From: a virus | Length of the DNA: 64,000 nt | IMG/VR virus record: IMGVR_UViG_3300023274_000046 | Strand: one strand, 5' to 3' | Shown here: positions 1 to 64,000 of the stretch, piece after piece | Numbering within the stretch: position 1 is the stretch's first letter | How the letters are laid out: each line of letters starts with the position of its first letter | Made by a program: the position numbers and the translations under genes | The notes under the pieces: model-generated | What the model saw: the letters and a program-made list of their open reading frames with translations, nothing else | Told to the model about the DNA's origin: nothing | Database searches by the model: none

Positions 1-1265
1 ATATGATAAATTTACACTCATTAGTGTGTGTTGAACTTCTACCAATGTTCATGTACCTGATACAATAAGAAAAAATTCAAAAAAGATATTTAAAGGAGCT
101 TTTTTATTTTTCTCGTTAACCCTGGGCAGCCAAGCGGTTAAATAAGAGGTGTTAATAAGTAATACCCTATTAATTCAGGTCTTATTAAAAGTTAATTGAT
201 TAATGAATATATTTTTTTTGGACTATATCTTCTCGAGGTAAATACCCCGAGGACTACGTATAGTCTCTGAGGATCCCCACTAAATTATTTGGTAATATTG
301 TGGGTTTCCTGCTGATGGTTAAAAATCAGACTTTATCACTGAGATTTAGCCTGCGCCAATCTCGAGTAGAATAATTGTAATAACTTCCCAGCATATAGTA
401 GTCTTTTTATTTCTCTACTTCCAGATTATTAAGATACGAGATAAAAAATATATCTACTGCACGCTTCGTAGCACAGAGTTAAAAATAATTACCATCCACC
501 CAACCCATCATAATTAGATTTTTGGTTATTATTTCTCATTAACGACAGAAAGGGTCGTCGGCTTATATAAAAAGTTTCTCTACCAGTTAAAAGCATAGGT
601 TCAACATATTCTAAAATTAAAAGAGAGAAGTTTGAATGATCGTATTTAAGTAAGGCTCTGGTAATAGGCATATTAAAATTTTGTTTGCTTTTTAAAAAAG
701 CCTTATTAAGATAATTTCTCATTCTAGAAGCTAAATTAATATAACTTACTACGTAAACATGTCCATTTACCTTGTTTATTAAACAGTAAACACCTGATTT
801 ATCTCTTTGTTCTTTTAGTATATTAACTCTATCTTCCTTAAAACTATCATAAACTTTTACAACCTTTAAATCTTGGATATTATCTTGGTTATAAGACTGC
901 TTATCACCAAAATTAGAATAAGATCGAGTTATGATAGCGTTTCCTAGCGGCACTCTAGTAAATTGGCTATACCGAGAATTCAGAATTAATTAATTTTTTC
1001 TTACTTGGACTATCTCTTCCCGGAGTAAAAATCGGGGACTGCGTATAGTCTCTGAGGATCCCGCTATATTTTTATTAAATATAATTAGGTTTCCTGCTGA
1101 TGGTTCAAAATTAGGCTTTATAACTGAGATTAAATAAAACTCTAGTAGCATAATTGTCAGAAGTTCTCAGCATATAGTAGTCAAATCTAAGAATCCATCT
1201 TCCACCCTTTTTATAAGGGTGGAAGATGGACGTAAATAGAGGGAGAGCTATCAGGTTGTTATTTA
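1..1265 (-). mobile_element. Group I intron cox1-1057 (partial), with two core copies
   Basis: Core motifs ccatcagcaggaaac / tcctcagagactatacg / gaaga(g/t)atagtcc occur at ~1005-1110 and again at ~215-325. Confidence 0.85.
489..953 (-). pseudogene. Truncated GIY-YIG homing endonuclease
   Basis: SGVYCLINKVNGHVYV...RMRNY...ALLKY...ILEY...RETFY; similarity is lost right after ETFYIS. Confidence 0.8.
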
Positions 1266-22567
<21,302 letters not shown>

Positions 22568-22879
22568 ACTTATAGATGATATCATTATATTTAGGTTGTA
22601 TTTATTGTTTTTATTGTTGTTAGATAAAATAATCGTACTTTTAAGTAAATTAGCAACGGGCATCGAATCAGAACAATGGATCATAAAAAAATTTAGAATG
22701 CCATGTATAATATTAAAAAAAAAGTTTTAATTACACTGTATAACTTCATTAAAAATTATAGCTACCTTGTCACTTTAGTTAGAATACCCGCAAAAGTTTA
22801 ATTTTTTTTGGGTTTTATATAATAATATTTTTAAGTTATTAAGATTATGAAATAATACATTACATATAAAAATATTATT

Positions 22880-24142
22880 ACATTACAATATATTTCTATA
22901 TACAATAATTAAATCATAAATATAGAAATATCATTCGAACCTATAGAAACCACATTCTAAATTATTAAAGACTTTTAATAAAGAAGAGTGAAAATCTTTA
23001 AATTTTCATATATGCTTTTCAAAATCAGGTTGAGTAATTTTACCATCTTTTGTACTATTTTCTATTAATCATAAAAAAGGTTTCAAAGTTGGTAACATTA
23101 ATACAGCTTTACCATTTTCAAAAACAACCTGTTCAGGTTTCGAATTAATAACCAATTTATTAGTTGAATTATTTCCCTCGTTAGTGGAAAAATATTTTAC
23201 TTTAAGCAGAGAAAGAGAGTGAGGACTAGAATACTTTCTTACCTTAACATAATTATACTTATGGTTAAAACTATTATTAAATTCCGAAAATTTATTTTTA
23301 TGATAAGAAAATTTTAAAGAACTGTGGAAATCTCAAATCTCTTTTTTGAATCTGGTTAGTGTTACATTGCTATTATTATGTTTTTTAGGGGGTATTATTC
23401 TTTAAATAATCATTTACTTCATCAACTAAATCAGAATTACTATATTTTATTCTAATATCCTTATCATACTGCAAAAAATAATTTTGTAGCTGCCTATCTG
23501 CTTTGCTTAGTTTTAAATAAGCCTCCTTTTTAGCTTTTATTACTTTTAATATCTGTCTATCTCTTTCAGAAGTAAAATCATAAAGAACTCTGCTAAAAGA
23601 TTTTATGTGACCTATTTCTAAAAAGGACTTATGAACTAATTTGTTAGCACTCTCATAAAAAGTACTAATAATCTTAGTTAACAAATATTGCTGAGGTGAA
23701 AGAATATGTTTTAATGTGTTATTACCTCCGCTAATTGTTATGTTATTTTCCATAAAAACTACTTTAAGTGCATTAGCTGTCATACCTTCACATATTATAA
23801 AAAACATAACCCCGGGTTTTTTTTCGTATATTCTAATAACGACATAAGAAATGGTAGACTAAAGAAAGTAGTTATTCGCACTCTATACAGTAAAAAGGAT
23901 AATTCTTCTTTTTCATCCTGAATATCTTCAATTAATTGAGAATCCATTTCCATGTCATCATCTCCAATTATGTAAAATCCAATGAATTCCTTTCCAATAT
24001 CTTCCCATAATTTGAGTTTTATTCTATCCCTATCAAACCTAGGTTTCTCTTTAATATAAAAAATAGAATAGTGTAAAATATGTCTTCTATCCTTTGTGCT
24101 TGAAAGGTGGGAAAATGTAACAAAAGTATATATTCTAGCCAT
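22880..24142 (-). other. Cluster of three unidentified ORFs or ORF remnants (23795-24142, 23385-23807, ~22884-23383)
   Basis: Open frames of 115-165 codons with no recognised motif. Confidence 0.35.
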
Positions 24143-24659
24143 AATAAAAAAAAATATAAATAATCAAAGAGGCAATTATAATTAGAATTAGGGTGACCTC
24201 TAAATTCCAAAACTACTATAATTAAATAACTATGTACTACTATAGTTTTCTAGTAAACTATAAAATTAATTCCAAAACTACAATAGTAAAAACACTAAAC
24301 AGGATATACCATCATCACCTATCTTGACATATCAAGAAACACCACCTCACTTTATACAACGACTTTCCACCATGGTTAGACACTTAGATATAAAGCTACC
24401 TAACTAATAATGTATATAAAACACAGTAATATTTATGCTTATACTAGCTTCATATAGTTTAAATCCTTACAATAATAAATTGTATTTTAACCATTGCTAA
24501 CCATTTCTTACAAACTTAAAAAGGTTAATTTTCCCCCTTACCACACCCTCACTAACTTAAAACATAATAGACCATAAATCTCGTAATGAACCCTATAAAG
24601 AAAATAATAGTTATTTTAAGTAAGTTACTATTAAATGAGAAAAAATTTTTTTTTTATTA

Positions 24660-24825
24660 TTAAAATAGCACTGATTATAGAAACTACAAATAAGGATTTA
24701 AACATCATTAGAAAAAAAAAATAAAAGCAAATACCTCTGTAACGCATAAATGATAATTTATCATCCACTCTTTTTATATTAACACCGTAATTATCTTAAG
24801 GTTAGTAGACTGTATAAAAATGATT
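24660..24825 (-). repeat. Diverged copy of the nad4 upstream leader (other copy ~33050-33145)
   Basis: aaagcaaatacctctgtaacgcataaa...aacaccgt(a/g)attatct(t/c)aaggtta(g/a)tagact occurs at both sites. Confidence 0.8.
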
Positions 24826-24987
24826 TAAATGTTTAAAATAATTAAATTTACAATTATTTATAACTTTTTTTTTTAATTATAATAAAATGTTTAACTAAAA
24901 ATTTTAGTTTGTATCAGTTTACTTTAAACTCTACCTTGTTAAATTCACGATTTACAGAACATAAGACTATATTTTTAATCGTAGGAA

Positions 24988-27900
24988 CTAACCAGTAAAG
25001 TTAAAATCAAAAGTGTAAATTAATGTTGAAACTGAATAGTGAATAGCATCTAAAATTAGCCCAGGGTAGATACCTAACATTACCGTAGGTACTACTAAAG
25101 TTAATAACACAATGAACTCTCTTTTATTAACATCAGGAATATTAACTGTAAATTTGCTTGAATAGGATCCTCCAAAAGATATCTTTTGAAACATATAAAT
25201 AGTATAACCGGCAGAGAATATTATAGATAAGCTAGCAAATACCCCAAAAAATGAAGAACTTTCAAAAATTCCGTAAAGTGACATAAATTCACCTATAAAA
25301 TTTAATGTTAGAGGTGCTCCACAGTTTCCTAAACACAATATAAAAAATAATATTGCGAAAAGTGGCATAATTTGAGCCATTCCTCTATAGAAAGCTATTA
25401 ATCTAGTATGAGATCTATCATATAATATACCACCTGCACAAATAAATAGTCCAGGTGAAACTAGTCCATGAGCTATACCTAAATTTATACCCCCTTCAAT
25501 TCCTTGTATACTATTACTAAATACACCTAAAAGATACACTGCTGCATGAGAAACAGAGCTATATGCTATAAGTTCTTTAACATCTATTGTTCTTAAAGTA
25601 CTAACACTAGCATATATTATAGTTATAACCCCTATTAAATAAATAATATAAGTATATTCCATATATGCCTTAGGTAATATAGGTAAAATTAATCTTAAAA
25701 TACCATATAAACTTAATTTAAGCACAATAGCTGCTAATATAATACTTCCTCCTAAAGGAGATTCCACATGTGCCTTTAAAAGTCAGGTATTTAAAAAGAT
25801 TGTAGGTGTTTTAACCGCAAAAGCTATAAAAATACCATAAAATAAAAAAATTTGTGTAAAATAAATAAAATTTCTTTTAAATAAGGTATCAAAATCAGTA
25901 GTACTCATAATAGATGACATTGCTAAAATAGATAGTAATAAAAACAATGAACCTAACACATTAGGGTTTTCTTTAATTTTGAGTTACTTAAATTCATATC
26001 GGCTAACCGACAATTCACATAATAACTTTAAACTTTACGATTTAAATTCATATTGGACTTAATAGATTTTATGTTAGACAAACCTGCTTCTGATAAATGT
26101 TGTTTATCTTGTATAATCATAGCTACTTTTTTAAAGTCTTTATAGTCTGATTCTTTAACACCTTTAATATAAGATTTATCAAATAAAGGTATTATCTTTT
26201 CAAATATGTCTTTAAATTTTGTAACAACAAAATATACAGCAGACTGTTTTAAAACTAATTCAATTCTACCACATTTAAGGGTAGAAATTAATGATTTCAT
26301 AAGTTCTATATCTCTACTGTGTTGAACAATATGAAATTTTAACACTACAGCTTTACCTGTTTTAGTTGTTAAAGAATTACGTAAAGATACATGAAAACAC
26401 CCATCTCCACTAGCTAATCCTGCTATTCAATTAGGATCCATAACCCCCGTATTTGGAACTAAAGGTCTATTTACAGCTTTAATATCAGGAAAAAATAGAT
26501 TTAGTTCATCACTAAGACCTAAATTTAAAGCAGCTCTTATAGAAAGAATTTTATGAAAACCTTCCTTATTAAGATGGGCTTTAGTCTTAAGTAATTCTAT
26601 ACCATCTTTAAATAATTTATAATCCCCTCATTTTTCACTCAATAAGGGATATTTATCAAAATGTGATATTATTACTTGTAAATCAGCTAAAGATCTAACT
26701 AAATACTGTAAAGTAGTATCTCCATGTTTAGTAATTTTACCTACGCCAAAGAAATCACGTATAGTACATAATAAGTGGTAATCTTTTTTATGCATAGCAA
26801 TTTTATATATAGCTGTGATTTGATATCCCATTCTATATTCATTACTTTTGTGGAATCCTAATGCAAAAGTACCTTCTGCATCCGTTAAACCTGTAACAAA
26901 TCAAGGGTGTGGTAAATTATTATAGTCTTTATTTTGTTTATTTGACATTGTGTGCATAAACATTTTATTATGTGAATAGGAATGAATCGTTTTCCCAAAA
27001 ACTGATTTCTCAGCGATTAGAGTACACCTTACAAGATTCAAATTTCTGAACCTTGAAGAACCATCTACTCGTTGCTCTTTTACACCCTTATAATTAATAA
27101 AAGGATGACTTAGAACCACGGTTACCCATTTCGAAGAAAGTATTCTTCTCATCTTTAGTGATCTTACCATACCTTTAGTCATTAATAAAGCCGGTAAAAA
27201 AATTTCTCTTACTACTTTGGTTACTAGAGCTTTAGGGTTTTCCCGGTGTTTGGTTTTTTTACACTGTTGAGTCAATGTATATAAAAATAAGTAAAAACTA
27301 GCTTTTACTCTATTGTCAGATCCAAATACACCTATTAGAATAAATAAAGGTGGTAGTATACTTTCAAAAAAAATGTAAAAAAGTAAAATATCTAACACTA
27401 AGAAAACTGCCAATAGTAAAGTCTCTAACAATAGTATGATTATAAGATAAGTTTCTACATGTTTTGAAATAGATGTTCAATTAGATAAAATTGAAATAGG
27501 GATAATAATTGTTGTTAATAAGTTGGGTCGCAAGCATAGTCCCTTTAAAGTATTACTTTATTAAGGGTATTAAACTCGCTCCCACCGAACCGTACGTGCG
27601 ACTTTCATCGCATACGGCTCTCCAGAAACAGTAAACAAAGCGATTTTAGAATCGAAACAATACACTTAAGGAATTTATCCTAAGGTTCCCACCTCCAACC
27701 CTCTATGTAAACCTTATAACATAGATATTTTTATTAAACATAGGATCATTTGTCCTATCACCATTATAATTATACACTAAACTTTTTATACTTATTATTA
27801 AGATATGCTGCCTTTAAACTATCAGGTCTAGAAAATTTTATTTTCCCTAAACCCCTTACATTTACAACAATAGGTTTACCATATTTTTTAAATATTTTTG

Positions 27901-30900
27901 ATAAGGTTGACCTGTGTTTTGCGGCAAGTGTATGAGCTAAAGAGTACTCTAATATATATAACAATTCTCTTAAATCGGAACGATTAGCAGCCATATTATA
28001 AAAAACAAAAATTTTTGTTAGAAGGCTATTATAATTTTTAACTATATCATAATCAGATAAATGTAATAATTTTCCCACATATTTAGGATAACCTGTATCA
28101 TCTGCGAATCCTTTTTCAATAAGCTTAGATTTTAGATCCTTTAATGGAATTAATATTGTAGGAGTAATTATAACTTTGGGTGATGATAATAAAACATTAT
28201 TAACACCCCTAGAAGGTGAAGGCGATTTTAGAGAACTAGGTATTGACCATCTTAAATAATGGGTTAAAAATTTAGCATAACCTCTTCCTAGATGAATTAA
28301 CTTATTTTTATCTAACTCTAATTTTAATTCATCCTGAAGGAAAGTTCTAATTTGATCCTGGATCTTTTTGGCTAATTCTTCATGATTCTGTACATCTCCT
28401 TCCACACCTATCACCCATTCATTGGCAAACCTTACATAATATATCTTTAAAGGACTTAAAGCATAATTTTCTTTTAACTTATCAATAAACTCATCTAAAG
28501 GAGTTAAATAAAGATTTAATAAAATAGGAGAAATTATTCCACCTAAAAAGACCTTGTCCACATTCCTTCATACATAATCACGATAAATATCATAACAAGC
28601 ATTTACCAAATAACCTGCGTTTAAAAGTTTATAAAAGATCCCTATAAGGGTTCGATCAGGATTTAATTTTTTCTTAATTATATTAACTAATATATTATAA
28701 TGAATATTCTCAAAAACCTTATTAACCCTACCTTCTATAATTCAGGTTACTCCTTTCATCTTTTTAACTGAGTTTAATGCATGGTGAACAGATCTATTAG
28801 GTCTAAATCCAAAGTTTTGCTTATTAAAAATTTTTTTCTCACATTCAGATTCTATTAGTATTTTTATCGCGATTTGCAATATAATATCATTAAGAGATGG
28901 TAAAGATATTAATTTAGTAGTATGTGAAAACAACAAGTTACCTTCATTAGATTTTTTTATATAAATAGGTTCGCACCTATACGTCCAATTTTTTATACTT
29001 TCTATGATCACCTTCAACTTTTTTCCTGACTTATTATATAACGCCTCTTTATCTTCAACAGACATATACTTAATTAAATGTAAATTTGAGTCCATAAATT
29101 TAGAAACTTCATTATAAATAGAGCGCATACTTAATATAGTAATTAAATTTTTTGTACAAATATTATTAGCCCCGGCAGTCGCCTCCAAGCGGCGACTGGG
29201 GCCACGGGGATACCCGCCCCTAGGTGAATGATTATCTCCAGGTAAAAGACTAAGCTCTTTACAAGAGGAATTAATATAATTTTTACTGTTTCCTCGTTTT
29301 AGGAGTATTATTTTTACTGGCTTTTATTTTTAAAATCTTTTCTAACCCTTCTAAAGTCAAATGTTCCTTTTTAAACATTAATTCTGAGGCTTCATATCAA
29401 GATTGAAAATCTTTAGCTTTTATACCCATAATTGGATAATTTAGATAAAAAGGAATAATTTTATTTAAAATATCACTCAATCTAGTTACTACAAAATCCC
29501 CCCTACTTTGAACACCCTCTACAGTATAATACTTACCACAACCGAAATAATCTATAAAACTTTTTAACAAATTTTCATTTCGTAGATGCTGACTTAACTG
29601 AAATCTTAAATTTACCAAGTATCCTGTTTTAGTTGAAGAGTTCTTAACTATATTTATATTAAAACAACCTTCACCAGCAGTAAAACCTGATAATCAATGT
29701 GGGTCAGGTACTTGAGGGTTAACTATTTTATGAAATCTTGGTATTAAAATAAAATTAGGGAAAGCTTCTTTCAATATTGGAGTTAACCCATTGTTAAGAG
29801 AAGCTCTATAATTTATAATCTCTTGTAAACCTTCAGTATTTAAATGTTTACCACATTTTACCATCATTACAACTGACTTAAACAATTCAAAATCTCCACG
29901 TTTTTGAGTTTGTAATGGATATTTTTCAAAGTGCTCAATAATTTTATCTAATGTCTCAAGAGAAAATACTCTATAAGTCAAACAATTATCCTTAAGTCTA
30001 GTTAAAATTCCTTGTCCATCAAAATACGTTTGAATAATATTTAGTAGTTCTTTATCTTTAGGGTGAAGTCCAATTTGAAATACTGGTTGTACTCGCCAAC
30101 CTACTCTTGACTTCGGTGATTTATATATACTAACCATAAAACATCCTTCCGCATCAGAAAAACCAGTTAAAAACCAAGGATTTATATTACATTTTTTTGA
30201 TACCTCTGTACTCATATGTCTGATAACTAGAGTACTAAAATTTAAGTGTATTGAATTATTTGAATTATAATCAAATGTCTTTGCTCTCAATAAAGAAATA
30301 GAGTGTAAAGTCTTACCTCTACTTGCTCTATTCTTATTTGCATTGCTTCAGTTTTTCCAATAAATATCAATTTTTTTTTTATAAAAAAAAATGGGTGTCT
30401 GTCTTTTACGAAGAAAATACACACTAATACTTGATGATGGACACTTAAGAGCTTTTGCTGCTTCACTAATTGAACAATAAATAGTGCTAATACCTGTGAG
30501 GATGTCTAATACTTTTACTTTAATACTTGGACTACCCGAACCCTCAGGTTTTTTTTTACCATACCTCGGATTTTTTTCACCTGTTAAAGATTTAGAGAGC
30601 TTGGCCAGAGTTTGTTCACTAATTTCTCTCCCAAACATATGATTCATTTCTCCTATTTTTCCATACATCGGGTTTTTTTCACCTGTTAAAGATTTAGAGA
30701 TATTGGCCCGAGATTGATCAGAGTGTTTTAATCCTAGCAAGGAACCAGCAGTATTGAGTATATTGTAATGGGGATGAAAAAGATCCATAAAATATTGTTC
30801 CCTTTCGATACATTGAGTTGGTTCACAATATTCGAGAATCTCTAAATCAAATTTTGAATGACCATATTTTAAAAGTGCCTTATATATTCGCATATTATGT

Positions 30901-33041
30901 AACAATAAATAATTAATATTAAAATAATTTCTTAATCTTATTGATAAATTTACAGCACTTCCTATATAAGATTTTCCATTGACTTTATTTACTCAACGGT
31001 ACACTCCAGATTTCCCTGCATTTTCTTTTAAAATTATTAATTTTTTAGAATCAGCGTTAGCATAAAATTTTATAGGTACAGCAGCTGAAAATAAAACAAA
31101 TTCACCTGTAATGTCACCCATTATATAACTACTAGCATGAGTGGTTAAAACCAAAAATAAAATAAAAAGAAATAGAGTAAAAATTTTTTGTACTAATGTT
31201 CTTCTTGAGTTTAAGTGTATTGTATCATATGGATTATAACCGTATGTCTTTGGTCTTTTACGAATAAAGTGTAAAGTATTACCTGCTTTATTTTTTAAGA
31301 CTACTGTCTCCTGTGACCCTTCCAATAACATATGTGATTGTACTACGATCACTCCGTCCCCCTTTGAATTGGTATTAAATAAAGCACTTATTTTAGTAAA
31401 ATTTTCAAATTTTAATGCTCACAACTTCAAAGTCAAATTTTTGATACCTATTACTAGGCTTAGGGGATCCCCAGTTCCTAAGAAAAAGTCTGATATTATA
31501 TTTTTAGCTCACTGCTTTAAGGGTAAAAGCCCTTTTAGTAATCATGAACTTAAATATGCATTTTGCTTTTCTACACATTTATGATTACACTTCGTATGTT
31601 TCATTATTGCTAGACTCTGACTTAAACTACTGTAGCGTCGACAAAAAACATATTGACTATTGTAAGGTTTTTTTTGACCATTACTAAAATATTTAGATAT
31701 AGTTGCTGACTTTATGCCTAAAGCTAATGCAGCAGCAGATATAGAATCATATCTAGTTTTTATATTATTTTTAATATCTATTACTTCGACTGGTTGTGAA
31801 GATTTTCCAGCCCCTTGAGGTCTTGGTTTGCCAGCTTTAAAAATAGATATCTTTTCACGAGTTTCTGAAGAATGACGTTTTCCAAACCTTGGGCTTTGGC
31901 TTTCTGTTTTTCCAAACATTGGGTTTCTTTCCCCTGATAGAGAATTAGAGATTTTGGCTCTAATTTCATCACTATGTTTAAGCCCAAACATTGGGTGTCT
32001 TTCTCCTGATAGAGAATTAGAGATTTTGGCTCTAGTTTCATCACTATGTTTAAACCCTAAAGATGAACCAGCTGTTTTTAATATATTATATTCAGGATTT
32101 AATTTATCTATATAATATTGTTCACGTTTTAATAAATCCGCCGAATCACAATACTCAAGGATTTCAAGAGTAAAGTTTGAATACCCCTTTTTTAATAATG
32201 AATTATAAATCATACTTTTACCCTTTTCAATTTTTTTGACTAAGAAATAAACATTAAAATAATCTCTAAGTCTTTTCCCTAAATTTTTACTACTTCCTAT
32301 ATAAGTTTTACCGTTTATTTTATTAACTCATTGATAAATACCACTTTTATTTTGATTATCTTTTAGTATTTCTAACTTTTGAGTATCGGCATTTTCATAA
32401 AATTTAGGTGAAATATTAGAAAGGTCTTTAGAGGCTCCGCTAGTGGTTGAATATTTTACGCTTTGCAAAAAACCACTTTTTGTAAAATTTGGATATAGTC
32501 TCATTTTTTGTTGTAGAGTAAATAAAGCAGGTCTAGCAAATGAATGAATTTTCGTATCAAGTATTTTCGAAGTCAGCCTATAGTTCTGTAACAGCATTAT
32601 AATAAAAGCTTGAATATAAATTACCTTGCCCACCAAATAAAATTTATACTTAATCTTATTGAGGACTTTACTAACATGCTTCTTTCCTCTAATCATTTCG
32701 ATATCAAGTAAGTTAGTCGGTTTACATAACATTAGTTCAGTTACGATTCTTAGTGGAACGGGCTTTTTCTTAGTTAAAGGGCGCACAACAAAATATATAG
32801 ATAAACCATCTATACCTAAAAAAAAGTTAAAATAACTAATTTCATGATATTCTTGTACAAATTGAAATTGATTTAGACTAAAATCAAATAAAATAAAAAT
32901 AATTAATGATAAAAATAAATTAAGTATAGACGCAGTTAAACCTATAAATTTAATATTCGTTAACGAAACCCCTAAATCTTTATTAACCAATATCACAAAA
33001 ACACCTATTATAGGAATTAAAAGCAAAGATAATAATAACAC
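24988..33041 (-). CDS. nad4: NADH dehydrogenase subunit 4. Exons 32787-33041, 27275-27521, 24988-25958; start is GTG 33041 or TTG 33059
   Basis: GIDGLSIYFV-LLTT..., FFESILPPLF, FLYTL-LGSLF, WLLKAHVESPLGGS, LIAYSSVSH; exons total 1473 nt. Confidence 0.95.
25959..27274 (-). mobile_element. Group I intron 2 of nad4 (IC2-like) with LAGLIDADG ORF (~26028-26990)
   Basis: Core aaagagcaacgagtagacgg / taaggtgtactctaa; WFVTGLTDAEG and WIAGLASGDG motifs. Confidence 0.88.
27770..29188 (-). CDS. Degenerate RT / maturase (YADD replaced by FANE; domain X kept; no endonuclease domain)
   Basis: NFGFRPNRSVHHAL, GGIISPILLNLYL, YYVRFANEW, HTLAAKHRSTLSKIFKKYG; continuous in code 4. Confidence 0.85.
29283..32786 (-). 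CDS. Exon-fused polyprotein ORF: GIY-YIG + NUMOD3 repeats, second GIY-YIG + NUMOD3, double-motif LAGLIDADG
   Basis: SGIYQWVNKINGKTYIGSS, SGVYRWVNKVNGKSYIGSA, WFLTGFSDAEG, WLSGFTAGEG; all inter-ORF junctions were checked and are stop-free in code 4. Confidence 0.82.
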
Positions 33042-33611
33042 CCCTGAAAAAGAAAGCAAATACCTCTGTAACGCATAAAGGATAAATTATCGCTCACGCT
33101 TTTTTTTATGAACACCGTGATTATCTCAAGGTTAATAGACTATAAAAAAAAAAGTAAATGAATATAGACTATAAAAAAAAAAGTAAATGAATATAGTATA
33201 TAAATCGATAACACGGTTGAAATTACACTAAAATAGTAAATAGTAAAGGTAATAGTTTAAATAGTGTTGGCAGACCGAATCAAGTATGCATAGCTATATT
33301 ACTATACACTAATACTTATTTATACTTAGATGTTTTCATGGAACAGGAGACTTTTTGGAGGGAATGAAAACATCAAGAAACAGGCAGACGGAAGGAACTC
33401 GAACGGAAGAAGAAAACATAATGGAAGGCTCTGAAGAAAGAGAAAAAAACAAAGGATGAGGAAAGATTTAAAAAACAGACACATACGAGGGAAAATTTCA
33501 AACGCAATGAGGGAAACTTTCTTCCAACAAGGAGTTCTGAAGAGCCGCTTCAGAAAACCTTTTCACTAGACCACAAAAAAAAGATATAAGATACTCATTC
33601 AATATGAGGAA

Positions 33612-33653
33612 GGCGCACGGCGCACGGCGCACGGCGCACGGCGCACGGCGCAC
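33612..33653. repeat. (GGCGCAC)6 GC-rich tandem repeat
   Basis: Read directly. Confidence 0.95.
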
Positions 33654-33712
33654 CTCCTTCAATTATCATCATTTTAAGTCTGTGAATCAGGAAACTTTTT
33701 ACCATAAAAAAA

Positions 33713-35493
33713 CTAGAGTCCGAATCTTTCTAACATATAAGATTCGGACGATGTAACACGAGAGTTTATTCACCTAACATTAGATTTTCTCTTTTTGGGA
33801 CTAAAAAAATTGCTTAATGTTCGTATTGCTTTAGAACTATAATTTCTTATGGTTAGTTCTGTTCCTCGCAAATTCTCGCGATATAGCCAGGAATTCTCCC
33901 TTCCTATCAATCTAAAATCTTGAACAATGAAGTCATCACTTCATGTACCAATATATAAACGAGAGATTGTTAAGCCCGCATACTTACTATTAAAGAGCTT
34001 TATTCAGGGTTTCGAATATCTTCATCTCTTTAGATAACCTCCTTTTATTAACTCTATTCTCTTACTATCTGTTAGAAGCTCTATATGAATCATATTTAAT
34101 AACTCATCTCTTAAACTAGAAGAAATGACTAGATTAGCCCCTTTCCTTGTTTCAGAATAAATCTTATCCTCAAACGGGTCATAAACTATACCCAGTCACT
34201 TTAATTTTGAGATTCACTTAGAGTCCCTTTTTATTCATAAGGTTTTGGTTTCAGATAACTCCATACGCTTTTCTTTATCACCTCTTATTTCAAAGGGGAC
34301 ATCACTATAAAATATAGGATCATCGGCATAGGATATACTAGATTGTTGAGTTAAAAAATCCTTAAGATTTAGTATAGACTGTACTGGGGACATTGGGAAA
34401 CCTTGGGGTAACCCTTCATCGTATCCCCAATTTAAAGGGGTCTCTTCTGGAGATATATTCTTTGAAGAACGGGGAGGGTTGAGATAAATCTCCTCAATCA
34501 TGAGGGCACTGGAGTCACATTATCCTGAACAGGGTTATACTGCAGACCTAAAAAACGCAGTTTGGATATAACCTTCGGATCCTTCCTTCCTTCAGGAAGC
34601 ACCAAACTTTTTATATTACCACCTTCTACCGGGAGGGAAAAGAAATAGAAAAGGTCCAGATATTCTAAACGTTTTAATATAAGTTCAGTATCGGAAACTA
34701 ATTTAACCTCTCGGGGAATTATAAAATTACTACGATTGATCTTTCCTATTCAAGATAACATATATTCACTTACTCCCATGGAAGATAGCACACCTGCCAC
34801 TTCCGCCGGTCTAACCGAAGGGAAAAATTGTTTTAGATCTGTTTCTAATATTCAAGGTTTATCAAAAACTTTAGTAATTAGCTCTTGTCATGCAGTTAAA
34901 CATCCGCGGCCTGGTATAAAACCATGTTGACTTGGTAAAAAATTCTCTCAGCTAAATTGGACTAGGAAATTATTTATCATATGCCCCATCATACGTCAGG
35001 GTACAGAAGGTACACCTAACGGACGCCATTTGTTTCTATCTCAGAAATATACCCGCTTAAAGTCTATACAGTGAACTATCCTATTTAATTCACTATCTGT
35101 ATCGAATGATTTAAGCAATTTTTTAAAAGATTTCACTAGAGACTTAACCTGTCCTAGTGTGAGGTCTCTAGATCAGTTAGGGTGCATTTTAATGAAAGCG
35201 CTTAATCTAAAGACTAAGGATTTTTGAAGTAAAGATCTTACTACATTTCAGTACTTCACAGGGTCTGATCTCAAACGATCCAGACGTTTCAATTGATATT
35301 TCATATATTTATTCATTTTAGTATTTTCACCCCGCGTGATCCTTTTTCAAGAGACCCTCACTTTTAGTCCATAAAGATCCTTCCACAGCTTGTCATAAGG
35401 ATTTGTAAACAACTCCATTTGATCGCAATTAGGTATTCCAGTCCAACCATATAGGTTGGGTTTTATCCTCTCCTGCGGAGCTCCGCAGGAGCT
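33713..35493 (-). pseudogene. Retroplasmid-like (Mauriceville/Varkud-type) reverse transcriptase with one frameshift near 34500
   Basis: WRPLGVP, QHGFIPGRG, ETDLKQFFPSV, GLPQGFPMSP, SYADD, LKWLGIVYD, SRLYIGTW...QDF. Confidence 0.85.
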
Positions 35494-36501
35494 CTAAGGA
35501 GCTCCCTAATTTTTTTTCTAGCCCCTTTCCTATTGGCAGGGCGTCGAAAAAAAATAAGGGAGAGAATTATTATTCTCACTATCCGGGTTCATCCCTCTAG
35601 GAAGGGTAAACAGTTTTGAATCTTTCTTTTTCATGGTTTTTTATTAATACTTTTTTTTTTAGACTCTTTTGTTTAGTGAGAGCTTCAATACTGATAAGTT
35701 CCACAACTAAGATACCACAGCAGAATATTTAAACAACTCATCCAAGAAATGATCCTGCTAAGATGTACACCCTGATTACCCAATTTGTACTAACATCCTT
35801 AGTACAAAACTCAGCGTCATAAACTCCGCCCAGTATATTCAGGATTTCCCTACATAAATTCTTTAAGTAAGATTGGTAATATTACCAGTTAGAAAGGTCC
35901 ACCATTGAATTTCCTAATAGGCTGCCCGTTAGTAGATTACCGAAAACTACTAACTATTTTCAAGTTAACTTATCTAACTATGCCAAATTAAACGTAATAC
36001 ATAAGTTGCATTACATTTTTCAAGCTCCACTTTTTATTAAAACCATCCGTGAGGTCATCACGAAAGCATATTATGCTAAAAAATTATAGAAAGTGATTGT
36101 AAACATTAAGAAGATTTAATGATTTATCTCCATCATCACTTTAGAGGTCTAATTGCATGATTTAGCTGCACCTCTGAGCCTGAATGAAAGTACTGAAAAG
36201 GAAAAGAGCAACCGTGGAGGGCCAAGATTAATTAATCTTCTACAACTCGGTTTATTTAGGATAAAGTATAATAAACCAAATTTTAAATGATTAGATTTAA
36301 GAATACTGTAGTCTATAAGATTCTTTCACTTATTATATAAGTGAAGCTAAAAAAATATATTTTTAGTTAAATAACTTATAGCTATCTCCTTTTTCCCAAT
36401 TAATAATTTCAATTATGAAAGCTGTGGGTCCTTTCCCTCAATTAGTTTCCATAGAAACTAACTACTTAAAATATATTTTTTTTATTGTATAATTATAATA
36501 A

Positions 36502-36572
36502 TTCTTATTAGTTTAATGGTAAAACAAGATATTCCTAATATCCTAATCTAAGTTCGAGTCTTAGATAAGAAG
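36502..36572 (+). tRNA. trnR: tRNA-Arg(CCT), diverged duplicate
   Basis: Cloverleaf ttcttat/ataagaa; anticodon loop ttcctaa. Confidence 0.75.
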
Positions 36573-36592
36573 CATAGATTTTATTAGAATAA

Positions 36593-36663
36593 TTCTTATT
36601 AGTTTAATGGTAGAACAAGATACTTCTAATATCTGAGTCTAAGTTCGAATCTTAGATAAGAAT
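36593..36663 (+). tRNA. trnR: tRNA-Arg(TCT)
   Basis: Cloverleaf; anticodon loop cttctaa. Confidence 0.92.
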
Positions 36664-37884
36664 CGGTATTTTTTTTAATAAATAGCTTTTAACTTAATAA
36701 TACAACTATTAAGTATTTATATATTTTTATACTTAAATTTCTAGATATATTTCTATAATAATACTCTATAATAAATATTACAGTTAGAAAGACTTTTTTA
36801 TTTGAGTTTGATGATGGCTCTGATTGAACGCTATGCAAATGCTTGACACATGCTAATCGTACGTCAATATTTAACCCATGAGGGTTCGATATATTGAAGT
36901 GGTGTACAGGTGAGTAATTGGTATTTTAGCTACCTAAGAGTAAGGCAAAATAAATCCCTTATAAGAACAATGTTTATGGTTATTAATTAAGACTAAATCT
37001 AATAAATCATACCCAGCCCAGGGCTACTATATTGTAAGATTAGATGGAAAATTAAAATAAGAACCATAAAGTATGTTTGTAAAAGAAAGAGAATTTCGCT
37101 CTTAGTTGATTATTAATAACCACCGGATAAGTATTAAGTATGGTAATATCATATTTAGCTTATGTCCGTAACCAAGACTGAGAGGTCTATTGGTCACACT
37201 GGGTCTGAAAAAACCCCAGTGCGTATAGTACAGCAGTGAGGGATTTTGGTCAATGGCCTAACGGCTGAACCAGCAACTTGCAGGAACGAGAGTTAATATA
37301 AATGAGTTATTAACTTGCTTGACTAGGTCTTATAAAGTTCTGGAAAAAGCTGATAATGACAACTTTAAATCCAGAGGTCTCGACAAAATCTTGTGCCAGC
37401 AGTCGCGGTAAGACAAGGGAGACAAGTGTTATTCATCTTAAACAGGTATATTGGGTACCTAGACGGTGTAAAAAGGCTGAAATAAGTACCTATTGCACTT
37501 GAGTTTGATATGTGAGAGGAAGATGTCAGAATTGTTGGAGTTTAGGGATGAAATCCATTGATACTAATAGGACTGATAATGGCGAAGGCAAACCTCTATG
37601 TACAGGCATTTACTTAAGAAAATAAGAACAAAAGACAACGACATAAACATTGAAAAAGTATTAAAAAGTTCTTAAGTATAGAGCTAAACTGACGTTGAGG
37701 GACGAAGGCTTAGAGAGTGAAGAGGATTAGATACCCCCGTAGCCTAGGCAGACAATGATGAGTGCCATAGGTTGGCTTATGGCTGAACTATAAATGAAAG
37801 TGGAAGCACTCCACCTCAAGAGTAATGTGGCAACGCAGGAACTGAAATCATTAGACCGTTTCTGAAACCAGTAGTGAAGTATGT

Positions 37885-40109
37885 GTTCGACGTGAGGCGG
37901 ATAATAACAATGTGGTTCGAATCCACTAAATCAGTTCTCGATTTAACACTATTTGCAGATGCATAGTTAGTAATAATATGTATTAAGTTGCAAAGACAAT
38001 GTAGCCTGTTAAATGTAATATTCATTTAAAGGAGCTAGTGTGACGTGAGATATGGGTAGCGAAAGCAAAGGCAACAATGACGTTTCGATACACTACAACT
38101 ATAAGGGTAGGAGAGGGTTTGACATACTAACCCTTTCAGAGAACCAATATAACCCTTCGGAGTAAAGTTGTCACCCTAAGTCTTACTAGGAAGTGTTATT
38201 ATTTGAACACGGTAAGCCCTTATCTAACCTAATCTTTTGTACGTTTACAATAGGAAGGAGGTGTCTTACGATAAAAAGTAGGCATAGCAAGGTGAGAGGT
38301 AAAGGAGAAGTTAAAAAGCGAATGCCAATGGTCGTAACTTCGATTGAAGTAAGTTTACGGTATTGGATAGAGTCATATTAAATAAAATTATTAAAAAAAC
38401 AGTTAGTTTTTAAGGCCCTTTTTGTACCCTCCATATGGTATTATTTAGGATACTGACCTTTAGTTAGGATACTGACCTTTAGTTAGGCTTTAATGGTAAT
38501 TCAGGGGCGGCTTTTCATGAAAGCAAGTATATGTAAGGTGCCAGCACCTCCTTATTTTTATACTCTTAAGGATACATTTTATGCAATACTAAGAGGTTGG
38601 AATCATTGGAAATTTTTCCCTATTGTGATATGCGATAGTCAAATCAGGATTGTGCCAACTAAGATTTTAATAAGGGTGGTTGAGTCACAAGTTCAGCCGA
38701 GTATCCTTAGTTATGCATTTAAATATATCTAAGGACCTTATCTTGTATAGTTGTTCGGCTACAATCCGAAAGGCGTTGTTGAGAAAGAAAAGCTCTCAAG
38801 CTGCAAGACCCGCTAATACTCAAAAGTTCTAAAAATTTTGATGGAACTATCAAGTTACCACATTGTGTGATTCTTTTCAGTGATTCATTTATATATAATA
38901 CAGAAGAAGCTACAACAATAATGATGATAAACAAATTAATTAAAACTAATAACTTAGTTATACATAATAACCGAATATATTCTAGAATGATTCAGACTTA
39001 TTTTAAACTTGTTTTAAATCCATGATACATTACCGGAATTGTGGACGGAGAGGGAAGTTTTGGAGTTTTTGTTAAAAAAGACCCCAAACGTTCGCTAGGT
39101 TACCTTATAACTTTAAGTTTTGAAATTGCTTTAGATAAAAAGGATTTAAATCTTTTAGAAGGATTGCAAGCTTATTTCGGAGTAGGGGGGATATATAAAC
39201 ATTCTGGCGATATGATGCGATATAAAGTAAGTTCTATTCAAAATATAGCAAAAGTTATTATACCACATTTTGATAAGTATCAATTGGTAACTCAAAAAAG
39301 AGTGGATTTTGATATATTCAAGCGTATAGTGTGTATTATAGCCAAAGGACCTGTTTCTAGAGAAGATTTGCAAGAAATTGTAAATTTAAAATCTTCTATG
39401 AATTTAGGTTTATCAGATTCATTAAAAGAATCTTTTCCGAATACTAAAGAGTTAGCTAGACCTCTAGTAAAGTATAATGGTATTCCAGATCCAAATTGAT
39501 TAACTGGATTTTCTGAGGCTGAAGCATGTTATTACATTAGTATTTACGATTCACCTCAATCAAAATTAGGAAAGGCAGTTCAATTGGTATACGTAGTAAC
39601 TCAGCATATTCGTGATGAGGAGTTACTGAAGGGGTTGATAGATTACTTTGGAGGATGTGGAAAATACAGTAAAAGAAAAGATGGTGGGGATTTTAAAGTA
39701 CTTTCTATTAAGGATATAACCACTAAAATAGTACCATTTTTTGATGCGTATCCTTTACAAGGGGTAAAATCTTTAAATTTTAGAGATTGAAAACTAGCAG
39801 TTGAAATAATGGAGAATAAAGGTCATTTGACTGAAGAGGGGTTAAAGAAAATACAAACTATAAAGATGAGGATGAATACAAAAAGATTTAGTTAGAAAAA
39901 AGACAAAAAGACTACTTAAATTTATTTAATATATAACTCGCACCGAAAGGTGGCTGACTTAACATGCGGTGGAATTAGCACATATTAGTGTTGCGGCGAT
40001 GGCTGCTGGGATATTATATATCCTTAGATTCTGCTTGAGCGTAGTGCGATGAAAGTTGCACGCTACGTTCTTAGAGGGGGAAAATCCGAGAGGATCTACC
40101 TATCTCAAC
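37885..40109 (+). mobile_element. Group II intron at mS952 with LAGLIDADG ORF (38921-39895)
   Basis: Starts GTTCGAC; domain V gagcgtagtgcgatgaaagttgcacgctacgttc; ends CTCAAC; ITGIVDGEG and LTGFSEAEA motifs. Confidence 0.9.
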
Positions 40110-40490
40110 TATTTAATTCGATGATCCGCGAATAACCTTACCACAATTTGAATGCTCTAAATTATTATATAGTTAATAGATGGTTAATATATATGTTTAG
40201 GTGTTACAGTATATAACCAATATATAATATACAGCTTTTAACCAATATGTAATATATATTGTTTAGGTGTTACAGTATATAACCAATATATAATAACCAT
40301 ACCTTTTTATTATATTGTTTAGACCACATGCGTTGCATGGCTGTCTTCAGTTAATGTCGTGAGATTTGGTTAGGTCCATTAAATTAACGTAAACCCTTGT
40401 TTTATTTTATTAAATAAGGCAGCTCACCGCTTACAATTGGATTGATAATAGGGACTAAGACAAGTCATCATGGCCTTAATATTGTGGGCT

Positions 40491-41843
40491 GATATGTGTT
40501 TTGGGAATACACTAAATTGGCTAAAACTATCAAACTCCGGGGACACCCTAAAACTTATGAAACCAAGCATTATTCAAAAGGATATTTGCGGCTGAACTAA
40601 TTATTCAGGTACGGTAATATATCATAAGATGAGTGAAAACGAAATGGGTTATCGCGGATCTAAATCAGATGTTAGTTTAATATCTGTAAAAGAGCAACGA
40701 GTAGACGGTAGTTGACCTCTTTTTATAAAAGCCAATCCAAAAAATATAAAAAGAAGTTTAAGGTGTACTCTAATGGGCTTTGAAAGAAGTTGCCGAAATT
40801 TCGGTCTATTTTCTAATATTATTGAAAGTAGTCAGATCAAAATCCCTACTAAGGTATTATTAAGTAAAAATTATTCTACCTTATCTATCCTAGACCCTTG
40901 ATTCTTAACAGGGTTTTCAGATGCTGAAGGTTCTTTTATAATTTCTATTTATAAAGATAATAACAGTAAATTAAAATGAAGAATTTCGGCTTATTTCTCT
41001 ATCCATATCCATAGTAAAGATGTTTCATTATTGGAGATGATACATAATACTTTTGGAGTAGGAGTTCTTCGTAAAAATAATGAGAACACTGTATTATTTA
41101 GAGTTAGTGACATACAAGAACTGCAAGTGATTATAGATCATTTTAAAAAATACCCTTTAGTTAGTGCTAAGTATTCTGATTTTTTATTATTTGAACAATG
41201 TTATAATATCATAAAAAAAAAAAGAACATTTAACTCAAAATGGGTTTAAAAGAATTATAGAATTACGTGCTTCACTAAATAAAGGTTTATCCCCTGAATT
41301 AAAAGAAGCTTTCCCTAACAACAATCCAGTTGTTAGAACAGAATATGAATTTAAAGGTATACCAGATCCTAATTGAATTTCCGGGTTTGCTACTGGAGAT
41401 TCTTCATTTAGAGTTTCTATTGAAAAAAGTTCAAGTAAAATAGGTAAAAGAGTAAGATTGTGTTTTGATACTTGTTTACACATTAGAGAGAAAGAACTTT
41501 TAAAAGGGATAGCTAATTATTTTAGTTCATATGATTCTAATCTTACTAAAGAAATGTCAATTCAATGTTCTGAAAAAAATAATACTTGTTTATTGCAATT
41601 TAGGAATAATTCAGACATAGAAAATAAAATTATACCTTTTTTTAAAGAATATTCTATAAAAGGTGTGAAAGCATTAGACTTTAATGATTGATGCAAAGTC
41701 GCTGAATTAGTAAAGAATAAAGAACATTTAACTATAGATGGTTTAAATAAAATCACAGAAATTGCAAATGGTATTAACTTAAATAGAAAATGATAAAGTT
41801 TAAGAATTTTTTTATAATTACTAGGTTAAATTTGATTTCCATG
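40491..41843 (+). mobile_element. Group I intron ~mS1224 (IC2-like) with frameshifted LAGLIDADG (~40860-41795)
   Basis: Junction gggct|atagacgtg; FLTGFSDAEG motif; frameshift at the poly-A run near 41220. Confidence 0.85.
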
Positions 41844-41864
41844 ATAGACGTGCCACATAAGCCT

Positions 41865-43273
41865 ACCTTTTGGCTTAGGACGCTAAGAAGGTGGGTGAAA
41901 CTATCAAACTCCGGGGAACTCCTAAAGATTCTGATACCAAACCACGTGCTAAAGTACGTAGGCGGATGAATTAATCACTCATGTACGGTAATAAGTCAGA
42001 ATATAATCGAAAGAGCAATGGGCAATCGCGGATCTAAGTCAATAACAGTTTTACAATCACCTACAACATACAAAACTGTTATTGTAAAAGAGCAACGAGT
42101 AGACGGTAGTTGACGTAGTAATTCTTTATTACGTTTAAGGTGTATTCTAATAAGTTTCGAGAGAAATCGAGTAGTCAATGTCCTTTCTAAGGGGCAAATT
42201 ATATTAAAACGCTGTTTTACAACCGGTATATCTAATATACCCTCATCCTTACCTACTTCTGTAGAATCTCGCGCCATTAATCCTTGATTTGTTACGGGAT
42301 TCACGGACGCGGAGGGATGTTTTATTATCCAAGTAAGAAAAAGAGGTAATTACTGATCTTGCGAGGCTAGATTTGTTATTGCTTTACATGAAAAAGATAG
42401 AATGCTACTTGAACAAATTCAAAGATATTTTGGAGGGGAAGGTAGTATTTTAAAACATGGGAAAGATAGTTGTCAATATGTAGTAGGTTCTTTAGAACAA
42501 ATCACTAAAGAAATTCTTCCTCATTTTGATAATTATCCTTTAATATCTAAGAAGTGTGCGGATTACCTTTTATTCAAAGAGGCTGTAAATATAATGTTTG
42601 CTAATAAGCAAGCCTCCTTGGATATTACAAGAGAAGAATTTATAGCAAAGATTGTAGCAATAAGAGCATCTTTAAATTTAGGTTTATCACCCGAATTGAA
42701 ATCTAGTTTCCCTAATGTAATTGCCGTGCCTCGTCCAAACGTTGAAGATATTACGATACGTGATCCTCATTGAGTAGCAGGGTTTACATCAGGTGAAGGT
42801 TGTTTTTTAATTAAGACAAGCGTAACCAAAATGACTAAGGTAGGGCACAGTGTTCAATTACTATTTCAAATAACTCAACATGAGCGTGATGAGCTATTGA
42901 TGGAAAGTCTAGTAACTTATTTTGGATGCGGTGTGTTAGTAAAGGATTCTAAAAATAATGGTACTAGAGTGTATTACCGTGTAACTAAATTTTCAGATAT
43001 TCGTGATATTATCATACCGTTATTCCAAAAATACAGCATATTAGGAGTAAAAGTTCACGATTTCGAGGATTGATGTAAAGTATGTAATATCTTAGTAACA
43101 AAGGGGCATCTAACTAAAGAAGGGTTGGATAATATATTAAAAATAAAAGCAGGAACTAATAAAGGTAGACACGAATAATACTATTATCCGTATCGAGCTG
43201 GAAAAGGATTTGTTTTTTTTACACGGGTGTAATAATGTGAATATAGTGGACCTATGATAAAATTGGCGAATTG
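41865..43273 (+). mobile_element. Group I intron ~mS1247 with LAGLIDADG ORF (~42180-43180)
   Basis: Junction ataagcct|agacaaaagg; FVTGFTDAEG and VAGFTSGEG motifs. Confidence 0.85.
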
Positions 43274-43555
43274 AGACAAAAGGATGCAATAATGCGAATT
43301 GGAGCTAATCCCCAAAATAGGATAAAGTATGGATTGTAGTCTGAAATTCGACTGCATGAAAAAGGAATTACTAGTAATCGTGAGTAATCACATCACGGTG
43401 AATTTTATCTCAGATAGGTACTAACCACTCGTCAGGCGCTGAAAGGAGTATGTGCAATAAGTTTGGTTACTGCTGTTTGTTATTCTAAAGTTAGAGGTTT
43501 AGATCTTTTGGCAGAGGATCTTCGTATGCGTGACTCTGATTGGTGTTAAGTCGAA

Positions 43556-44050
43556 AACCAAAAAGAAATTGAGACCTTCTTTTTATTTTTCTAAAAATAC
43601 CAAACTCCGGGAATACCCTAAAGCAGTTTATGCCAAATCTACATATGAAACAATTAAAGTAGATGGCCTTTCGTAATGGATAAGGGTATGGCAATAAGGT
43701 AACTGATTAGTCGAAAGATTGAATGGGCTACCGCGGATCTAAGTTGACTCTATTCTCACTATAGGATATAATCTCAAGTATGATTATGTATAGTAGATAG
43801 ATCATAAAAGAGCAACGAGCAGATGGTGTTTGTAGGTCCACTGGTTACTTATAGTGTAACCGAAAACGGAAATAATTAGTTTTTACCAAATAAATTAGTA
43901 TTGACTTTATTTCCGAAGTCTAGGTTCTGAATAGTTCCAAGGTGGAATATTAAGGTATGCTCTAAATAAAGTAAAAATACTTTGATTTACTTCGTCTCAG
44001 ACCTAAATACAAGGTAAATACTTTGTACATGGTCGAAGAAGTATTAACTG
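43556..44050 (+). mobile_element. ORF-less group I intron (IC2-like) just before rns helix 45
   Basis: Core caaactccgggaatacccta / accgcggatctaag / aaagagcaacgagcagatgg / aaggtatgctcta; removal restores aagtcgaaatacggttcg. Confidence 0.75.
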
Positions 44051-44052
44051 AT

Positions 44053-44115
44053 ACGGTTCGGGTTGGGGAACTAGCCCGGGAATAATAAAAATAAACGATA
44101 CACCCAAAAAAAAAA
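44053..44115 (+). repeat. 63-bp direct repeat, copy 1 (rns 3' end)
   Basis: acggttcgggttggggaactagcccgggaataataaaaataaacgatacacccaaaaaaaaaa is identical at 45783-45845. Confidence 0.95.
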
Positions 44116-44726
44116 TAAACCAAAAATTAAAAAAAATGCAAAAAAAAAGCCGGTGCAAGGAGCATAAATATTTCATATATTTATATGGTTCGAATCCATA
44201 AACAGGATAATGGGTAGTTTAAAGATATTATTTTACAATAATAATAATTTAGGATTGTTTGAATTTAAGGTTTATATCTTGGCTTATGATATTTATATTT
44301 TAGGTGTGCGCCGTGTAGAGGCATTGTTGTCGAGGCAAATAATTGCTTATCATTACTCGAACATGATAGTAGCAACAGAGTTAGGTCGAAGGGAAAGCCT
44401 GGAACTGAACATAGCATCTCTGTTAAAGCGGTCACAGTCAATAACCCGAATAATTGATAATAGGATTCGCGAGCTATACACTCTATGGTTAAAGTTATAC
44501 TATTTGAAGTGAATTGTCCATTGGCCTCAAATATAGGGCACTCTCATTACGGGTAAGGGAGAGTTCAGACGGAAAGATGGATGAACCTAAGCCATTTTTC
44601 TCGAGTCGATCTGACAAGATACGCAATAAGCGCATTGAAGGACGAGAAATCGCAACCTAAGGAGTGAAGACGGACAACAAATCGCAACCACGGGATTGCC
44701 GATAGATTGATTATGAAGAGCCAAGG

Positions 44727-45734
44727 TTGCATGTGAATAGCCAAGGTTACATGCGAAGAGTCAAATCAGAGGGCTTATTAAGGATCGACCCGTCTCTCGT
44801 AGGACTTTTTTTTTTCACCGCTACGCGCTACGCGCTACGCGCTACGCCTCTTTCGACCAATATAACAACACGAATCTTACTCCTACACCTGTTTACACTA
44901 CATCAGCCAATCTCGTTCTACATACCAGCATTTTGTTCCGCTAACCTTACCATTCATCTTGCACCATACCTATTTCGAACTTCAATACCCTGTCCAGCCA
45001 TGTCTTCTGTAAAATACACACACAAATACACCAACCAAAGCGTTACCGGTTCTCCTCTGATGGATGGTCGACCTCTTGTCATCCCTCGAGCGGATTCACC
45101 ATTTGGCGAAGACTTTACCTATTCAATTGAAAATCAGATTCTTGACTCATTGGAGGAGGAAACAGGTAAAGTGTTATTGAAGACCCTTTCACCGAAAACG
45201 GTTGTCGGGTATCCAGCCAACGAAATAAACCCGTGCGTCAGGGGGGATCACAACTCTCCTATCATTAAAAAAGAAGATGAGTGCATACCGTTGATTTCAT
45301 CTCGGCCACATTCACCTTCACAAACTACCCAACCGGAAAAATCGACTCCCACCAAAAGAACATCACCTCTAAAAAGATCAGGTCGTATTGCTAAAAGACG
45401 GTCCCCTACCACGACTAAGAGTTCTCTTATCAAATGGTATAGCGAGGAAGGGTATTTTCAAGTCGGATCGCGAAGAATTTCTAAAGATAAGGCTACCGAA
45501 TTTATCCTACGGGGAATCGAGGATGATAGAAGGGAAAAATTGAAAAAGAAGATTTCAGAAGCGAAGGAATTATTTACTATGGTTAAACGAGAATGTATAA
45601 AGGTTTTTCAAGAAGACGTCGATGATCTGGGGGTTAATTGGTACGATGATAAGGATATTCACCAAGAGTTGTTCGATGCAGGTATAACGATTACGCCGTA
45701 TATGCGTAATATTATATTCTATATAAAACAGTAG
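44727..45734 (+). CDS. Hypothetical protein of apparently foreign origin (335 aa; alternative start at Met 45000)
   Basis: Open in the standard code, Trp encoded by TGG, visibly GC-richer than the flanks, Ser/Pro/Thr- and basic-rich. Confidence 0.6.
   Translation: MHVNSQGYMRRVKSEGLLRIDPSLVGLFFFTATRYALRATPLSTNITTRILLLHLFTLHQPISFYIPAFCSANLTIHLAPYLFRTSIPCPAMSSVKYTHKYTNQSVTGSPLMDGRPLVIPRADSPFGEDFTYSIENQILDSLEEETGKVLLKTLSPKTVVGYPANEINPCVRGDHNSPIIKKEDECIPLISSRPHSPSQTTQPEKSTPTKRTSPLKRSGRIAKRRSPTTTKSSLIKWYSEEGYFQVGSRRISKDKATEFILRGIEDDRREKLKKKISEAKELFTMVKRECIKVFQEDVDDLGVNWYDDKDIHQELFDAGITITPYMRNIIFYIKQ
44820..44847. repeat. (GCTACGC)4 tandem repeat
   Basis: Read directly. Confidence 0.9.
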
Positions 45735-45782
45735 TATATCAGCCATTCGACCTTCCTTATCTATAAAACGTTTCTTTTTCTA

Positions 45783-45845
45783 ACGGTTCGGGTTGGGGAA
45801 CTAGCCCGGGAATAATAAAAATAAACGATACACCCAAAAAAAAAA
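45783..45845 (+). repeat. 63-bp direct repeat, copy 2 (duplicated rns 3' end)
   Basis: Identical to 44053-44115. Confidence 0.95.
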
Positions 45846-46046
45846 ATGCCAAAAAACAAATATAGCTTTTTTCCCTACGGCTACGCGGGAAAATTCAATA
45901 AAAGAAAGTAAGGAGTCCGAGTCCCTTTATTAAACACTGATGGACAAAGTATATAAATCACACTAGACAAATCTAAGCAGAATAATTTTACGGTATTGTA
46001 TTATATCTGAATAATACAAAGGAAGTTCAAATCTTTCTATTCTGGA

Positions 46047-47360
46047 ATGCCATACAACTCATTAATATTATTAATTTTATCTAATTCAATTACATCAAGA
46101 CGAGACAAATCAATCCTGTTCACAGCAACAGTTATATTTATAATTATCCTTTCAGTATTTATAGCCTATAATAATTTACATATTTTATTTTTAGTATTAT
46201 CTTTGGAAAATGGGTTAGGATTAACCCATATTGCTGCTACAATGAACTCGTTCCCTGTTAGGGATTTAAACACATTATTAACTTTACTTCTAAAAAGGGT
46301 TATAGTTGCTGTAAGGCAAGGGTACGATAAGGGTAATGGGATAAGCTATTCATTAAAAGTTAAAGCAAAATCTGATGAAAAGATCTCTACTATATTATCA
46401 AGTATGCCTTCAACATTCAACTATAACACTAAAAGAAAGTTTAATACTTTATCTAAAGTAAACTCTATTAAAAAATTAGACCCCTTCTTTATTACAGGTT
46501 TAGCGGATGCAGAGTCTAGTTTTATGATATTTATTCGTAAAAATACTAAGATTAAAGTTGGTTGAGTAGTGGAGGCTAGATTTGCAATTAGTTTTCATAA
46601 AAAAGACTTACCACTTTTAGAGTTAATTCAGTATACTTTTGACGGAGTGGGTTCTATAGTACGTCATTCAAAAGATAGTTATAGTTTATGCGTTAGCTCT
46701 CCAAAGGATTTAATTCATACTATTATCCCACATTTTGACAAGTACCCTTTAATTACAAAAAAAAGATCTGATTATGAGCTATTTAAACGTGTAGTAGAAC
46801 TTATGAACCAGAAAGCCCATTTAACCGTTGAGGGTTTACAACAAATTATAAGTATTAAAGCTGTTCTAAATAAAGGTTTATCAGATGAATTAAACCTTTC
46901 ATTTCCTGACGTTAAATTTACTACACGTCCTCTATTTCCAGTGAGTAAAATACAAAATAGTAACTGAGTATCCGGATTTGTCGAAGGTGAAGGTAACTTT
47001 ATGATTATGCTTAAAAAAAATCCATCTCATAAATCTGGTATACAGGTTGCATTGAGATTTAAAGTGACTCAACATAACCGTGACGTTGAGTTTATTAAAA
47101 GTTTTGTAGATTTTTTTGGTTGTGGTAATTGCTATATTGGTGGAGATTGCGTAGATTTCGTTGTTACAAAGTTTTCTGATATTACTGATATAATCTTACC
47201 CTTTTTTAGTAAATACCCTTTACATGGCTGTAAAAGATTAGATTTTCTTGATTTCTTACGAGTTGTTGAGATTATGCAAAGTAAAGCTCATATAACTGGG
47301 GAGGGACTAGAACTAATTCGTACAATAAAATCCGGAATGAACAGAGGAAGATGTGTTTAA
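46047..47360 (+). CDS. Free-standing LAGLIDADG endonuclease with a Nad2-like N-terminus (437 aa)
   Basis: LSNSITSRRDKSILF...AYNNLHILFL, then ITGLADAES and VSGFVEGEG; continuous across TGA. Confidence 0.85.
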
Positions 47361-47404
47361 TTTCTCACTATAGCTGTTTAGAGTAAATTAAACAAAAAAA
47401 ACAA

Positions 47405-47489
47405 AGGAGAGTTCCTTCATCGGTAAGAAGGGTTGAGCTGTAAACTCAATAGTAATATACTTTTAAGAGTTCGAATCTCTTGTCTCCTA
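47405..47489 (+). tRNA. trnY: tRNA-Tyr(GTA)
   Basis: Anticodon arm ttgag ctgtaaa ctcaa; long variable arm. Confidence 0.92.
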
Positions 47490-47568
47490 GATTTTTTTAT
47501 AATATAAACAATTAAATAATGATGTATGATTATGATTACTGTATATATTTATGTTATATTCTTTAATA

Positions 47569-47639
47569 GCCCTTATAGCTCAATGGTAGAGCGGAATACT
47601 GTTAATATTATGATAAATGTTCAATTCATTTTAAGGGCT
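47569..47639 (+). tRNA. trnN: tRNA-Asn(GTT)
   Basis: Acceptor gccctta/taagggc; loop ctgttaa. Confidence 0.92.
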
Positions 47640-47953
47640 TGCACAGATATACCTAATAGAGGGCTGTTGTATCCTTACAATATTGGAAGTTTTAAGTATA
47701 TTTTGCTATATGCTTTAAGCACTTTTTTTTCAAACATTTTATTATTTATTTAATTATTTAAAACAATCGCGTTTGCGACACCTTTGTGACGCCTTTGCGT
47801 TTGTGACAATTTATAATCCAGGCATATCTATTATAGAATAATAAGTCTAAATTATTTATTAAAAAATGTATCTTAGTACAGTTATAGTACTATTACCTAA
47901 TGTAATTGATGTATAATAATAACTGTTATGAAAGTGGTAAATAACAATTTTAC

Positions 47954-50900
47954 ATGTTGTATATTGTGAATGAAATGACATTTAGTGGATATAATGTATA
48001 TAGTTTAAACTTATTATATATTATTGCTATATTATTAGGTATACTAGTTATTATTAGCAAAAACCCTATTGATATATTATTTGGGGTAAACTATCAAATT
48101 CCGGGGACACCCTAAAGCTTATGATACCAAGCTGTAGTTGAAAGACTATTAGTGGATGAATTAATCACTCATGTATGGTAAAAAGTCATAAGATGATCCT
48201 TTATATTAGCAAAGGAGAAATAGGCAATCGCGGATCTAAGTCAGTAACATAATAATTACTGTAAAAGAGCAACGATTAGATGGTAGTTAGTAGTGGTATT
48301 TAAGTAAATAATATTACTACTTAAGGTATAATCTACAAATTAAAAAAAAATATGTGATTGTAAATAATTTCAATCTAAACTTACTTACATTTTATTCTGA
48401 TGTAGACTCAGGAGGTGTCTCCTACTCTAATCATAAATATATTGTATTACAATCCCGTGTACCCCGACCTCACCAATTAAATGATCTCTTGATAAGGTCA
48501 TATCATACTAAATCTTTAAGTAGCTTACGTACACCCTTAGAGTTAAATCCTTGATTTATAACTGGATTTACTGATGGGGAAGGTTCATTCTCATTAAGTG
48601 TTAGAGATATAGATAAGTATACTAAAAAAGGAAAAGTACTCTATGTATTTTCAATAATATTACATAAGAAAGACGAGGGTATATTAAGAAGTATCTCATC
48701 CGCAGTTATTACGCTATTGCTTGGTTATTACCGTAAATTTAAAGATAGATGTAGTTTTGATTTAGAATGAGCTTTACATAACCCACCTAAACCATACGCA
48801 TTTACTCACTTACCTTTACAGAGTAAACTTCAACATCCACATGCGGGTTATTTTTGATGAATGATGCACAGACGTAATGTGCATGCACACGAATCTAACG
48901 CACCTACTGAGGAACATATTCAGAGGTACTATCAGAAATACATTGAACCATTGACCCCCGAACAACAAAATAATTTTGATAGAAAATTAATACGAATAGA
49001 TGATAAATTTTTGGAGAAAATACGAGGTAATGGAATGCAGCAGTGTCCGAATCATGGTATCAAAGATGTTCAAGGTAGTAATTGTAAAGGAACATATATT
49101 TTTGACCAGTATGAGTTAAATCCTCTTATGAATATTATGCATAATGACGAAATTCAAAGCATACTCTTTGTAGTAAACGGAGAGTGGGTTATTTGCTTAA
49201 GATACCTAATTATGTATTTTATGATTAAAAATGGATATAATTTTAAAACTATATGATCATTTATAAGTTCGAATATTATTTATGTTATAAAAATTCTTGC
49301 GAATAACGTTAGTAGTATAATTTTTCTCTATTTAGCTATTATATCCAGTATGGTATTTTTATTAATTAGTGGTAACTATTTAGATGCTAGCTTTGTTAGT
49401 TATGACGTACTTAAAGCTTGAGAACTTTACTTCCAAAATAGTGCTAGTCCACCTAATAATATTTTTTCAGGTTATAGAAATTATTTACAATATTCAACTA
49501 ATTATCCTCTAATACTATCTTCCAACCCCGGGGGGGTTAGAAGAAATAGATCTTTTTCTACCTCTATTCTCCCCTATAACTCCGTTACAAGGGGAAGCTT
49601 ATTAAATCTTAAAGAAATACCTCGTAGGAAGTTTTATTGCTCAACTTCATTAAATAGGGATTTACTTAGTGATGAAGATTTTTACGAATGGTTACGTGGT
49701 TTGATAGATGGTGAAGGTTGTTTTTATATAAGAAAAAACTTGATCCGAGAGAATTCTCCATTCACATTTTTATTCTTAATTAATTTACACATTGATGATA
49801 AGGCTGCGCTTGACTATATTCAAATGAGGTTGAATATCGGTAAGGTCGATGTTATCAAAGATGGAAAAATGAGTAGTTTATCAGTTGTGAAAAAAACAGA
49901 GATAAAAGTACTAATTGACATTTTAAGTAAAGTTCCTTTGAATACAACTAAAAGGTTAAATTTCGAAGACTGAAAGCAAGCTTATGAGCTTTATTTCGGT
50001 GTAGATAAAATAAGTGATAGAGGAAAAACTATCCTGGAAAAAATAGATGAGATTAAGAAAGGTATGAACACAAGAAGACAATATGAAACACATAAATTTG
50101 AGTTTCATATCACGAAATATTGATTGTTAGGGTTTATAGAAGGAGAAGGTTCATTCTCTATATCGAAAGAACGACTTCAACAGATATTTTTCCTGGGGCA
50201 AGTGTCTAGCGAGAGACCTTTATTAGAAAAAATCACAGAATATTTAGAATATTATAGTGAGGGTTCTATCTCTTATTCCACTAACAATAAGTCCATATTC
50301 GCTATCTATGATAAAACTGAGGATGCTTTACGTAACCGTAAGCCCTTTTCTAGTTTACATTGCGCTAATCAAGAATATTTACTTAAGGTGCTAGTGCCGC
50401 TATTAGATTCATTAACCTGACAAACCAAAAAATTTATGGATTTTAAGGATTGATCAGCAATATTGGAGATAAAAGCTGCCGGTCTTCATCTTAGTTCCCA
50501 AGGTAAAAAAGTGATCCAAAAAGTAATTGCGCAGATGAACAATTACCGTTTGTCAACTAATCCTGATAAAACAAACATAGATAGAAACTTATTGTATTCT
50601 GAAATTGCAGATTTATTAGATCAACCTTCTATTGAAAGAGTAGCCAAAAGACCGGTTAATCTAATAAATGAAAAAGGTGAATTGTTTAAGTCTTTTCCAT
50701 CAATATACGGCTGTGCCAAATTTCTGGGTATAAGTAAATATAAGATTAATACAGCTATAAAACTAAATAAAGCGCTGATTTATGACGAAAAAGTATATTT
50801 TGTGCGTGAGGACTAGGAGTAGGTAAAATATATACACATGGAAAACAAGGAGTACAATTCCGCGTTGAATCTAAAAAAGAGTTATGTATTTTAATAGAAC

Positions 50901-53900
50901 ATTTTGATAAATATCCGTTAATAACCAAGAAAGCTAAAGACTTCTTATGTTTTAAAAAAGCAATTTTCTTAATAAAAAACAAAGAACACTTAACAAAACA
51001 AGGTATGCTAAAGTTAGTATCTCTAAAAGCTTTAATGGGTAAAGGTCTTACTAATGAATTAAAAACTGCCTTTCCTGATCTTATTACAGCAAATGAACTA
51101 GGGATATCTGATTTAACTTTATCTCCAGATTTAATAATAGATCCTTGTTGATTAGCAGGGTTTATTTCAGCGGAAGGTTGTTTTATTATAGGTATTTATA
51201 AATCTACATCTGTAAAAACAGGATACCAAGTACAGTTAAAATTTGTACTAAGTCAACACATAAGAGATAAAGAGTTATTTGAATATTTTGTAAAACATTT
51301 AGGGTATGGTTATACAGCTGTAGATAGAGAAGGAATTTATTTCATAGTTACTAAATTTTCAGATTTAAAAGATAAACTCTTACCTCTATTACATTTACAA
51401 CATCCCGTAGTAGGTTATAAATATTTAGATTATTTGTATTTTATGGAGGCTGTAGAAATGATTCAAAAAAAACTCCATTTAACAGAAGAGGGTTTAAATA
51501 AACTACGTGAGATACAAGTTTTAATGAACAGCGGAAGAAAAAACACACCTGAACAAGATACCGATTCAGTTACAACAGATTAAACTATGTGTTTGTGTGT
51601 GCGGGTAATACAAGAGGGGTAATTAGCAGCTTAGCTTTAAAATAGGTATGTAAGTTTTTAAAAGTAGGCTTTTTAATTTGTGATTGTTTCGGTCTTATTC
51701 TTAATAGGTTTATTTTTATGCATATCTTGTTATTTAATTCTAACAGGGTTAAACTTTATAGGATTATCTTACTTGCTTGTGTACATTGGGGCGGTAGTAA
51801 TAAGTATGAATAAATTTGCCGCGTTGGTTCGAATCCAACTTTACAAGGTCCTTTTAGATAAGTGATATAACTACGTTTTATCTTACATTAATAAAAAATA
51901 TAGAGATTTTAGTTCTCTTACTCTTAAAAAAAAACTTCTTAAAACAAAGACTATCCCTGGCACGGTTGGTCTTATTTGGCTGCAAGGGAGAACAATGGGC
52001 AACTATAGACATCTAGGTAATATAGGCAACAATAGACATATAGGAACAAAACCCATATTATGAGCTAGTTGTTACTCTACTATGACCTATAAAGATTCGC
52101 TAAATAACACAGAATTTTACGAATGATTGTGTGGGTTCGTAGACGGTGAAGGTTACTTTAGAATTAAAAAAGATAGTAGACGAGACAGATTTCCATATGT
52201 TTTTGAGTTTACGATACTTTTACATCTCTTTTATTATTTCTTAATTATATTTTGTCCAAAGCGTCGAATCAATTATTTTTTTATTAAAAAAAAATCCATT
52301 CATTTTTATACTAAAATAAATACTTCATTAAAAGTTCATTCTAGTCCCTTTAAATATGTGGGGTCTAGTCCACGCCTTGGGATCCAAGCTAAGGTAAATT
52401 ATTCCTTGTTAAATAGGATGAAAACTAAACAAATGAATTCAGGAATTTGTTATTATTCAACTAATAATAATCTTATTGTAAATGTGGAAGCAGAATTTAA
52501 AAAAGATGAATCAAAATTAAATCCGCATTGAGTATCTGGATTTGTAGATGCAGAGGGTAGTTTTATGGTTAGGGTATATAAACAAGCAGGGAAAACAGGA
52601 TGAGGTGTCACACCAAGTTTTTCTATCCATTTACATAAAATAGATATTGATATATTATATGCATTACAAAATTATTTTGGAGTAGGTAATGTATATTTAA
52701 ATAAAAATGGAAAATCAGCTAGTTATATAGTTAGTAATTTAAAAGATATAAATAATGTTATTATACCTCATTTTAAAAATTATCCTTTACAAAGCTGTAA
52801 ATGCATTGATTTACAATTATGATCTTTGTGTATTGAAATTGTAGTTAATAAAGAACATTTAACTATAAAAGGGTTAAATAAGATAGTTGAACTTAAATCT
52901 ATTTTAAATAAAGGTTTATCTGAAATATTAAGAGTAAATTTCCCTGGTATTAATTTAATAGAAAGGCCAATATTTCAAGTGAACAAAGGACCACTTAATC
53001 CTTATTGAGTGAGCGGTTTCACCGAGGGTGATGGTTCTTTTTATGTCACTATTTTTTTTTTTCAAAAAAAAATTGAAACTAACTATGTAAGAATGTTTTA
53101 TAGTATTGCTTTAAATAATAGAGAAACTCCTTTAATTCGAAAAATACAAGAGTACTTTAAAGGAATAGGTTCAATAGTAGAAAGTATTGATAATAATTAT
53201 AACACGGTGAAATATAAAGTAGTCTCGATTAAAGATCTTAATGAATTTATTATACCTCAATTTGATACTTATAAATTTTTTGGAAATAAACATCTTAATT
53301 ATTTAATTTGAAAAGAAATATTATTGTTGGTTAACTCTAAAGCTCATTTAACTGCTGAAGGTTTAAAGAAAATTAGATCTCTTCAGTCTAAACTTAATAA
53401 ATGAGAAATTTAGATTAATCCTTTGCTAGTAGTTCTAATAAAAAAAGCCCATGAGCCTTGCCTTGTCCCCCATAAGGCTCTCTCTCTGTGAGAGAGAGAG
53501 GTGACGATAAACCTGTTCTTGATTATATTCAAACTAGTTTAAATTTAGGTAATGTGATATGTAATGGTAAATTTTGTAGATTTAGTGTTTATAGAAAAAC
53601 CGATATAAAAGAGATAATTAGTGTTTTTAGTAAATATCCTTTGAATTCATCTAAAAGACTTAATTTTGAAGATTGAAAAAAAGCTTTTGAACTTTATAAT
53701 GATGAAAATATAAATGGTAATAGAGAAAATATTCTTTCTATTGTAGAGAAATTAAGGGAAGGTATGAATAAAGGAAGATATTATGAAACTTTTAAAGTGG
53801 ATGATGTAAAAATTACTAAATATTGATTATTAGGGTTTATAGAAGGAGAGGGCTCATTTAATTTTCAAAAAAAAGGGTTTGCAGTTACTTTTACTTTAGG

Positions 53901-56900
53901 ACAGGTATCTCGAGATAAACCTTTATTAGAAAAAATTGTTGAGTTTTTAAAATCTCATAGTGGAAATTTATATACTAAAGAGTCTTTTTTAACTATATAT
54001 GATAAAGCTAAAGAGAATAATATAAATCAAAATCCTTATTCAGAAATCCGAAGTTCTAGTTTATATTCTTTACGTAAAGTGCTTGTACCTTTATTAAGCG
54101 ATTTAAATTGACGTTCAAAAAAATATAAAGATTTTAAAGATTGAACTTTAGTTTTAGATTTAAAAGCTGCAGGTCTTCATACTGCATCTGAGGGTAAAGA
54201 ACTTATTTTAAAGATATACTCTCAAATGAATAATAACCGTCTATCCACTAAAAAATCAGATGTGAATGTAGATGTAGATAAATTACATTATGAAATTAAA
54301 CTTTTGTTAGCTAAATCTACTGACCACACAAGTAAAGCCAATTCTGTTAATCTTCATTTAGAAAACGGAGAACTGGTAATGTCTTTCCCATCAATATATA
54401 GTTGTGCCAAATTTTTAGGTGTTAATAAGTATAGAGTTTCTCAAAGTTTAACTTTGAATAAACCGTTTAATGTAGATAATAAGGTTTACTATGTGCGTAA
54501 CGCATAAATTTACAATATAAGTTACAATAACTTATCTGGTACACAATTAAGAAGGTTGAGCTAAGTTGTTTATTTATATGTTACCATAGGTGCGGTAAAA
54601 AAACGTATGGTTAGATCATTTAGATCTAATTTTGCAGCGTGGGTTAGAATCCCACTCTACAAGGTACTTTTAATTATAAACAATTTTTTTTTTAAAATAA
54701 TGTTGTACAAACTTCCTTCTTTATTTAAGTTTAAAAGGGAAGCACCGTCAGCTTTCGCTTTATTTTTTTCGACGTTATTTCGAATATTCGCAATAAATAG
54801 AAATAAATTAGCGCAAGAGGAATCATATTTTTCTCAAAAGTCGTCCTGCAGCAACCACGACGAAGAATTTATTAAATGATTTGTAGGGTTCTCAGATGCA
54901 GAGTCTAATTTCACTATAGTCTTATATAAAGATAAAACTGGTAAAATTATATCTTTTACTTTCAGATTTTTGATAGAGTTACACGTTGATGACATAGATG
55001 CTTTAAAATTAATAAAAAATAAATTAAATCTAGGAAATGATATAGTAGTGTATGGTAATAGTTGTAAATTTACGGTAACACATCGAAAAGATATTTATAA
55101 ATTAATAGCTATATTTGATAAATATAACCTAAATACTACTAAGTACCTTGATTATTTAGATTTTAAGAAAGCTTTTAATTTATATCTGGGAAGAGATAAG
55201 ACAATTAAAGAGAAACAAAATTTAATAGATCAAATACTAGAATTAAAAAATAGAATGAACAAGTCTCGTGTTAATTTTAGTTTACCTGCAGATCATCAAA
55301 TAGTAATATCTGGTCCTTGATTACTAGGGTTTATTGAGGGAGAAGGTTCATTTTATTTAGATAGAACTGAATTTAGACCTGTTTTTTCAATTATACAAAC
55401 TGAAATACAGCTACCTGTAATGGAAAAAATTAAATAATTTTTAGAGAGTAATTTAGGGTTTGATAAGTATTCTATGTTTAAATTAAAATGTTCATCCGCT
55501 ATATCTATTAAAAGAGGTAAAGCTCTAAATAATAGTAAATCGTTAGCAGTAGTTGTAATTAATAATACAAATATCTTAAATAATTATTTAATACCCTATT
55601 TAGAAAAAAAAAATATGCCGTTTATTACTAAAAAAGGTAAAGATTTTTATGATTTTAAAATTATATGCACTGCTGTGTATAATGGAACTTATAGAACAGA
55701 GGAAATAAAACTGTTAATCTTAAAATTGTCGTATTCTATGAATAACTTTAGATTAAGTACAAACTCAGATTTAAAAAAAGTTCCTAGTTTATTTAAGGAA
55801 AGTTTAGATAAAATCATAAAAGCAAAACCAACGATTAGACATCTTGATGATGGTCGTCAATTAGATATTGTCACTGGAAAAGCGGTGAATACACGTTGAA
55901 CTAATTGTATTTATGAAATAATTAAAGATTCAGGAGAAATGTTCTGAGCGTCTACTTTAAACGAGGCGGCTGAAATTTTAGGTGTAGATTTTAGAACAGT
56001 AAGAAGGCATTTAGAACAGGAAGACTTATACTCAAATGGATATTACGTCGAAATAAATGGCCATAAGGTTAGAAGAATACCAGTATTTTATCCTTAAGAA
56101 TCAACTCTTTTTTTTTGTGTGGGCAAAAGACTATTTGGTCCTGGAATTATAGTTAAGTCCTTAATAGGGAATAAATTTATTAAACTAGGAAGGTAGTTCT
56201 AGCAACACGGTAATGTAATGAGTACGCCGGAAAAAAAATCCATTGTAGGATGGTTATCCTGAACGCTGTTTTGGGATACGACGATGAGCCTTTAGTTACT
56301 TATGTAGCAAGGAAAAAAAAAATTAAAAAGAATTAAGAGCATAGGAACTGAAAGAAGGTTCAACTGTACAGTTCTATACTTGTAGAAAAAATTAGGTGAA
56401 TACGGTTAATAATATCTTAATTAAAGACCGTCGGCAGATGAAAATGTCGCAACAGACTGGATCACCGGGGCTAGGTTGCAATACCTGTTCTAATGTACAG
56501 TCGGATTCTAATACGAGTGTGAAATCGTAAGGAGGAAAGACAATACAGTAAGCTACACACAGTTGTATAATCATTCATACTATGATAGTTACTCCTAGAT
56601 ATGATAGTGTTAACTAGACGCTAGCTTAATCTTAATTAGAATTGATCTATATTATTTTTATTTATATTAATGCTAATAAATGTTAGGATATCGGAATTAT
56701 TAATTGATAGTATAAATAGTATACCTTTAGCCATATTATTAGGTAGTTTTTTTAATTATTTTGTTAATAATGTTTTACCTTACATGGTGATTACTAATAA
56801 TTTACTTTATCATTTTAGCATAAAAAAAAAATTAGCCAATGTAACATCTGTATCATGAGATGGATATTTAGCAGAAACTTCTCATATAACAAGTATAGGA

Positions 56901-57005
56901 AATATCATCTATGGAAATTATTCTATATGATTAATACTTACATCCATTATATTATTATTAGCCATGACTGGGTGTATTATAATTACTTTAAAAGAAAAAA
57001 AGTAA
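47954..57005 (+). CDS. nad6: NADH dehydrogenase subunit 6. Exons 47954-48067, 51683-51795, 56645-57005 (588 nt)
   Basis: VIISKNP-IVSVLFLIGLF...LLVYIGAV-SILFLFILMLINV...NYSIWLILTSIILLLAMTGCIII. Confidence 0.93.
48068..51682 (+). mobile_element. Group I intron 1 of nad6 (IC2-like); resident LAGLIDADG split by a ~2.1 kb insertion
   Basis: Core at ~48085-48330; LAGLIDADG halves at ~48500-48695 (LHKKDEGILRSI) and ~50812-51582 (LGVGKIY). Confidence 0.88.
48312..50816 (+). CDS. Chimeric ORF (~835 codons; first ATG at 48861): LAGLIDADG N-half, Cox1-C-terminus-like, cargo, TM, Cox2-N-terminus-like, complete second LAGLIDADG
   Basis: Read by hand in code 4; no TAA/TAG until 50814. Confidence 0.78.
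51796..56644 (+). mobile_element. Group I intron 2 of nad6 (ID-like core at the 3' end) with three LAGLIDADG units
   Basis: Core gcaacagactggatca / aatgtacagtcgg at ~56450-56505. Unit A (51796-~52227 plus ~53500-54507) is split by unit B (~52227-53413). Unit C (54597-56097) has an internal TAA at 55435. Confidence 0.85.
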
Positions 57006-58082
57006 ATAATTCTGAATTTAATGCGCGTAAAGGGCTAGTTAACCCCAGCTCTAAATATCTTTTCAAGCCTAAATTTTATATATTAAGTAGTCGGTCTTTT
57101 AGTACCGTTAATAGTTCTCTTAAAACAGATGTTTGTACTCAAAATAATACTATTGCATTGAACCTTTTACCGGGTTGGGTTACAGGATTTTCAGATGGTG
57201 AATGTTCTTTTTCTGTTAATATTGTTAAAAACAGTCAATATAAAACAGGTTGAAGTATAATACCTATTTTCTGTATTGAATTGCATAAAAGAGATTTAGA
57301 GACTCTTTTAAGAATACAGATGTTTTTTGGGGGTATAGGAAGGATTAATCACCTTAAAGAAAAAGGTCATGTCGTCTATTCAATAACTTCTGTTAAAGAC
57401 TTACATAACGTGATCATACCTCATTTTACGAAGTACCCTCTTTTAACTATAAAAAGACTTACTTTTATACTTTTTAAAGATATAATTGAATTACTTGTAA
57501 ACAAAGAACATTTGAATTATAACGGCTTACTAAAAATTATGGCTATTAGAACTCAAATAAATAAAGGTGTTTCTGATGAACTACTAAGCTCTTTTAATCA
57601 ATTTTCTATGCAAATTAGTGGTAAACCTATTGTTACTATTCCAAAACCATTATTGGACCCGTTAAGTTTAAAACATTTAACTAAGGATTGATTAGTAGGT
57701 TTTACTGATGCGTAAGGTTGCTTTTTTGTTCACTATCGTGTTAATAGTAATAAAACAGGTCATTCAACAGGATTGGGCTTTACTATTACTCAGCATTCTA
57801 GAGATTCTTTACTTTTTCAGCTTATAAAATAATTTTTCGGTGTTGGTAATACTATAACGGAAGCAAATAAAGAGGTAATTAGATATAGAACGGATAATTT
57901 TTCTAATATTTATGAAAATATTATACCTTTTTATAGAAATGCACTACAAAGTAGCAAAAATTTGAATTATTTAGATTTTTGTGAAGCTTCTGAAATAATC
58001 CAAAGTAAATCTCATTTAACTGAGCAAGGCCTGGAAAGAATTAAATCTATTAAACTCCGTATGAATTCTAAACGGGTTTAGT
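57006..58082 (+). pseudogene. Free-standing LAGLIDADG directly after nad6, with in-frame stops
   Basis: WVTGFSDGEC and WLVGFTDA*G motifs. Confidence 0.8.
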
Positions 58083-58379
58083 ATAAAGTATGAAATTAAA
58101 TCGAAAACGATATCATTATTAGCAGTAAAAAAGGATTATTGGTTTAGGATAAGGTAATACAAAATAACCCCGAGGTTCTATTAAAGATTCCCGTGTTAAA
58201 TTTTGTATAAGCCAAACTGTAATAGTCGGTCATTTTTAAATAAGTTCATTATAAAATATTTTTTGGTTTTCCCCTTGTTCTATTCTTACTGTCGAATAGG
58301 TAGTATTGTAATCACTCTAAAAGAAAAAAAGTAATTACTTTTAACGAATCTTCGTGTCAAATTAGTGGTGATATTCCTT

Positions 58380-58775
58380 TAAGAGTTAAAGCAAAATCTG
58401 ACGAAAAAACGTTTTCTGGTGGCAGTATATCTCAGACATACAACTATAATTCTAAAAGAAAGTTTAGCACTTCAGCTACATTTAAAGTACCTAAAGGATT
58501 AGATCCCTGATTTATCACTGGAATCGTGGACGCTGAGTCTACATTTACAATAGCTATCCGTCAACATTCTAAATGTAAAATGGGTTGATCTGTTGAGCCC
58601 AGCTTTGCTATTGGTTTAAATAAAAAAGACTTACCTTTACTGGTGTCAATTAAATCTACTTTTGGGGGAATAGGTTCTATAATGCGCCATTCAGAAGATT
58701 GCTCTGTTTGACGTGTTAGCTCTCTAAAAGATTTAATTAACACAGTCATTCCACATTTTGACAAGTTTACTTTTG
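58380..58775 (+). pseudogene. Truncated LAGLIDADG paralogous to 46047-47360
   Basis: Shared gttaaagcaaaatctga...aaaagaaagttta; FITGIVDAES motif; ends at IPHFDK. Confidence 0.75.
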
Positions 58776-59033
58776 TAATATGTAAAAATAAGTATTAAGT
58801 CATATATATTAAATATTTAAATCCAATTTTGCAATGTATAAAATTAAAAATTTATTTTGTATATATAACTTAATCTGTCTCATTGCGAAGGATTTACCAT
58901 TAATCAACCTCTCATTGCGTTGGAGAGATCCCTTGTTTATATGAATAAGGAATAAAGGAGAAGATACCTCGTGGAGGGCAACGGAGTAACGCTCAGACAT
59001 GCCCATAAGCTAGAGATTAAAGCCTAAAAAAAA

Positions 59034-59106
59034 AAGAAATTAGCTCAATTGGTAGAGCGTCCGTTTTACACACGGCAGGTTAAGTGTTCAAATCACTTAT
59101 TTCTTA
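59034..59106 (+). tRNA. trnV: tRNA-Val(TAC)
   Basis: Acceptor aagaaat/atttctt; loop tttacac. Confidence 0.92.
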
Positions 59107-59134
59107 ATACTTATGAATAATAAGTATATATTTA

Positions 59135-59206
59135 GAGATCTTAGCTTAATGGTAAAGCGTATGACTTTTAATCATTATCATAAGGGTTCAAGTCCCTTAG
59201 ATCTTA
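59135..59206 (+). tRNA. trnK: tRNA-Lys(TTT)
   Basis: Acceptor gagatct/agatctt; loop cttttaa. Confidence 0.92.
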
Positions 59207-59297
59207 TAAAAAAATTATAAACGGCTATAGGAGAAACTACTTTTAATAGGGGCTCCGTATTATTGGTAGATAGATGTGCAACTCATCTACGGGGTAT

Positions 59298-59504
59298 ATG
59301 ACTAAACTATTACTATTATCATTGAAATTATCTAATGAAATACTATTAAGACGAGACAAATCCATTTTGAAGACAATAATAACAATATCTAACGAATTAT
59401 CTAATTCAACATTAATAAGATGAGAAAAATCCCTTTGGAAGACAAGAATAAATATACCTAAAAAATTATCTTTTTTAGATATTATTCCTGAAGACAAAAA
59501 ATAG
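59298..59504 (+). pseudogene. nad2 N-terminal fragment with an internally duplicated LSN...RRDKS motif
   Basis: MTKLLLLSLKLSNEILLRRDKSIL...ELSNSTLIRWEKSL. Confidence 0.65.
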
Positions 59505-59710
59505 AATAAAACTAAAAAAATAAAACAAAATAAAAAAACAAATCTAAAGGGCTAGTGTAGTTTGAGATTAAGTTAGGGGTAGCTAGCTTATTATGGGGGG
59601 TGCAAATACCCTGGTCCTTAAGAATAAAAAAAAAATAAATCCTGAAAAGTAGATACCTAATTAGATTTATCTTTTTAGTTTATAGATGTGCAACTCATCT
59701 ACAGGGTATC

Positions 59711-61351
59711 ATGAAAATAATCAAACTAACACTAATATCATTATTATCTAATTCAATAACACTAAGACGAGACAAATCCATTTTTTGTAATAGGATAACT
59801 ATTTCGCCCGCCGTCGGGGAGATTTTAGTTATTTCTATTTTTCTTTTAGCCAACTATTACATAGCTTTTATTTCGGATCTTTACACAGATAAGGGGCCCC
59901 CCTTACCAGCATGTATTACTAATGATTTTCAAAGGCAATTTTATAGAATAACAGATTGTTATTTATTTTCTACTTTTGTTCCTTTTTCAGAACAGTGATG
60001 TAAAGAGAAGAAAGTTGAACTTTATAAAAAAGGGTTTCCAGCTGTTTTCGAGGACATGTCACAAATTAAAAAATATGATTATTTTGCTATTACTAATTTT
60101 ACGATAAACCCTTTATCTTATTATTCTCTTAAAAACATCCCTGGGATTTACATGATTACCAACAAGATTACTAAAAAGATATATATTGGAATGTCTACTA
60201 ATCTTAAAGATAGATTTTATAATTATCTGGATGAAAAGAGATTAAACAGAGATAGATCTTCCAGAATTAATAAAGCGTTACTTAAATTTGGTTTCGATAA
60301 GTTTTCTATTTCTATTTTAGAGTTCACTCATATTGAACAAGGGACCACGGTTAAGATTTCTTATTTAAGAGAAGACTTTTTCATTAAAGTTTTTAAACCT
60401 CAATATAATATTAAAAGATCTTCCTATAATTTTAATCTTGAAATAAAGGGAAATAATAAAGTTATTATGAAATTAGATATACCTCTAAAAATTAAAAATT
60501 TACTTGATAAGTGCTTAGATATTATTCATGAGCTATTCTCTGTAGCATATAAAAAATATGCTTACAATTTATTTAACTATCTATTAAATAGACTAAAAGA
60601 ATATAAACTATTCTACCTAATTGTTATCTTTTTTTATTCTATTATCCAAAATATCGAAAAAATACTATTATCTAATAATGGGTTATCTTTATTATTTATT
60701 ATTGGTTTATTTGTAGGTGATCAGTTTATATATTATAAAACCCTGTTGTTTTTATATTATATAACTTTTTTTAAAAATTATTTACAAGATAATAAGGAAA
60801 TATTAAAGAGTTACCCTAAAATTCAAGAATTTTTAATAAATACTTTTGAATTGTTACAGAAAGTTCTATTAGGAATAATACTAGGTATTGTAACTAATAC
60901 ACTAGTATCTTATTTAAAAAAGATTTGGGGATATATTCTTAAAATGTTTAGACAAAACAGGAATAATACTGAGAATAATAATTCTATACAAGAAGATAAC
61001 GGAAATAATAAGAATCCTAATCCAGACAATTCAGATCCTTTACTAAATAAAGAGGAAATAAGAAAGAAAAAAAACGTAGAAAGGAATAGAAGATATAAAA
61101 CAAAAAAAAAAATGAATCAAACCCCTGAGGAGAGGGAAGCTGACTCTAAAAAAAACGCTGAAAAGAATAGAATATATAGAGAAAAAAAAAAAATGAATGA
61201 AACTACTCAGGACAAAGAAAAAAAAACACGGGGGTATAGGGAAAGAAAGAGAAAACAAAGAGACATTATAAAACAGGTCATTAAAGATCATGAAGAAAGG
61301 CTAGCTAGAGAAAGGCTAGCTAGAGAAAGAGATAACGGAAATAATAACTAA
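59711..61351 (+). CDS. Chimeric ORF (546 aa): Nad2-like N-terminus, GIY-YIG module, membrane domain, Asn-rich and charged tail
   Basis: LLSNSITLRRDKSIF; PGIYMITNKITKKIYIGMS; YILKMFRQNRNN; the 59711 and 60056 track ORFs are in frame across TGA. Confidence 0.8.
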
Positions 61352-61619
61352 TCCATACTATTTAGATACTTTTCCAATTCATGAGGAGAAGCAAGCTAGG
61401 TAAAAAAAAAACCAAAAAAAAACCCCAAAAAATTTTGTTGTTGGCTCAAGGCGAGGGATAGCCAAGGAAAGAGGCGAATTCGTGAATACTATGAGTGAGT
61501 GTGCTGAATCTTGAAATCGACCGGTCGGGATATTATTCTAATGAGGTATTTAATAAGCTAGCTCTCGCACTTTCTCTACCAAACGTGATCAGGGCATAAT
61601 TCCATCAATCAAACTTATT

Positions 61620-62590
61620 CTAAAGCTGGACTAGGCAGTCCCATCTTCGGTGCGGACAGTCTACTATATTAAATCACCATACATCTAGTCTAATTCCTGG
61701 TAATTTTGCTAACAGAACCCAAGTTATCTTAGCTTTCCGTCCTTCTAAGGAATATAAGGAGGGATCATGAATCTGCTCTTTATAGGTATATACTTTCGCA
61801 TCTGCTTCTAAAGTTCTTATCTCCATATCCTTCTCTCCCTGTCGTTGTTTCGTTCCGTCCCCTAATACCTTGATCTTTTCTAATTCTAGAGGGTCAAAGA
61901 TGGGGGATGTATTGATCAGGTTTCGTATATAATTACCAAACGGCGGATATATGGAATTTCTTTTAAATCATTCCAGTATACTGTTACTAGAAATCAGATT
62001 GAAACAGGCTTTCAAATCAAATTCGTATAGTGACTTCCCAGCCTTAACCTTCGATATGATTATCTTCCAAGCATCTTCATAGCTTCGTCTAGGACGAAAC
62101 CCAGTCTGATAGTCTCCTATGAGTGGTTCGATAACCAAATATAGTATATCATTTATCATCTTTAGTATGATTCTTCATTCCCGATTGGGCACTCCTAAGG
62201 GACGGATTCCCGTACTTTCTTCTCAGGTCGCGCCGGTAGGTTTCGGAATATATATGCGATTGAATATGGCGTTATGGTCTAGACTCCGGCGTATCCTATC
62301 TACCCCTTTCAGTAAATTATACACTTGGGGTTGGTCTCAGGTGACGTATCAGTTATGATAAGCTCTGGAGAAACTATATAGTACGTAACATTGTGATCGC
62401 TGGAAAAGTACCAATCATAATTTTATGGCTTTATTGTATTCTTTCCTCTCTATCATTCTCAATAGCCGTCCTCGTTGTTTATGCAAATATCTATTACAGC
62501 CAGGAATCCTAATTATGGACCTTTTATCGTAGTTCGGAATTAATGGTAGTCTTCAATTACTTGAGATTTTCCACTCCTTTGACTCGAAAA
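61620..62590 (-). pseudogene. N-terminal half of a second retroplasmid-like reverse transcriptase
   Basis: RIYIPK, IRPLGVP, QTGFRPRRS, YEFDLKACFN; open for ~320 codons in code 4; later motifs degenerate. Confidence 0.8.
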
Positions 62591-63341
62591 AAAAACCAAA
62601 AAAAACCCCAAAAAAAAACCAAGCGGCTATAGGATGGAATCAAAAAAAAGATATTTAGGTTGAGGCAGTTAACAAGGTTTATATTTATTATTAAGTTAGA
62701 TAAAGTAAAGAAGTTAGGCTGATTTTAAAATCTTAATTTATTATTATGTTTGATGAAAAGTAATAAGTTAGGCAGATTATAAGAAAATTTTAATTTATAC
62801 ACTTAGAATTATTGATAATATTGTAGCAATCTAGATAGATATGTTGCTGAACGATTTTAGAATGTAGTATTATTTTGAAATAAATACTTTTAATTACAAT
62901 GATTTGTTTAACAAAAATTTCATTTATTATGATGTTGAAAAGATATATGGATCCATATACAATTAAGTTTTTAGTTAAAATTTGTATGAATTTGGAGAAG
63001 ACTGGAATGGGCCCCAGTTGAAAGGTTAAACGTAGATGAATTAAAGTAGATCTTGGATAATGTTGTTAGGATGTGTTGAGTTTATAAGTCTGATTAAGGA
63101 GAAGTGTTAAATGTATTTATAGTCTCTCTAATATCCTAAGGTAATGTGATAGACCGCGATTTGTCGATAGTTTAATAAACAAGTAGCAAATAAGACGAGT
63201 ATAGCAACCGGGTAAAACTGTAGTCTGACCGAAAGAGGCAGAGTAGAAGTCAAAAGGGGGTTTGCTATGGAACCCTCAGGACCGCCACCACGCCCGTGAA
63301 GTCGGGGGCATATCTTTCCAAAAATTCTTACTAGAGACGAG

Positions 63342-64000
63342 TTGGTGACTGCGATCGCTAGAAGGTATGAAACAGCATCCCCTCCAGGGACCGGGATAAA
63401 CTTATACCCATGGCAATCGATGGGCCTCGCGTTAGATGAACTTAAATTAAATATGAAGAAATCCTTAAAACTAACTTTCGGAAGCTTGGCCATGACTGAT
63501 AAATATGGAAATAATGCTAACTTCTCTACATCAACCAATAAATTTATGGTTAAAGGAGCGCTTAGAAATTTTTATACTCCTCATTCTTTTTCACTTGTTA
63601 AAGTTAGATATTTTTATACTAATGGAGGTAATTACTTCGATAGTAAACTGATTATAAATTCTACTCCTGAACATGTTGTTCCCGTTAAATTTTATTCGGA
63701 TGCTTTAAAACTAAAAGCGGATATTCTTAAAGATAATAGGAAAAAAGCAGGTATATACAGATGAACTCACAAGTCTTCCGGTAAAACCTATGTAGGTTCT
63801 ACGCTAAATTTAACTCTTAGATTTTTAGGTTATTTTTCCTTAGCTTTTTTAAAAAAAGAACTAAGAATTGGGAACAGCATAATTTATAGATCAATGCTAA
63901 AATATGGTCCTTCAGCATTCAGTTTGGAAATTCTAGAGTATTGTGACCCTTTGAGTTTAATTTCTAGAGAACAATACTATCTTGATCTCTTAAAGCCTGA
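63342..64000 (+). CDS. GIY-YIG homing endonuclease (partial, runs off the window)
   Basis: AGIYRWTHKSSGKTYVGS...SLEILEYC...SREQYYLD. Confidence 0.85.

Follow-up and report, generated by a model that had tools for sequence, protein, structure and literature searches.

The 64,000-nucleotide stretch analysed here (IMG/VR record IMGVR_UViG_3300023274_000046, hereafter the window) carries the mitochondrial nad4 gene of a Pleosporales fungus, in which exons 1 and 2 are separated by a single group II intron of 5265 nt (27522..32786; this and all features of the locus given below lie on the minus strand). Exon 1 (32787..33041, delimited by translation, with the frame open from 33086) ends in ...GIDGLSIYFV at 32787, an end fixed by a spliced RNA contig. 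Exon 2 (27273..27521, placed by the spliced contig X1 record 1 and by translation) starts with LLTTIII... at 27521. The intron begins with GUGCG (32786-32782) and ends with AC (27523-27522), in agreement with the GUGYG/AY termini of group II introns, and its domains V and VI (27522..27622), an intact catalytic end, match the Rfam model Intron_gpII (RF00029) with 69.8 bits, for a gathering score of 40. In the metatranscriptome contig X1 record 1, which comes from a strain lacking two of the insertions described below (cassettes A and B), 32787 is joined to 27521 and exactly 5265 window nt are skipped. A permuted RNA contig of the lariat type, again from a strain without A and B, joins 27527 to 32787, at the intron 5' end, next to the bulged A of domain VI, 1-2 nt off the expected A27528-G32786 link. 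The D6 sequence and the Rfam alignments of two relatives (L015 and L016) indicate that the bulged A at 27528 is probably the branch point. In the strain without A and B, the intron is precisely excised in vivo, as one piece and by branching.

The Rfam models for domains I to IV gave no match to the intron, and the borders of domains I-III are those of a consensus fold of five sequences with little covariation. The basal helix of domain IV and several hairpins of domain I are conserved in this fold. The 5' strand of the basal helix (31302..31307) has its partner at 27633-27628, immediately before domain V; the two strands, AGAAACAGU and ACUGUUUCU, are complementary and conserved in five lineages. 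A script scan combined with the consensus fold also pointed to a hairpin loop containing AGCAAAA (31561..31567), which complements the final 7 nt of exon 1 (UUUUGUU) and may act as EBS1. Mapped onto these domains, cassette B falls in domain I, whereas cassette C, a LAGLIDADG gene and a maturase gene fall in domain IV, the first two at its base.

Exon 1 is fused in frame to most of this cargo. With translation table 4, the minus strand from 33086 to 29283 reads through 1267 codons without TAA or TAG, as an earlier note on this DNA, made from the letters alone, had claimed for a single frame reaching 29283. Counted from a GTG at 33041, where that note had placed its beginning, the exon-fused frame comprises 1252 codons. 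This GTG is probably the start codon of the nad4 exon 1 frame, its position (V16 of the window frame) being aligned with the Met of the relative L016. The frame includes eight TGA codons, two of which correspond to conserved Trp residues of aHE15 (36of_A), a solved LAGLIDADG relative and the top PDB match. The modules follow each other in the order Nad4 exon 1, GIY-YIG, GIY-YIG, LAGLIDADG, and Pfam detects GIY-YIG with NUMOD3 and NUMOD1 twice, plus a double LAGLIDADG_1. Pfam, Rfam and the translations thus agree with the earlier description of three endonucleases from two families stacked upstream of a maturase with a FANE motif, all within one 5.3-kb group II intron.

Strains with an identical maturase vary in the presence of cassettes A and B. 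Cassette B (31598..32557, from variant alignment and Pfam, with borders uncertain by ~7 nt) is 960 bp or 320 codons long, corresponds to the first GIY-YIG of the window with its NUMOD3 and NUMOD1, and is missing from three variants (L003, L005 and L008). Its catalytic domain (32085..32345; Pfam PF01541; residues 248-334 of P0001) has kept the GIY, YIG, Arg, Glu and Asn positions when aligned to the catalytic domain of I-TevI (1mk0/1ln0), and its dN/dS against L009 is 0.43. In the consensus fold of cassette-free relatives, the cassette occupies the terminal loop of a domain I hairpin (31589..32573) with arms at 32573-32568 (ACUUCG) and 31594-31589 (CGAAGU). On both sequence backbones, alleles with and without B differ at 32569 (C/T) and 31593 (G/A), two positions that pair as C-G or U-A in a compensatory way. 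[quoted passage not shown] The same site holds an insert of 39-49 nt in L009 and L015 and one of ~2.7 kb in L014. All four combinations of A and B were found, with frames open for 947, 1267, 1304 and 1624 codons, and all three indels, namely A, B and a third of 18 bp, are multiples of three. Cassette-free forms exist as DNA on contigs of 16-87 kb. The idea of serial in-frame invasions, put forward before any comparison of strains, is backed by this polymorphism. The 7-bp repeats at the borders of A and B also fit microhomology-mediated insertion or deletion.

The second GIY-YIG, with its NUMOD3 and NUMOD1, forms the core of cassette C (30417..31010; Pfam; residues 693-890), whose borders are drawn from cross-species comparison only. 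It is 46% identical to the first GIY-YIG and has a dN/dS of 0.21-0.37. Sequence comparison revealed two copies of a domain IV base segment bracketing it, one (NTLHF...YGYNPYD) with a hairpin at 31224..31280 and a degenerate one at 30261-30314; L015, L016 and L009 have only one copy, located ahead of the endonuclease gene. The frame then enters a double-motif LAGLIDADG endonuclease of the I-OnuI type (29283..30215; Pfam E 2.8e-53), whose full-length PDB matches are chains of the I-OnuI family (~E 1e-80) and whose stop codon, TAA at 29285-29283, terminates the exon-fused frame. Both of its motifs, LTGFSDAEG and LSGFTAGEG, have an acidic residue, and its dN/dS is 0.27-0.31; the first motif is altered in L006. 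Catalytic motifs are intact in all three endonucleases of the window. Pfam PF01541, PF07460 and PF07453 match both of its GIY-YIG copies as well as cassette A, with residues that align with I-TevI (1mk0), and the three window enzymes are predicted to be active nucleases. A GC-rich palindromic insert (29169..29220), where the relatives have a gap, separates the stop codon of the LAGLIDADG gene from the ATG of the maturase.

The RT-derived maturase ORF (27770..29128; Pfam RVT_1 and Intron_maturas2) starts at an ATG at 29128, is open from 29323 and encodes 452 aa (P0007) in a frame different from that of the endonucleases. Alignment with the intact RT of a cox1 intron and eight relatives shows FANE (28418..28429) in place of the catalytic YADD, a position that reads FADE, FANE or FADS in relatives. 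The Asp of motif A is also missing, the region at 28709-28738 reading IEGRVNKVFE, and this loss is family-wide. No HNH tail was found in the window ORF or its relatives, all of which stop ~100 residues short of where HNH begins in the cox1-intron protein. In contrast to these losses, the ORF itself is conserved in all relatives, and so is its maturase (X) domain (PF01348, E 9.8e-20), with an invariant LAHTLAAKHR block. With a dN/dS of 0.24-0.29 for the maturase, the sequences indicate that the X domain is under purifying selection.

One element of the earlier description has to be abandoned. The segment KGDGVIVV (31341..31364) had been taken for a remnant of the RT leader lying between the two GIY-YIG modules. 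According to the consensus fold, these codons translate, in frame, RNA elements that occupy their usual position and are conserved at the RNA level in five lineages, namely the 3' strand of domain II, J2/3 and the 5' strand of domain III. The segment resembles GGDGVVVV of the cox1 intron because both translate the conserved D2/D3 junction RNA. The first GIY-YIG lies upstream of this segment, in the domain I hairpin loop, and the second downstream, in domain IV.

Several explanations other than use of the exon-fused frame have to be considered. Long T and A runs at ~30365-30392, where indel errors are frequent, could suggest that homopolymer errors or a chimeric assembly alone keep the frame open. 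However, contigs from three different ENA/JGI samples (L001, L002 and L007) are 100% identical to the window over 8.5 kb (26000-34500), including these runs, a fourth assembly is 99.95% identical, and metatranscriptome contigs from four runs match at an identity of at least 99%. The sole difference among variants at the homopolymer site is the 18-bp in-frame indel, and the independent assemblies contain no indel that breaks the frame; an assembly artefact is refuted for practical purposes. A twintron, in which the endonuclease modules would reside in nested introns of group I or another type, be spliced separately and leave the long frame never used, was, for group I introns, the danger that the earlier note had seen for its own reading. 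Group I introns are indeed where fungal GIY-YIG and LAGLIDADG genes normally reside, the sequences closest to cassette C are annotated as endonucleases of such introns, and at the cassette A site L014 combines a group I core motif with two LAGLIDADG ORFs. The silence of the Rfam group I model is uninformative here, because this model missed every group I intron in the window. Yet outside their protein domains cassettes A and B leave only ~240 and ~180 nt, into which a typical group I core would not fit, and no border within the 7-bp ambiguity yields both a U before the 5' splice site and a terminal G. A, B and the third indel are all stop-free and multiples of three in length, and the forms without cassettes are present as DNA on long contigs. 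A 25-nt conserved group I core box occurs at seven sites of the window, nad4 intron 2 included, and at none within 27522-32786. Finally, RNA contigs are continuous, without internal joints, over 29349-30290, 30398-30904 and 31107-31494, a test of separate splicing that is weaker for cassette C and the LAGLIDADG gene, since contigs drop rare forms. With borders, core box and RNA contigs all failing to support nested group I introns, we regard a twintron as very improbable.

It is less far-fetched, although still unlikely in our opinion, that each endonuclease is made from its own internal start and that the frame is continuous as a vestige of an ancestral exon-fused RT leader combined with recent insertion, its continuity being functionless today. 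Met codons at residues 195, 656 and 958, 20-50 codons upstream of each nuclease domain, make separate initiation possible. The linker, which consists of the RNA-only sequence of domains I-III, has a dN/dS of 0.63-1.12, that is, no protein-level constraint, and some copies show decay, such as the altered LAGLIDADG motif of L006 and the 18-bp indel. Against this, the linker has no stop in the exon frame in five lineages that diverge by ~10-20% at the nucleotide level, compared with 19-24 stops in each of the other two frames, and it was stop-free in 0 of 2000 shuffles; the exon-fused frame is therefore more open than expected by chance. All three indels keep the frame, and the fusion to exon 1 is retained by every cargo combination in each lineage with a complete 5' end. 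Moreover, exon fusion is the usual translation route for fungal mitochondrial intron ORFs (PMC8260586). We infer that the exon-fused frame is probably translated as a single polyprotein.

In yeast, the group II introns aI1 and aI2 of cox1 carry RT/maturase ORFs fused to the exon, and the window has a cox1 group II intron of its own (19952-22726), in which the same GDGV box is translated at the D2/D3 junction. In contrast to these introns, the exon-fused frame of nad4 delivers endonucleases and stops before the RT, which is catalytically dead and lacks an HNH domain. Multi-ORF group I introns, with endonuclease genes that move without the intron, were reportedly described by Sellem and Belcour in 1997 and by Mota and Collins in 1988. 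Further examples are Ophiostoma atp6-572 and cox1-212 (PMC12308204). As in the nad4 intron, strains carry one or two endonuclease ORFs per intron and these are mobile apart from the ribozyme; the nad4 ribozyme, however, belongs to group II, and its cassettes enter a frame common to the exon and to each other.

Group II introns with LAGLIDADG genes are well documented (Toor and Zimmerly, 2002; Mullineux et al., 2010; Liu et al., 2026, PMC13190283). The nad4 ribozyme resembles them in carrying a double-motif LAGLIDADG gene usual in group I introns, and in having its cargo, apparently recruited as a module, in domain IV or a domain I loop. A classical intron of this type is also present in rns in the window (37926-40109), with an endonuclease 43% identical to that of nad4. 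The survey of Liu et al. covers 753 introns in 13 families at rns, rnl or cox1 positions, and a recognisable RT/maturase is absent from all analysed members (PMC13190283). Unlike these families, the nad4 intron resides after ...SIYFV in a gene not named in that work, retains an RT/maturase (RVT_1 and Intron_maturas2, 27770-29323), and belongs to a family that adds one to three GIY-YIG genes, with all this cargo in an exon-fused frame. Another parallel is i5 of Ceratocystis nad2, a complex group IIA intron of a fungal mitochondrial nad gene with a double-motif LAGLIDADG and an RT ORF in domain IV (Mayers et al., 2021, PMC8208691). It is described in a figure legend only, its RT is interrupted by another intron, and, in contrast to nad4, no GIY-YIG, common frame, cassette polymorphism or RNA evidence is reported for it. 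In powdery mildews, intron annotations include hybrid GIY-YIG/RT (nad5-672) or LAGLIDADG/GIY-YIG domains (PMC8260586, PMC8767329). These introns likewise combine GIY-YIG with RT, or two endonuclease families, in one intron ORF, and exon-fused ORFs are frequent there; they are catalogue entries without structural mapping, and no intron among them combines three or four endonucleases with a maturase or shows gain and loss at the population level.

We consider it likely that the nad4 group II intron, once a retroelement, has become a vehicle for homing-endonuclease genes. Ribosomes starting on the unspliced nad4 pre-mRNA would translate the entire frame into a precursor that mitochondrial proteases might then cleave, as happens in yeast to intron proteins fused to an exon. 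Cassette-free copies of the intron could be cut by the GIY-YIG enzymes that A and B encode, so that the cassettes would spread via double-strand-break repair, while the LAGLIDADG enzyme, cassette C or both may mobilise either the intron in its entirety or the cargo of domain IV. The stop codon of the LAGLIDADG gene may have uncoupled the RT from exon-driven translation, and the uncoupled RT may have decayed to a splicing-only maturase translated from its own ATG.

The same intron backbone bears different sets of cargo in related lineages. It is tempting to suggest, although we do so with some hesitation and give it slightly less than an even chance, that the exon-fused frame is a shared translation track colonised serially by unrelated endonuclease cassettes, and that the intron represents a transitional stage. 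If so, this stage would lie between retroelement-type and endonuclease-type group II introns and would be one that the survey of 753 such introns (Liu et al., 2026) did not encounter. On such a track, a cassette would have to be stop-free and 3n in length to survive, because a stop silences all cassettes downstream, and the stop of the last cassette would have cut off the RT and left a maturase. The GIY-YIG enzymes, for their part, would parasitise a parasite, homing into loops of the intron's own DNA.

The window is fungal mitochondrial DNA using code 4, with nad4 on its minus strand. The C-terminal exon of this gene shares 84-88% identity with Nad4 from Corynespora, Periconia, Curvularia and Coniothyrium, which places the source in the Pleosporales. 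The gene is interrupted by a group II intron that combines an RT-derived maturase with stacked endonuclease cassettes, whose set varies among strains, in a single exon-fused reading frame. This frame (33086-29283, minus strand) spans 1267 codons from stop to stop and includes eight TGA codons read as tryptophan in code 4, two of which align with conserved tryptophans of the solved LAGLIDADG relative aHE15. Pfam places a first GIY-YIG domain at residues 248-334, followed by NUMOD3 and NUMOD1, a second set of the same three domains around residues 693-890, and a pair of LAGLIDADG_1 repeats from residue 973 onward. The long open frame proposed in the earlier note is real, since contigs from three independent metagenome samples (L001, L002 and L007) match window 26000-34500 at 100% identity, also across the homopolymers, and another contig (L004) is 99.95% identical. 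The frame end given in that note, 33041, coincides with a GTG that is probably the nad4 start codon, as it aligns with the methionine of a relative. The linker, the part of the frame that translates intron domains I-III, exhibits a dN/dS of 0.63-1.12. In five lineages it contains no stop in the exon frame versus 19-24 in each other frame, and none of 2000 shuffles gave a stop-free linker. Judged from these sequence comparisons, what is retained is the openness of the linker and not its protein sequence. We infer that the whole frame is read as one precursor, which is then processed.

Exon 1 ends at 32787 (minus strand; ...GIDGLSIYFV, then GUGCG) and exon 2 begins at 27521 (minus strand) with LLTTIII. 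In a 2428-nt metatranscriptome contig, 32787 is joined to 27521, with exactly 5265 nt skipped. The same contig shows precise splicing of nad4 intron 2 (25957-27272, minus strand; 1316 nt), in which a LAGLIDADG ORF is fused to exon 2, by joining 27273 to 25956. In a second contig of the same run, domain V/VI (27620 to 27527) runs directly into the first bases of the group II intron in RNA sense. This looks like the pattern expected of cDNA across a lariat branch, offset by 1-2 bases from the bulged A at 27528. The strain behind both contigs lacks two of the GIY-YIG cassettes, A and B, and the form of the intron present in the window would also be spliced. In L003, L005 and L006, nad4 exon 2 carries an optional further intron at window 27347/27348, an insertion of about 1.73 kb with LAGLIDADG ORFs that is absent from the window.

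Rfam searches, at the gathering threshold and with E values up to 1, matched only D5/D6 in the nad4 intron (domains V/VI, 27522-27622, minus strand; 69.8 bits); the D1-D4 models matched neither this intron nor those of the cassette-poor relatives L015 and L016. Blastn comparison with the cox1 group II intron recovered only D5 and short chance matches, and direct domain alignment failed; domains were mapped instead by folding the cassette-free cores of five lineages to a consensus. Domain IV is closed by a 9-bp helix (31307-31302/27633-27628) conserved in all five lineages, and contains cassette C (the second GIY-YIG) along with the LAGLIDADG and RT/maturase ORFs. In the consensus fold, cassette B, which carries the first GIY-YIG, falls in the terminal loop of a hairpin in domain I, and a 7-nt EBS1 candidate lies in the loop of a hairpin just downstream. 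The fold also alters one detail of the earlier note: KGDGVIVV, taken there for a remnant of an RT leader, corresponds to the translated 3' strand of domain II, J2/3 and the 5' strand of domain III. Apart from this, the overall reading of stacked endonucleases within a group II intron is upheld.

An identical maturase protein (P0007) is found on many contigs, and alignment of four intron variants revealed three indels, with 4-17 substitutions in the 4666 bases that they share. L003, L005 and L006 carry cassette A, of 1053 bp, at a point 13 nt inside the intron; cassette B (960 bp, window 32557-31598, minus strand) is missing from L003, L005 and L008. An 18-bp in-frame indel at about 30383 (minus strand) lies at a homopolymer site, with a T run on one side and an A run on the other, at the C-terminal end of cassette C; it is found in L003 and L006 but not in the window or L008. 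All three indels are multiples of three. The four possible combinations of A and B all occur, and the exon-fused frame is open in each (947, 1267, 1304 or 1624 codons). Each of the two cassettes is bordered by a 7-bp direct repeat and has only about 180-240 nt outside protein domains. At the A site, the length of this 5' segment across relatives is 0, 39-49, 1053 or about 2700 nt. Substitutions at 32569 and 31593 always accompany B, form a compensatory C-G/U-A pair in its hairpin and are linked to it on both backbones. This pattern is consistent with B having been transferred together with a short tract of co-conversion, and not with two independent deletions. Comparing the window with L009 gives a dS of 0.14 for B versus 0.83 for the maturase, indicating that B moved between lineages recently; its dN/dS is 0.43. 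Within B, a stretch of about 80 bp is duplicated in tandem at window 31912-32064 (minus strand; 92.6% identical), which repeats a NUMOD3 unit (HSDE.RAKISNSLSGER.PMFG).

An unlikely alternative is that the endonuclease modules belong to nested group I introns that are spliced out. A conserved 25-nt box, reading KEQRVDGS in ORF-fused introns, marks probable group I intron cores. It occurs at seven sites in the window (13593-13617, 19233-19257, 27058-27082 in nad4 intron 2, 40687-40711, 42085-42109, 43805-43829 and 48262-48286) and at none within 27522-32786. No choice of the A or B borders within the 7-bp ambiguity provides both a terminal G and the U that precedes a group I 5' splice site. Over most of the cassette C and LAGLIDADG region, RNA contigs show no inner joint; since contigs drop rare forms, the evidence is weaker for C than it is for A and B. 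The Rfam group I model matched nothing in the window, a silence that is uninformative because the model also missed its evident group I introns. A 960-nt skip in RNA contigs (31593|32554) could be read as splicing of cassette B; we rejected this reading because long DNA contigs carry this form too, the run has no coverage inside B and there are no valid intron borders. A nested group I intron is probable in one relative: the A site of the 7.4-kb nad4 intron of L014 (L014:293-3330) is filled by about 2.7 kb that include a group I core box (549-573) along with two extra LAGLIDADG ORFs, probably a true group I-in-group II twintron.

The endonuclease cassettes of domain IV have dN/dS values of 0.21-0.37 (cassette C; core 30417-31010, minus strand) and 0.27-0.31 (LAGLIDADG gene). 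In relatives, a short segment of the domain IV base lies 5' of the endonuclease gene; in the window it is duplicated and flanks C. This suggests that the LAGLIDADG gene and C are rivals for a single site, brought together by recombination. The two GIY-YIG copies are only 46% identical, and a recent tandem duplication was therefore rejected. The window also contains a classical LAGLIDADG-encoding group II intron in rns (37926-40109, plus strand; Rfam D1D4-7 37926-38073, ORF 38723-39895, D5 40035-40109), whose endonuclease is only 43% identical to that of nad4, leading us to reject recent copying from it. In L006, a haplotype with three GIY-YIG genes, LAGLIDADG motif 1 (about 9000-9100) reads GFSGAEWCF and not GFSDAEGCF, possibly the onset of endonuclease decay.

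Group II introns are generally assumed to be mobile as retroelements. With the intact RT of the window's cox1 intron as reference, FANE, FADE or FADS replaces YADD in the nad4 protein and eight relatives, which have also lost the motif A aspartate and the HNH tail; the X domain is conserved, and motif 4 is shortened in some members. The dN/dS of the maturase is 0.24-0.29. Its ORF lies in a different frame from the cassettes, with an ATG at 29128, 155 nt past the LAGLIDADG stop; in L009, L014 and L019 there is an overlap of 17-23 nt between the maturase start and the preceding stop. Between stop and ATG, the window carries a 52-nt GC-rich palindromic element (29169-29220, minus strand), where relatives are gapped in the protein alignment and which looks like a lineage-specific mobile GC cluster.

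Among relatives with maturases 48-66% identical, L015 has only GIY-YIG C, L009/L010 have B and the LAGLIDADG gene, and L014 has the 7.4-kb version with its group I-like core and two additional LAGLIDADG ORFs. Only the LAGLIDADG gene is seen in L016, L017/L018, L019 and the P0017 contig, the last three of which stop short of the 5' end, so that A- or B-site cassettes may lie outside them. From this distribution of cargo, the LAGLIDADG gene plus maturase is probably the older state, to which GIY-YIG cassettes were added.

A survey from 2020 reported GIY-YIG genes in group II introns in none of its genomes. In 2026, another listed 753 LAGLIDADG-bearing group II introns in 13 families, none in nad4 and all without recognisable RT/maturase (PMC13190283). 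Partial precedents are Ceratocystis nad2 i5, whose domain IV holds LAGLIDADG and RT (PMC8208691), powdery-mildew nad5-672, annotated as a hybrid GIY-YIG/RT (PMC8767329), and multi-ORF group I introns varying among strains (PMC12308204). In the present intron family, up to three GIY-YIG genes occur together with a LAGLIDADG gene and a maturase derived from an RT. The cassettes are a predicted source of new site-specific nucleases with natural empty target sites already defined. Natural strains with every A/B combination provide a ready-made test series, which bears on how endonucleases invade ribozyme loops with splicing intact, on whether exon-fused translation is the basis of endonuclease expression, and on the change from retroelement to DNA-homing element.

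Follow-up and report, generated by a model that had tools for sequence, protein, structure and literature searches.

Mobile open reading frames (mORFs) that carry with them a duplicated 3′/C-terminal portion of their host gene have been described for atp6 of Allomyces macrogynus and for atp6, atp9, cox2 and nad3 of Glomus (Beaudet et al. 2013, PMC3630166). In the mitochondrial genomes of Pleosporales, the spacer between rns and trnY/nad6 has been found to contain non-conserved ORFs and repeats, as in Stemphylium lycopersici, Didymella pinodes and Parastagonospora nodorum (PMC5626475). The locus considered here lies in a spacer of the latter kind and resembles the former systems in that the 3′ end of a gene, in this case rns, is present twice with other DNA in between. 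Judged from its sequence, the locus looks like a scar-like mosaic and not like a single integrated foreign element. The reading that we favour, and to which we would give about an even chance, is that it arose as a by-product of the repair of an endonuclease-induced break, in a mORF-like manner, within a hypervariable spacer; the mechanism and geometry set out below would follow from the arrangement of the pieces.

The window, by which we mean the whole stretch of 64,000 nucleotides that was analysed, is fungal mitochondrial DNA and was read with genetic code 4; the features described below lie on its plus strand unless stated otherwise. Its gene order is trnR-trnR-rns-...-trnY-trnN-nad6-trnV-trnK, and the synteny trnR-trnR-rns-[variable ORF]-trnY-nad6-trnV-trnK is the order reported for Stemphylium lycopersici and other Pleosporales (PMC5626475). 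The mitogenome is best described as Pleosporales-type, with an rns–trnY spacer that appears hypervariable: this spacer measures 3,290 nt in the window vs 128–1,404 nt in relatives, and collinearity with the relatives returns only at ~47385, ahead of trnY (47405–47489). The expanded spacer also holds a free-standing double-motif LAGLIDADG gene (46047–47360; Pfam LAGLIDADG_1), which lies 200 nt 3′ of the second repeat copy and encodes a protein of 437 aa that is 39% identical to an endonuclease of the related species L023, discussed below. The 7.3-kb rns (36794–44111) consists mostly of introns, one of them a group II intron that carries a LAGLIDADG ORF, and its blocks relative to the intron-less L022 are 36794–37884, 40110–40177, 40311–40490, 43276–43556 and 44051–44111. 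Two reverse transcriptase (RT) relics are found elsewhere in the window, one at 33716–35493 with (GGCGCAC)6 at one border, and one on the minus strand at 61623–62654 (RVT_1, E 5.6e-11) with (AAAAAAAAACC)n arrays on both sides (61403–61432 and 62587–62622); these arrays could be the telomere-like repeats of linear retroplasmids. The fungal mitochondrial contig L040 (Ga0247755_1000011; 87,227 nt) is filed in IMG/VR as a viral genome (UViG), a status that looks like a misclassification.

A perfect 63-bp direct repeat of rns helix 45 plus trailer had been reported in the initial annotation, and this was confirmed: 44053–44115 and 45783–45845 are identical over 63 nt at a spacing of 1730 nt, and the similarity extends at 93% over 74 nt. 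The repeat is made up of the helix-45 hairpin (CGGGTTGG-GGAA-CTAGCCCG) plus trailer, and in the intron-less relative L032, where SSU rRNA is matched over its full length (model positions 1–1533), the 31-mer that spans helix 45 closes the match at its 3′ terminus. Scanning metagenome contigs with this 31-mer yielded 22 loci. In the window itself the Rfam SSU alignment of rns stops at 43556 (...TTAAGTCGAAA), which is the 3′ end of the penultimate exon (43276–43556; 92–96% collinear with intron-less relatives), and helix 45 is lost from the alignment thereafter. In ~14 intron-less relatives the exon junction is unbroken and reads ...AAGTCGAAA|TACGGTTCGGG. The terminal exon of the window starts at 44051/44052, and the repeat, starting at 44053, begins 1–2 nt inside this mini-exon. 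Copy 1 (44053–44115) abuts the 3′ splice site of the preceding intron and agrees with the consensus of the relatives; it comprises helix 45, the rRNA 3′ tail to ~44093, the trailer and the start of an A-run. Copy 2 (45783–45845) is without the first 1–2 nt of the exon and without the native downstream element: the junction of the relatives is AAGTCGAAA|TACGG, and copy 2 begins with ACGG, 1–2 nt into the exon and adjoining the intron insertion site. When a duplication beyond the A-run was sought, for example a second tRNA-like element after copy 2, local alignment gave scores no better than those of shuffles. Copy 1 is most simply read as the working end of rns, that is, as its functional terminal exon, and copy 2 as a pseudo terminal exon, a non-functional duplicate of this mini-exon and its trailer.

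The DNA enclosed by the two copies had been taken for one foreign segment of ~1.7 kb. It is GC-richer than its surroundings, as had been noted, with a GC content of 0.41–0.46 at 44350–45400 vs ~0.30 in the flanks. However, it does not hold together as one segment, since the 1.67 kb consist of ~105 nt of native sequence, a group II intron remnant of ~400 nt, filler and an ORF block. The native part is 44117–44221, which contains a tRNA-like element found directly after rns in about a dozen related Pleosporales-type mitogenomes. In these relatives, the trailer (ACACCC plus A-run) is followed without a gap by the tRNA-like element with its TATGG-TTCGAAT-CCATA arm; in the window, the corresponding minihelix of acceptor-like stem and T-arm occupies 44149–44207. 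The acceptor-like stem (GTCTGT/ACAGGC) covaries among the ~12 relatives in which the minihelix lies directly 3′ of the rns trailer, and is degenerate in the window species. Neither ARAGORN nor Rfam made a call on this minihelix, which may be a signal for the 3′ processing of rns. The minihelix was seen directly after the rns trailer in L021, L022, L026, L029, L031, L032, L036 and L037, and as a tandem double in L031.

The next part, 44306–44700, represents the 5′ portion of a group II intron without an ORF; it begins with GTGCG (or with GTGTG at 44304) and is truncated in the window haplotype. A second haplotype, L007, continues past window position 44700 into domain V/VI (L007 3810–3979), which is matched by RF00029 at 63.1 bits vs a gathering score of 40 bits; both the GUGYG 5′ end and domains V/VI of a group II intron are thus present, with V/VI deleted in the window and directly continuous in L007. 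Given the domain V/VI of L007 and the GTGCG at 44306, the whole would be an ORF-less group II intron of 630–740 nt, of which the window keeps the 5′ 395 nt and whose capacity to splice is putative. In L007 the complete ORF-less intron (3242–3979, corresponding to the window from 44306 onward) is situated in an intergenic spacer and not in a gene. The stretch 44290–44700 had been considered as a candidate RNase P RNA (rnpB), which was rejected after the group II intron had been identified. Between the intron remnant and the ORF block lies haplotype-specific filler (44701–44891), which differs in length among haplotypes and contains tandem repeats, namely a 20-nt unit present 2.5 times (44714–44764), a T10 run and (CGCTACG)4 at 44819–44847; the last of these and the (GGCGCAC)6 beside the first RT relic are alike in kind only and have no sequence in common. 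No similarity to 44222–45782 was detected in any relative, and a search for DNA paralogues of the segment in the rest of the window and in 19 related loci recovered only the repeat, the tRNA-like element and domain V. Within the enclosed DNA, only 44892–45782 would accordingly seem to be of unknown origin.

This block of 891 nt comprises a G-poor, pyrimidine-rich leader (44892–44999), an ORF of 244 aa (45000–45734) and a 48-nt tail. The frame is open from stop to stop over 342 codons (44706–45734), of which 335 remain when it is begun at TTG 44727 and 244 when it is begun at ATG 45000. The initial annotation described a 335-aa ORF that is free of TGA; such a frame exists, with TGG twice and TGA not at all, but only the 244-aa part from ATG 45000 is common to all haplotypes, because the frame upstream crosses the haplotype-specific filler and is not conserved. 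The codon evidence for use of the standard code is weak: the other ORFs of the window have 178 TGA vs 58 TGG, and hence the occurrence of two TGG and no TGA has a probability of only ~0.06. With a GC content of 0.42 and a GC3 of 0.39, the block matches the group II RT gene and the two RT relics of the window, so its composition is not unique. The frame is open over 280 of the 297 codons of the block, a degree of openness reached by none of 3000 Markov shuffles, whether read with code 4 or with code 1. An RNY-like bias marks the codon positions; the ORF was once a genuine coding sequence. Between it and its counterpart in L007 there are no synonymous and six nonsynonymous differences, and L007 has a 5-nt deletion; between it and that of L001 there are two synonymous and five nonsynonymous differences, and L001 has a 1-nt insertion. 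Overall this amounts to ~7 nonsynonymous to 2 synonymous substitutions, with independent frameshifts in two sister haplotypes; the 5-nt deletion, which causes the frameshift of L007 and is carried by L007/L039, recurs in an independent sample. On account of these neutral-looking substitutions and the two independent frameshifts, the ORF is considered to be neutral, decaying and no longer under selection.

Searches for homologues of the ORF gave none in Pfam, PHROGs, PDB sequences or ESM Atlas features, and only its own cluster was recovered from a word-indexed set of 5.8 billion clusters and from an exhaustive HMMER search of 1.84 billion representatives. In IMG/VR the match was to the same mitochondrial contig and to nothing else, and the block is missing from every related mitogenome retrieved. 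The product had been said to have an S/P/T-rich region, an NLS-like patch and a helical C-terminus, and it does: both the S/P/T-rich region and the basic patch KRTSPLKRSGRIAKRRSP can be recognised, and single-sequence AlphaFold2 prediction (mean pLDDT 49) gave ~140 disordered residues at the N-terminus and one long helix at 162–210. As regards the earlier proposal that DNA of nuclear, viral or plasmid origin was imported here, what stands is that the ORF block is odd in composition, compatible with the standard code and an orphan, whilst the native and intron-derived parts enclosed with it do not fit such an import. A non-mitochondrial or plasmid source is possible for the ORF block itself. 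That the block is an outside gene (nuclear, or from an unknown plasmid or virus) captured at an endonuclease break at the rns intron site would agree with its standard-code compatibility, its G-poor, pyrimidine-rich leader and a disordered product with a basic patch, but we regard such a capture as unlikely.

The arrangement is not peculiar to one assembly. The same linkage was found in >10 independent metagenome assemblies (JGI, ENA and Logan; many leaf-litter and soil samples), where the contigs share LAGLIDADG-bearing rns introns upstream and the 437-aa LAGLIDADG gene downstream. An assembly chimera had been named in the initial annotation as one finding that would overturn it, and can be set aside, since the ORF and both repeat copies are linked alike in the JGI, ENA and Logan assemblies of many independent samples. 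No contig of the species lacks the segment, and at least three structural alleles of 44700–44892 exist within this one species: L007 (identical to L020 and L039) agrees with the window up to 44700 and then has 1,215 nt vs the 191 nt of the window, and L001 has 97 nt at the filler site, consisting of L007-type sequence with a deletion at a microhomology. An RNA contig from run X17 hints at a fourth filler allele. Metatranscriptome contigs from four studies cover 44336–45845 at a depth of 2–6, with the intron uncovered, and one of them has L001-type SNPs; the RNA runs were chosen for holding this very stretch and DNA carry-over is possible, so this coverage does not demonstrate transcription. 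Neither empty-site nor circle junctions were encountered in 22 + 22 short-read contigs, which counts as weak negative evidence only and not as evidence of absence; the same applies to the lack of RNA coverage outside the stretch named.

The terminal exon is preceded by an ORF-less intron of 495 nt (43557–44051, with a boundary ambiguous by 1 nt), which ~14 related loci lack and which L023 and L027 share at 90–95% identity. It has two blocks of 23–28 nt in common with the upstream LAGLIDADG-bearing intron, and Rfam gave neither a group I nor a group II match to it. It is probably a group I intron, since it lacks both a GUGYG start and a domain V and shares the two blocks with its LAGLIDADG-containing neighbour. 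Among the loci retrieved, duplications of the rns end occur in two of the three lineages that have this intron vs none of the ~14 that do not. The species L023 and L027 and that of the window may form one clade, in which case the link between intron and duplication may rest on one or two events.

A parallel to the window is provided by L023, a related species in which the same intron is 94.7% identical. Its order is the rns terminal exon plus trailer (copy 1), an insert of ~1.9 kb, copy 2 and the native tRNA-like element, and the insert contains an intact, free-standing double-motif LAGLIDADG ORF (~1304–2650). Copy 2 of L023 starts at the first base of helix 45, 4 nt further in than that of the window, and has one substitution. 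The start of copy 2 is therefore 1–2 nt inside the terminal exon in the window and about 5–6 nt inside it in L023, in both cases adjoining the intron insertion site, where the endonuclease would cut. By its layout L023 is a textbook mORF on an rRNA gene, and this arrangement suggests that the intron and the external endonuclease gene move together; the mORF-like layout lies at oriented 683–2725 (reverse strand as stored), with the ORF-less intron just upstream. L027, the sister of L023, has kept a truncated endonuclease gene and lost copy 2. The 3′ flank of the ORF in the window was compared with that of the L023 endonuclease gene, and homology between the two was not significant.

The boundaries of the pieces, their native and intron-derived content, the recurrence of the duplication in L023 around a LAGLIDADG gene that is intact, and the ORF's neutral decay are the observations to be accounted for. 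According to the break-repair reading, a homing endonuclease would have cut both strands where the intron inserts, immediately 5′ of helix 45, and this break would have been repaired aberrantly. One-ended copying from an intron-containing template would have brought in the exon, the trailer, the tRNA-like element, the group II intron and the ORF block, the last three of which would already have been located downstream of rns in that template, and the copied product would then have been joined non-homologously to the broken right-hand end of the resident molecule, which would have started at about exon position +3. Should the G at 44050 be the last base of the intron, a copy 2 that begins at exon position +3 would coincide with the top-strand start expected for a LAGLIDADG cut that has the insertion site at its centre. 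Identity between the repeats would end in the A-run because the spacer haplotypes of all relatives diverge there. Against break repair, the endonuclease gene between the copies is missing in the window, and the native tRNA-like element follows copy 1, unlike the situation in a classical mORF and in L023; the model hence requires that the haplotypes of donor and recipient were different 3′ of the A-run. It also leaves the source of the ORF block unexplained.

The alternative that follows from the initial annotation is a plasmid-like or foreign circle of ~1.7 kb that matched the rns end over 63 bp, entered there by a single crossover and can loop out through the identical repeats, which the annotation compared to att sites. 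The repeats are indeed perfect and direct, the ORF block is GC-richer and an orphan, and the window contains two RT relics of similar GC content; the window has a single further perfect array of a GC-rich heptamer, and this lies at the border of one of the relics. In Cochliobolus heterostrophus, a circular plasmid of 1.9 kb with homology to mtDNA has reportedly been found. Plasmid integration into fungal mtDNA is, moreover, well known (PMC3630166), but relatives have the initial ~105 nt of the enclosed DNA as native sequence, so that the circle would have to be derived from mtDNA, and a mitochondrial group II intron lies within the segment. The segment encodes neither a recombinase nor a replicase nor an RT, and the earlier remark that no integrase is visible was upheld, with no integrase or recombinase ORF or domain in 44116–45782. 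Excision by recombination between the repeats does not restore the site as had been proposed: it would delete the conserved tRNA-like element without recreating the arrangement of the relatives, and every contig of the species, across at least three structural haplotypes, has the segment, with no empty site or circle junction among the 22 + 22 contigs (a weak negative). The likeness to att sites is accurate as to the location at the rns terminus, but is weakened by a copy 2 that starts 1–2 nt from the intron insertion site and by the duplication around a LAGLIDADG gene in L023. We consider the integrated circle unlikely.

Two further origins can be weighed against break repair. Hybrid-cDNA integration is known from the retroplasmids of Neurospora, and an RT of a group II intron or retroplasmid might likewise have copied the processed 3′-exon RNA and switched template to the ORF RNA, with the hybrid cDNA recombining into the spacer. 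The window has RT genes and RT relics, and the ends of the duplicated unit are near RNA landmarks, namely the 3′ splice site and the A-run before the tRNA-like processing element. The junction, however, is CTA|ACGG and not the exact exon start (TACGG or ATACGG), leaving the RNA 5′ end 1–2 nt off; the similarity stops short of the tRNA-like element; no RT lies within or beside the segment; and an endonuclease gene accounts for the parallel in L023 without recourse to RT, all of which makes an RNA-mediated origin quite unlikely. The orphan ORF might also be a present or former homing nuclease of a novel type that arrived as a classical mORF with its own rns terminus and left the resident terminus behind as copy 2. 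Duplication of the 3′ end is a hallmark of mORFs (PMC3630166), and the ORF occupies the same place as the LAGLIDADG gene of L023, with 48 nt from its stop codon to copy 2 vs 27 nt in L023. Yet Pfam, PHROGs, PDB and the Atlas yielded no nuclease domain, the 140 N-terminal residues are predicted to be disordered, and the ORF is frameshifted in two haplotypes; furthermore, the two copies are identical and not divided into foreign and native, and the native downstream element comes after copy 1. We hold it to be very improbable that the ORF is such a nuclease, and retain aberrant repair of an endonuclease break as the preferred origin.

If break repair is the correct reading, 3′-end duplication linked to homing endonucleases, which has been documented mainly for mitochondrial protein genes, would also affect the terminal mini-exon of an rRNA gene, and the resulting repeats could bracket unrelated cargo (here native spacer, a group II intron and an orphan gene) and so mimic an att-flanked island. 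For the annotation of mitogenomes this calls for some caution: the second rns end is to be taken as a pseudo-copy and the ORF of 244–335 aa as a decaying relic, and one contig with the island is listed in IMG/VR as a virus. The source of the orphan gene is the only part of the locus with possible wider interest; were an outside gene captured here, the junction 45782|45783 would record a homing break that trapped foreign DNA in fungal mtDNA.

Compared with described systems, the locus lacks the marks of an att-flanked element, in that there is no integrase or recombinase, the enclosed 44117–44221 is present in relatives and an empty site was not seen in the contigs of the species. With the plasmid-derived insertions of mtDNA (dpo, rpo and RT relics, the last of which occur elsewhere in the window) it shares GC-richness, decay and the absence of selection; it differs from them in having neither a polymerase or RT nor terminal inverted repeats, and no plasmid homologue was found. 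An RVT domain, as expected of a retroplasmid insertion, is likewise absent from the segment. The Pleosporales spacer ORFs (PMC5626475) have the same synteny and mark the same hot spot for species-specific ORFs and repeats, but that report has neither a duplication of the rns terminus nor a group II remnant, and the ORF described here has no detectable similarity to deposited proteins. The closest likeness is to the mORFs: an insert has a copy of the host gene's 3′ end on either side, the proximal copy is joined to the gene and the distal one is dead, and the event would be linked to the target of a homing endonuclease. This likeness is fullest in L023, where the whole architecture is found together with an intact LAGLIDADG gene. 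The differences are that the host here is an rRNA gene and not a protein gene; that in the window no endonuclease ORF lies between the copies, the ORF there having no Pfam, PHROG or PDB match; and that the native sequence follows the proximal copy, whereas in mORFs and in L023 it follows the distal one, the two copies in the window being identical. By analogy with these systems, the locus may be classed as a variant of the mORF or homing-break 3′-end duplication, situated in a spacer already known for its non-conserved ORFs.

Follow-up and report, generated by a model that had tools for sequence, protein, structure and literature searches.

The spacer between rns and trnY in the DNA analysed here, a 64-kb stretch that will be named hereafter the window, carries what we read, with a probability of roughly 0.7, as an I-OnuI-type endonuclease gene whose cassette, starting at about 46353, has become fused in frame to an ectopic nad2 5′ end, that is, to a tRNA-like element, a start codon and 71 codons. 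The ORF is a free-standing and, as far as its sequence allows this to be judged, apparently functional I-OnuI-type LAGLIDADG homing endonuclease gene, and the leader at its head is a diverged copy of the nad2 5′ end in an ectopic position and no part of a working nad2. The chimera as a whole is probably mobile. The features referred to below are:

45978..46044, plus strand: tRNA-like element, ending 2 nt before the ATG (fold and covariation)
46047..46259, plus strand: leader derived from nad2, codons 1-71; contains the start codon and, at about aa 19-53, a hydrophobic stretch
46260..46352, plus strand: linker, codons 72-102
46353..47360, plus strand: LAGLIDADG endonuclease cassette, codons 103-437 plus stop (Pfam, PDB sequence search)
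46404, plus strand: internal Met120, the cassette's own ATG
46470-47354, plus strand: enzyme core, aa 142-436, colinear with solved I-OnuI-family enzymes
46491-46517, plus strand: LAGLIDADG motif 1, catalytic E156 (GLADAES)
46968-46994, plus strand: LAGLIDADG motif 2, catalytic E315 (GFVEGEG)
47405..47489, plus strand: trnY(gta), found by ARAGORN, starting 44 nt past the ORF stop
58304..58798, plus strand: truncated cassette paralogue, first LAGLIDADG domain only, behind a second nad6 3′-end copy
59298..60007, plus strand: other nad2-start copies, namely the 68-codon ORF 59298-59504 and the leader of a GIY-YIG ORF from 59711

The window is AT-rich fungal mitochondrial DNA (~30% G+C) read with code 4, and the host DNA is a Pleosporales-type mitochondrial genome. 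Genes lie on the minus strand in positions 1-35.5 kb, and from 36.5 kb the plus strand carries two copies of trnR, a much-interrupted rns, trnY, trnN, a split nad6, trnV and trnK, interspersed with many LAGLIDADG, GIY-YIG and reverse-transcriptase ORFs. The endonuclease ORF is intergenic and occupies the same place in five related loci (L003-L007), in which the order rns, ORF, trnY, trnN, nad6, trnV, trnK is found again. A first-pass annotation of this DNA had described a free-standing gene with a captured nad2 N-terminus, a description that this position in the rns-trnY spacer, 44 nt before trnY and syntenic in L003-L007, bears out. No Rfam model for a group I or group II intron was matched around the ORF (45500-48400, E up to 10); Rfam at gathering thresholds found no group I intron in the whole window either, so that the negative result near the ORF counts for little.

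Positions 46047-47360 form a single frame of 437 codons in code 4, from the ATG at 46047 to the stop at 47358-47360, and this frame is already open from 45957. Two TGA codons, at aa 173 and aa 307, both align with Trp in homologues, which confirms the use of code 4. The Pfam domain LAGLIDADG_1 (PF00961) was matched twice in the one chain (E 6.7e-51), and a PDB sequence search gave full-length matches of aa 142-436 to aHE15 (4.8e-90; residues 3-296) and I-PanMI (3.6e-83; residues 5-297), with further matches to I-SmaMI, I-PnoMI and I-OnuI. One acidic residue closes each motif, and both E156 and E315 align with the Glu of I-PanMI and aHE15. The ORF thus has in common with the I-OnuI family (I-PanMI, I-SmaMI, I-PnoMI, I-OnuI, I-LtrI) that aa 142-436 run colinear with solved enzymes over the whole length of the latter (E 1e-60 to 5e-90) and that there are two motifs, each with its Glu. 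It differs in that the solved enzymes are only ~295-305 aa long, whereas the window ORF has 141 additional N-terminal residues (71 of Nad2 and 70 of linker, counted up to the core). The ORF also supplies a natural member of the I-OnuI family that seems to be active and to have moved recently, and for which a target could be identified.

The left edge of the cassette is sharp (~46350-46363, around residues VKAKSDEK) and is common to the related locus L006 and to the paralogue within the window. Three unrelated contexts lie upstream of it: the nad2 leader followed by a 31-residue linker in the window, in L003 and in L004/L005; an ORF of a different kind in L006; and the second copy of the nad6 3′ end at the truncated paralogue. 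In L006 (2953-3759) the cassette is fused in frame to a hydrophobic ORF of 269 codons, for which neither a Pfam match nor a homologue in the window was found; the same cassette edge thus bears an N-terminal fusion for a second time, independently of the nad2 one. The truncated paralogue, previously placed at 58380-58775, is real: it is contained in the ORF 58304-58798 with one LAGLIDADG domain, and shows 57% protein identity to aa 103-236 and ~72% DNA identity. As for the linker (aa 72-102), it had no match elsewhere in the window or in the related loci except in orthologues, and its local alignment with Nad2 residues 61-135 scored no better than shuffled sequence. On visual inspection, some DNA words of the linker resemble a nad2 pseudogene present in the related locus L007, and the linker could be further diverged nad2, a resemblance that is not significant.

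The origin of the leader was traced by tblastn, in which three full-length Nad2 proteins of relatives matched 46047-46259 over residues 1-71 (E 1e-15 to 1e-17, 53-61% identity); with the Nad2 protein P0002 the values were E 1e-16 and 60% identity. Alignability of the N-terminus to Nad2 had been set beforehand as a test, and the alignment obtained covers residues 1-71. Similarity is unevenly distributed: identity to P0002 reaches 88% in the first 25 residues but drops to 46% in aa 26-71. Comparison of the first 71 residues with 11 Nad2 orthologues, which are at least 86% identical among themselves, gave 56-61% identity for the leader. The ORF has no match to PF00361 (Proton_antipo_M) in Pfam, and its tblastn similarity to Nad2 is limited to residues 1-71. 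The proposal that the first ~60 aa are Nad2-like and run in frame into an intact double-motif LAGLIDADG protein is hence upheld by tblastn and Pfam as regards the chimera, but the length has to be corrected to 71 residues. Downstream of the ORF, tblastn detected no continuation of nad2, and trnY follows 44 nt past the stop. That no remainder of nad2 lies nearby, as had been stated, is likewise correct for the window, from which the rest of the gene is absent and in which tblastn returned only weaker, short N-terminal copies near 59.3-60.0 kb.

These weaker copies comprise a match at 59741-60007 (aa 10-95, E 4e-5) and start motifs at 59331 and 59400. The ORF 59298-59504, located just past trnK and 68 codons long, contains two diverged nad2 start motifs in tandem. 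A repeat, 59260-59297 and 59672-59709, places hairpin-containing sequence ahead of both this ORF and the GIY-YIG ORF at 59711. Tandem arrangements were also seen in the related loci L004 (2103-2260) and L005 (3776-3935), where two nad2-start motifs precede the endonuclease in a single frame; the more upstream one is of the type seen at window position 59711, which points to recombination between leader families. In the same two loci the first 8 codons of the ORF have been swapped for another nad2-start variant, an exchange that demonstrates recombination among leader copies.

With no other nad2 body within the 64-kb window, the start of the ORF might be thought to be exon 1 of the real nad2, trans-spliced or separated from the remaining exons by a very long intron. 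We find this hardly credible. Among the 57 positions that are invariant across 11 Nad2 orthologues, 21 are changed in the leader, and the frame continues into the endonuclease without any intron signature. In addition, the first 8 codons are replaced in L004 and L005, and the leader is absent at the site in L006 and L007. The second nad2 fragment, at 59741 (aa 10-95), overlaps the leader, so the two pieces are not complementary exons. Furthermore, relatives encode an uninterrupted Nad2 of 570-593 aa, and elsewhere in the Pleosporales nad2 is paired with nad3 (PMC8956966, PMC5626475). A nad2 pseudogene was observed in L007 (5562-6200, minus strand), in which residues 15-114 are joined to residues 404-485. 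It is oriented head to head with trnR-rns, and cox3 follows it directly; nad3 is missing, although the order in Stemphylium is nad2-nad3-cox3.

The DNA captured together with the leader appears to extend beyond the reading frame, in that ~70 nt upstream of the ATG are also nad2-associated. This segment corresponds to the tRNA-like element, made up of a 7-bp acceptor-like stem (CAGAATA/TATTCTG), an 8-bp hairpin and a T-arm (GGAAG-TTCAAAT-CTTTC) with the loop TTCAAAT. Its minimum free energy is -14 kcal/mol (z -2.4), and 3 of 200 shuffled sequences fold equally well. Pairing is maintained in 94.7% of cells, as compared with 36-59% in slid controls, and three pairs show compensatory changes (three distinct sequences). 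Neither ARAGORN nor Rfam called 45978-46044 a tRNA. The same element is found upstream of the nad2 pseudogene in L007, suggesting that the captured piece was the nad2 5′ processing and start region, i.e. more than coding sequence. Some true Nad2 gene calls (P0006, P0154) have N-terminal extensions that resemble a translated T-arm, and may be just that. A decayed trnL(taa) was considered as a source of the element and rejected: relatives do have trnL(taa) between rns and the endonuclease, but the alignment revealed no specific similarity.

We propose the following scheme for the expression and movement of the chimera. The region would be transcribed together with rns and the tRNAs, and excision of the tRNA-like element upstream and of trnY downstream would leave an mRNA starting almost at the nad2 AUG, trnY being the likely 3′ processing point of the endonuclease transcript. 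Translation might then start at this AUG or at Met120 of the cassette. If translated, the leader would form a hydrophobic N-terminus that needs to be clipped, as in intron endonucleases that are fused to an exon. Cleavage by the enzyme would be directed at alleles of its site that lack the endonuclease, and repair would copy the whole block including the leader into them. An earlier suggestion that the gene borrows the translation signals of nad2 gains indirect support, since the captured piece includes the tRNA-like element 2 nt before the ATG that also precedes the L007 pseudogene. More generally, the arrangement shows how a free-standing homing endonuclease gene may be expressed without dedicated promoters, that is, from between two RNA-processing signals and by borrowing the start of a core gene.

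A metagenome scan yielded 10 related loci. Intact copies of the ORF are present in L001 and L002, whose strain is the same or very closely related, and in L003, with 96% protein identity. Both L004 and L005 have a frameshift in the second domain, the copy in L006 is decayed, that in L007 has shrunk to the C-terminal half, and L009 has fragments. This series, from the intact copies of L001-L003 to the decaying ones of L004-L007 and L009, looks like the usual life cycle of an endonuclease gene. A protein identical to the ORF product is encoded on 14 contigs, the longest of 247 kb. Between the window and L003, identity is 96-98% all the way from the tRNA-like element to trnY, including the spacer between the ORF and trnY (97.6%) and trnY itself (96.5%), which forms the right end of the highly conserved block. 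In the flanks, identity to L003 is ~55% for the upstream DNA, 57% for the trnY-trnN spacer and 75% for the downstream DNA. Silent-site divergence from L003 is 0.039 in the ORF and 0.46 in nad6 exon 2 (~12-fold), and from L004 it is 0.038 and 0.38, respectively. Silent divergence being so much lower in the ORF than in nad6, the block must be far younger than the divergence of the hosts. The comparison suggests that the block has spread recently by homing or introgression, with the leader moving along. The low silent divergence could also stem from introgression of a larger segment, and not from homing.

Whether the leader does anything for the endonuclease can be questioned, and because the cassette has its own conserved ATG, Met120, the leader is perhaps dispensable. 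Under this alternative translation of the endonuclease begins at Met120 and the leader is no more than an inert relic; nad2 fragment and linker alike would be recombination debris that happens to be still open and in frame. We regard it as rather unlikely, on balance of the following observations. Met120, located 40-50 nt in from the cassette edge, is kept in L003, L004 and L006 (it is absent from the paralogue), the paralogue and L006 have the cassette without a nad2 leader, and aa 26-71 of the leader have drifted to the low identity with Nad2 given above. Nor was selection on the leader alone significant, the substitutions being too few. Inert debris, however, does not readily account for two independent long in-frame upstream fusions (the nad2 leader and the 269 open codons in L006), for a leader and tRNA-like element that are as conserved relative to L003 as the enzyme (96-97%), or for a start codon placed 2 nt behind a conserved structured element. 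Moreover, the dN/dS ratio is 0.37 for the whole ORF (p 0.013) and 0.24 for codons 9-165 (p 0.020), with 26 substitutions in all, and an excess of silent changes was found in codons 1-165 (p 0.019, again from few substitutions, as the whole ORF holds only 26).

A separate question, and one compatible with the preferred reading of an endonuclease gene headed by an ectopic nad2 5′ end, is where the two parts became joined. The block could be the relic of an intron or insertion in nad2, if the endonuclease had homed into nad2 near codons 70-130 and had later been copied into the rns-trnY spacer together with its upstream exon flank. The nad2 fragments do break in a similar region (at codon 71 or somewhat later here, at ~95-100 in the 59711 copy and at 114 in the L007 pseudogene). 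The leader was also searched for exhaustively among 1.84 billion representative proteins with residues 1-141 as query, and 36 clusters were found to carry it. One of these, P0157, has Nad2 residues 6-127 (84% identity) fused to an in-frame LAGLIDADG ORF that begins after residue 127, which implies that nad2 is able to host such an intron. The endonuclease of P0157 is distant, though, at 35% identity overall to the window enzyme, and is farther from it than many 50-60% matches located in other genes. Also speaking against an origin within nad2 are the lack of an intron RNA signal in Rfam (which found no group I intron anywhere in the window), the mere 44 nt from stop to trnY, the location of all orthologous copies at the rns-trnY site and the lack of significant Nad2 similarity in the linker. 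We therefore hold a nad2 intron or insertion to be a distinctly unlikely source.

Homing into nad2 is possible. That the element homes into the nad2 5′ region, as had been inferred in the first-pass annotation, finds no support in the copies recovered, every one of which is at the rns-trnY site, nor in the nearest non-orthologues, which are 50-60% identical and, where they carry a host-exon Pfam domain, sit in assorted genes. Most of these closest endonucleases outside the orthologues have a LAGLIDADG domain alone; those with a host-exon Pfam domain are in nad1, atp6, cox1, cox3 or cob, or carry PF00361. The search of relatives for the ORF inside nad2 likewise turned up, as the sole nad2-intron LAGLIDADG protein, P0157.

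Six others of the 36 clusters, P0160, P0164, P0179, P0180, P0182 and P0186, are chimeras from other genomes with a nad2 N-terminus of 50-185 residues followed by non-Nad2 sequence. Five of the six tails are without a Pfam match, P0179 has a Nad3 fragment, and one chimera includes a Gln/Pro-rich region. A tentative generalization, to which we would give less than even odds, is that the nad2 5′ end, comprising a tRNA-like processing element, the start codon and the initial membrane helices, is a portable expression cassette that has been captured repeatedly by selfish or orphan mitochondrial ORFs across fungi, and that travels here with an endonuclease between species. Such a portable nad2 5′ end would parallel the chimeric ORFs of plant mitochondria. 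If it were true that the nad2 start is a preferred head of chimeric ORFs across fungi, this would single out a particular and testable property of how nad2 is processed at its 5′ end or translated.

Duplications of the nad2 5′ end that head mitochondrial ORFs have already been published, so the window gene adds a well-documented example and opens no new pattern; what deserves to be retained from it is the tRNA-like element that abuts the start codon, together with the evidence for joint travel of leader and endonuclease. A nad2 pseudogene has been reported in the 265-kb mitogenome of Exserohilum turcicum (PMC8956966), and a 558-nt duplication of the nad2 5′ region in Stemphylium lycopersici (PMC5626475). 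In Heterobasidion, the 5′ ends of nad2, cox3 and atp8 are found upstream of intergenic ORFs (PA_nad2-uORF9), and the authors propose a role in keeping expression (PMC10234125). What these cases share with the window is an ectopic nad2 5′ copy at the head of a non-core ORF. In contrast to them, the fragment in the window continues in frame into an intact homing endonuclease, and the block keeps a tRNA-like element by the start codon and looks recently exchanged between lineages.

Endonuclease genes associated with duplicated pieces of host genes form a second group of parallels. The mobile ORF at atp6 of Allomyces is a free-standing endonuclease gene with a partial duplication of the neighbouring host gene. 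In Pyronema and Rhizoctonia, free-standing endonuclease genes occur with truncated copies of atp6, cox1-3 and nad4 (PMC4866847), and GIY-YIG genes have been duplicated together with the atp9 N-terminus (PMC7487136). Common to this group and the window is a selfish ORF joined to a piece of a core gene, as is also the case for the nad6 and rns ends within the window. In the Pyronema, Rhizoctonia, atp9 and Allomyces type the fragment adjoins the intact host gene, whereas the nad2 piece in the window is ectopic, without a nad2 body within 64 kb.

A third parallel is provided by group I intron ORFs for endonucleases or maturases that are fused in frame to the upstream exon, as in the cox1 and cob introns of yeast (Guo et al. 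1995, as related in PMC7487136). They share with the window ORF a hydrophobic host N-terminus in frame with a LAGLIDADG protein, an arrangement that implies proteolytic release. They differ in that the window ORF has neither an intron nor a downstream exon, and its 'exon' is a diverged pseudogene fragment.

The ends of two other genes in the window are duplicated. The last ~38 nt of nad6, including the stop codon, are present at 56974-57011 and again at 58303-58340, 1.3 kb apart. The two copies flank the LAGLIDADG ORF 56819-57715, and the truncated paralogue comes after them; a duplicated nad6 3′ end of this kind is the classic scar of endonuclease insertion at the 3′ end of a gene. The 3′ end of rns is duplicated likewise, at 44053-44126 and 45783-45856.

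Follow-up and report, generated by a model that had tools for sequence, protein, structure and literature searches.

The window, the whole stretch of 64,000 nucleotides that was analysed (IMG/VR virus record IMGVR_UViG_3300023274_000046), carries a nad6 gene whose first intron holds LAGLIDADG homing-endonuclease genes, one set within another, and a cassette resembling the end of cox1 and the start of cox2 (Table 1). Exon 2 was recognized by a Pfam Oxidored_q3 match in the ORF beginning at 51677. The RNA-library joint listed for the intron comes from one contig with a shorter side of only 25 nt, and offers a weak indication of a possible nad6 splice. A preliminary description, made from the letters alone, had named nad6 intron 1 as the host and had read a resident LAGLIDADG cut after ILRSI, a first peptide (48744–48824), a cargo of 193 residues, a second peptide (49404–49451) and a complete second LAGLIDADG, all in one open frame. 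Each of these readings was reproduced: ILRSI ends at 48695, DRCSF..LPLQS lies at 48744–48824, the cargo of exactly 193 residues at 48825–49403 and DVLKAW..NSASP at 49404–49451, and the second LAGLIDADG extends to the stop at 50814–50816. The frame has 834 codons (code 4), the resident gene resumes in another frame (ORF 50771..51583), and the host intron lies between exon 1 (47975–48067) and exon 2 (from near 51683).

Table 1 Features of the nad6 intron 1 nest and related elements in the window
Feature	Coordinates	Strand	Basis or remark
nad6 exon 1 (M..ISKNP)	47975..48067	+	Translation
nad6 intron 1, hosting the whole nest	48068..51682	+	RNA-library joint 48067->51683; exon 2 begins near 51683
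Whole ORF with cassette	48312..50816	+	834 codons, table 4, one open frame
Resident LAGLIDADG, N-terminal part, GTG start to ..ILRSI	48354..48695	+	Pfam LAGLIDADG_1
Cassette (copy 2)	48696..49556	+	861 bp (287 codons), in frame; takes the place of a single CAA (Gln) codon found in the cassette-free allele
cox1 end, last 41 codons copied	48702..48824	+	Native cox1-end HMM, 50.5 bits, E 4e-17
Cargo 2, 193 codons, at the position of the native linker between the subunits	48825..49403	+	
Hydrophobic stretch, one strong membrane-helix candidate	49275..49382	+	Kyte-Doolittle mean up to 2.48 over 19 residues
Mature cox2 start, first 16 codons copied (DVLKAWELYFQNSASP)	49404..49451	+	Native cox2-start HMM
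Cassette tail, 35 codons	49452..49556	+	Confined to filled alleles
TCTAC, remnant of resident Gln-Ser-Thr codons between cassette and HEG-2	49557..49561	+	
HEG-2, complete double-motif LAGLIDADG nested in the resident gene	49562..50816	+	Pfam LAGLIDADG_1 PF00961, 120.5 bits, 3 stretches
Resident LAGLIDADG, C-terminal part (LGVGKIY..)	50813..51583	+	ORF 50771..51583, Pfam LAGLIDADG_1
HEG-2 paralogue in the next nad6 intron, 66% nt identity	53476..54507	+	blastn
Copy 1: cox1 end (18 codons), cargo 1, cox2 start (25 codons matched)	8655..9662	-	

Nested insertions in nad6 intron 1

The resident endonuclease gene is interrupted by a second one, HEG-2. Its N-terminal part has the same GTG start and sequence in three related loci (L004, L005 and L006), and its C-terminal part lies out of frame with the N-terminal part because HEG-2 inserted between them. 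A relative's contig joins 48695 to 50813 with CAATCTACT between, leaving the resident gene uninterrupted; that allele reads ATC CAA TCT ACT CTA GGA. Reading of HEG-2, which has no separate start, begins at the resident GTG upstream, and its stop overlaps resident sequence. The protein shares 88% and 79% amino-acid identity with two close relatives (P0037 and P0038) and is under purifying selection, with dN/dS of 0.30–0.40 against the corresponding loci L004 and L005; its more distant relatives are nad6-intron ORFs. The paralogue in the next nad6 intron is itself split by another LAGLIDADG gene (ORFs 51677..53413 and 53476..54507).

The borders of the cassette were set by DNA alignment of filled alleles (the window and L006) with empty ones (L004 and L005). 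The cassette is present in the window, L006 and L007; P0037/L004 and P0038/L005 carry HEG-2 without it, and one relative is empty of both elements. The two cassette-free loci read ATC CAA TCT AC and then run into HEG-2, and the cassette stands 5 bp upstream of the HEG-2 5′ boundary with the frame retained. What had been taken for a single 2.1-kb insert resolves into two nested insertions, HEG-2 first and the cassette later, and at the sequence level the alleles show a three-level nest: a resident LAGLIDADG gene in nad6 intron 1, its split by HEG-2, and then the cassette. No target-site duplication and no terminal direct or inverted repeats were found at the cassette junctions.

The cassette and the native cox1–cox2 junction

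In Pleosporales, cox1 and cox2 are described as lying in one continuous frame, a fusion known in Stemphylium lycopersici, Coniothyrium glycines, Exserohilum and others; the available portions of these accounts speak of adjacency, or of fusion without intergenic spacer, and mention neither long variable linkers nor ectopic copies (PMC5626475, PMC6221350, PMC8956966). An exhaustive HMMER search with the cassette returned about 25 proteins in which a cox1 end is followed by a variable linker and then by real cox2, including a complete Cox1–linker–Cox2 protein of 953 residues (P0023), and a contig of an NCBI genome assembly has the native junction between cox1 and cox2 exons. The native linker is free of stops and spans 16 to about 400 residues. 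Both motifs share one frame, 16–38 codons apart, in all 80 of the best 80 metagenome loci, a selection that favours query-like short linkers and so says little on the frequency of long linkers or ectopic copies. The native cox2-start peptide, DAPRAWGLYFQDSASP, is identical in 82 of 82 loci, and solved fungal Cox1 chains extend a single residue beyond the motif equivalent to LPLQS. A membrane helix closes the linker, usually with a Cys after it, and next comes the Asp with which mature Cox2 begins; because it runs into this Asp, the linker replaces the Cox2 leader peptide. In yeast that leader is removed by Imp1, which cleaves on the intermembrane-space side (PMC5905295). The native junction of this genome lies outside the window; JGI contig Ga0247755_1000011 represents a relative with 96% identity.

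Hidden Markov models of the two terminal motifs, made from native junctions (15 native sequences for the cox1 end), matched at two cassettes only in a six-frame scan of the window. Both matches to copy 2 are significant, that of the cox2 start being the weaker (13.4 bits, E 1.5e-5, at 49413–49451). The copy has diverged from its native counterparts: among 82 native loci none shares more than 78% nucleotide identity with its cox1 end, and 11 of the 16 residues of its cox2 start equal the invariant native peptide while 5 differ. In alignment with solved structures its cox2-like Asp falls on residue 1 of mature Cox2, and the hydrophobic stretch directly precedes this Asp codon at 49404. A linker of 193 residues was seen at no native junction searched. 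Homology of the last membrane segment of the cassette to the native linker of 23 residues was not borne out, since a model of native short linkers matched nothing in the window.

The tail carries a 6-nt GC insertion near 49526 in the window that L006 does not have. A source for the tail was sought in the window and 87 loci, with no match. As a candidate duplicated target site it was rejected, having no significant similarity to the target (shuffle p 0.2–0.85). The cassette encodes no recognized endonuclease domain; it matched no Pfam family at E up to 10 except noise, and no PDB or Atlas entry. Judged by its sequence, the 861-bp stretch is most likely a diverged ectopic copy of a cox1–cox2 junction lodged in a nad6-intron homing-endonuclease gene.

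Copy 1 and other chimeric frames

The other cassette, copy 1, lies within the cox1 intron after ..YQHLF and occupies the leader of that intron's LAGLIDADG ORF. It too is an insertion, empty alleles being the common state. Its cox1 end matches at 9662–9609 (12.7 bits) and its cox2 start at 8729–8655 (42.7 bits), the latter differing from the native peptide at 3 of 16 residues. The neat end at SASP proposed for copy 1 gave way on inspection: an in-frame stop at 8679–8681 is followed by more cox2 (Pfam COX2_TM positions 2–32, E 2e-4). The cox2-like DNA of copies 1 and 2, earlier called nearly identical, is only 81% identical over 48 nt, and each copy resembles native cox2 (92% and 87.5%) more than it does the other. 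The cox1 and cox2 breakpoints of the two copies differ, and their cargos are unrelated, as the preliminary description had it.

Related units occur elsewhere. Cargo 1 has 26 homologues in two contexts, with a strongly conserved membrane region; in its family, the cox2-like DNA stands in another reading frame in Stagonosporopsis vannaccii and is absent from forms with a Nad2 leader. The cargo-2 unit recurs in another fungus (L003) in a different context, without a cox2 start and with no endonuclease gene after it. L003 and P0133/P0140 are ORFs of a further type that contain the cargos and in which a Nad2 N-terminal leader stands ahead of a cox1 tail of the PKPHAF/PKPYAF type. The differing breakpoints, the unrelated cargos, the cassette-free alleles and the context in L003 together indicate a recurrent phenomenon and a real copy. 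The idea of a recurrent new module thus stands as far as two independent in-frame insertions upstream of LAGLIDADG cores are concerned; it falls as to the novelty of the end motifs, which are the two sides of the native cox1–cox2 fusion, a published hallmark of Pleosporales.

Evolution and possible role of cargo 2

Homologues of cargo 2 were found in L006 and L007 (92% amino-acid identity over the cargo) and in L003 (48–50%), and their comparison delineates conserved blocks. The ω of the cassette is 0.67 against L006 and 0.65 against L003 (range 0.65–0.76), and the cox1-end part, at about 0.7, changes as fast as the cargo. At an ω of about 0.7 the cargo appears to evolve nearly neutrally. The frame has nevertheless stayed open beyond neutral chance (p about 0.0015). 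It is open also in L003, where no endonuclease follows, and in L006, where HEG-2 already has a stop, so selection on HEG-2 translation cannot be the whole reason. Searches for a function or family of cargo 2 gave noise only in Pfam and PDB sequences and no usable match in the ESM Atlas, and an AlphaFold2 model from a three-sequence alignment reached a mean pLDDT of 51 and a pTM of 0.34. The earliest in-frame ATG of the whole ORF, at 48861, falls in the opening part of cargo 2, and L003 shares this Met.

Could the cargos be real accessory genes, that is, chimeric membrane-protein ORFs in the manner of plant cytoplasmic male sterility (CMS), with the Cox1 tail and leader pieces serving expression, insertion or interaction with Cox1 assembly factors? 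Openness of cargo 2 in three lineages at dS up to 0.5, its conserved blocks and its shared ATG would fit such genes, as would the many homologues and conserved membrane region of cargo 1 in its two contexts and the presence of both cargos behind a Nad2 leader and cox1 tail (L003, P0133/P0140). The conserved blocks of cargo 2 and the conserved membrane region of cargo 1 hint at a function of the cargos themselves. We nonetheless consider accessory genes unlikely, given the ω values, the want of any family, fold or Atlas match and the pLDDT of the model. Moreover, the cargo-2 family comprises two lineages only among 1.8 billion representative proteins, and the expression signal amounts to one short contig in an RNA library.

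Origin of the cassette

We think it probable that the window belongs to a fungal mitochondrial genome of Pleosporales type and that the cassette is an ectopic junction copy, a read-through passenger captured near an endonuclease boundary. The copy would have arrived there through illegitimate recombination, or when a double-strand break made in the course of endonuclease activity was repaired from a template. At the HEG-2 boundary only fillers that are stop-free and in frame would survive, and the cox1/2 junction would by nature supply a long stop-free stretch. The cassette, lying between the resident N-terminal stub and HEG-2, may then be carried along as a translated passenger while its cox1 and cox2 motifs decay, and membrane anchoring or cleavage before the Asp, if either occurs, would be an unselected by-product. 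No donor locus for the cassette was found in the window or the 87 loci, which counts against capture, and the capture of random filler does not explain why both insertions in the window and the L003 unit all consist of junction-type DNA.

A more speculative reading, which we regard as distinctly unlikely, treats the long linkers as selfish, endonuclease-free 'in-frame hitchhiker' genes: stop-free membrane modules that occupy freely translated sites and spread with short cox1 and cox2 homology arms. If it were true, those sites would be the Cox1–Cox2 junction, the leaders of intron endonucleases and the slot behind the Nad2 leader, and the modules would perhaps be mobilized in trans by neighbouring endonucleases. 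It would account for the hypervariability of the native linker (16 to about 400 residues) between invariant flanks.

We find still less reason to see a dedicated mobile or processing module that would insert into the membrane, be cut before the Asp and so release the downstream endonuclease. Two independent in-frame insertions upstream of LAGLIDADG cores, a hydrophobic stretch directly ahead of the Asp, as at native junctions, and the alignment of that Asp with the first residue of mature Cox2 are what such a module would produce. The flanking motifs, however, drift and are unconserved; the cox2 start associated with cargo 1 is frameshifted in Stagonosporopsis vannaccii, is missing where a Nad2 leader is present and has a stop after it in the window; and L003 has none. 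Most alleles of both endonuclease genes are cassette-free. Cleavage by Imp1 would take place on the intermembrane-space side (PMC5905295) and would therefore deliver a DNA endonuclease to the wrong compartment. Selection for a processing role is unlikely because the ectopic cox2 starts drift, relatives of cargo 1 shift or lose theirs, and the ω of the cox1 end equals that of the cargo.

An assembly chimera, or a nested group I intron (twintron) spliced from the endonuclease mRNA, is very improbable. The window does come from a metagenome, and the insert continues the frame of its upstream 'exon', as many intron ORFs do. However, at least half of the sampled words of the window are present in 12 public runs, and L006 and L007 show the same filled allele with the same junctions in two independent JGI assemblies, so that the artefact contemplated earlier is not borne out. 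Four low-coverage RNA libraries (metatranscriptomes, as Logan contigs) yielded relatives' alleles and the one possible nad6 splice joint, but showed no expression of the cassette; they contained no joint of 48695 to 49557, and one contig crosses the 3′ border of the cassette unspliced. Rfam, whose group I model is weak on mitochondrial introns, found no intron at the cassette, which appears to consist of coding-gene fragments rather than ribozyme core.

Least credible of all is an origin of HEG-2 in a cox2 intron after ..DSASP with co-conversion of the upstream exon, linker and cox1 end: upstream-exon-fused intron ORFs are common, and the cox2 homology of copy 2 stops exactly at SASP while the frame continues into HEG-2, but this dragging of a cox2 exon is ruled out by the cassette-free alleles with HEG-2 at the same site of the same resident gene and by its affinity to nad6-intron rather than cox2 ORFs, and TCTAC and the 35-codon tail separate the cox2 start from HEG-2.

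Known systems and significance

Read as an ectopic junction copy, the cassette resembles the native Pleosporales junction in its motifs, their order and frame, the lack of a stop between them and the membrane segment before the cox2 Asp. It differs in its position within a nad6-intron endonuclease gene, in comprising only 41 + 16 codons with drifting motifs, and in having a LAGLIDADG stub upstream instead of the rest of cox1, and the 35-codon tail and HEG-2 downstream instead of the rest of cox2.

Fungal mitochondria contain nested homing-endonuclease genes, in-frame fusions of these with host genes and duplicated core-gene ends near insertions; the Allomyces atp6/ORF360 element, which Paquin et al. 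reportedly described in 1994, is said to exemplify a mobile endonuclease gene with gene-end fragments. In contrast to these, the cassette has no endonuclease, moved apart from HEG-2 and brings a two-gene junction and a long foreign linker together. In plants, CMS-type chimeric mitochondrial ORFs join pieces of core genes to unassigned sequence with membrane segments; they belong to another kingdom, and the cassette has no known phenotype and an ORF embedded in endonuclease frames.

A fused cox1/2 ORF also occurs in Acanthamoeba castellanii and Dictyostelium discoideum (Burger 1995, Lonergan and Gray 1996, via PMC5626475), where one frame encodes both subunits and, in Acanthamoeba, yields two products; these belong to an unrelated lineage, and dispersed junction copies are unreported in the available part of the citing text (PMC5626475). 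In comparison with yeast pre-Cox2, the linker ends where the 15-residue yeast leader ends, the Asp being residue 1 of mature Cox2 (PMC5905295). Unlike that leader, the linker has a length of tens to hundreds of residues and is joined to Cox1 or, in the cassette, to an endonuclease stub, and its cleavage is putative. Position −1 is occupied by Tyr in the cassette, by Cys at native Pleosporales junctions and by Asn in yeast.

The ordinary source of the end motifs, the Pleosporales cox1/cox2 fusion, removes most of the earlier surprise. The repeated in-frame spread of junction copies looks undescribed in the literature searched: in-frame copies with unrelated linkers arose at endonuclease boundaries at least two times, with cassette-free alleles extant, and the same linker unit appears in other chimeric ORFs. 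Equally undescribed there is a linker that varies between relatives from 16 to about 400 residues while both flanks stay invariant, a combination from which it follows that Cox1/Cox2 must be a polyprotein with a disposable, sometimes large, middle. The junction is thus a natural system for the cutting of a mitochondrial polyprotein and for the extra protein tolerated between Cox1 and Cox2, and its ectopic copies are one for double-strand-break repair near endonuclease genes that shuffles coding pieces into new mitochondrial ORFs.

Locus and source genome

The cassette in nad6 intron 1 (copy 2) lies within one open frame, in which every peptide quoted in the preliminary description was found in its place. 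Translation of exon 1 and an Oxidored_q3 match in exon 2 identify the host intron, and the 48067–51683 joint is present in one RNA-library contig, where its shorter side is just 25 nt. The window also carries a many-intron cox1 (minus strand), nad4, rns and tRNAs. Because the trnY-nad6-trnV-trnK order and rns-nad6 neighbourhood agree with the published Stemphylium lycopersici map, and the nearest named homologues are from Bipolaris cookei and Stagonosporopsis vannaccii, we infer that the source is a member of the Pleosporales. The sequence originates from metagenomes of soil or leaf litter. The same structure occurs in two independent JGI assemblies, and twelve public runs contain half or more of the words sampled from 48600-50900; the assembly artefact that the preliminary description had considered is therefore excluded.

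Features of the nad6 locus and motif matches in both cassettes
Feature	Position	Strand	Basis
Open frame, 834 codons	48312..50816	+	Mould mitochondrial code
ILRSI end of resident N-part	ends 48695	+	Translation
DRCSF..LPLQS	48744-48824	+	Translation
Cargo 2, 193 aa	48825-49403	+	Translation
DVLKAW..NSASP	49404-49451	+	Translation
Stop codon of HEG-2 (double-motif LAGLIDADG)	50814-50816	+	Translation
Resident LAGLIDADG gene continuation, other frame	ORF 50771..51583	+	ORF and Pfam
nad6 exon 1 (M..ISKNP)	47975-48067	+	Translation
nad6 exon 2	start near 51683	+	Oxidored_q3 match
cox1 end, copy 2	48702-48824	+	50.5 bits, E 4e-17
cox1 end, copy 1	9662-9609	-	12.7 bits
cox2 start, copy 2	49413-49451	+	13.4 bits, E 1.5e-5
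cox2 start, copy 1	8729-8655	-	42.7 bits

The end motifs are those of the native cox1-cox2 junction

With the 252-residue cassette as query, an exhaustive HMMER search retrieved about 25 proteins in which the same cox1 end leads through a stop-free variable stretch into DAPRAWGLYFQDSASPQMEALVELHDNIMYYLV of the real cox2. P0023 (953 aa) spans Cox1, linker and Cox2 in full, P0017 comprises the Cox1 C-terminal part, linker and complete Cox2, and on L001, a contig of an NCBI genome assembly, the junction lies between upstream cox1 exons and downstream cox2 exons. Solved fungal structures place the Cox1 C-terminus one residue past the LPLQS-equivalent motif, and mature Cox2 chains begin with the Asp aligned with DAPRAW. 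The linker end aligns with the yeast Cox2 precursor leader (..TTFIMN), a 15-residue leader cut off by Imp1 in the intermembrane space (PMC5905295). Passages of PMC5626475, PMC6221350 and PMC8956966 describe a continuous cox1/cox2 frame as a hallmark of Pleosporales, and PMC5626475 cites it for Acanthamoeba and Dictyostelium too. Because homologues, structures and published fusion all agree, the Cox1-end/cargo/Cox2-start pattern is this order's native junction, with the cargo in the linker's place; the paired motifs, earlier proposed as an undescribed module, are its two sides.

Both motifs share one frame in all 80 of the best 80 metagenome loci, a sample biased by the query to short linkers, at a spacing of 16-38 codons, mostly 23; the metagenome linkers listed have one hydrophobic helix and a terminal Cys. 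Linkers among the HMMER-search proteins reach about 400 residues. Overall, the native linker is hypervariable, ranging from 16 to about 400 residues, with invariant sequence on either side (P0006-P0028; L008-L087): short ones are a single 23-residue helix with Cys at the end, and some long ones have CxxC-rich or acidic stretches and a common YRLYKLP(S/T)R motif. Rearranged or extra junction pieces occur in relatives (P0015, P0018, P0032, L010, L038, L068, L077, L082, L087), and 6 of 80 native loci have an additional partial cox1-end or cox2-start piece within 4 kb. Some chimeras read from cox2 start to cox1 end, suggesting that junction units were duplicated in tandem.

HMMs derived from native sequences, run on the six-frame translation of the window, each matched at two places and no others, one in each cassette (see table for scores); the matches in copy 2 are significant, a point the preliminary description had left to be checked. 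It had called the cox2-like DNA of the two copies nearly identical; their identity is just 81%, and each is nearer native cox2 (92% and 87.5%). Copy 1 retains 18 codons of cox1 versus 41 in copy 2, and 25 matched codons of cox2 (about 35 by eye) versus 16. The cargos are unrelated, as first noted, and neither cassette is a copy of the other. Both ectopic cox2 starts read WELYFQ, versus WGLYFQ in 82 of 82 native loci; the Gly-to-Glu change common to the two (8712-8714, 49422-49424) may be coincidental or may stem from gene conversion with an undetected native copy.

Copy 2 and HEG-2: two nested insertions

A search with HEG-2, the second LAGLIDADG gene, yielded P0037 and P0038, in which the same resident N-part is joined after ILRSI-QST straight to HEG-2, without a cassette; remoter HEG-2 relatives are nad6-intron ORFs. 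These findings refute an origin of HEG-2 from a cox2 intron that dragged its exon along. P0054 is a filled allele, 96% identical. In DNA alignment, cassette-free alleles read ATC CAA TCT AC and then HEG-2; filled alleles read ATC, 861 bp (48696-49556), TCT AC and then HEG-2. The cassette replaces one Gln codon, its length is a multiple of three and it lies 5 bp upstream of the HEG-2 5′ boundary. An RNA-library contig of a relative joins 48695 to 50813 via CAATCTACT, giving an uninterrupted resident gene (ILRSI-QST-LGVGKIY). With three allelic states (empty; HEG-2; HEG-2 plus cassette), sequential insertion of HEG-2 and then the cassette is the simplest reading. The cut in the resident gene is as first described, and the supposed single insert of about 2.1 kb resolves into two nested insertions.

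Neither target-site duplications nor terminal repeats were found at the cassette junctions, and no source of the 35-codon tail after SASP was found in the target, the window and 87 compared loci. The tail contains a 6-nt GC cluster (49526-49531, part of CCCCGGGGGGG) that is absent from L006 (the P0054 locus), the second filled locus L007 and one RNA-library contig.

Related units occupy other contexts

Copy 1 lies in the leader of a cox1-intron LAGLIDADG ORF, between ..FIFIVP and the endonuclease core; the cassette-free ORF is the common state in many fungi, such as B. cookei and Monilinia laxa. The proposal of independent in-frame insertions into two endonuclease genes is borne out by cassette-free alleles for both and by the unrelated cargos. 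Several of the 26 cargo-1 homologues occupy the same site, fused behind a cox1 exon ending ..YQHLF, and in P0128 the frame is open right into the LAGLIDADG core. A different, 20-residue G/P/S-rich in-frame insertion occupies the exact leader position in P0161 (B. cookei); insertions seem to be tolerated at this site or drawn to it.

Other ORFs combine a Nad2 N-terminal leader, a cox1 tail and cargo 1 (P0133, P0140) or cargo 2 (L003). In L003, the cox1-end and cargo-2 unit lies between the Nad2 leader and a membrane-domain ORF, where the window has a GIY-YIG endonuclease (59639-61351), so the units move between contexts and tend to occupy endonuclease slots. L003:359-2608 and that window region have in common the Nad2-like leader and a membrane-domain/charged-tail part (47% identity) and contain different middle modules. 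The next nad6 intron (51677-54507) holds a HEG-2 paralogue, fused to the nad6 exon and split by another LAGLIDADG gene; since this endonuclease is split too, endonuclease-in-endonuclease nesting is, on these ORFs, common in this genome.

The flanks drift and the frame stays open

HEG-2 is under purifying selection (dN/dS 0.30-0.40). Its translation starts at the resident gene's GTG at 48354, so any insertion at this point has to preserve the frame if HEG-2 is to be produced. The end of HEG-2 and its relatives (50640-50810), ..FPSIYGCAKFLGISKYK.., resembles a NUMOD-type helix-turn-helix by eye; a Pfam search found no helix-turn-helix family there. Evolution of the cassette is almost neutral: omega is 0.67 in comparison with L006 (8 synonymous, 24 non-synonymous changes) and 0.65 in comparison with L003, where dS is 0.50.

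Conservation in the cox1-end part does not exceed that in the cargo. The cox2 start, identical in 82 of 82 native loci, differs at 5 of its 16 residues in copy 2 and at 3 in copy 1. Among members of the cargo-1 family, S. vannaccii reads the cox2-like DNA in another frame, the Nad2-leader forms lack it, and in the window a stop follows it. This drift argues against the selected cleavage or processing module first envisaged.

Some selection on the reading frame is likely, and perhaps on the cargo proteins, because 191 codons stay open in only 0.15% of random-walk simulations, given 153 differences from L003, and conserved blocks occur in cargo 2 and in the cargo-1 membrane part. HEG-2 translation cannot be the sole reason, since L003 has no endonuclease downstream of its unit, and in L006 HEG-2 has an in-frame stop (about 11390) soon after the first LAGLIDADG motif while the upstream cassette is still open.

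Possible mechanism and significance

These comparisons show where the motifs come from, how the elements are nested, that filled and empty alleles exist, that the flanks drift and that the frame is retained. As to mechanism, we propose that the cassettes were taken up when double-strand breaks at the boundaries of endonuclease genes were repaired, and that they may persist because the cox1/cox2 junction supplies a long stretch already free of stops. Translation, if it occurs, would yield a protein made up of the resident stub, Cox1 tail, soluble region, membrane segment, Cox2 start and HEG-2. Imp1 might conceivably cut before the Asp, but would do so on the intermembrane-space side, where a DNA endonuclease would be misplaced.

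The cox1/cox2 fusion itself is already known; in the literature searched, we found no description of native junctions with long, hypervariable linkers or of ectopic in-frame junction copies. Of far greater interest, if true, would be that the cargos are endonuclease-free hitchhiker genes colonising translated positions.

Follow-up and report, generated by a model that had tools for sequence, protein, structure and literature searches.

The locus described here raises the question of how one mitochondrial reading frame came to carry the start of nad2, a GIY-YIG nuclease, a hydrophobic domain and a charged tail, and whether the joined product serves any function. The window, meaning the whole 64,000-nucleotide stretch of DNA that was analysed, is a segment of a fungal mitochondrial genome with approximately 30% G+C, genetic code 4 and numerous intron-borne endonuclease genes. 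Its Nad2 relatives place the host fungus in the Pleosporales. Leaf-litter metagenome runs contain the window's DNA. The chimeric frame, P0001, occupies 59711-61351 on the forward strand and comprises 546 codons in translation table 4 (stop included in the coordinates), with a single TGA read as tryptophan at codon 96, so that the one 546-aa, code 4 frame described in the initial annotation is confirmed. It is flanked upstream by trnV and trnK (59034-59206) and downstream by a reverse-transcriptase remnant on the opposite strand (61620-62486). An Rfam search of 56500-64000, with models that often miss fungal introns, returned these two tRNAs only and no intron RNA, and the gene therefore appears to be free-standing. 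The frame is intact in contig L002, where its counterpart P0004 is 99% identical, and remains intact up to the contig ends in L006 and L007.

All four parts proposed in the initial annotation are real, but they represent only two evolutionary units, the module, linker and tail being inherited together. Unit A (aa 1-269) is the 5' part of a free-standing gene made of leader and GIY-YIG nuclease, while Unit B (aa 270-546) is a member of a cassette family consisting of a module, an Asn-rich linker and a variable tail. The data support the earlier suggestion of assembly from mobile parts and locate the joint to the nucleotide.

The Nad2-derived leader (aa 1-60; 59711-59890, forward strand) covers the N-terminus of Nad2 up to and including the first hydrophobic helix; compared with sister leaders it contains an insertion of 6 aa. 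Its residues 6-33 correspond to residues 4-32 of ND2 from Chaetomium (7zm7 chain 2, E 0.038). The homologous leader of L001, which is longer and better preserved, matches ND2 residues 1-82 (E 2.6e-7) and retrieves 327 proteins, nearly all of them PF00361 Nad2 proteins of 570-620 aa from Pleosporales. Further leader-headed bodies are present among the Nad2 search matches. The leader of P0001 shares 41% identity over 41 aa with P0080 (BLASTP), and aa 1-62 used as a query recovers, among longer proteins, only P0004 and the fragment P0077. No match to PF00361, the Proton_antipo_M core, is found in P0001, and the nad2-derived part is limited to about 55 leader codons. Compared with P0005, the leader has a dN/dS of 0.34 (p 0.003). 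A third leader copy (46047-46230, forward strand) runs in frame into an intact LAGLIDADG ORF ending at 47360, and is followed by trnY and trnN, not by the remainder of nad2.

The leader is accompanied by a stem-loop with a 6-bp stem and the 7-nt loop UGCAACU. Copy A (59271-59297, forward strand) is followed in register by an ATG at 59298, which belongs to a short upstream stump ORF described below, and copy B (59683-59709, forward strand) ends 1 nt 5' of the P0001 ATG; two exact copies of the 27-nt motif are present in the window, where 0.00 are expected. A stem-loop with the invariant UGCAACU loop precedes both of these leaders as well as the leaders of L001, L005 and L008, at a distance of 1 to about 14 nt from the ATG, and is also present at the leaderless relative P0006. 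Compensatory changes between lineages affect three of the six stem pairs. The support for the structure is covariation only, because its predicted thermodynamic stability is indistinguishable from that of shuffled sequences (z -0.24 to -1.27; L001 +0.57). At true nad2 loci from relatives, trnM abuts the nad2 ATG with a gap of 0-3 nt, and the stem-loop aligns in register with the T arm of trnM. The stem-loop may accordingly be read as what is left of a tRNA-like processing signal carried along with the Nad2 start. Together, stem-loop and Nad2 start head at least three different ORF types in the window.

The GIY-YIG catalytic core (aa 141-236; 60131-60418, forward strand) matches PF01541 over aa 145-233 with E 1.6e-8 and 35.1 bits, against a gathering cut-off of 22.6. 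Alignment to I-TevI (1mk0, 1ln0) over residues 3-87 places Y147, Y158, R168, E221 and N233 in register, so all five catalytic residues are retained and the earlier claim of a preserved catalytic module holds. Alignments to about 35 GIY-YIG relatives (41-67% identity) span aa ~86-270, the majority ending exactly at aa 270. Beyond the ...KCLD sequence, full-length relatives continue into a conserved domain of ~105 aa that neither P0001 nor the rest of the window contains. Its structural model (pLDDT 93.7) comprises a helix, a four-stranded sheet and further helices, and the break falls just past the first helix, which is the only part kept in P0001. No structural counterpart of this domain was found in the PDB by Foldseek (best E 0.13) or among 48,161 chains by VIA-align (best Z 4.1).

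GIY-YIG homing enzymes are two-domain proteins in which cleavage depends on the DNA-binding half, as established for I-TevI. By analogy with I-TevI-type enzymes, which is the only basis for a DNA-binding role, the lost ~105-aa domain is presumably the target-recognition domain. P0001 differs from I-TevI in having no linker, zinc finger, helix-turn-helix DNA-binding half or NUMOD; in its parent clade this place is taken by another type of C-terminal domain, alpha/beta in fold and unmatched among solved structures, and it too is missing from P0001. No NUMOD family was detected in P0001 by Pfam, even at E<=1. The initial annotation, which noted the lack of the usual NUMOD DNA-binding tail, was right that the C-terminal domain is gone, but the tail of the closest relatives is not a Pfam-recognisable NUMOD. 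The same leader heads a GIY-YIG gene in P0005 and the L008 ORF, both full length, and in the 112-aa fragment P0077, which indicates that the leader-nuclease unit predates the fusion. Against P0005, the GIY-YIG core has a dN/dS of 0.16 and the interval aa 100-270 one of 0.25 (p 3e-9); in the GIY tree, the branch leading to P0001 does not exceed that of the full-length P0005 in length.

The second unit begins with a hydrophobic helical module (aa 270-415; 60518-60955, forward strand) that terminates in a GYILKM motif, with helices predicted at aa 263-295, 299-319, 322-332, 338-360 and 369-414. It matches all 164 positions of the module profile (positions 1-164) with 258.8 bits and E 5e-79, P0001 being one of the four sequences behind that profile; independently of the profile, pairwise identity to P0001 over aa 288-415 is 74% for P0008 and 53% for P0002. 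The profile detects exactly two copies in the window. The second (14656-15060, reverse strand) forms the C-terminal end of a 710-aa ORF (14332-16464, reverse strand) in which a cox1 exon is joined to a double LAGLIDADG. Residues 288-422 of P0001 align without gaps to residues 469-603 of that ORF with 53% identity over 135 aa (BLASTP E 2e-27), confirming that the membrane domain is shared with the cox1 LAGLIDADG fusion, as the initial annotation had proposed. The interval 16530-17240 gave no match to the module profile at E<=10. P0001 and the cox1 copy also have the GYILKM end and the Asn linker in common; the cox1 copy stands behind an intact LAGLIDADG in a cox1 intron and carries a beta-rich tail, whereas in P0001 the module stands behind a truncated GIY-YIG in a free-standing gene and carries a charged helical tail of the P0008/P0071 type.

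The Asn-rich linker (aa 416-445; 60956-61045, forward strand) is predicted to be disordered, with pLDDT values of 31-48, and 12 of the 32 residues at aa 414-445 are Asn. Its Asn/Pro-Asn region is conserved across the cassette family. The Lys/Arg/Glu-rich tail (aa 446-546; 61046-61348, forward strand) has 38 K+R and 20 D+E among its 101 residues and contains ERLAR twice, so that the linker and tail agree in composition with their earlier description. At the DNA level, the tail includes a tandem repeat of 81 bp (61067-61131 and 61148-61212), a run of twelve A (A12, 61182-61193) and two copies of a 15-bp repeat that encodes ERLAR (61295-61324). It is homologous to the tails of P0008 and P0071. 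The stand-alone 369-aa P0008 matches aa 269-518, across module, linker and tail, which is why the three are treated as one inherited unit. Apart from the disordered linker, the structure predicted for aa 262-546 consists of helices only (pLDDT 74.5), three of which are long and form the tail (pLDDT 80-94); a Foldseek comparison of the module and tail with the PDB gave nothing better than E 0.99. Hydropathy and the all-helical model point to a putative membrane protein.

The cassette family is small, with only 28 representatives retrieved by the module profile from 1.84e9 proteins. The cassette stands alone in P0008 and P0053, follows cox1 and LAGLIDADG sequences in P0051, P0052, P0002 and P0038, follows rps3/VAR1 in P0055, and follows a Nad2 leader with no nuclease in P0061 and P0068, the latter combining the module with weak NUMOD-like matches. 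All members share the module, the GYILKM end and the Asn-rich linker, while their tails are of two kinds, charged-helical or beta-rich. Module identity across lineages ranges from 21 to 74% with invariant motifs, and the module dN/dS is 0.49 against P0008 (p 0.03) and 0.62 against P0002 (p 0.07). The tail has a dN/dS of about 1.1 against P0008, which is not significant.

The two units meet at a precisely defined joint (60515-60526, forward strand), which is also the right-hand copy of a 12-mer. GIY-type DNA extends to 60520, with similarity to L008 from 59711 to 60520, and cassette-type DNA begins at 60515, from where it is 83% identical to L001 1529-2084 over 562 bp. The parental similarities consequently share 6 bp, TTAGAT, read as Leu-Asp in the identical phase in both parents. 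The agreement of the nuclease and cassette frames follows from this in-phase microhomology. In the protein the joint reads ...KCLD/IIHELF..., and the tryptic peptide spanning it is CLDIIHELFSVAYK. The left copy of the 12-mer, TTAGATATTATT, lies at 59475-59486 (forward strand) and the second copy starts at 60515; these are the only two copies on both strands of the 64 kb, with 0.12 expected. Between them lies an inserted segment of 1.03 kb (59487-60514, forward strand) containing a 5' flank, the stem-loop, the leader and the first 268 codons of the leader and GIY-YIG gene; the sequence 5' of P0005 in L005 can be aligned to this flank.

A remnant of the interrupted gene is preserved upstream as a 76-codon stump ORF (59274-59504, forward strand), which leads from a degenerate Nad2 leader into the first cassette codons. 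It contains the Nad2-leader motif twice, continues in frame into ...SFLDII and ends after five further codons and a stop. The region 59270-59368 shares 79% identity with 59682-59784 and about 77% with L001 319-456; within the stump, 59458-59487 matches the start of P0008 (L001 1512-1541) at 93% identity. Six additional bases are present at the left joint, which is no clean reciprocal of the right joint; a reciprocal single crossover at TTAGAT was set aside because of these bases. The next 5-8 bases after the left joint resemble the continuation of the nuclease gene, possibly by chance. Either an insertion that duplicated 12 bp or template switching in the course of break repair may account for the event. 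No shared synteny between L001 and the window appeared on either side.

Matches that are full length or span the joint, sought in a set of 5.8 billion proteins and in JGI metagenome contigs, consist only of proteins that are 99-100% identical, so the fusion is restricted to one lineage as far as these sequences extend. Four haplotypes carry it (the window, L002, L006 and L007), with eight variable sites in the ORF, seven nonsynonymous and one synonymous. This 7:1 pattern is compatible with neutrality (P 0.51) and fits poorly with omega <= 0.25 (P 0.037), eight sites being too few to tell neutrality from weak selection. The tail accounts for five of the eight sites, and aa 100-270 contain none (P about 0.05 for uniformly distributed sites). 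From the sequences at hand, the fused product gives no sign of selection between haplotypes. Contigs from RNA libraries (four runs, 99-100% identity, low depth) cover 59743-59893, 60153-60343, 60965-61396 and 61144-61303, and one of them has an extra A in the A12 run at 61182-61193, reflecting slippage or a real frameshift. Such contigs lie equally on the intergenic flanks, and also on the stump, the tRNAs and the reverse-transcriptase remnant downstream; the joint itself is spanned by none of them. Since the flanks are covered equally, the RNA contigs are uninformative about expression of P0001, and DNA carry-over and genome-wide transcription both fit.

The reading that best accounts for these data, to which we assign a probability of about 0.6, is that P0001 is a young, lineage-restricted recombinant of two unrelated mitochondrial genes, in which a disabled nuclease supplies the start of a cassette. 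What has been observed directly is the identity of both parents, the breakpoints, the stump, the domain loss and the confinement of the fusion to one lineage. The first parent would have been a free-standing GIY-YIG homing-endonuclease gene that had earlier captured a portable 5' end, namely the tRNA-like stem-loop with the first ~55 nad2 codons. The second would have been a cassette gene with a roughly four-helix hydrophobic module, GYILKM, the Asn linker and a variable tail, begun by a Nad2-leader start. A 1.03-kb piece of the first parent, containing the flank, stem-loop, leader and codons 1-268, would then have landed within the first codons of the second, with the joint formed at the 6-bp in-phase microhomology (Leu-Asp). 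The original cassette start would thereby have been severed to leave the 76-codon stump, and the nuclease would have lost its conserved C-terminal domain, its frame reading on into the cassette. Translation would proceed from the captured start and yield one membrane protein. The weakly constrained cassette half, always found in frame behind another start, would persist by borrowing translation, and the nuclease half would be a disabled passenger that has lost homing. Against this reading, all catalytic residues are kept and the 546-codon frame is open in every haplotype seen. With its catalytic residues kept, no variable sites in aa 100-270 and an ordinary branch in the GIY tree, the nuclease half is not visibly decaying.

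An unlikely alternative is that the entire ORF, cassette included, is a functionless by-product of endonuclease-driven rearrangement that is open only because it is recent. In its favour, the 7:1 ratio of nonsynonymous to synonymous changes fits neutrality, the tail has an omega of about 1.1 and contains 5/8 polymorphic sites, repeat slippage and the A12 run, and the fusion is confined to one lineage; Pleosporales mitogenomes are also known to carry partial nad2 duplications joined to unknown sequence (PMC5626475). This explanation does not account well for a module family that is conserved at 21-74% identity with invariant motifs and an omega of 0.49 (p 0.03), for the recurrence of the module in frame behind other starts, or for a leader and stem-loop that are conserved with compensatory changes.

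A functional interpretation, proposed in the initial annotation, is that of a membrane-tethered nuclease or nucleoid-associated protein. Here the module would anchor a GIY-YIG domain devoid of its target reader at the inner membrane, and the basic tail would contact mtDNA, giving a nucleoid-associated or non-specific nuclease. The intact catalytic residues, the lack of polymorphism in aa 100-270, and a strongly basic tail (38 K+R in 101 aa) with predicted long helices at pLDDT 80-94 are in keeping with this idea, and P0068, with its module and weak NUMOD-like matches, indicates that mixtures of cassette and nuclease recur. The claim is nevertheless unsupported and appears doubtful. No fusion orthologue was found outside near-identical haplotypes, change among these is neutral-like at 7:1, and the break cuts a folded domain and not a linker. 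Furthermore, the nuclease-free relatives P0008 and P0071 bear the same tail, and that tail evolves neutrally. Isolated GIY-YIG catalytic domains, as established for I-TevI, bind DNA poorly. Conservation and dN/dS, named in the initial annotation as a check, give long-distance values of 0.25 for the GIY region and 0.34 for the leader, and a neutral-like pattern for the fusion, of which no distant orthologue was found.

A bolder version is more doubtful still. It would make the product a domesticated enzyme acting on mtDNA turnover or inheritance, reader-less and membrane-anchored with its tail on the nucleoid, and would add a general rule for Pleosporales by which selfish ORFs repeatedly capture the relic-tRNA stem-loop and Nad2 start as a portable expression module. 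Finally, a chimeric contig from a leaf-litter metagenome is a highly improbable source of the joint, for although the window comes from metagenome-type data and two JGI contigs end within the tail near the repeats and the A12 run, the joint is identical in four separate assemblies (the window, ENA contig L002 and JGI contigs L006 and L007) and at least half of the stretch's sampled words are present in 14 DNA runs.

The recombinant origin favoured here has partial precedents. Free-standing endonuclease genes are known to capture host-gene N-termini, with partial gene duplications around them (PMC7487136). P0001 resembles that case in being derived from an intergenic homing-endonuclease gene with a captured host-gene N-terminus, around which recombination makes partial copies. 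It differs in that the endonuclease is without its C-terminal domain, the frame continuing into a membrane-protein gene of unrelated origin, and in that the captured piece includes a tRNA-like stem-loop common to at least three ORF types in the window. In Stemphylium lycopersici, also of the Pleosporales, a partial nad2 duplication is joined to unknown sequence (PMC5626475). The order is the same, with a 5' part of nad2 joined to sequence that has no homologue; the S. lycopersici copy retains about 560-590 nt of nad2 at 99.6% identity with a stop at codon 17 (PMC5626475), whereas the type represented by P0001 keeps about 55 diverged codons that head long open frames. A search of the literature found no description of a truncated GIY-YIG reading into a cassette, of the cassette family, or of the stem-loop and leader as a unit.

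In plant mitochondria, the chimeric ORFs of cytoplasmic male sterility join a 5' piece of a respiratory gene to unknown hydrophobic sequence through microhomology recombination. The construction of P0001 may be compared with these, in that a new putative membrane protein would stand on borrowed expression signals, although it belongs to a different kingdom, has no known phenotype and has a homing endonuclease as one parent. The fusion is probably of no use to the fungus. Its value lies in being a nucleotide-resolved record of a new long frame arising from two selfish or orphan genes, in which the parents, the microhomology, the 12-mer and the stump are all preserved. The locus ties together three subjects that are commonly considered separately, namely the decay of homing endonucleases by domain loss, an apparently start-borrowing membrane cassette and a portable 5' end. 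If the 5' unit does confer processing and translation, it would be the fungal counterpart of the borrowed starts of plant chimeric ORFs.

A conserved 20-nt stem-loop lies upstream of the leader-headed ORFs, which open with a captured Nad2 N-terminus, and of one leaderless GIY-YIG gene, with 1 to about 14 nt between its end and the start codon. The 6-bp stem has changed on both sides at three pairs between lineages; the loop, UGCAACU, is invariant. Copies occur in the window at 59271-59290 and 59683-59702, at 356-375 of L001 (the locus of the stand-alone cassette protein P0008), at about 575-595 and about 709-729 of L005 and about 88-108 of L008 (both loci of full-length leader and GIY-YIG ORFs), and at about 4975-4995 of L003. 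At the true nad2 loci of relatives, L014 and L015, the ATG is abutted by trnM, the T arm of which aligns with the stem-loop. The stem-loop could represent a tRNA-like processing signal that survives as a relic. L003 and L004, on an ENA contig of 20.4 kb, carry copies of a 1382-aa ORF of no Pfam family on either side of the GIY-YIG relative P0006.

The C-terminal domain of this clade of GIY-YIG relatives (P0005:236-354 and 22 others, alignment A5) is confidently predicted to adopt an alpha/beta fold, with a pLDDT of 93.7 and a pTM of 0.85. The domain belongs to no Pfam family and matched no solved structure, with a best Foldseek E of 0.13 and a best VIA Z of 4.1; presumably, it is an undescribed target-recognition domain.

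The tail of the chimeric protein P0001 includes an 81-bp tandem repeat with copies 83% identical (window 61067-61212), an A12 run (61182-61193), which is A13 in one RNA-library contig, and two copies of a 15-bp ERLAR-encoding repeat (61295-61324). Two JGI contigs stop within these repeats, at 61131 and 61178. Among other cassette-family members, P0068 (587 aa) combines a leader-like start, the module and a charged tail with a pair of weakly matching NUMOD-like repeats (E 0.003 and 0.047), and P0055 (684 aa) joins rps3/VAR1 to the module and a beta-rich tail.

The haplotype L002, otherwise 99.5% identical to the window, differs by a large presence/absence polymorphism: about 2.5 kb at 3667-6204, including a 797-aa reverse-transcriptase/maturase ORF, has as its counterpart about 8.6 kb of nad6 introns at window 48071-56645.

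A further leader capture adjoins a cassette in L001, where the first 82 residues of a 379-codon ORF (359-1498) are Nad2-like, followed by a body of lower AT bias and no recognisable family; the ATG of P0008 lies one base after its end. In the Nad2-leader search, the Nad2 N-terminus was also found on different bodies in P0093, P0113, P0152, P0162-P0164, P0175, P0177 and P0183, these bodies being LAGLIDADG, a nad3-type PF00507 domain, or of no family. Nad2-leader capture may be widespread.
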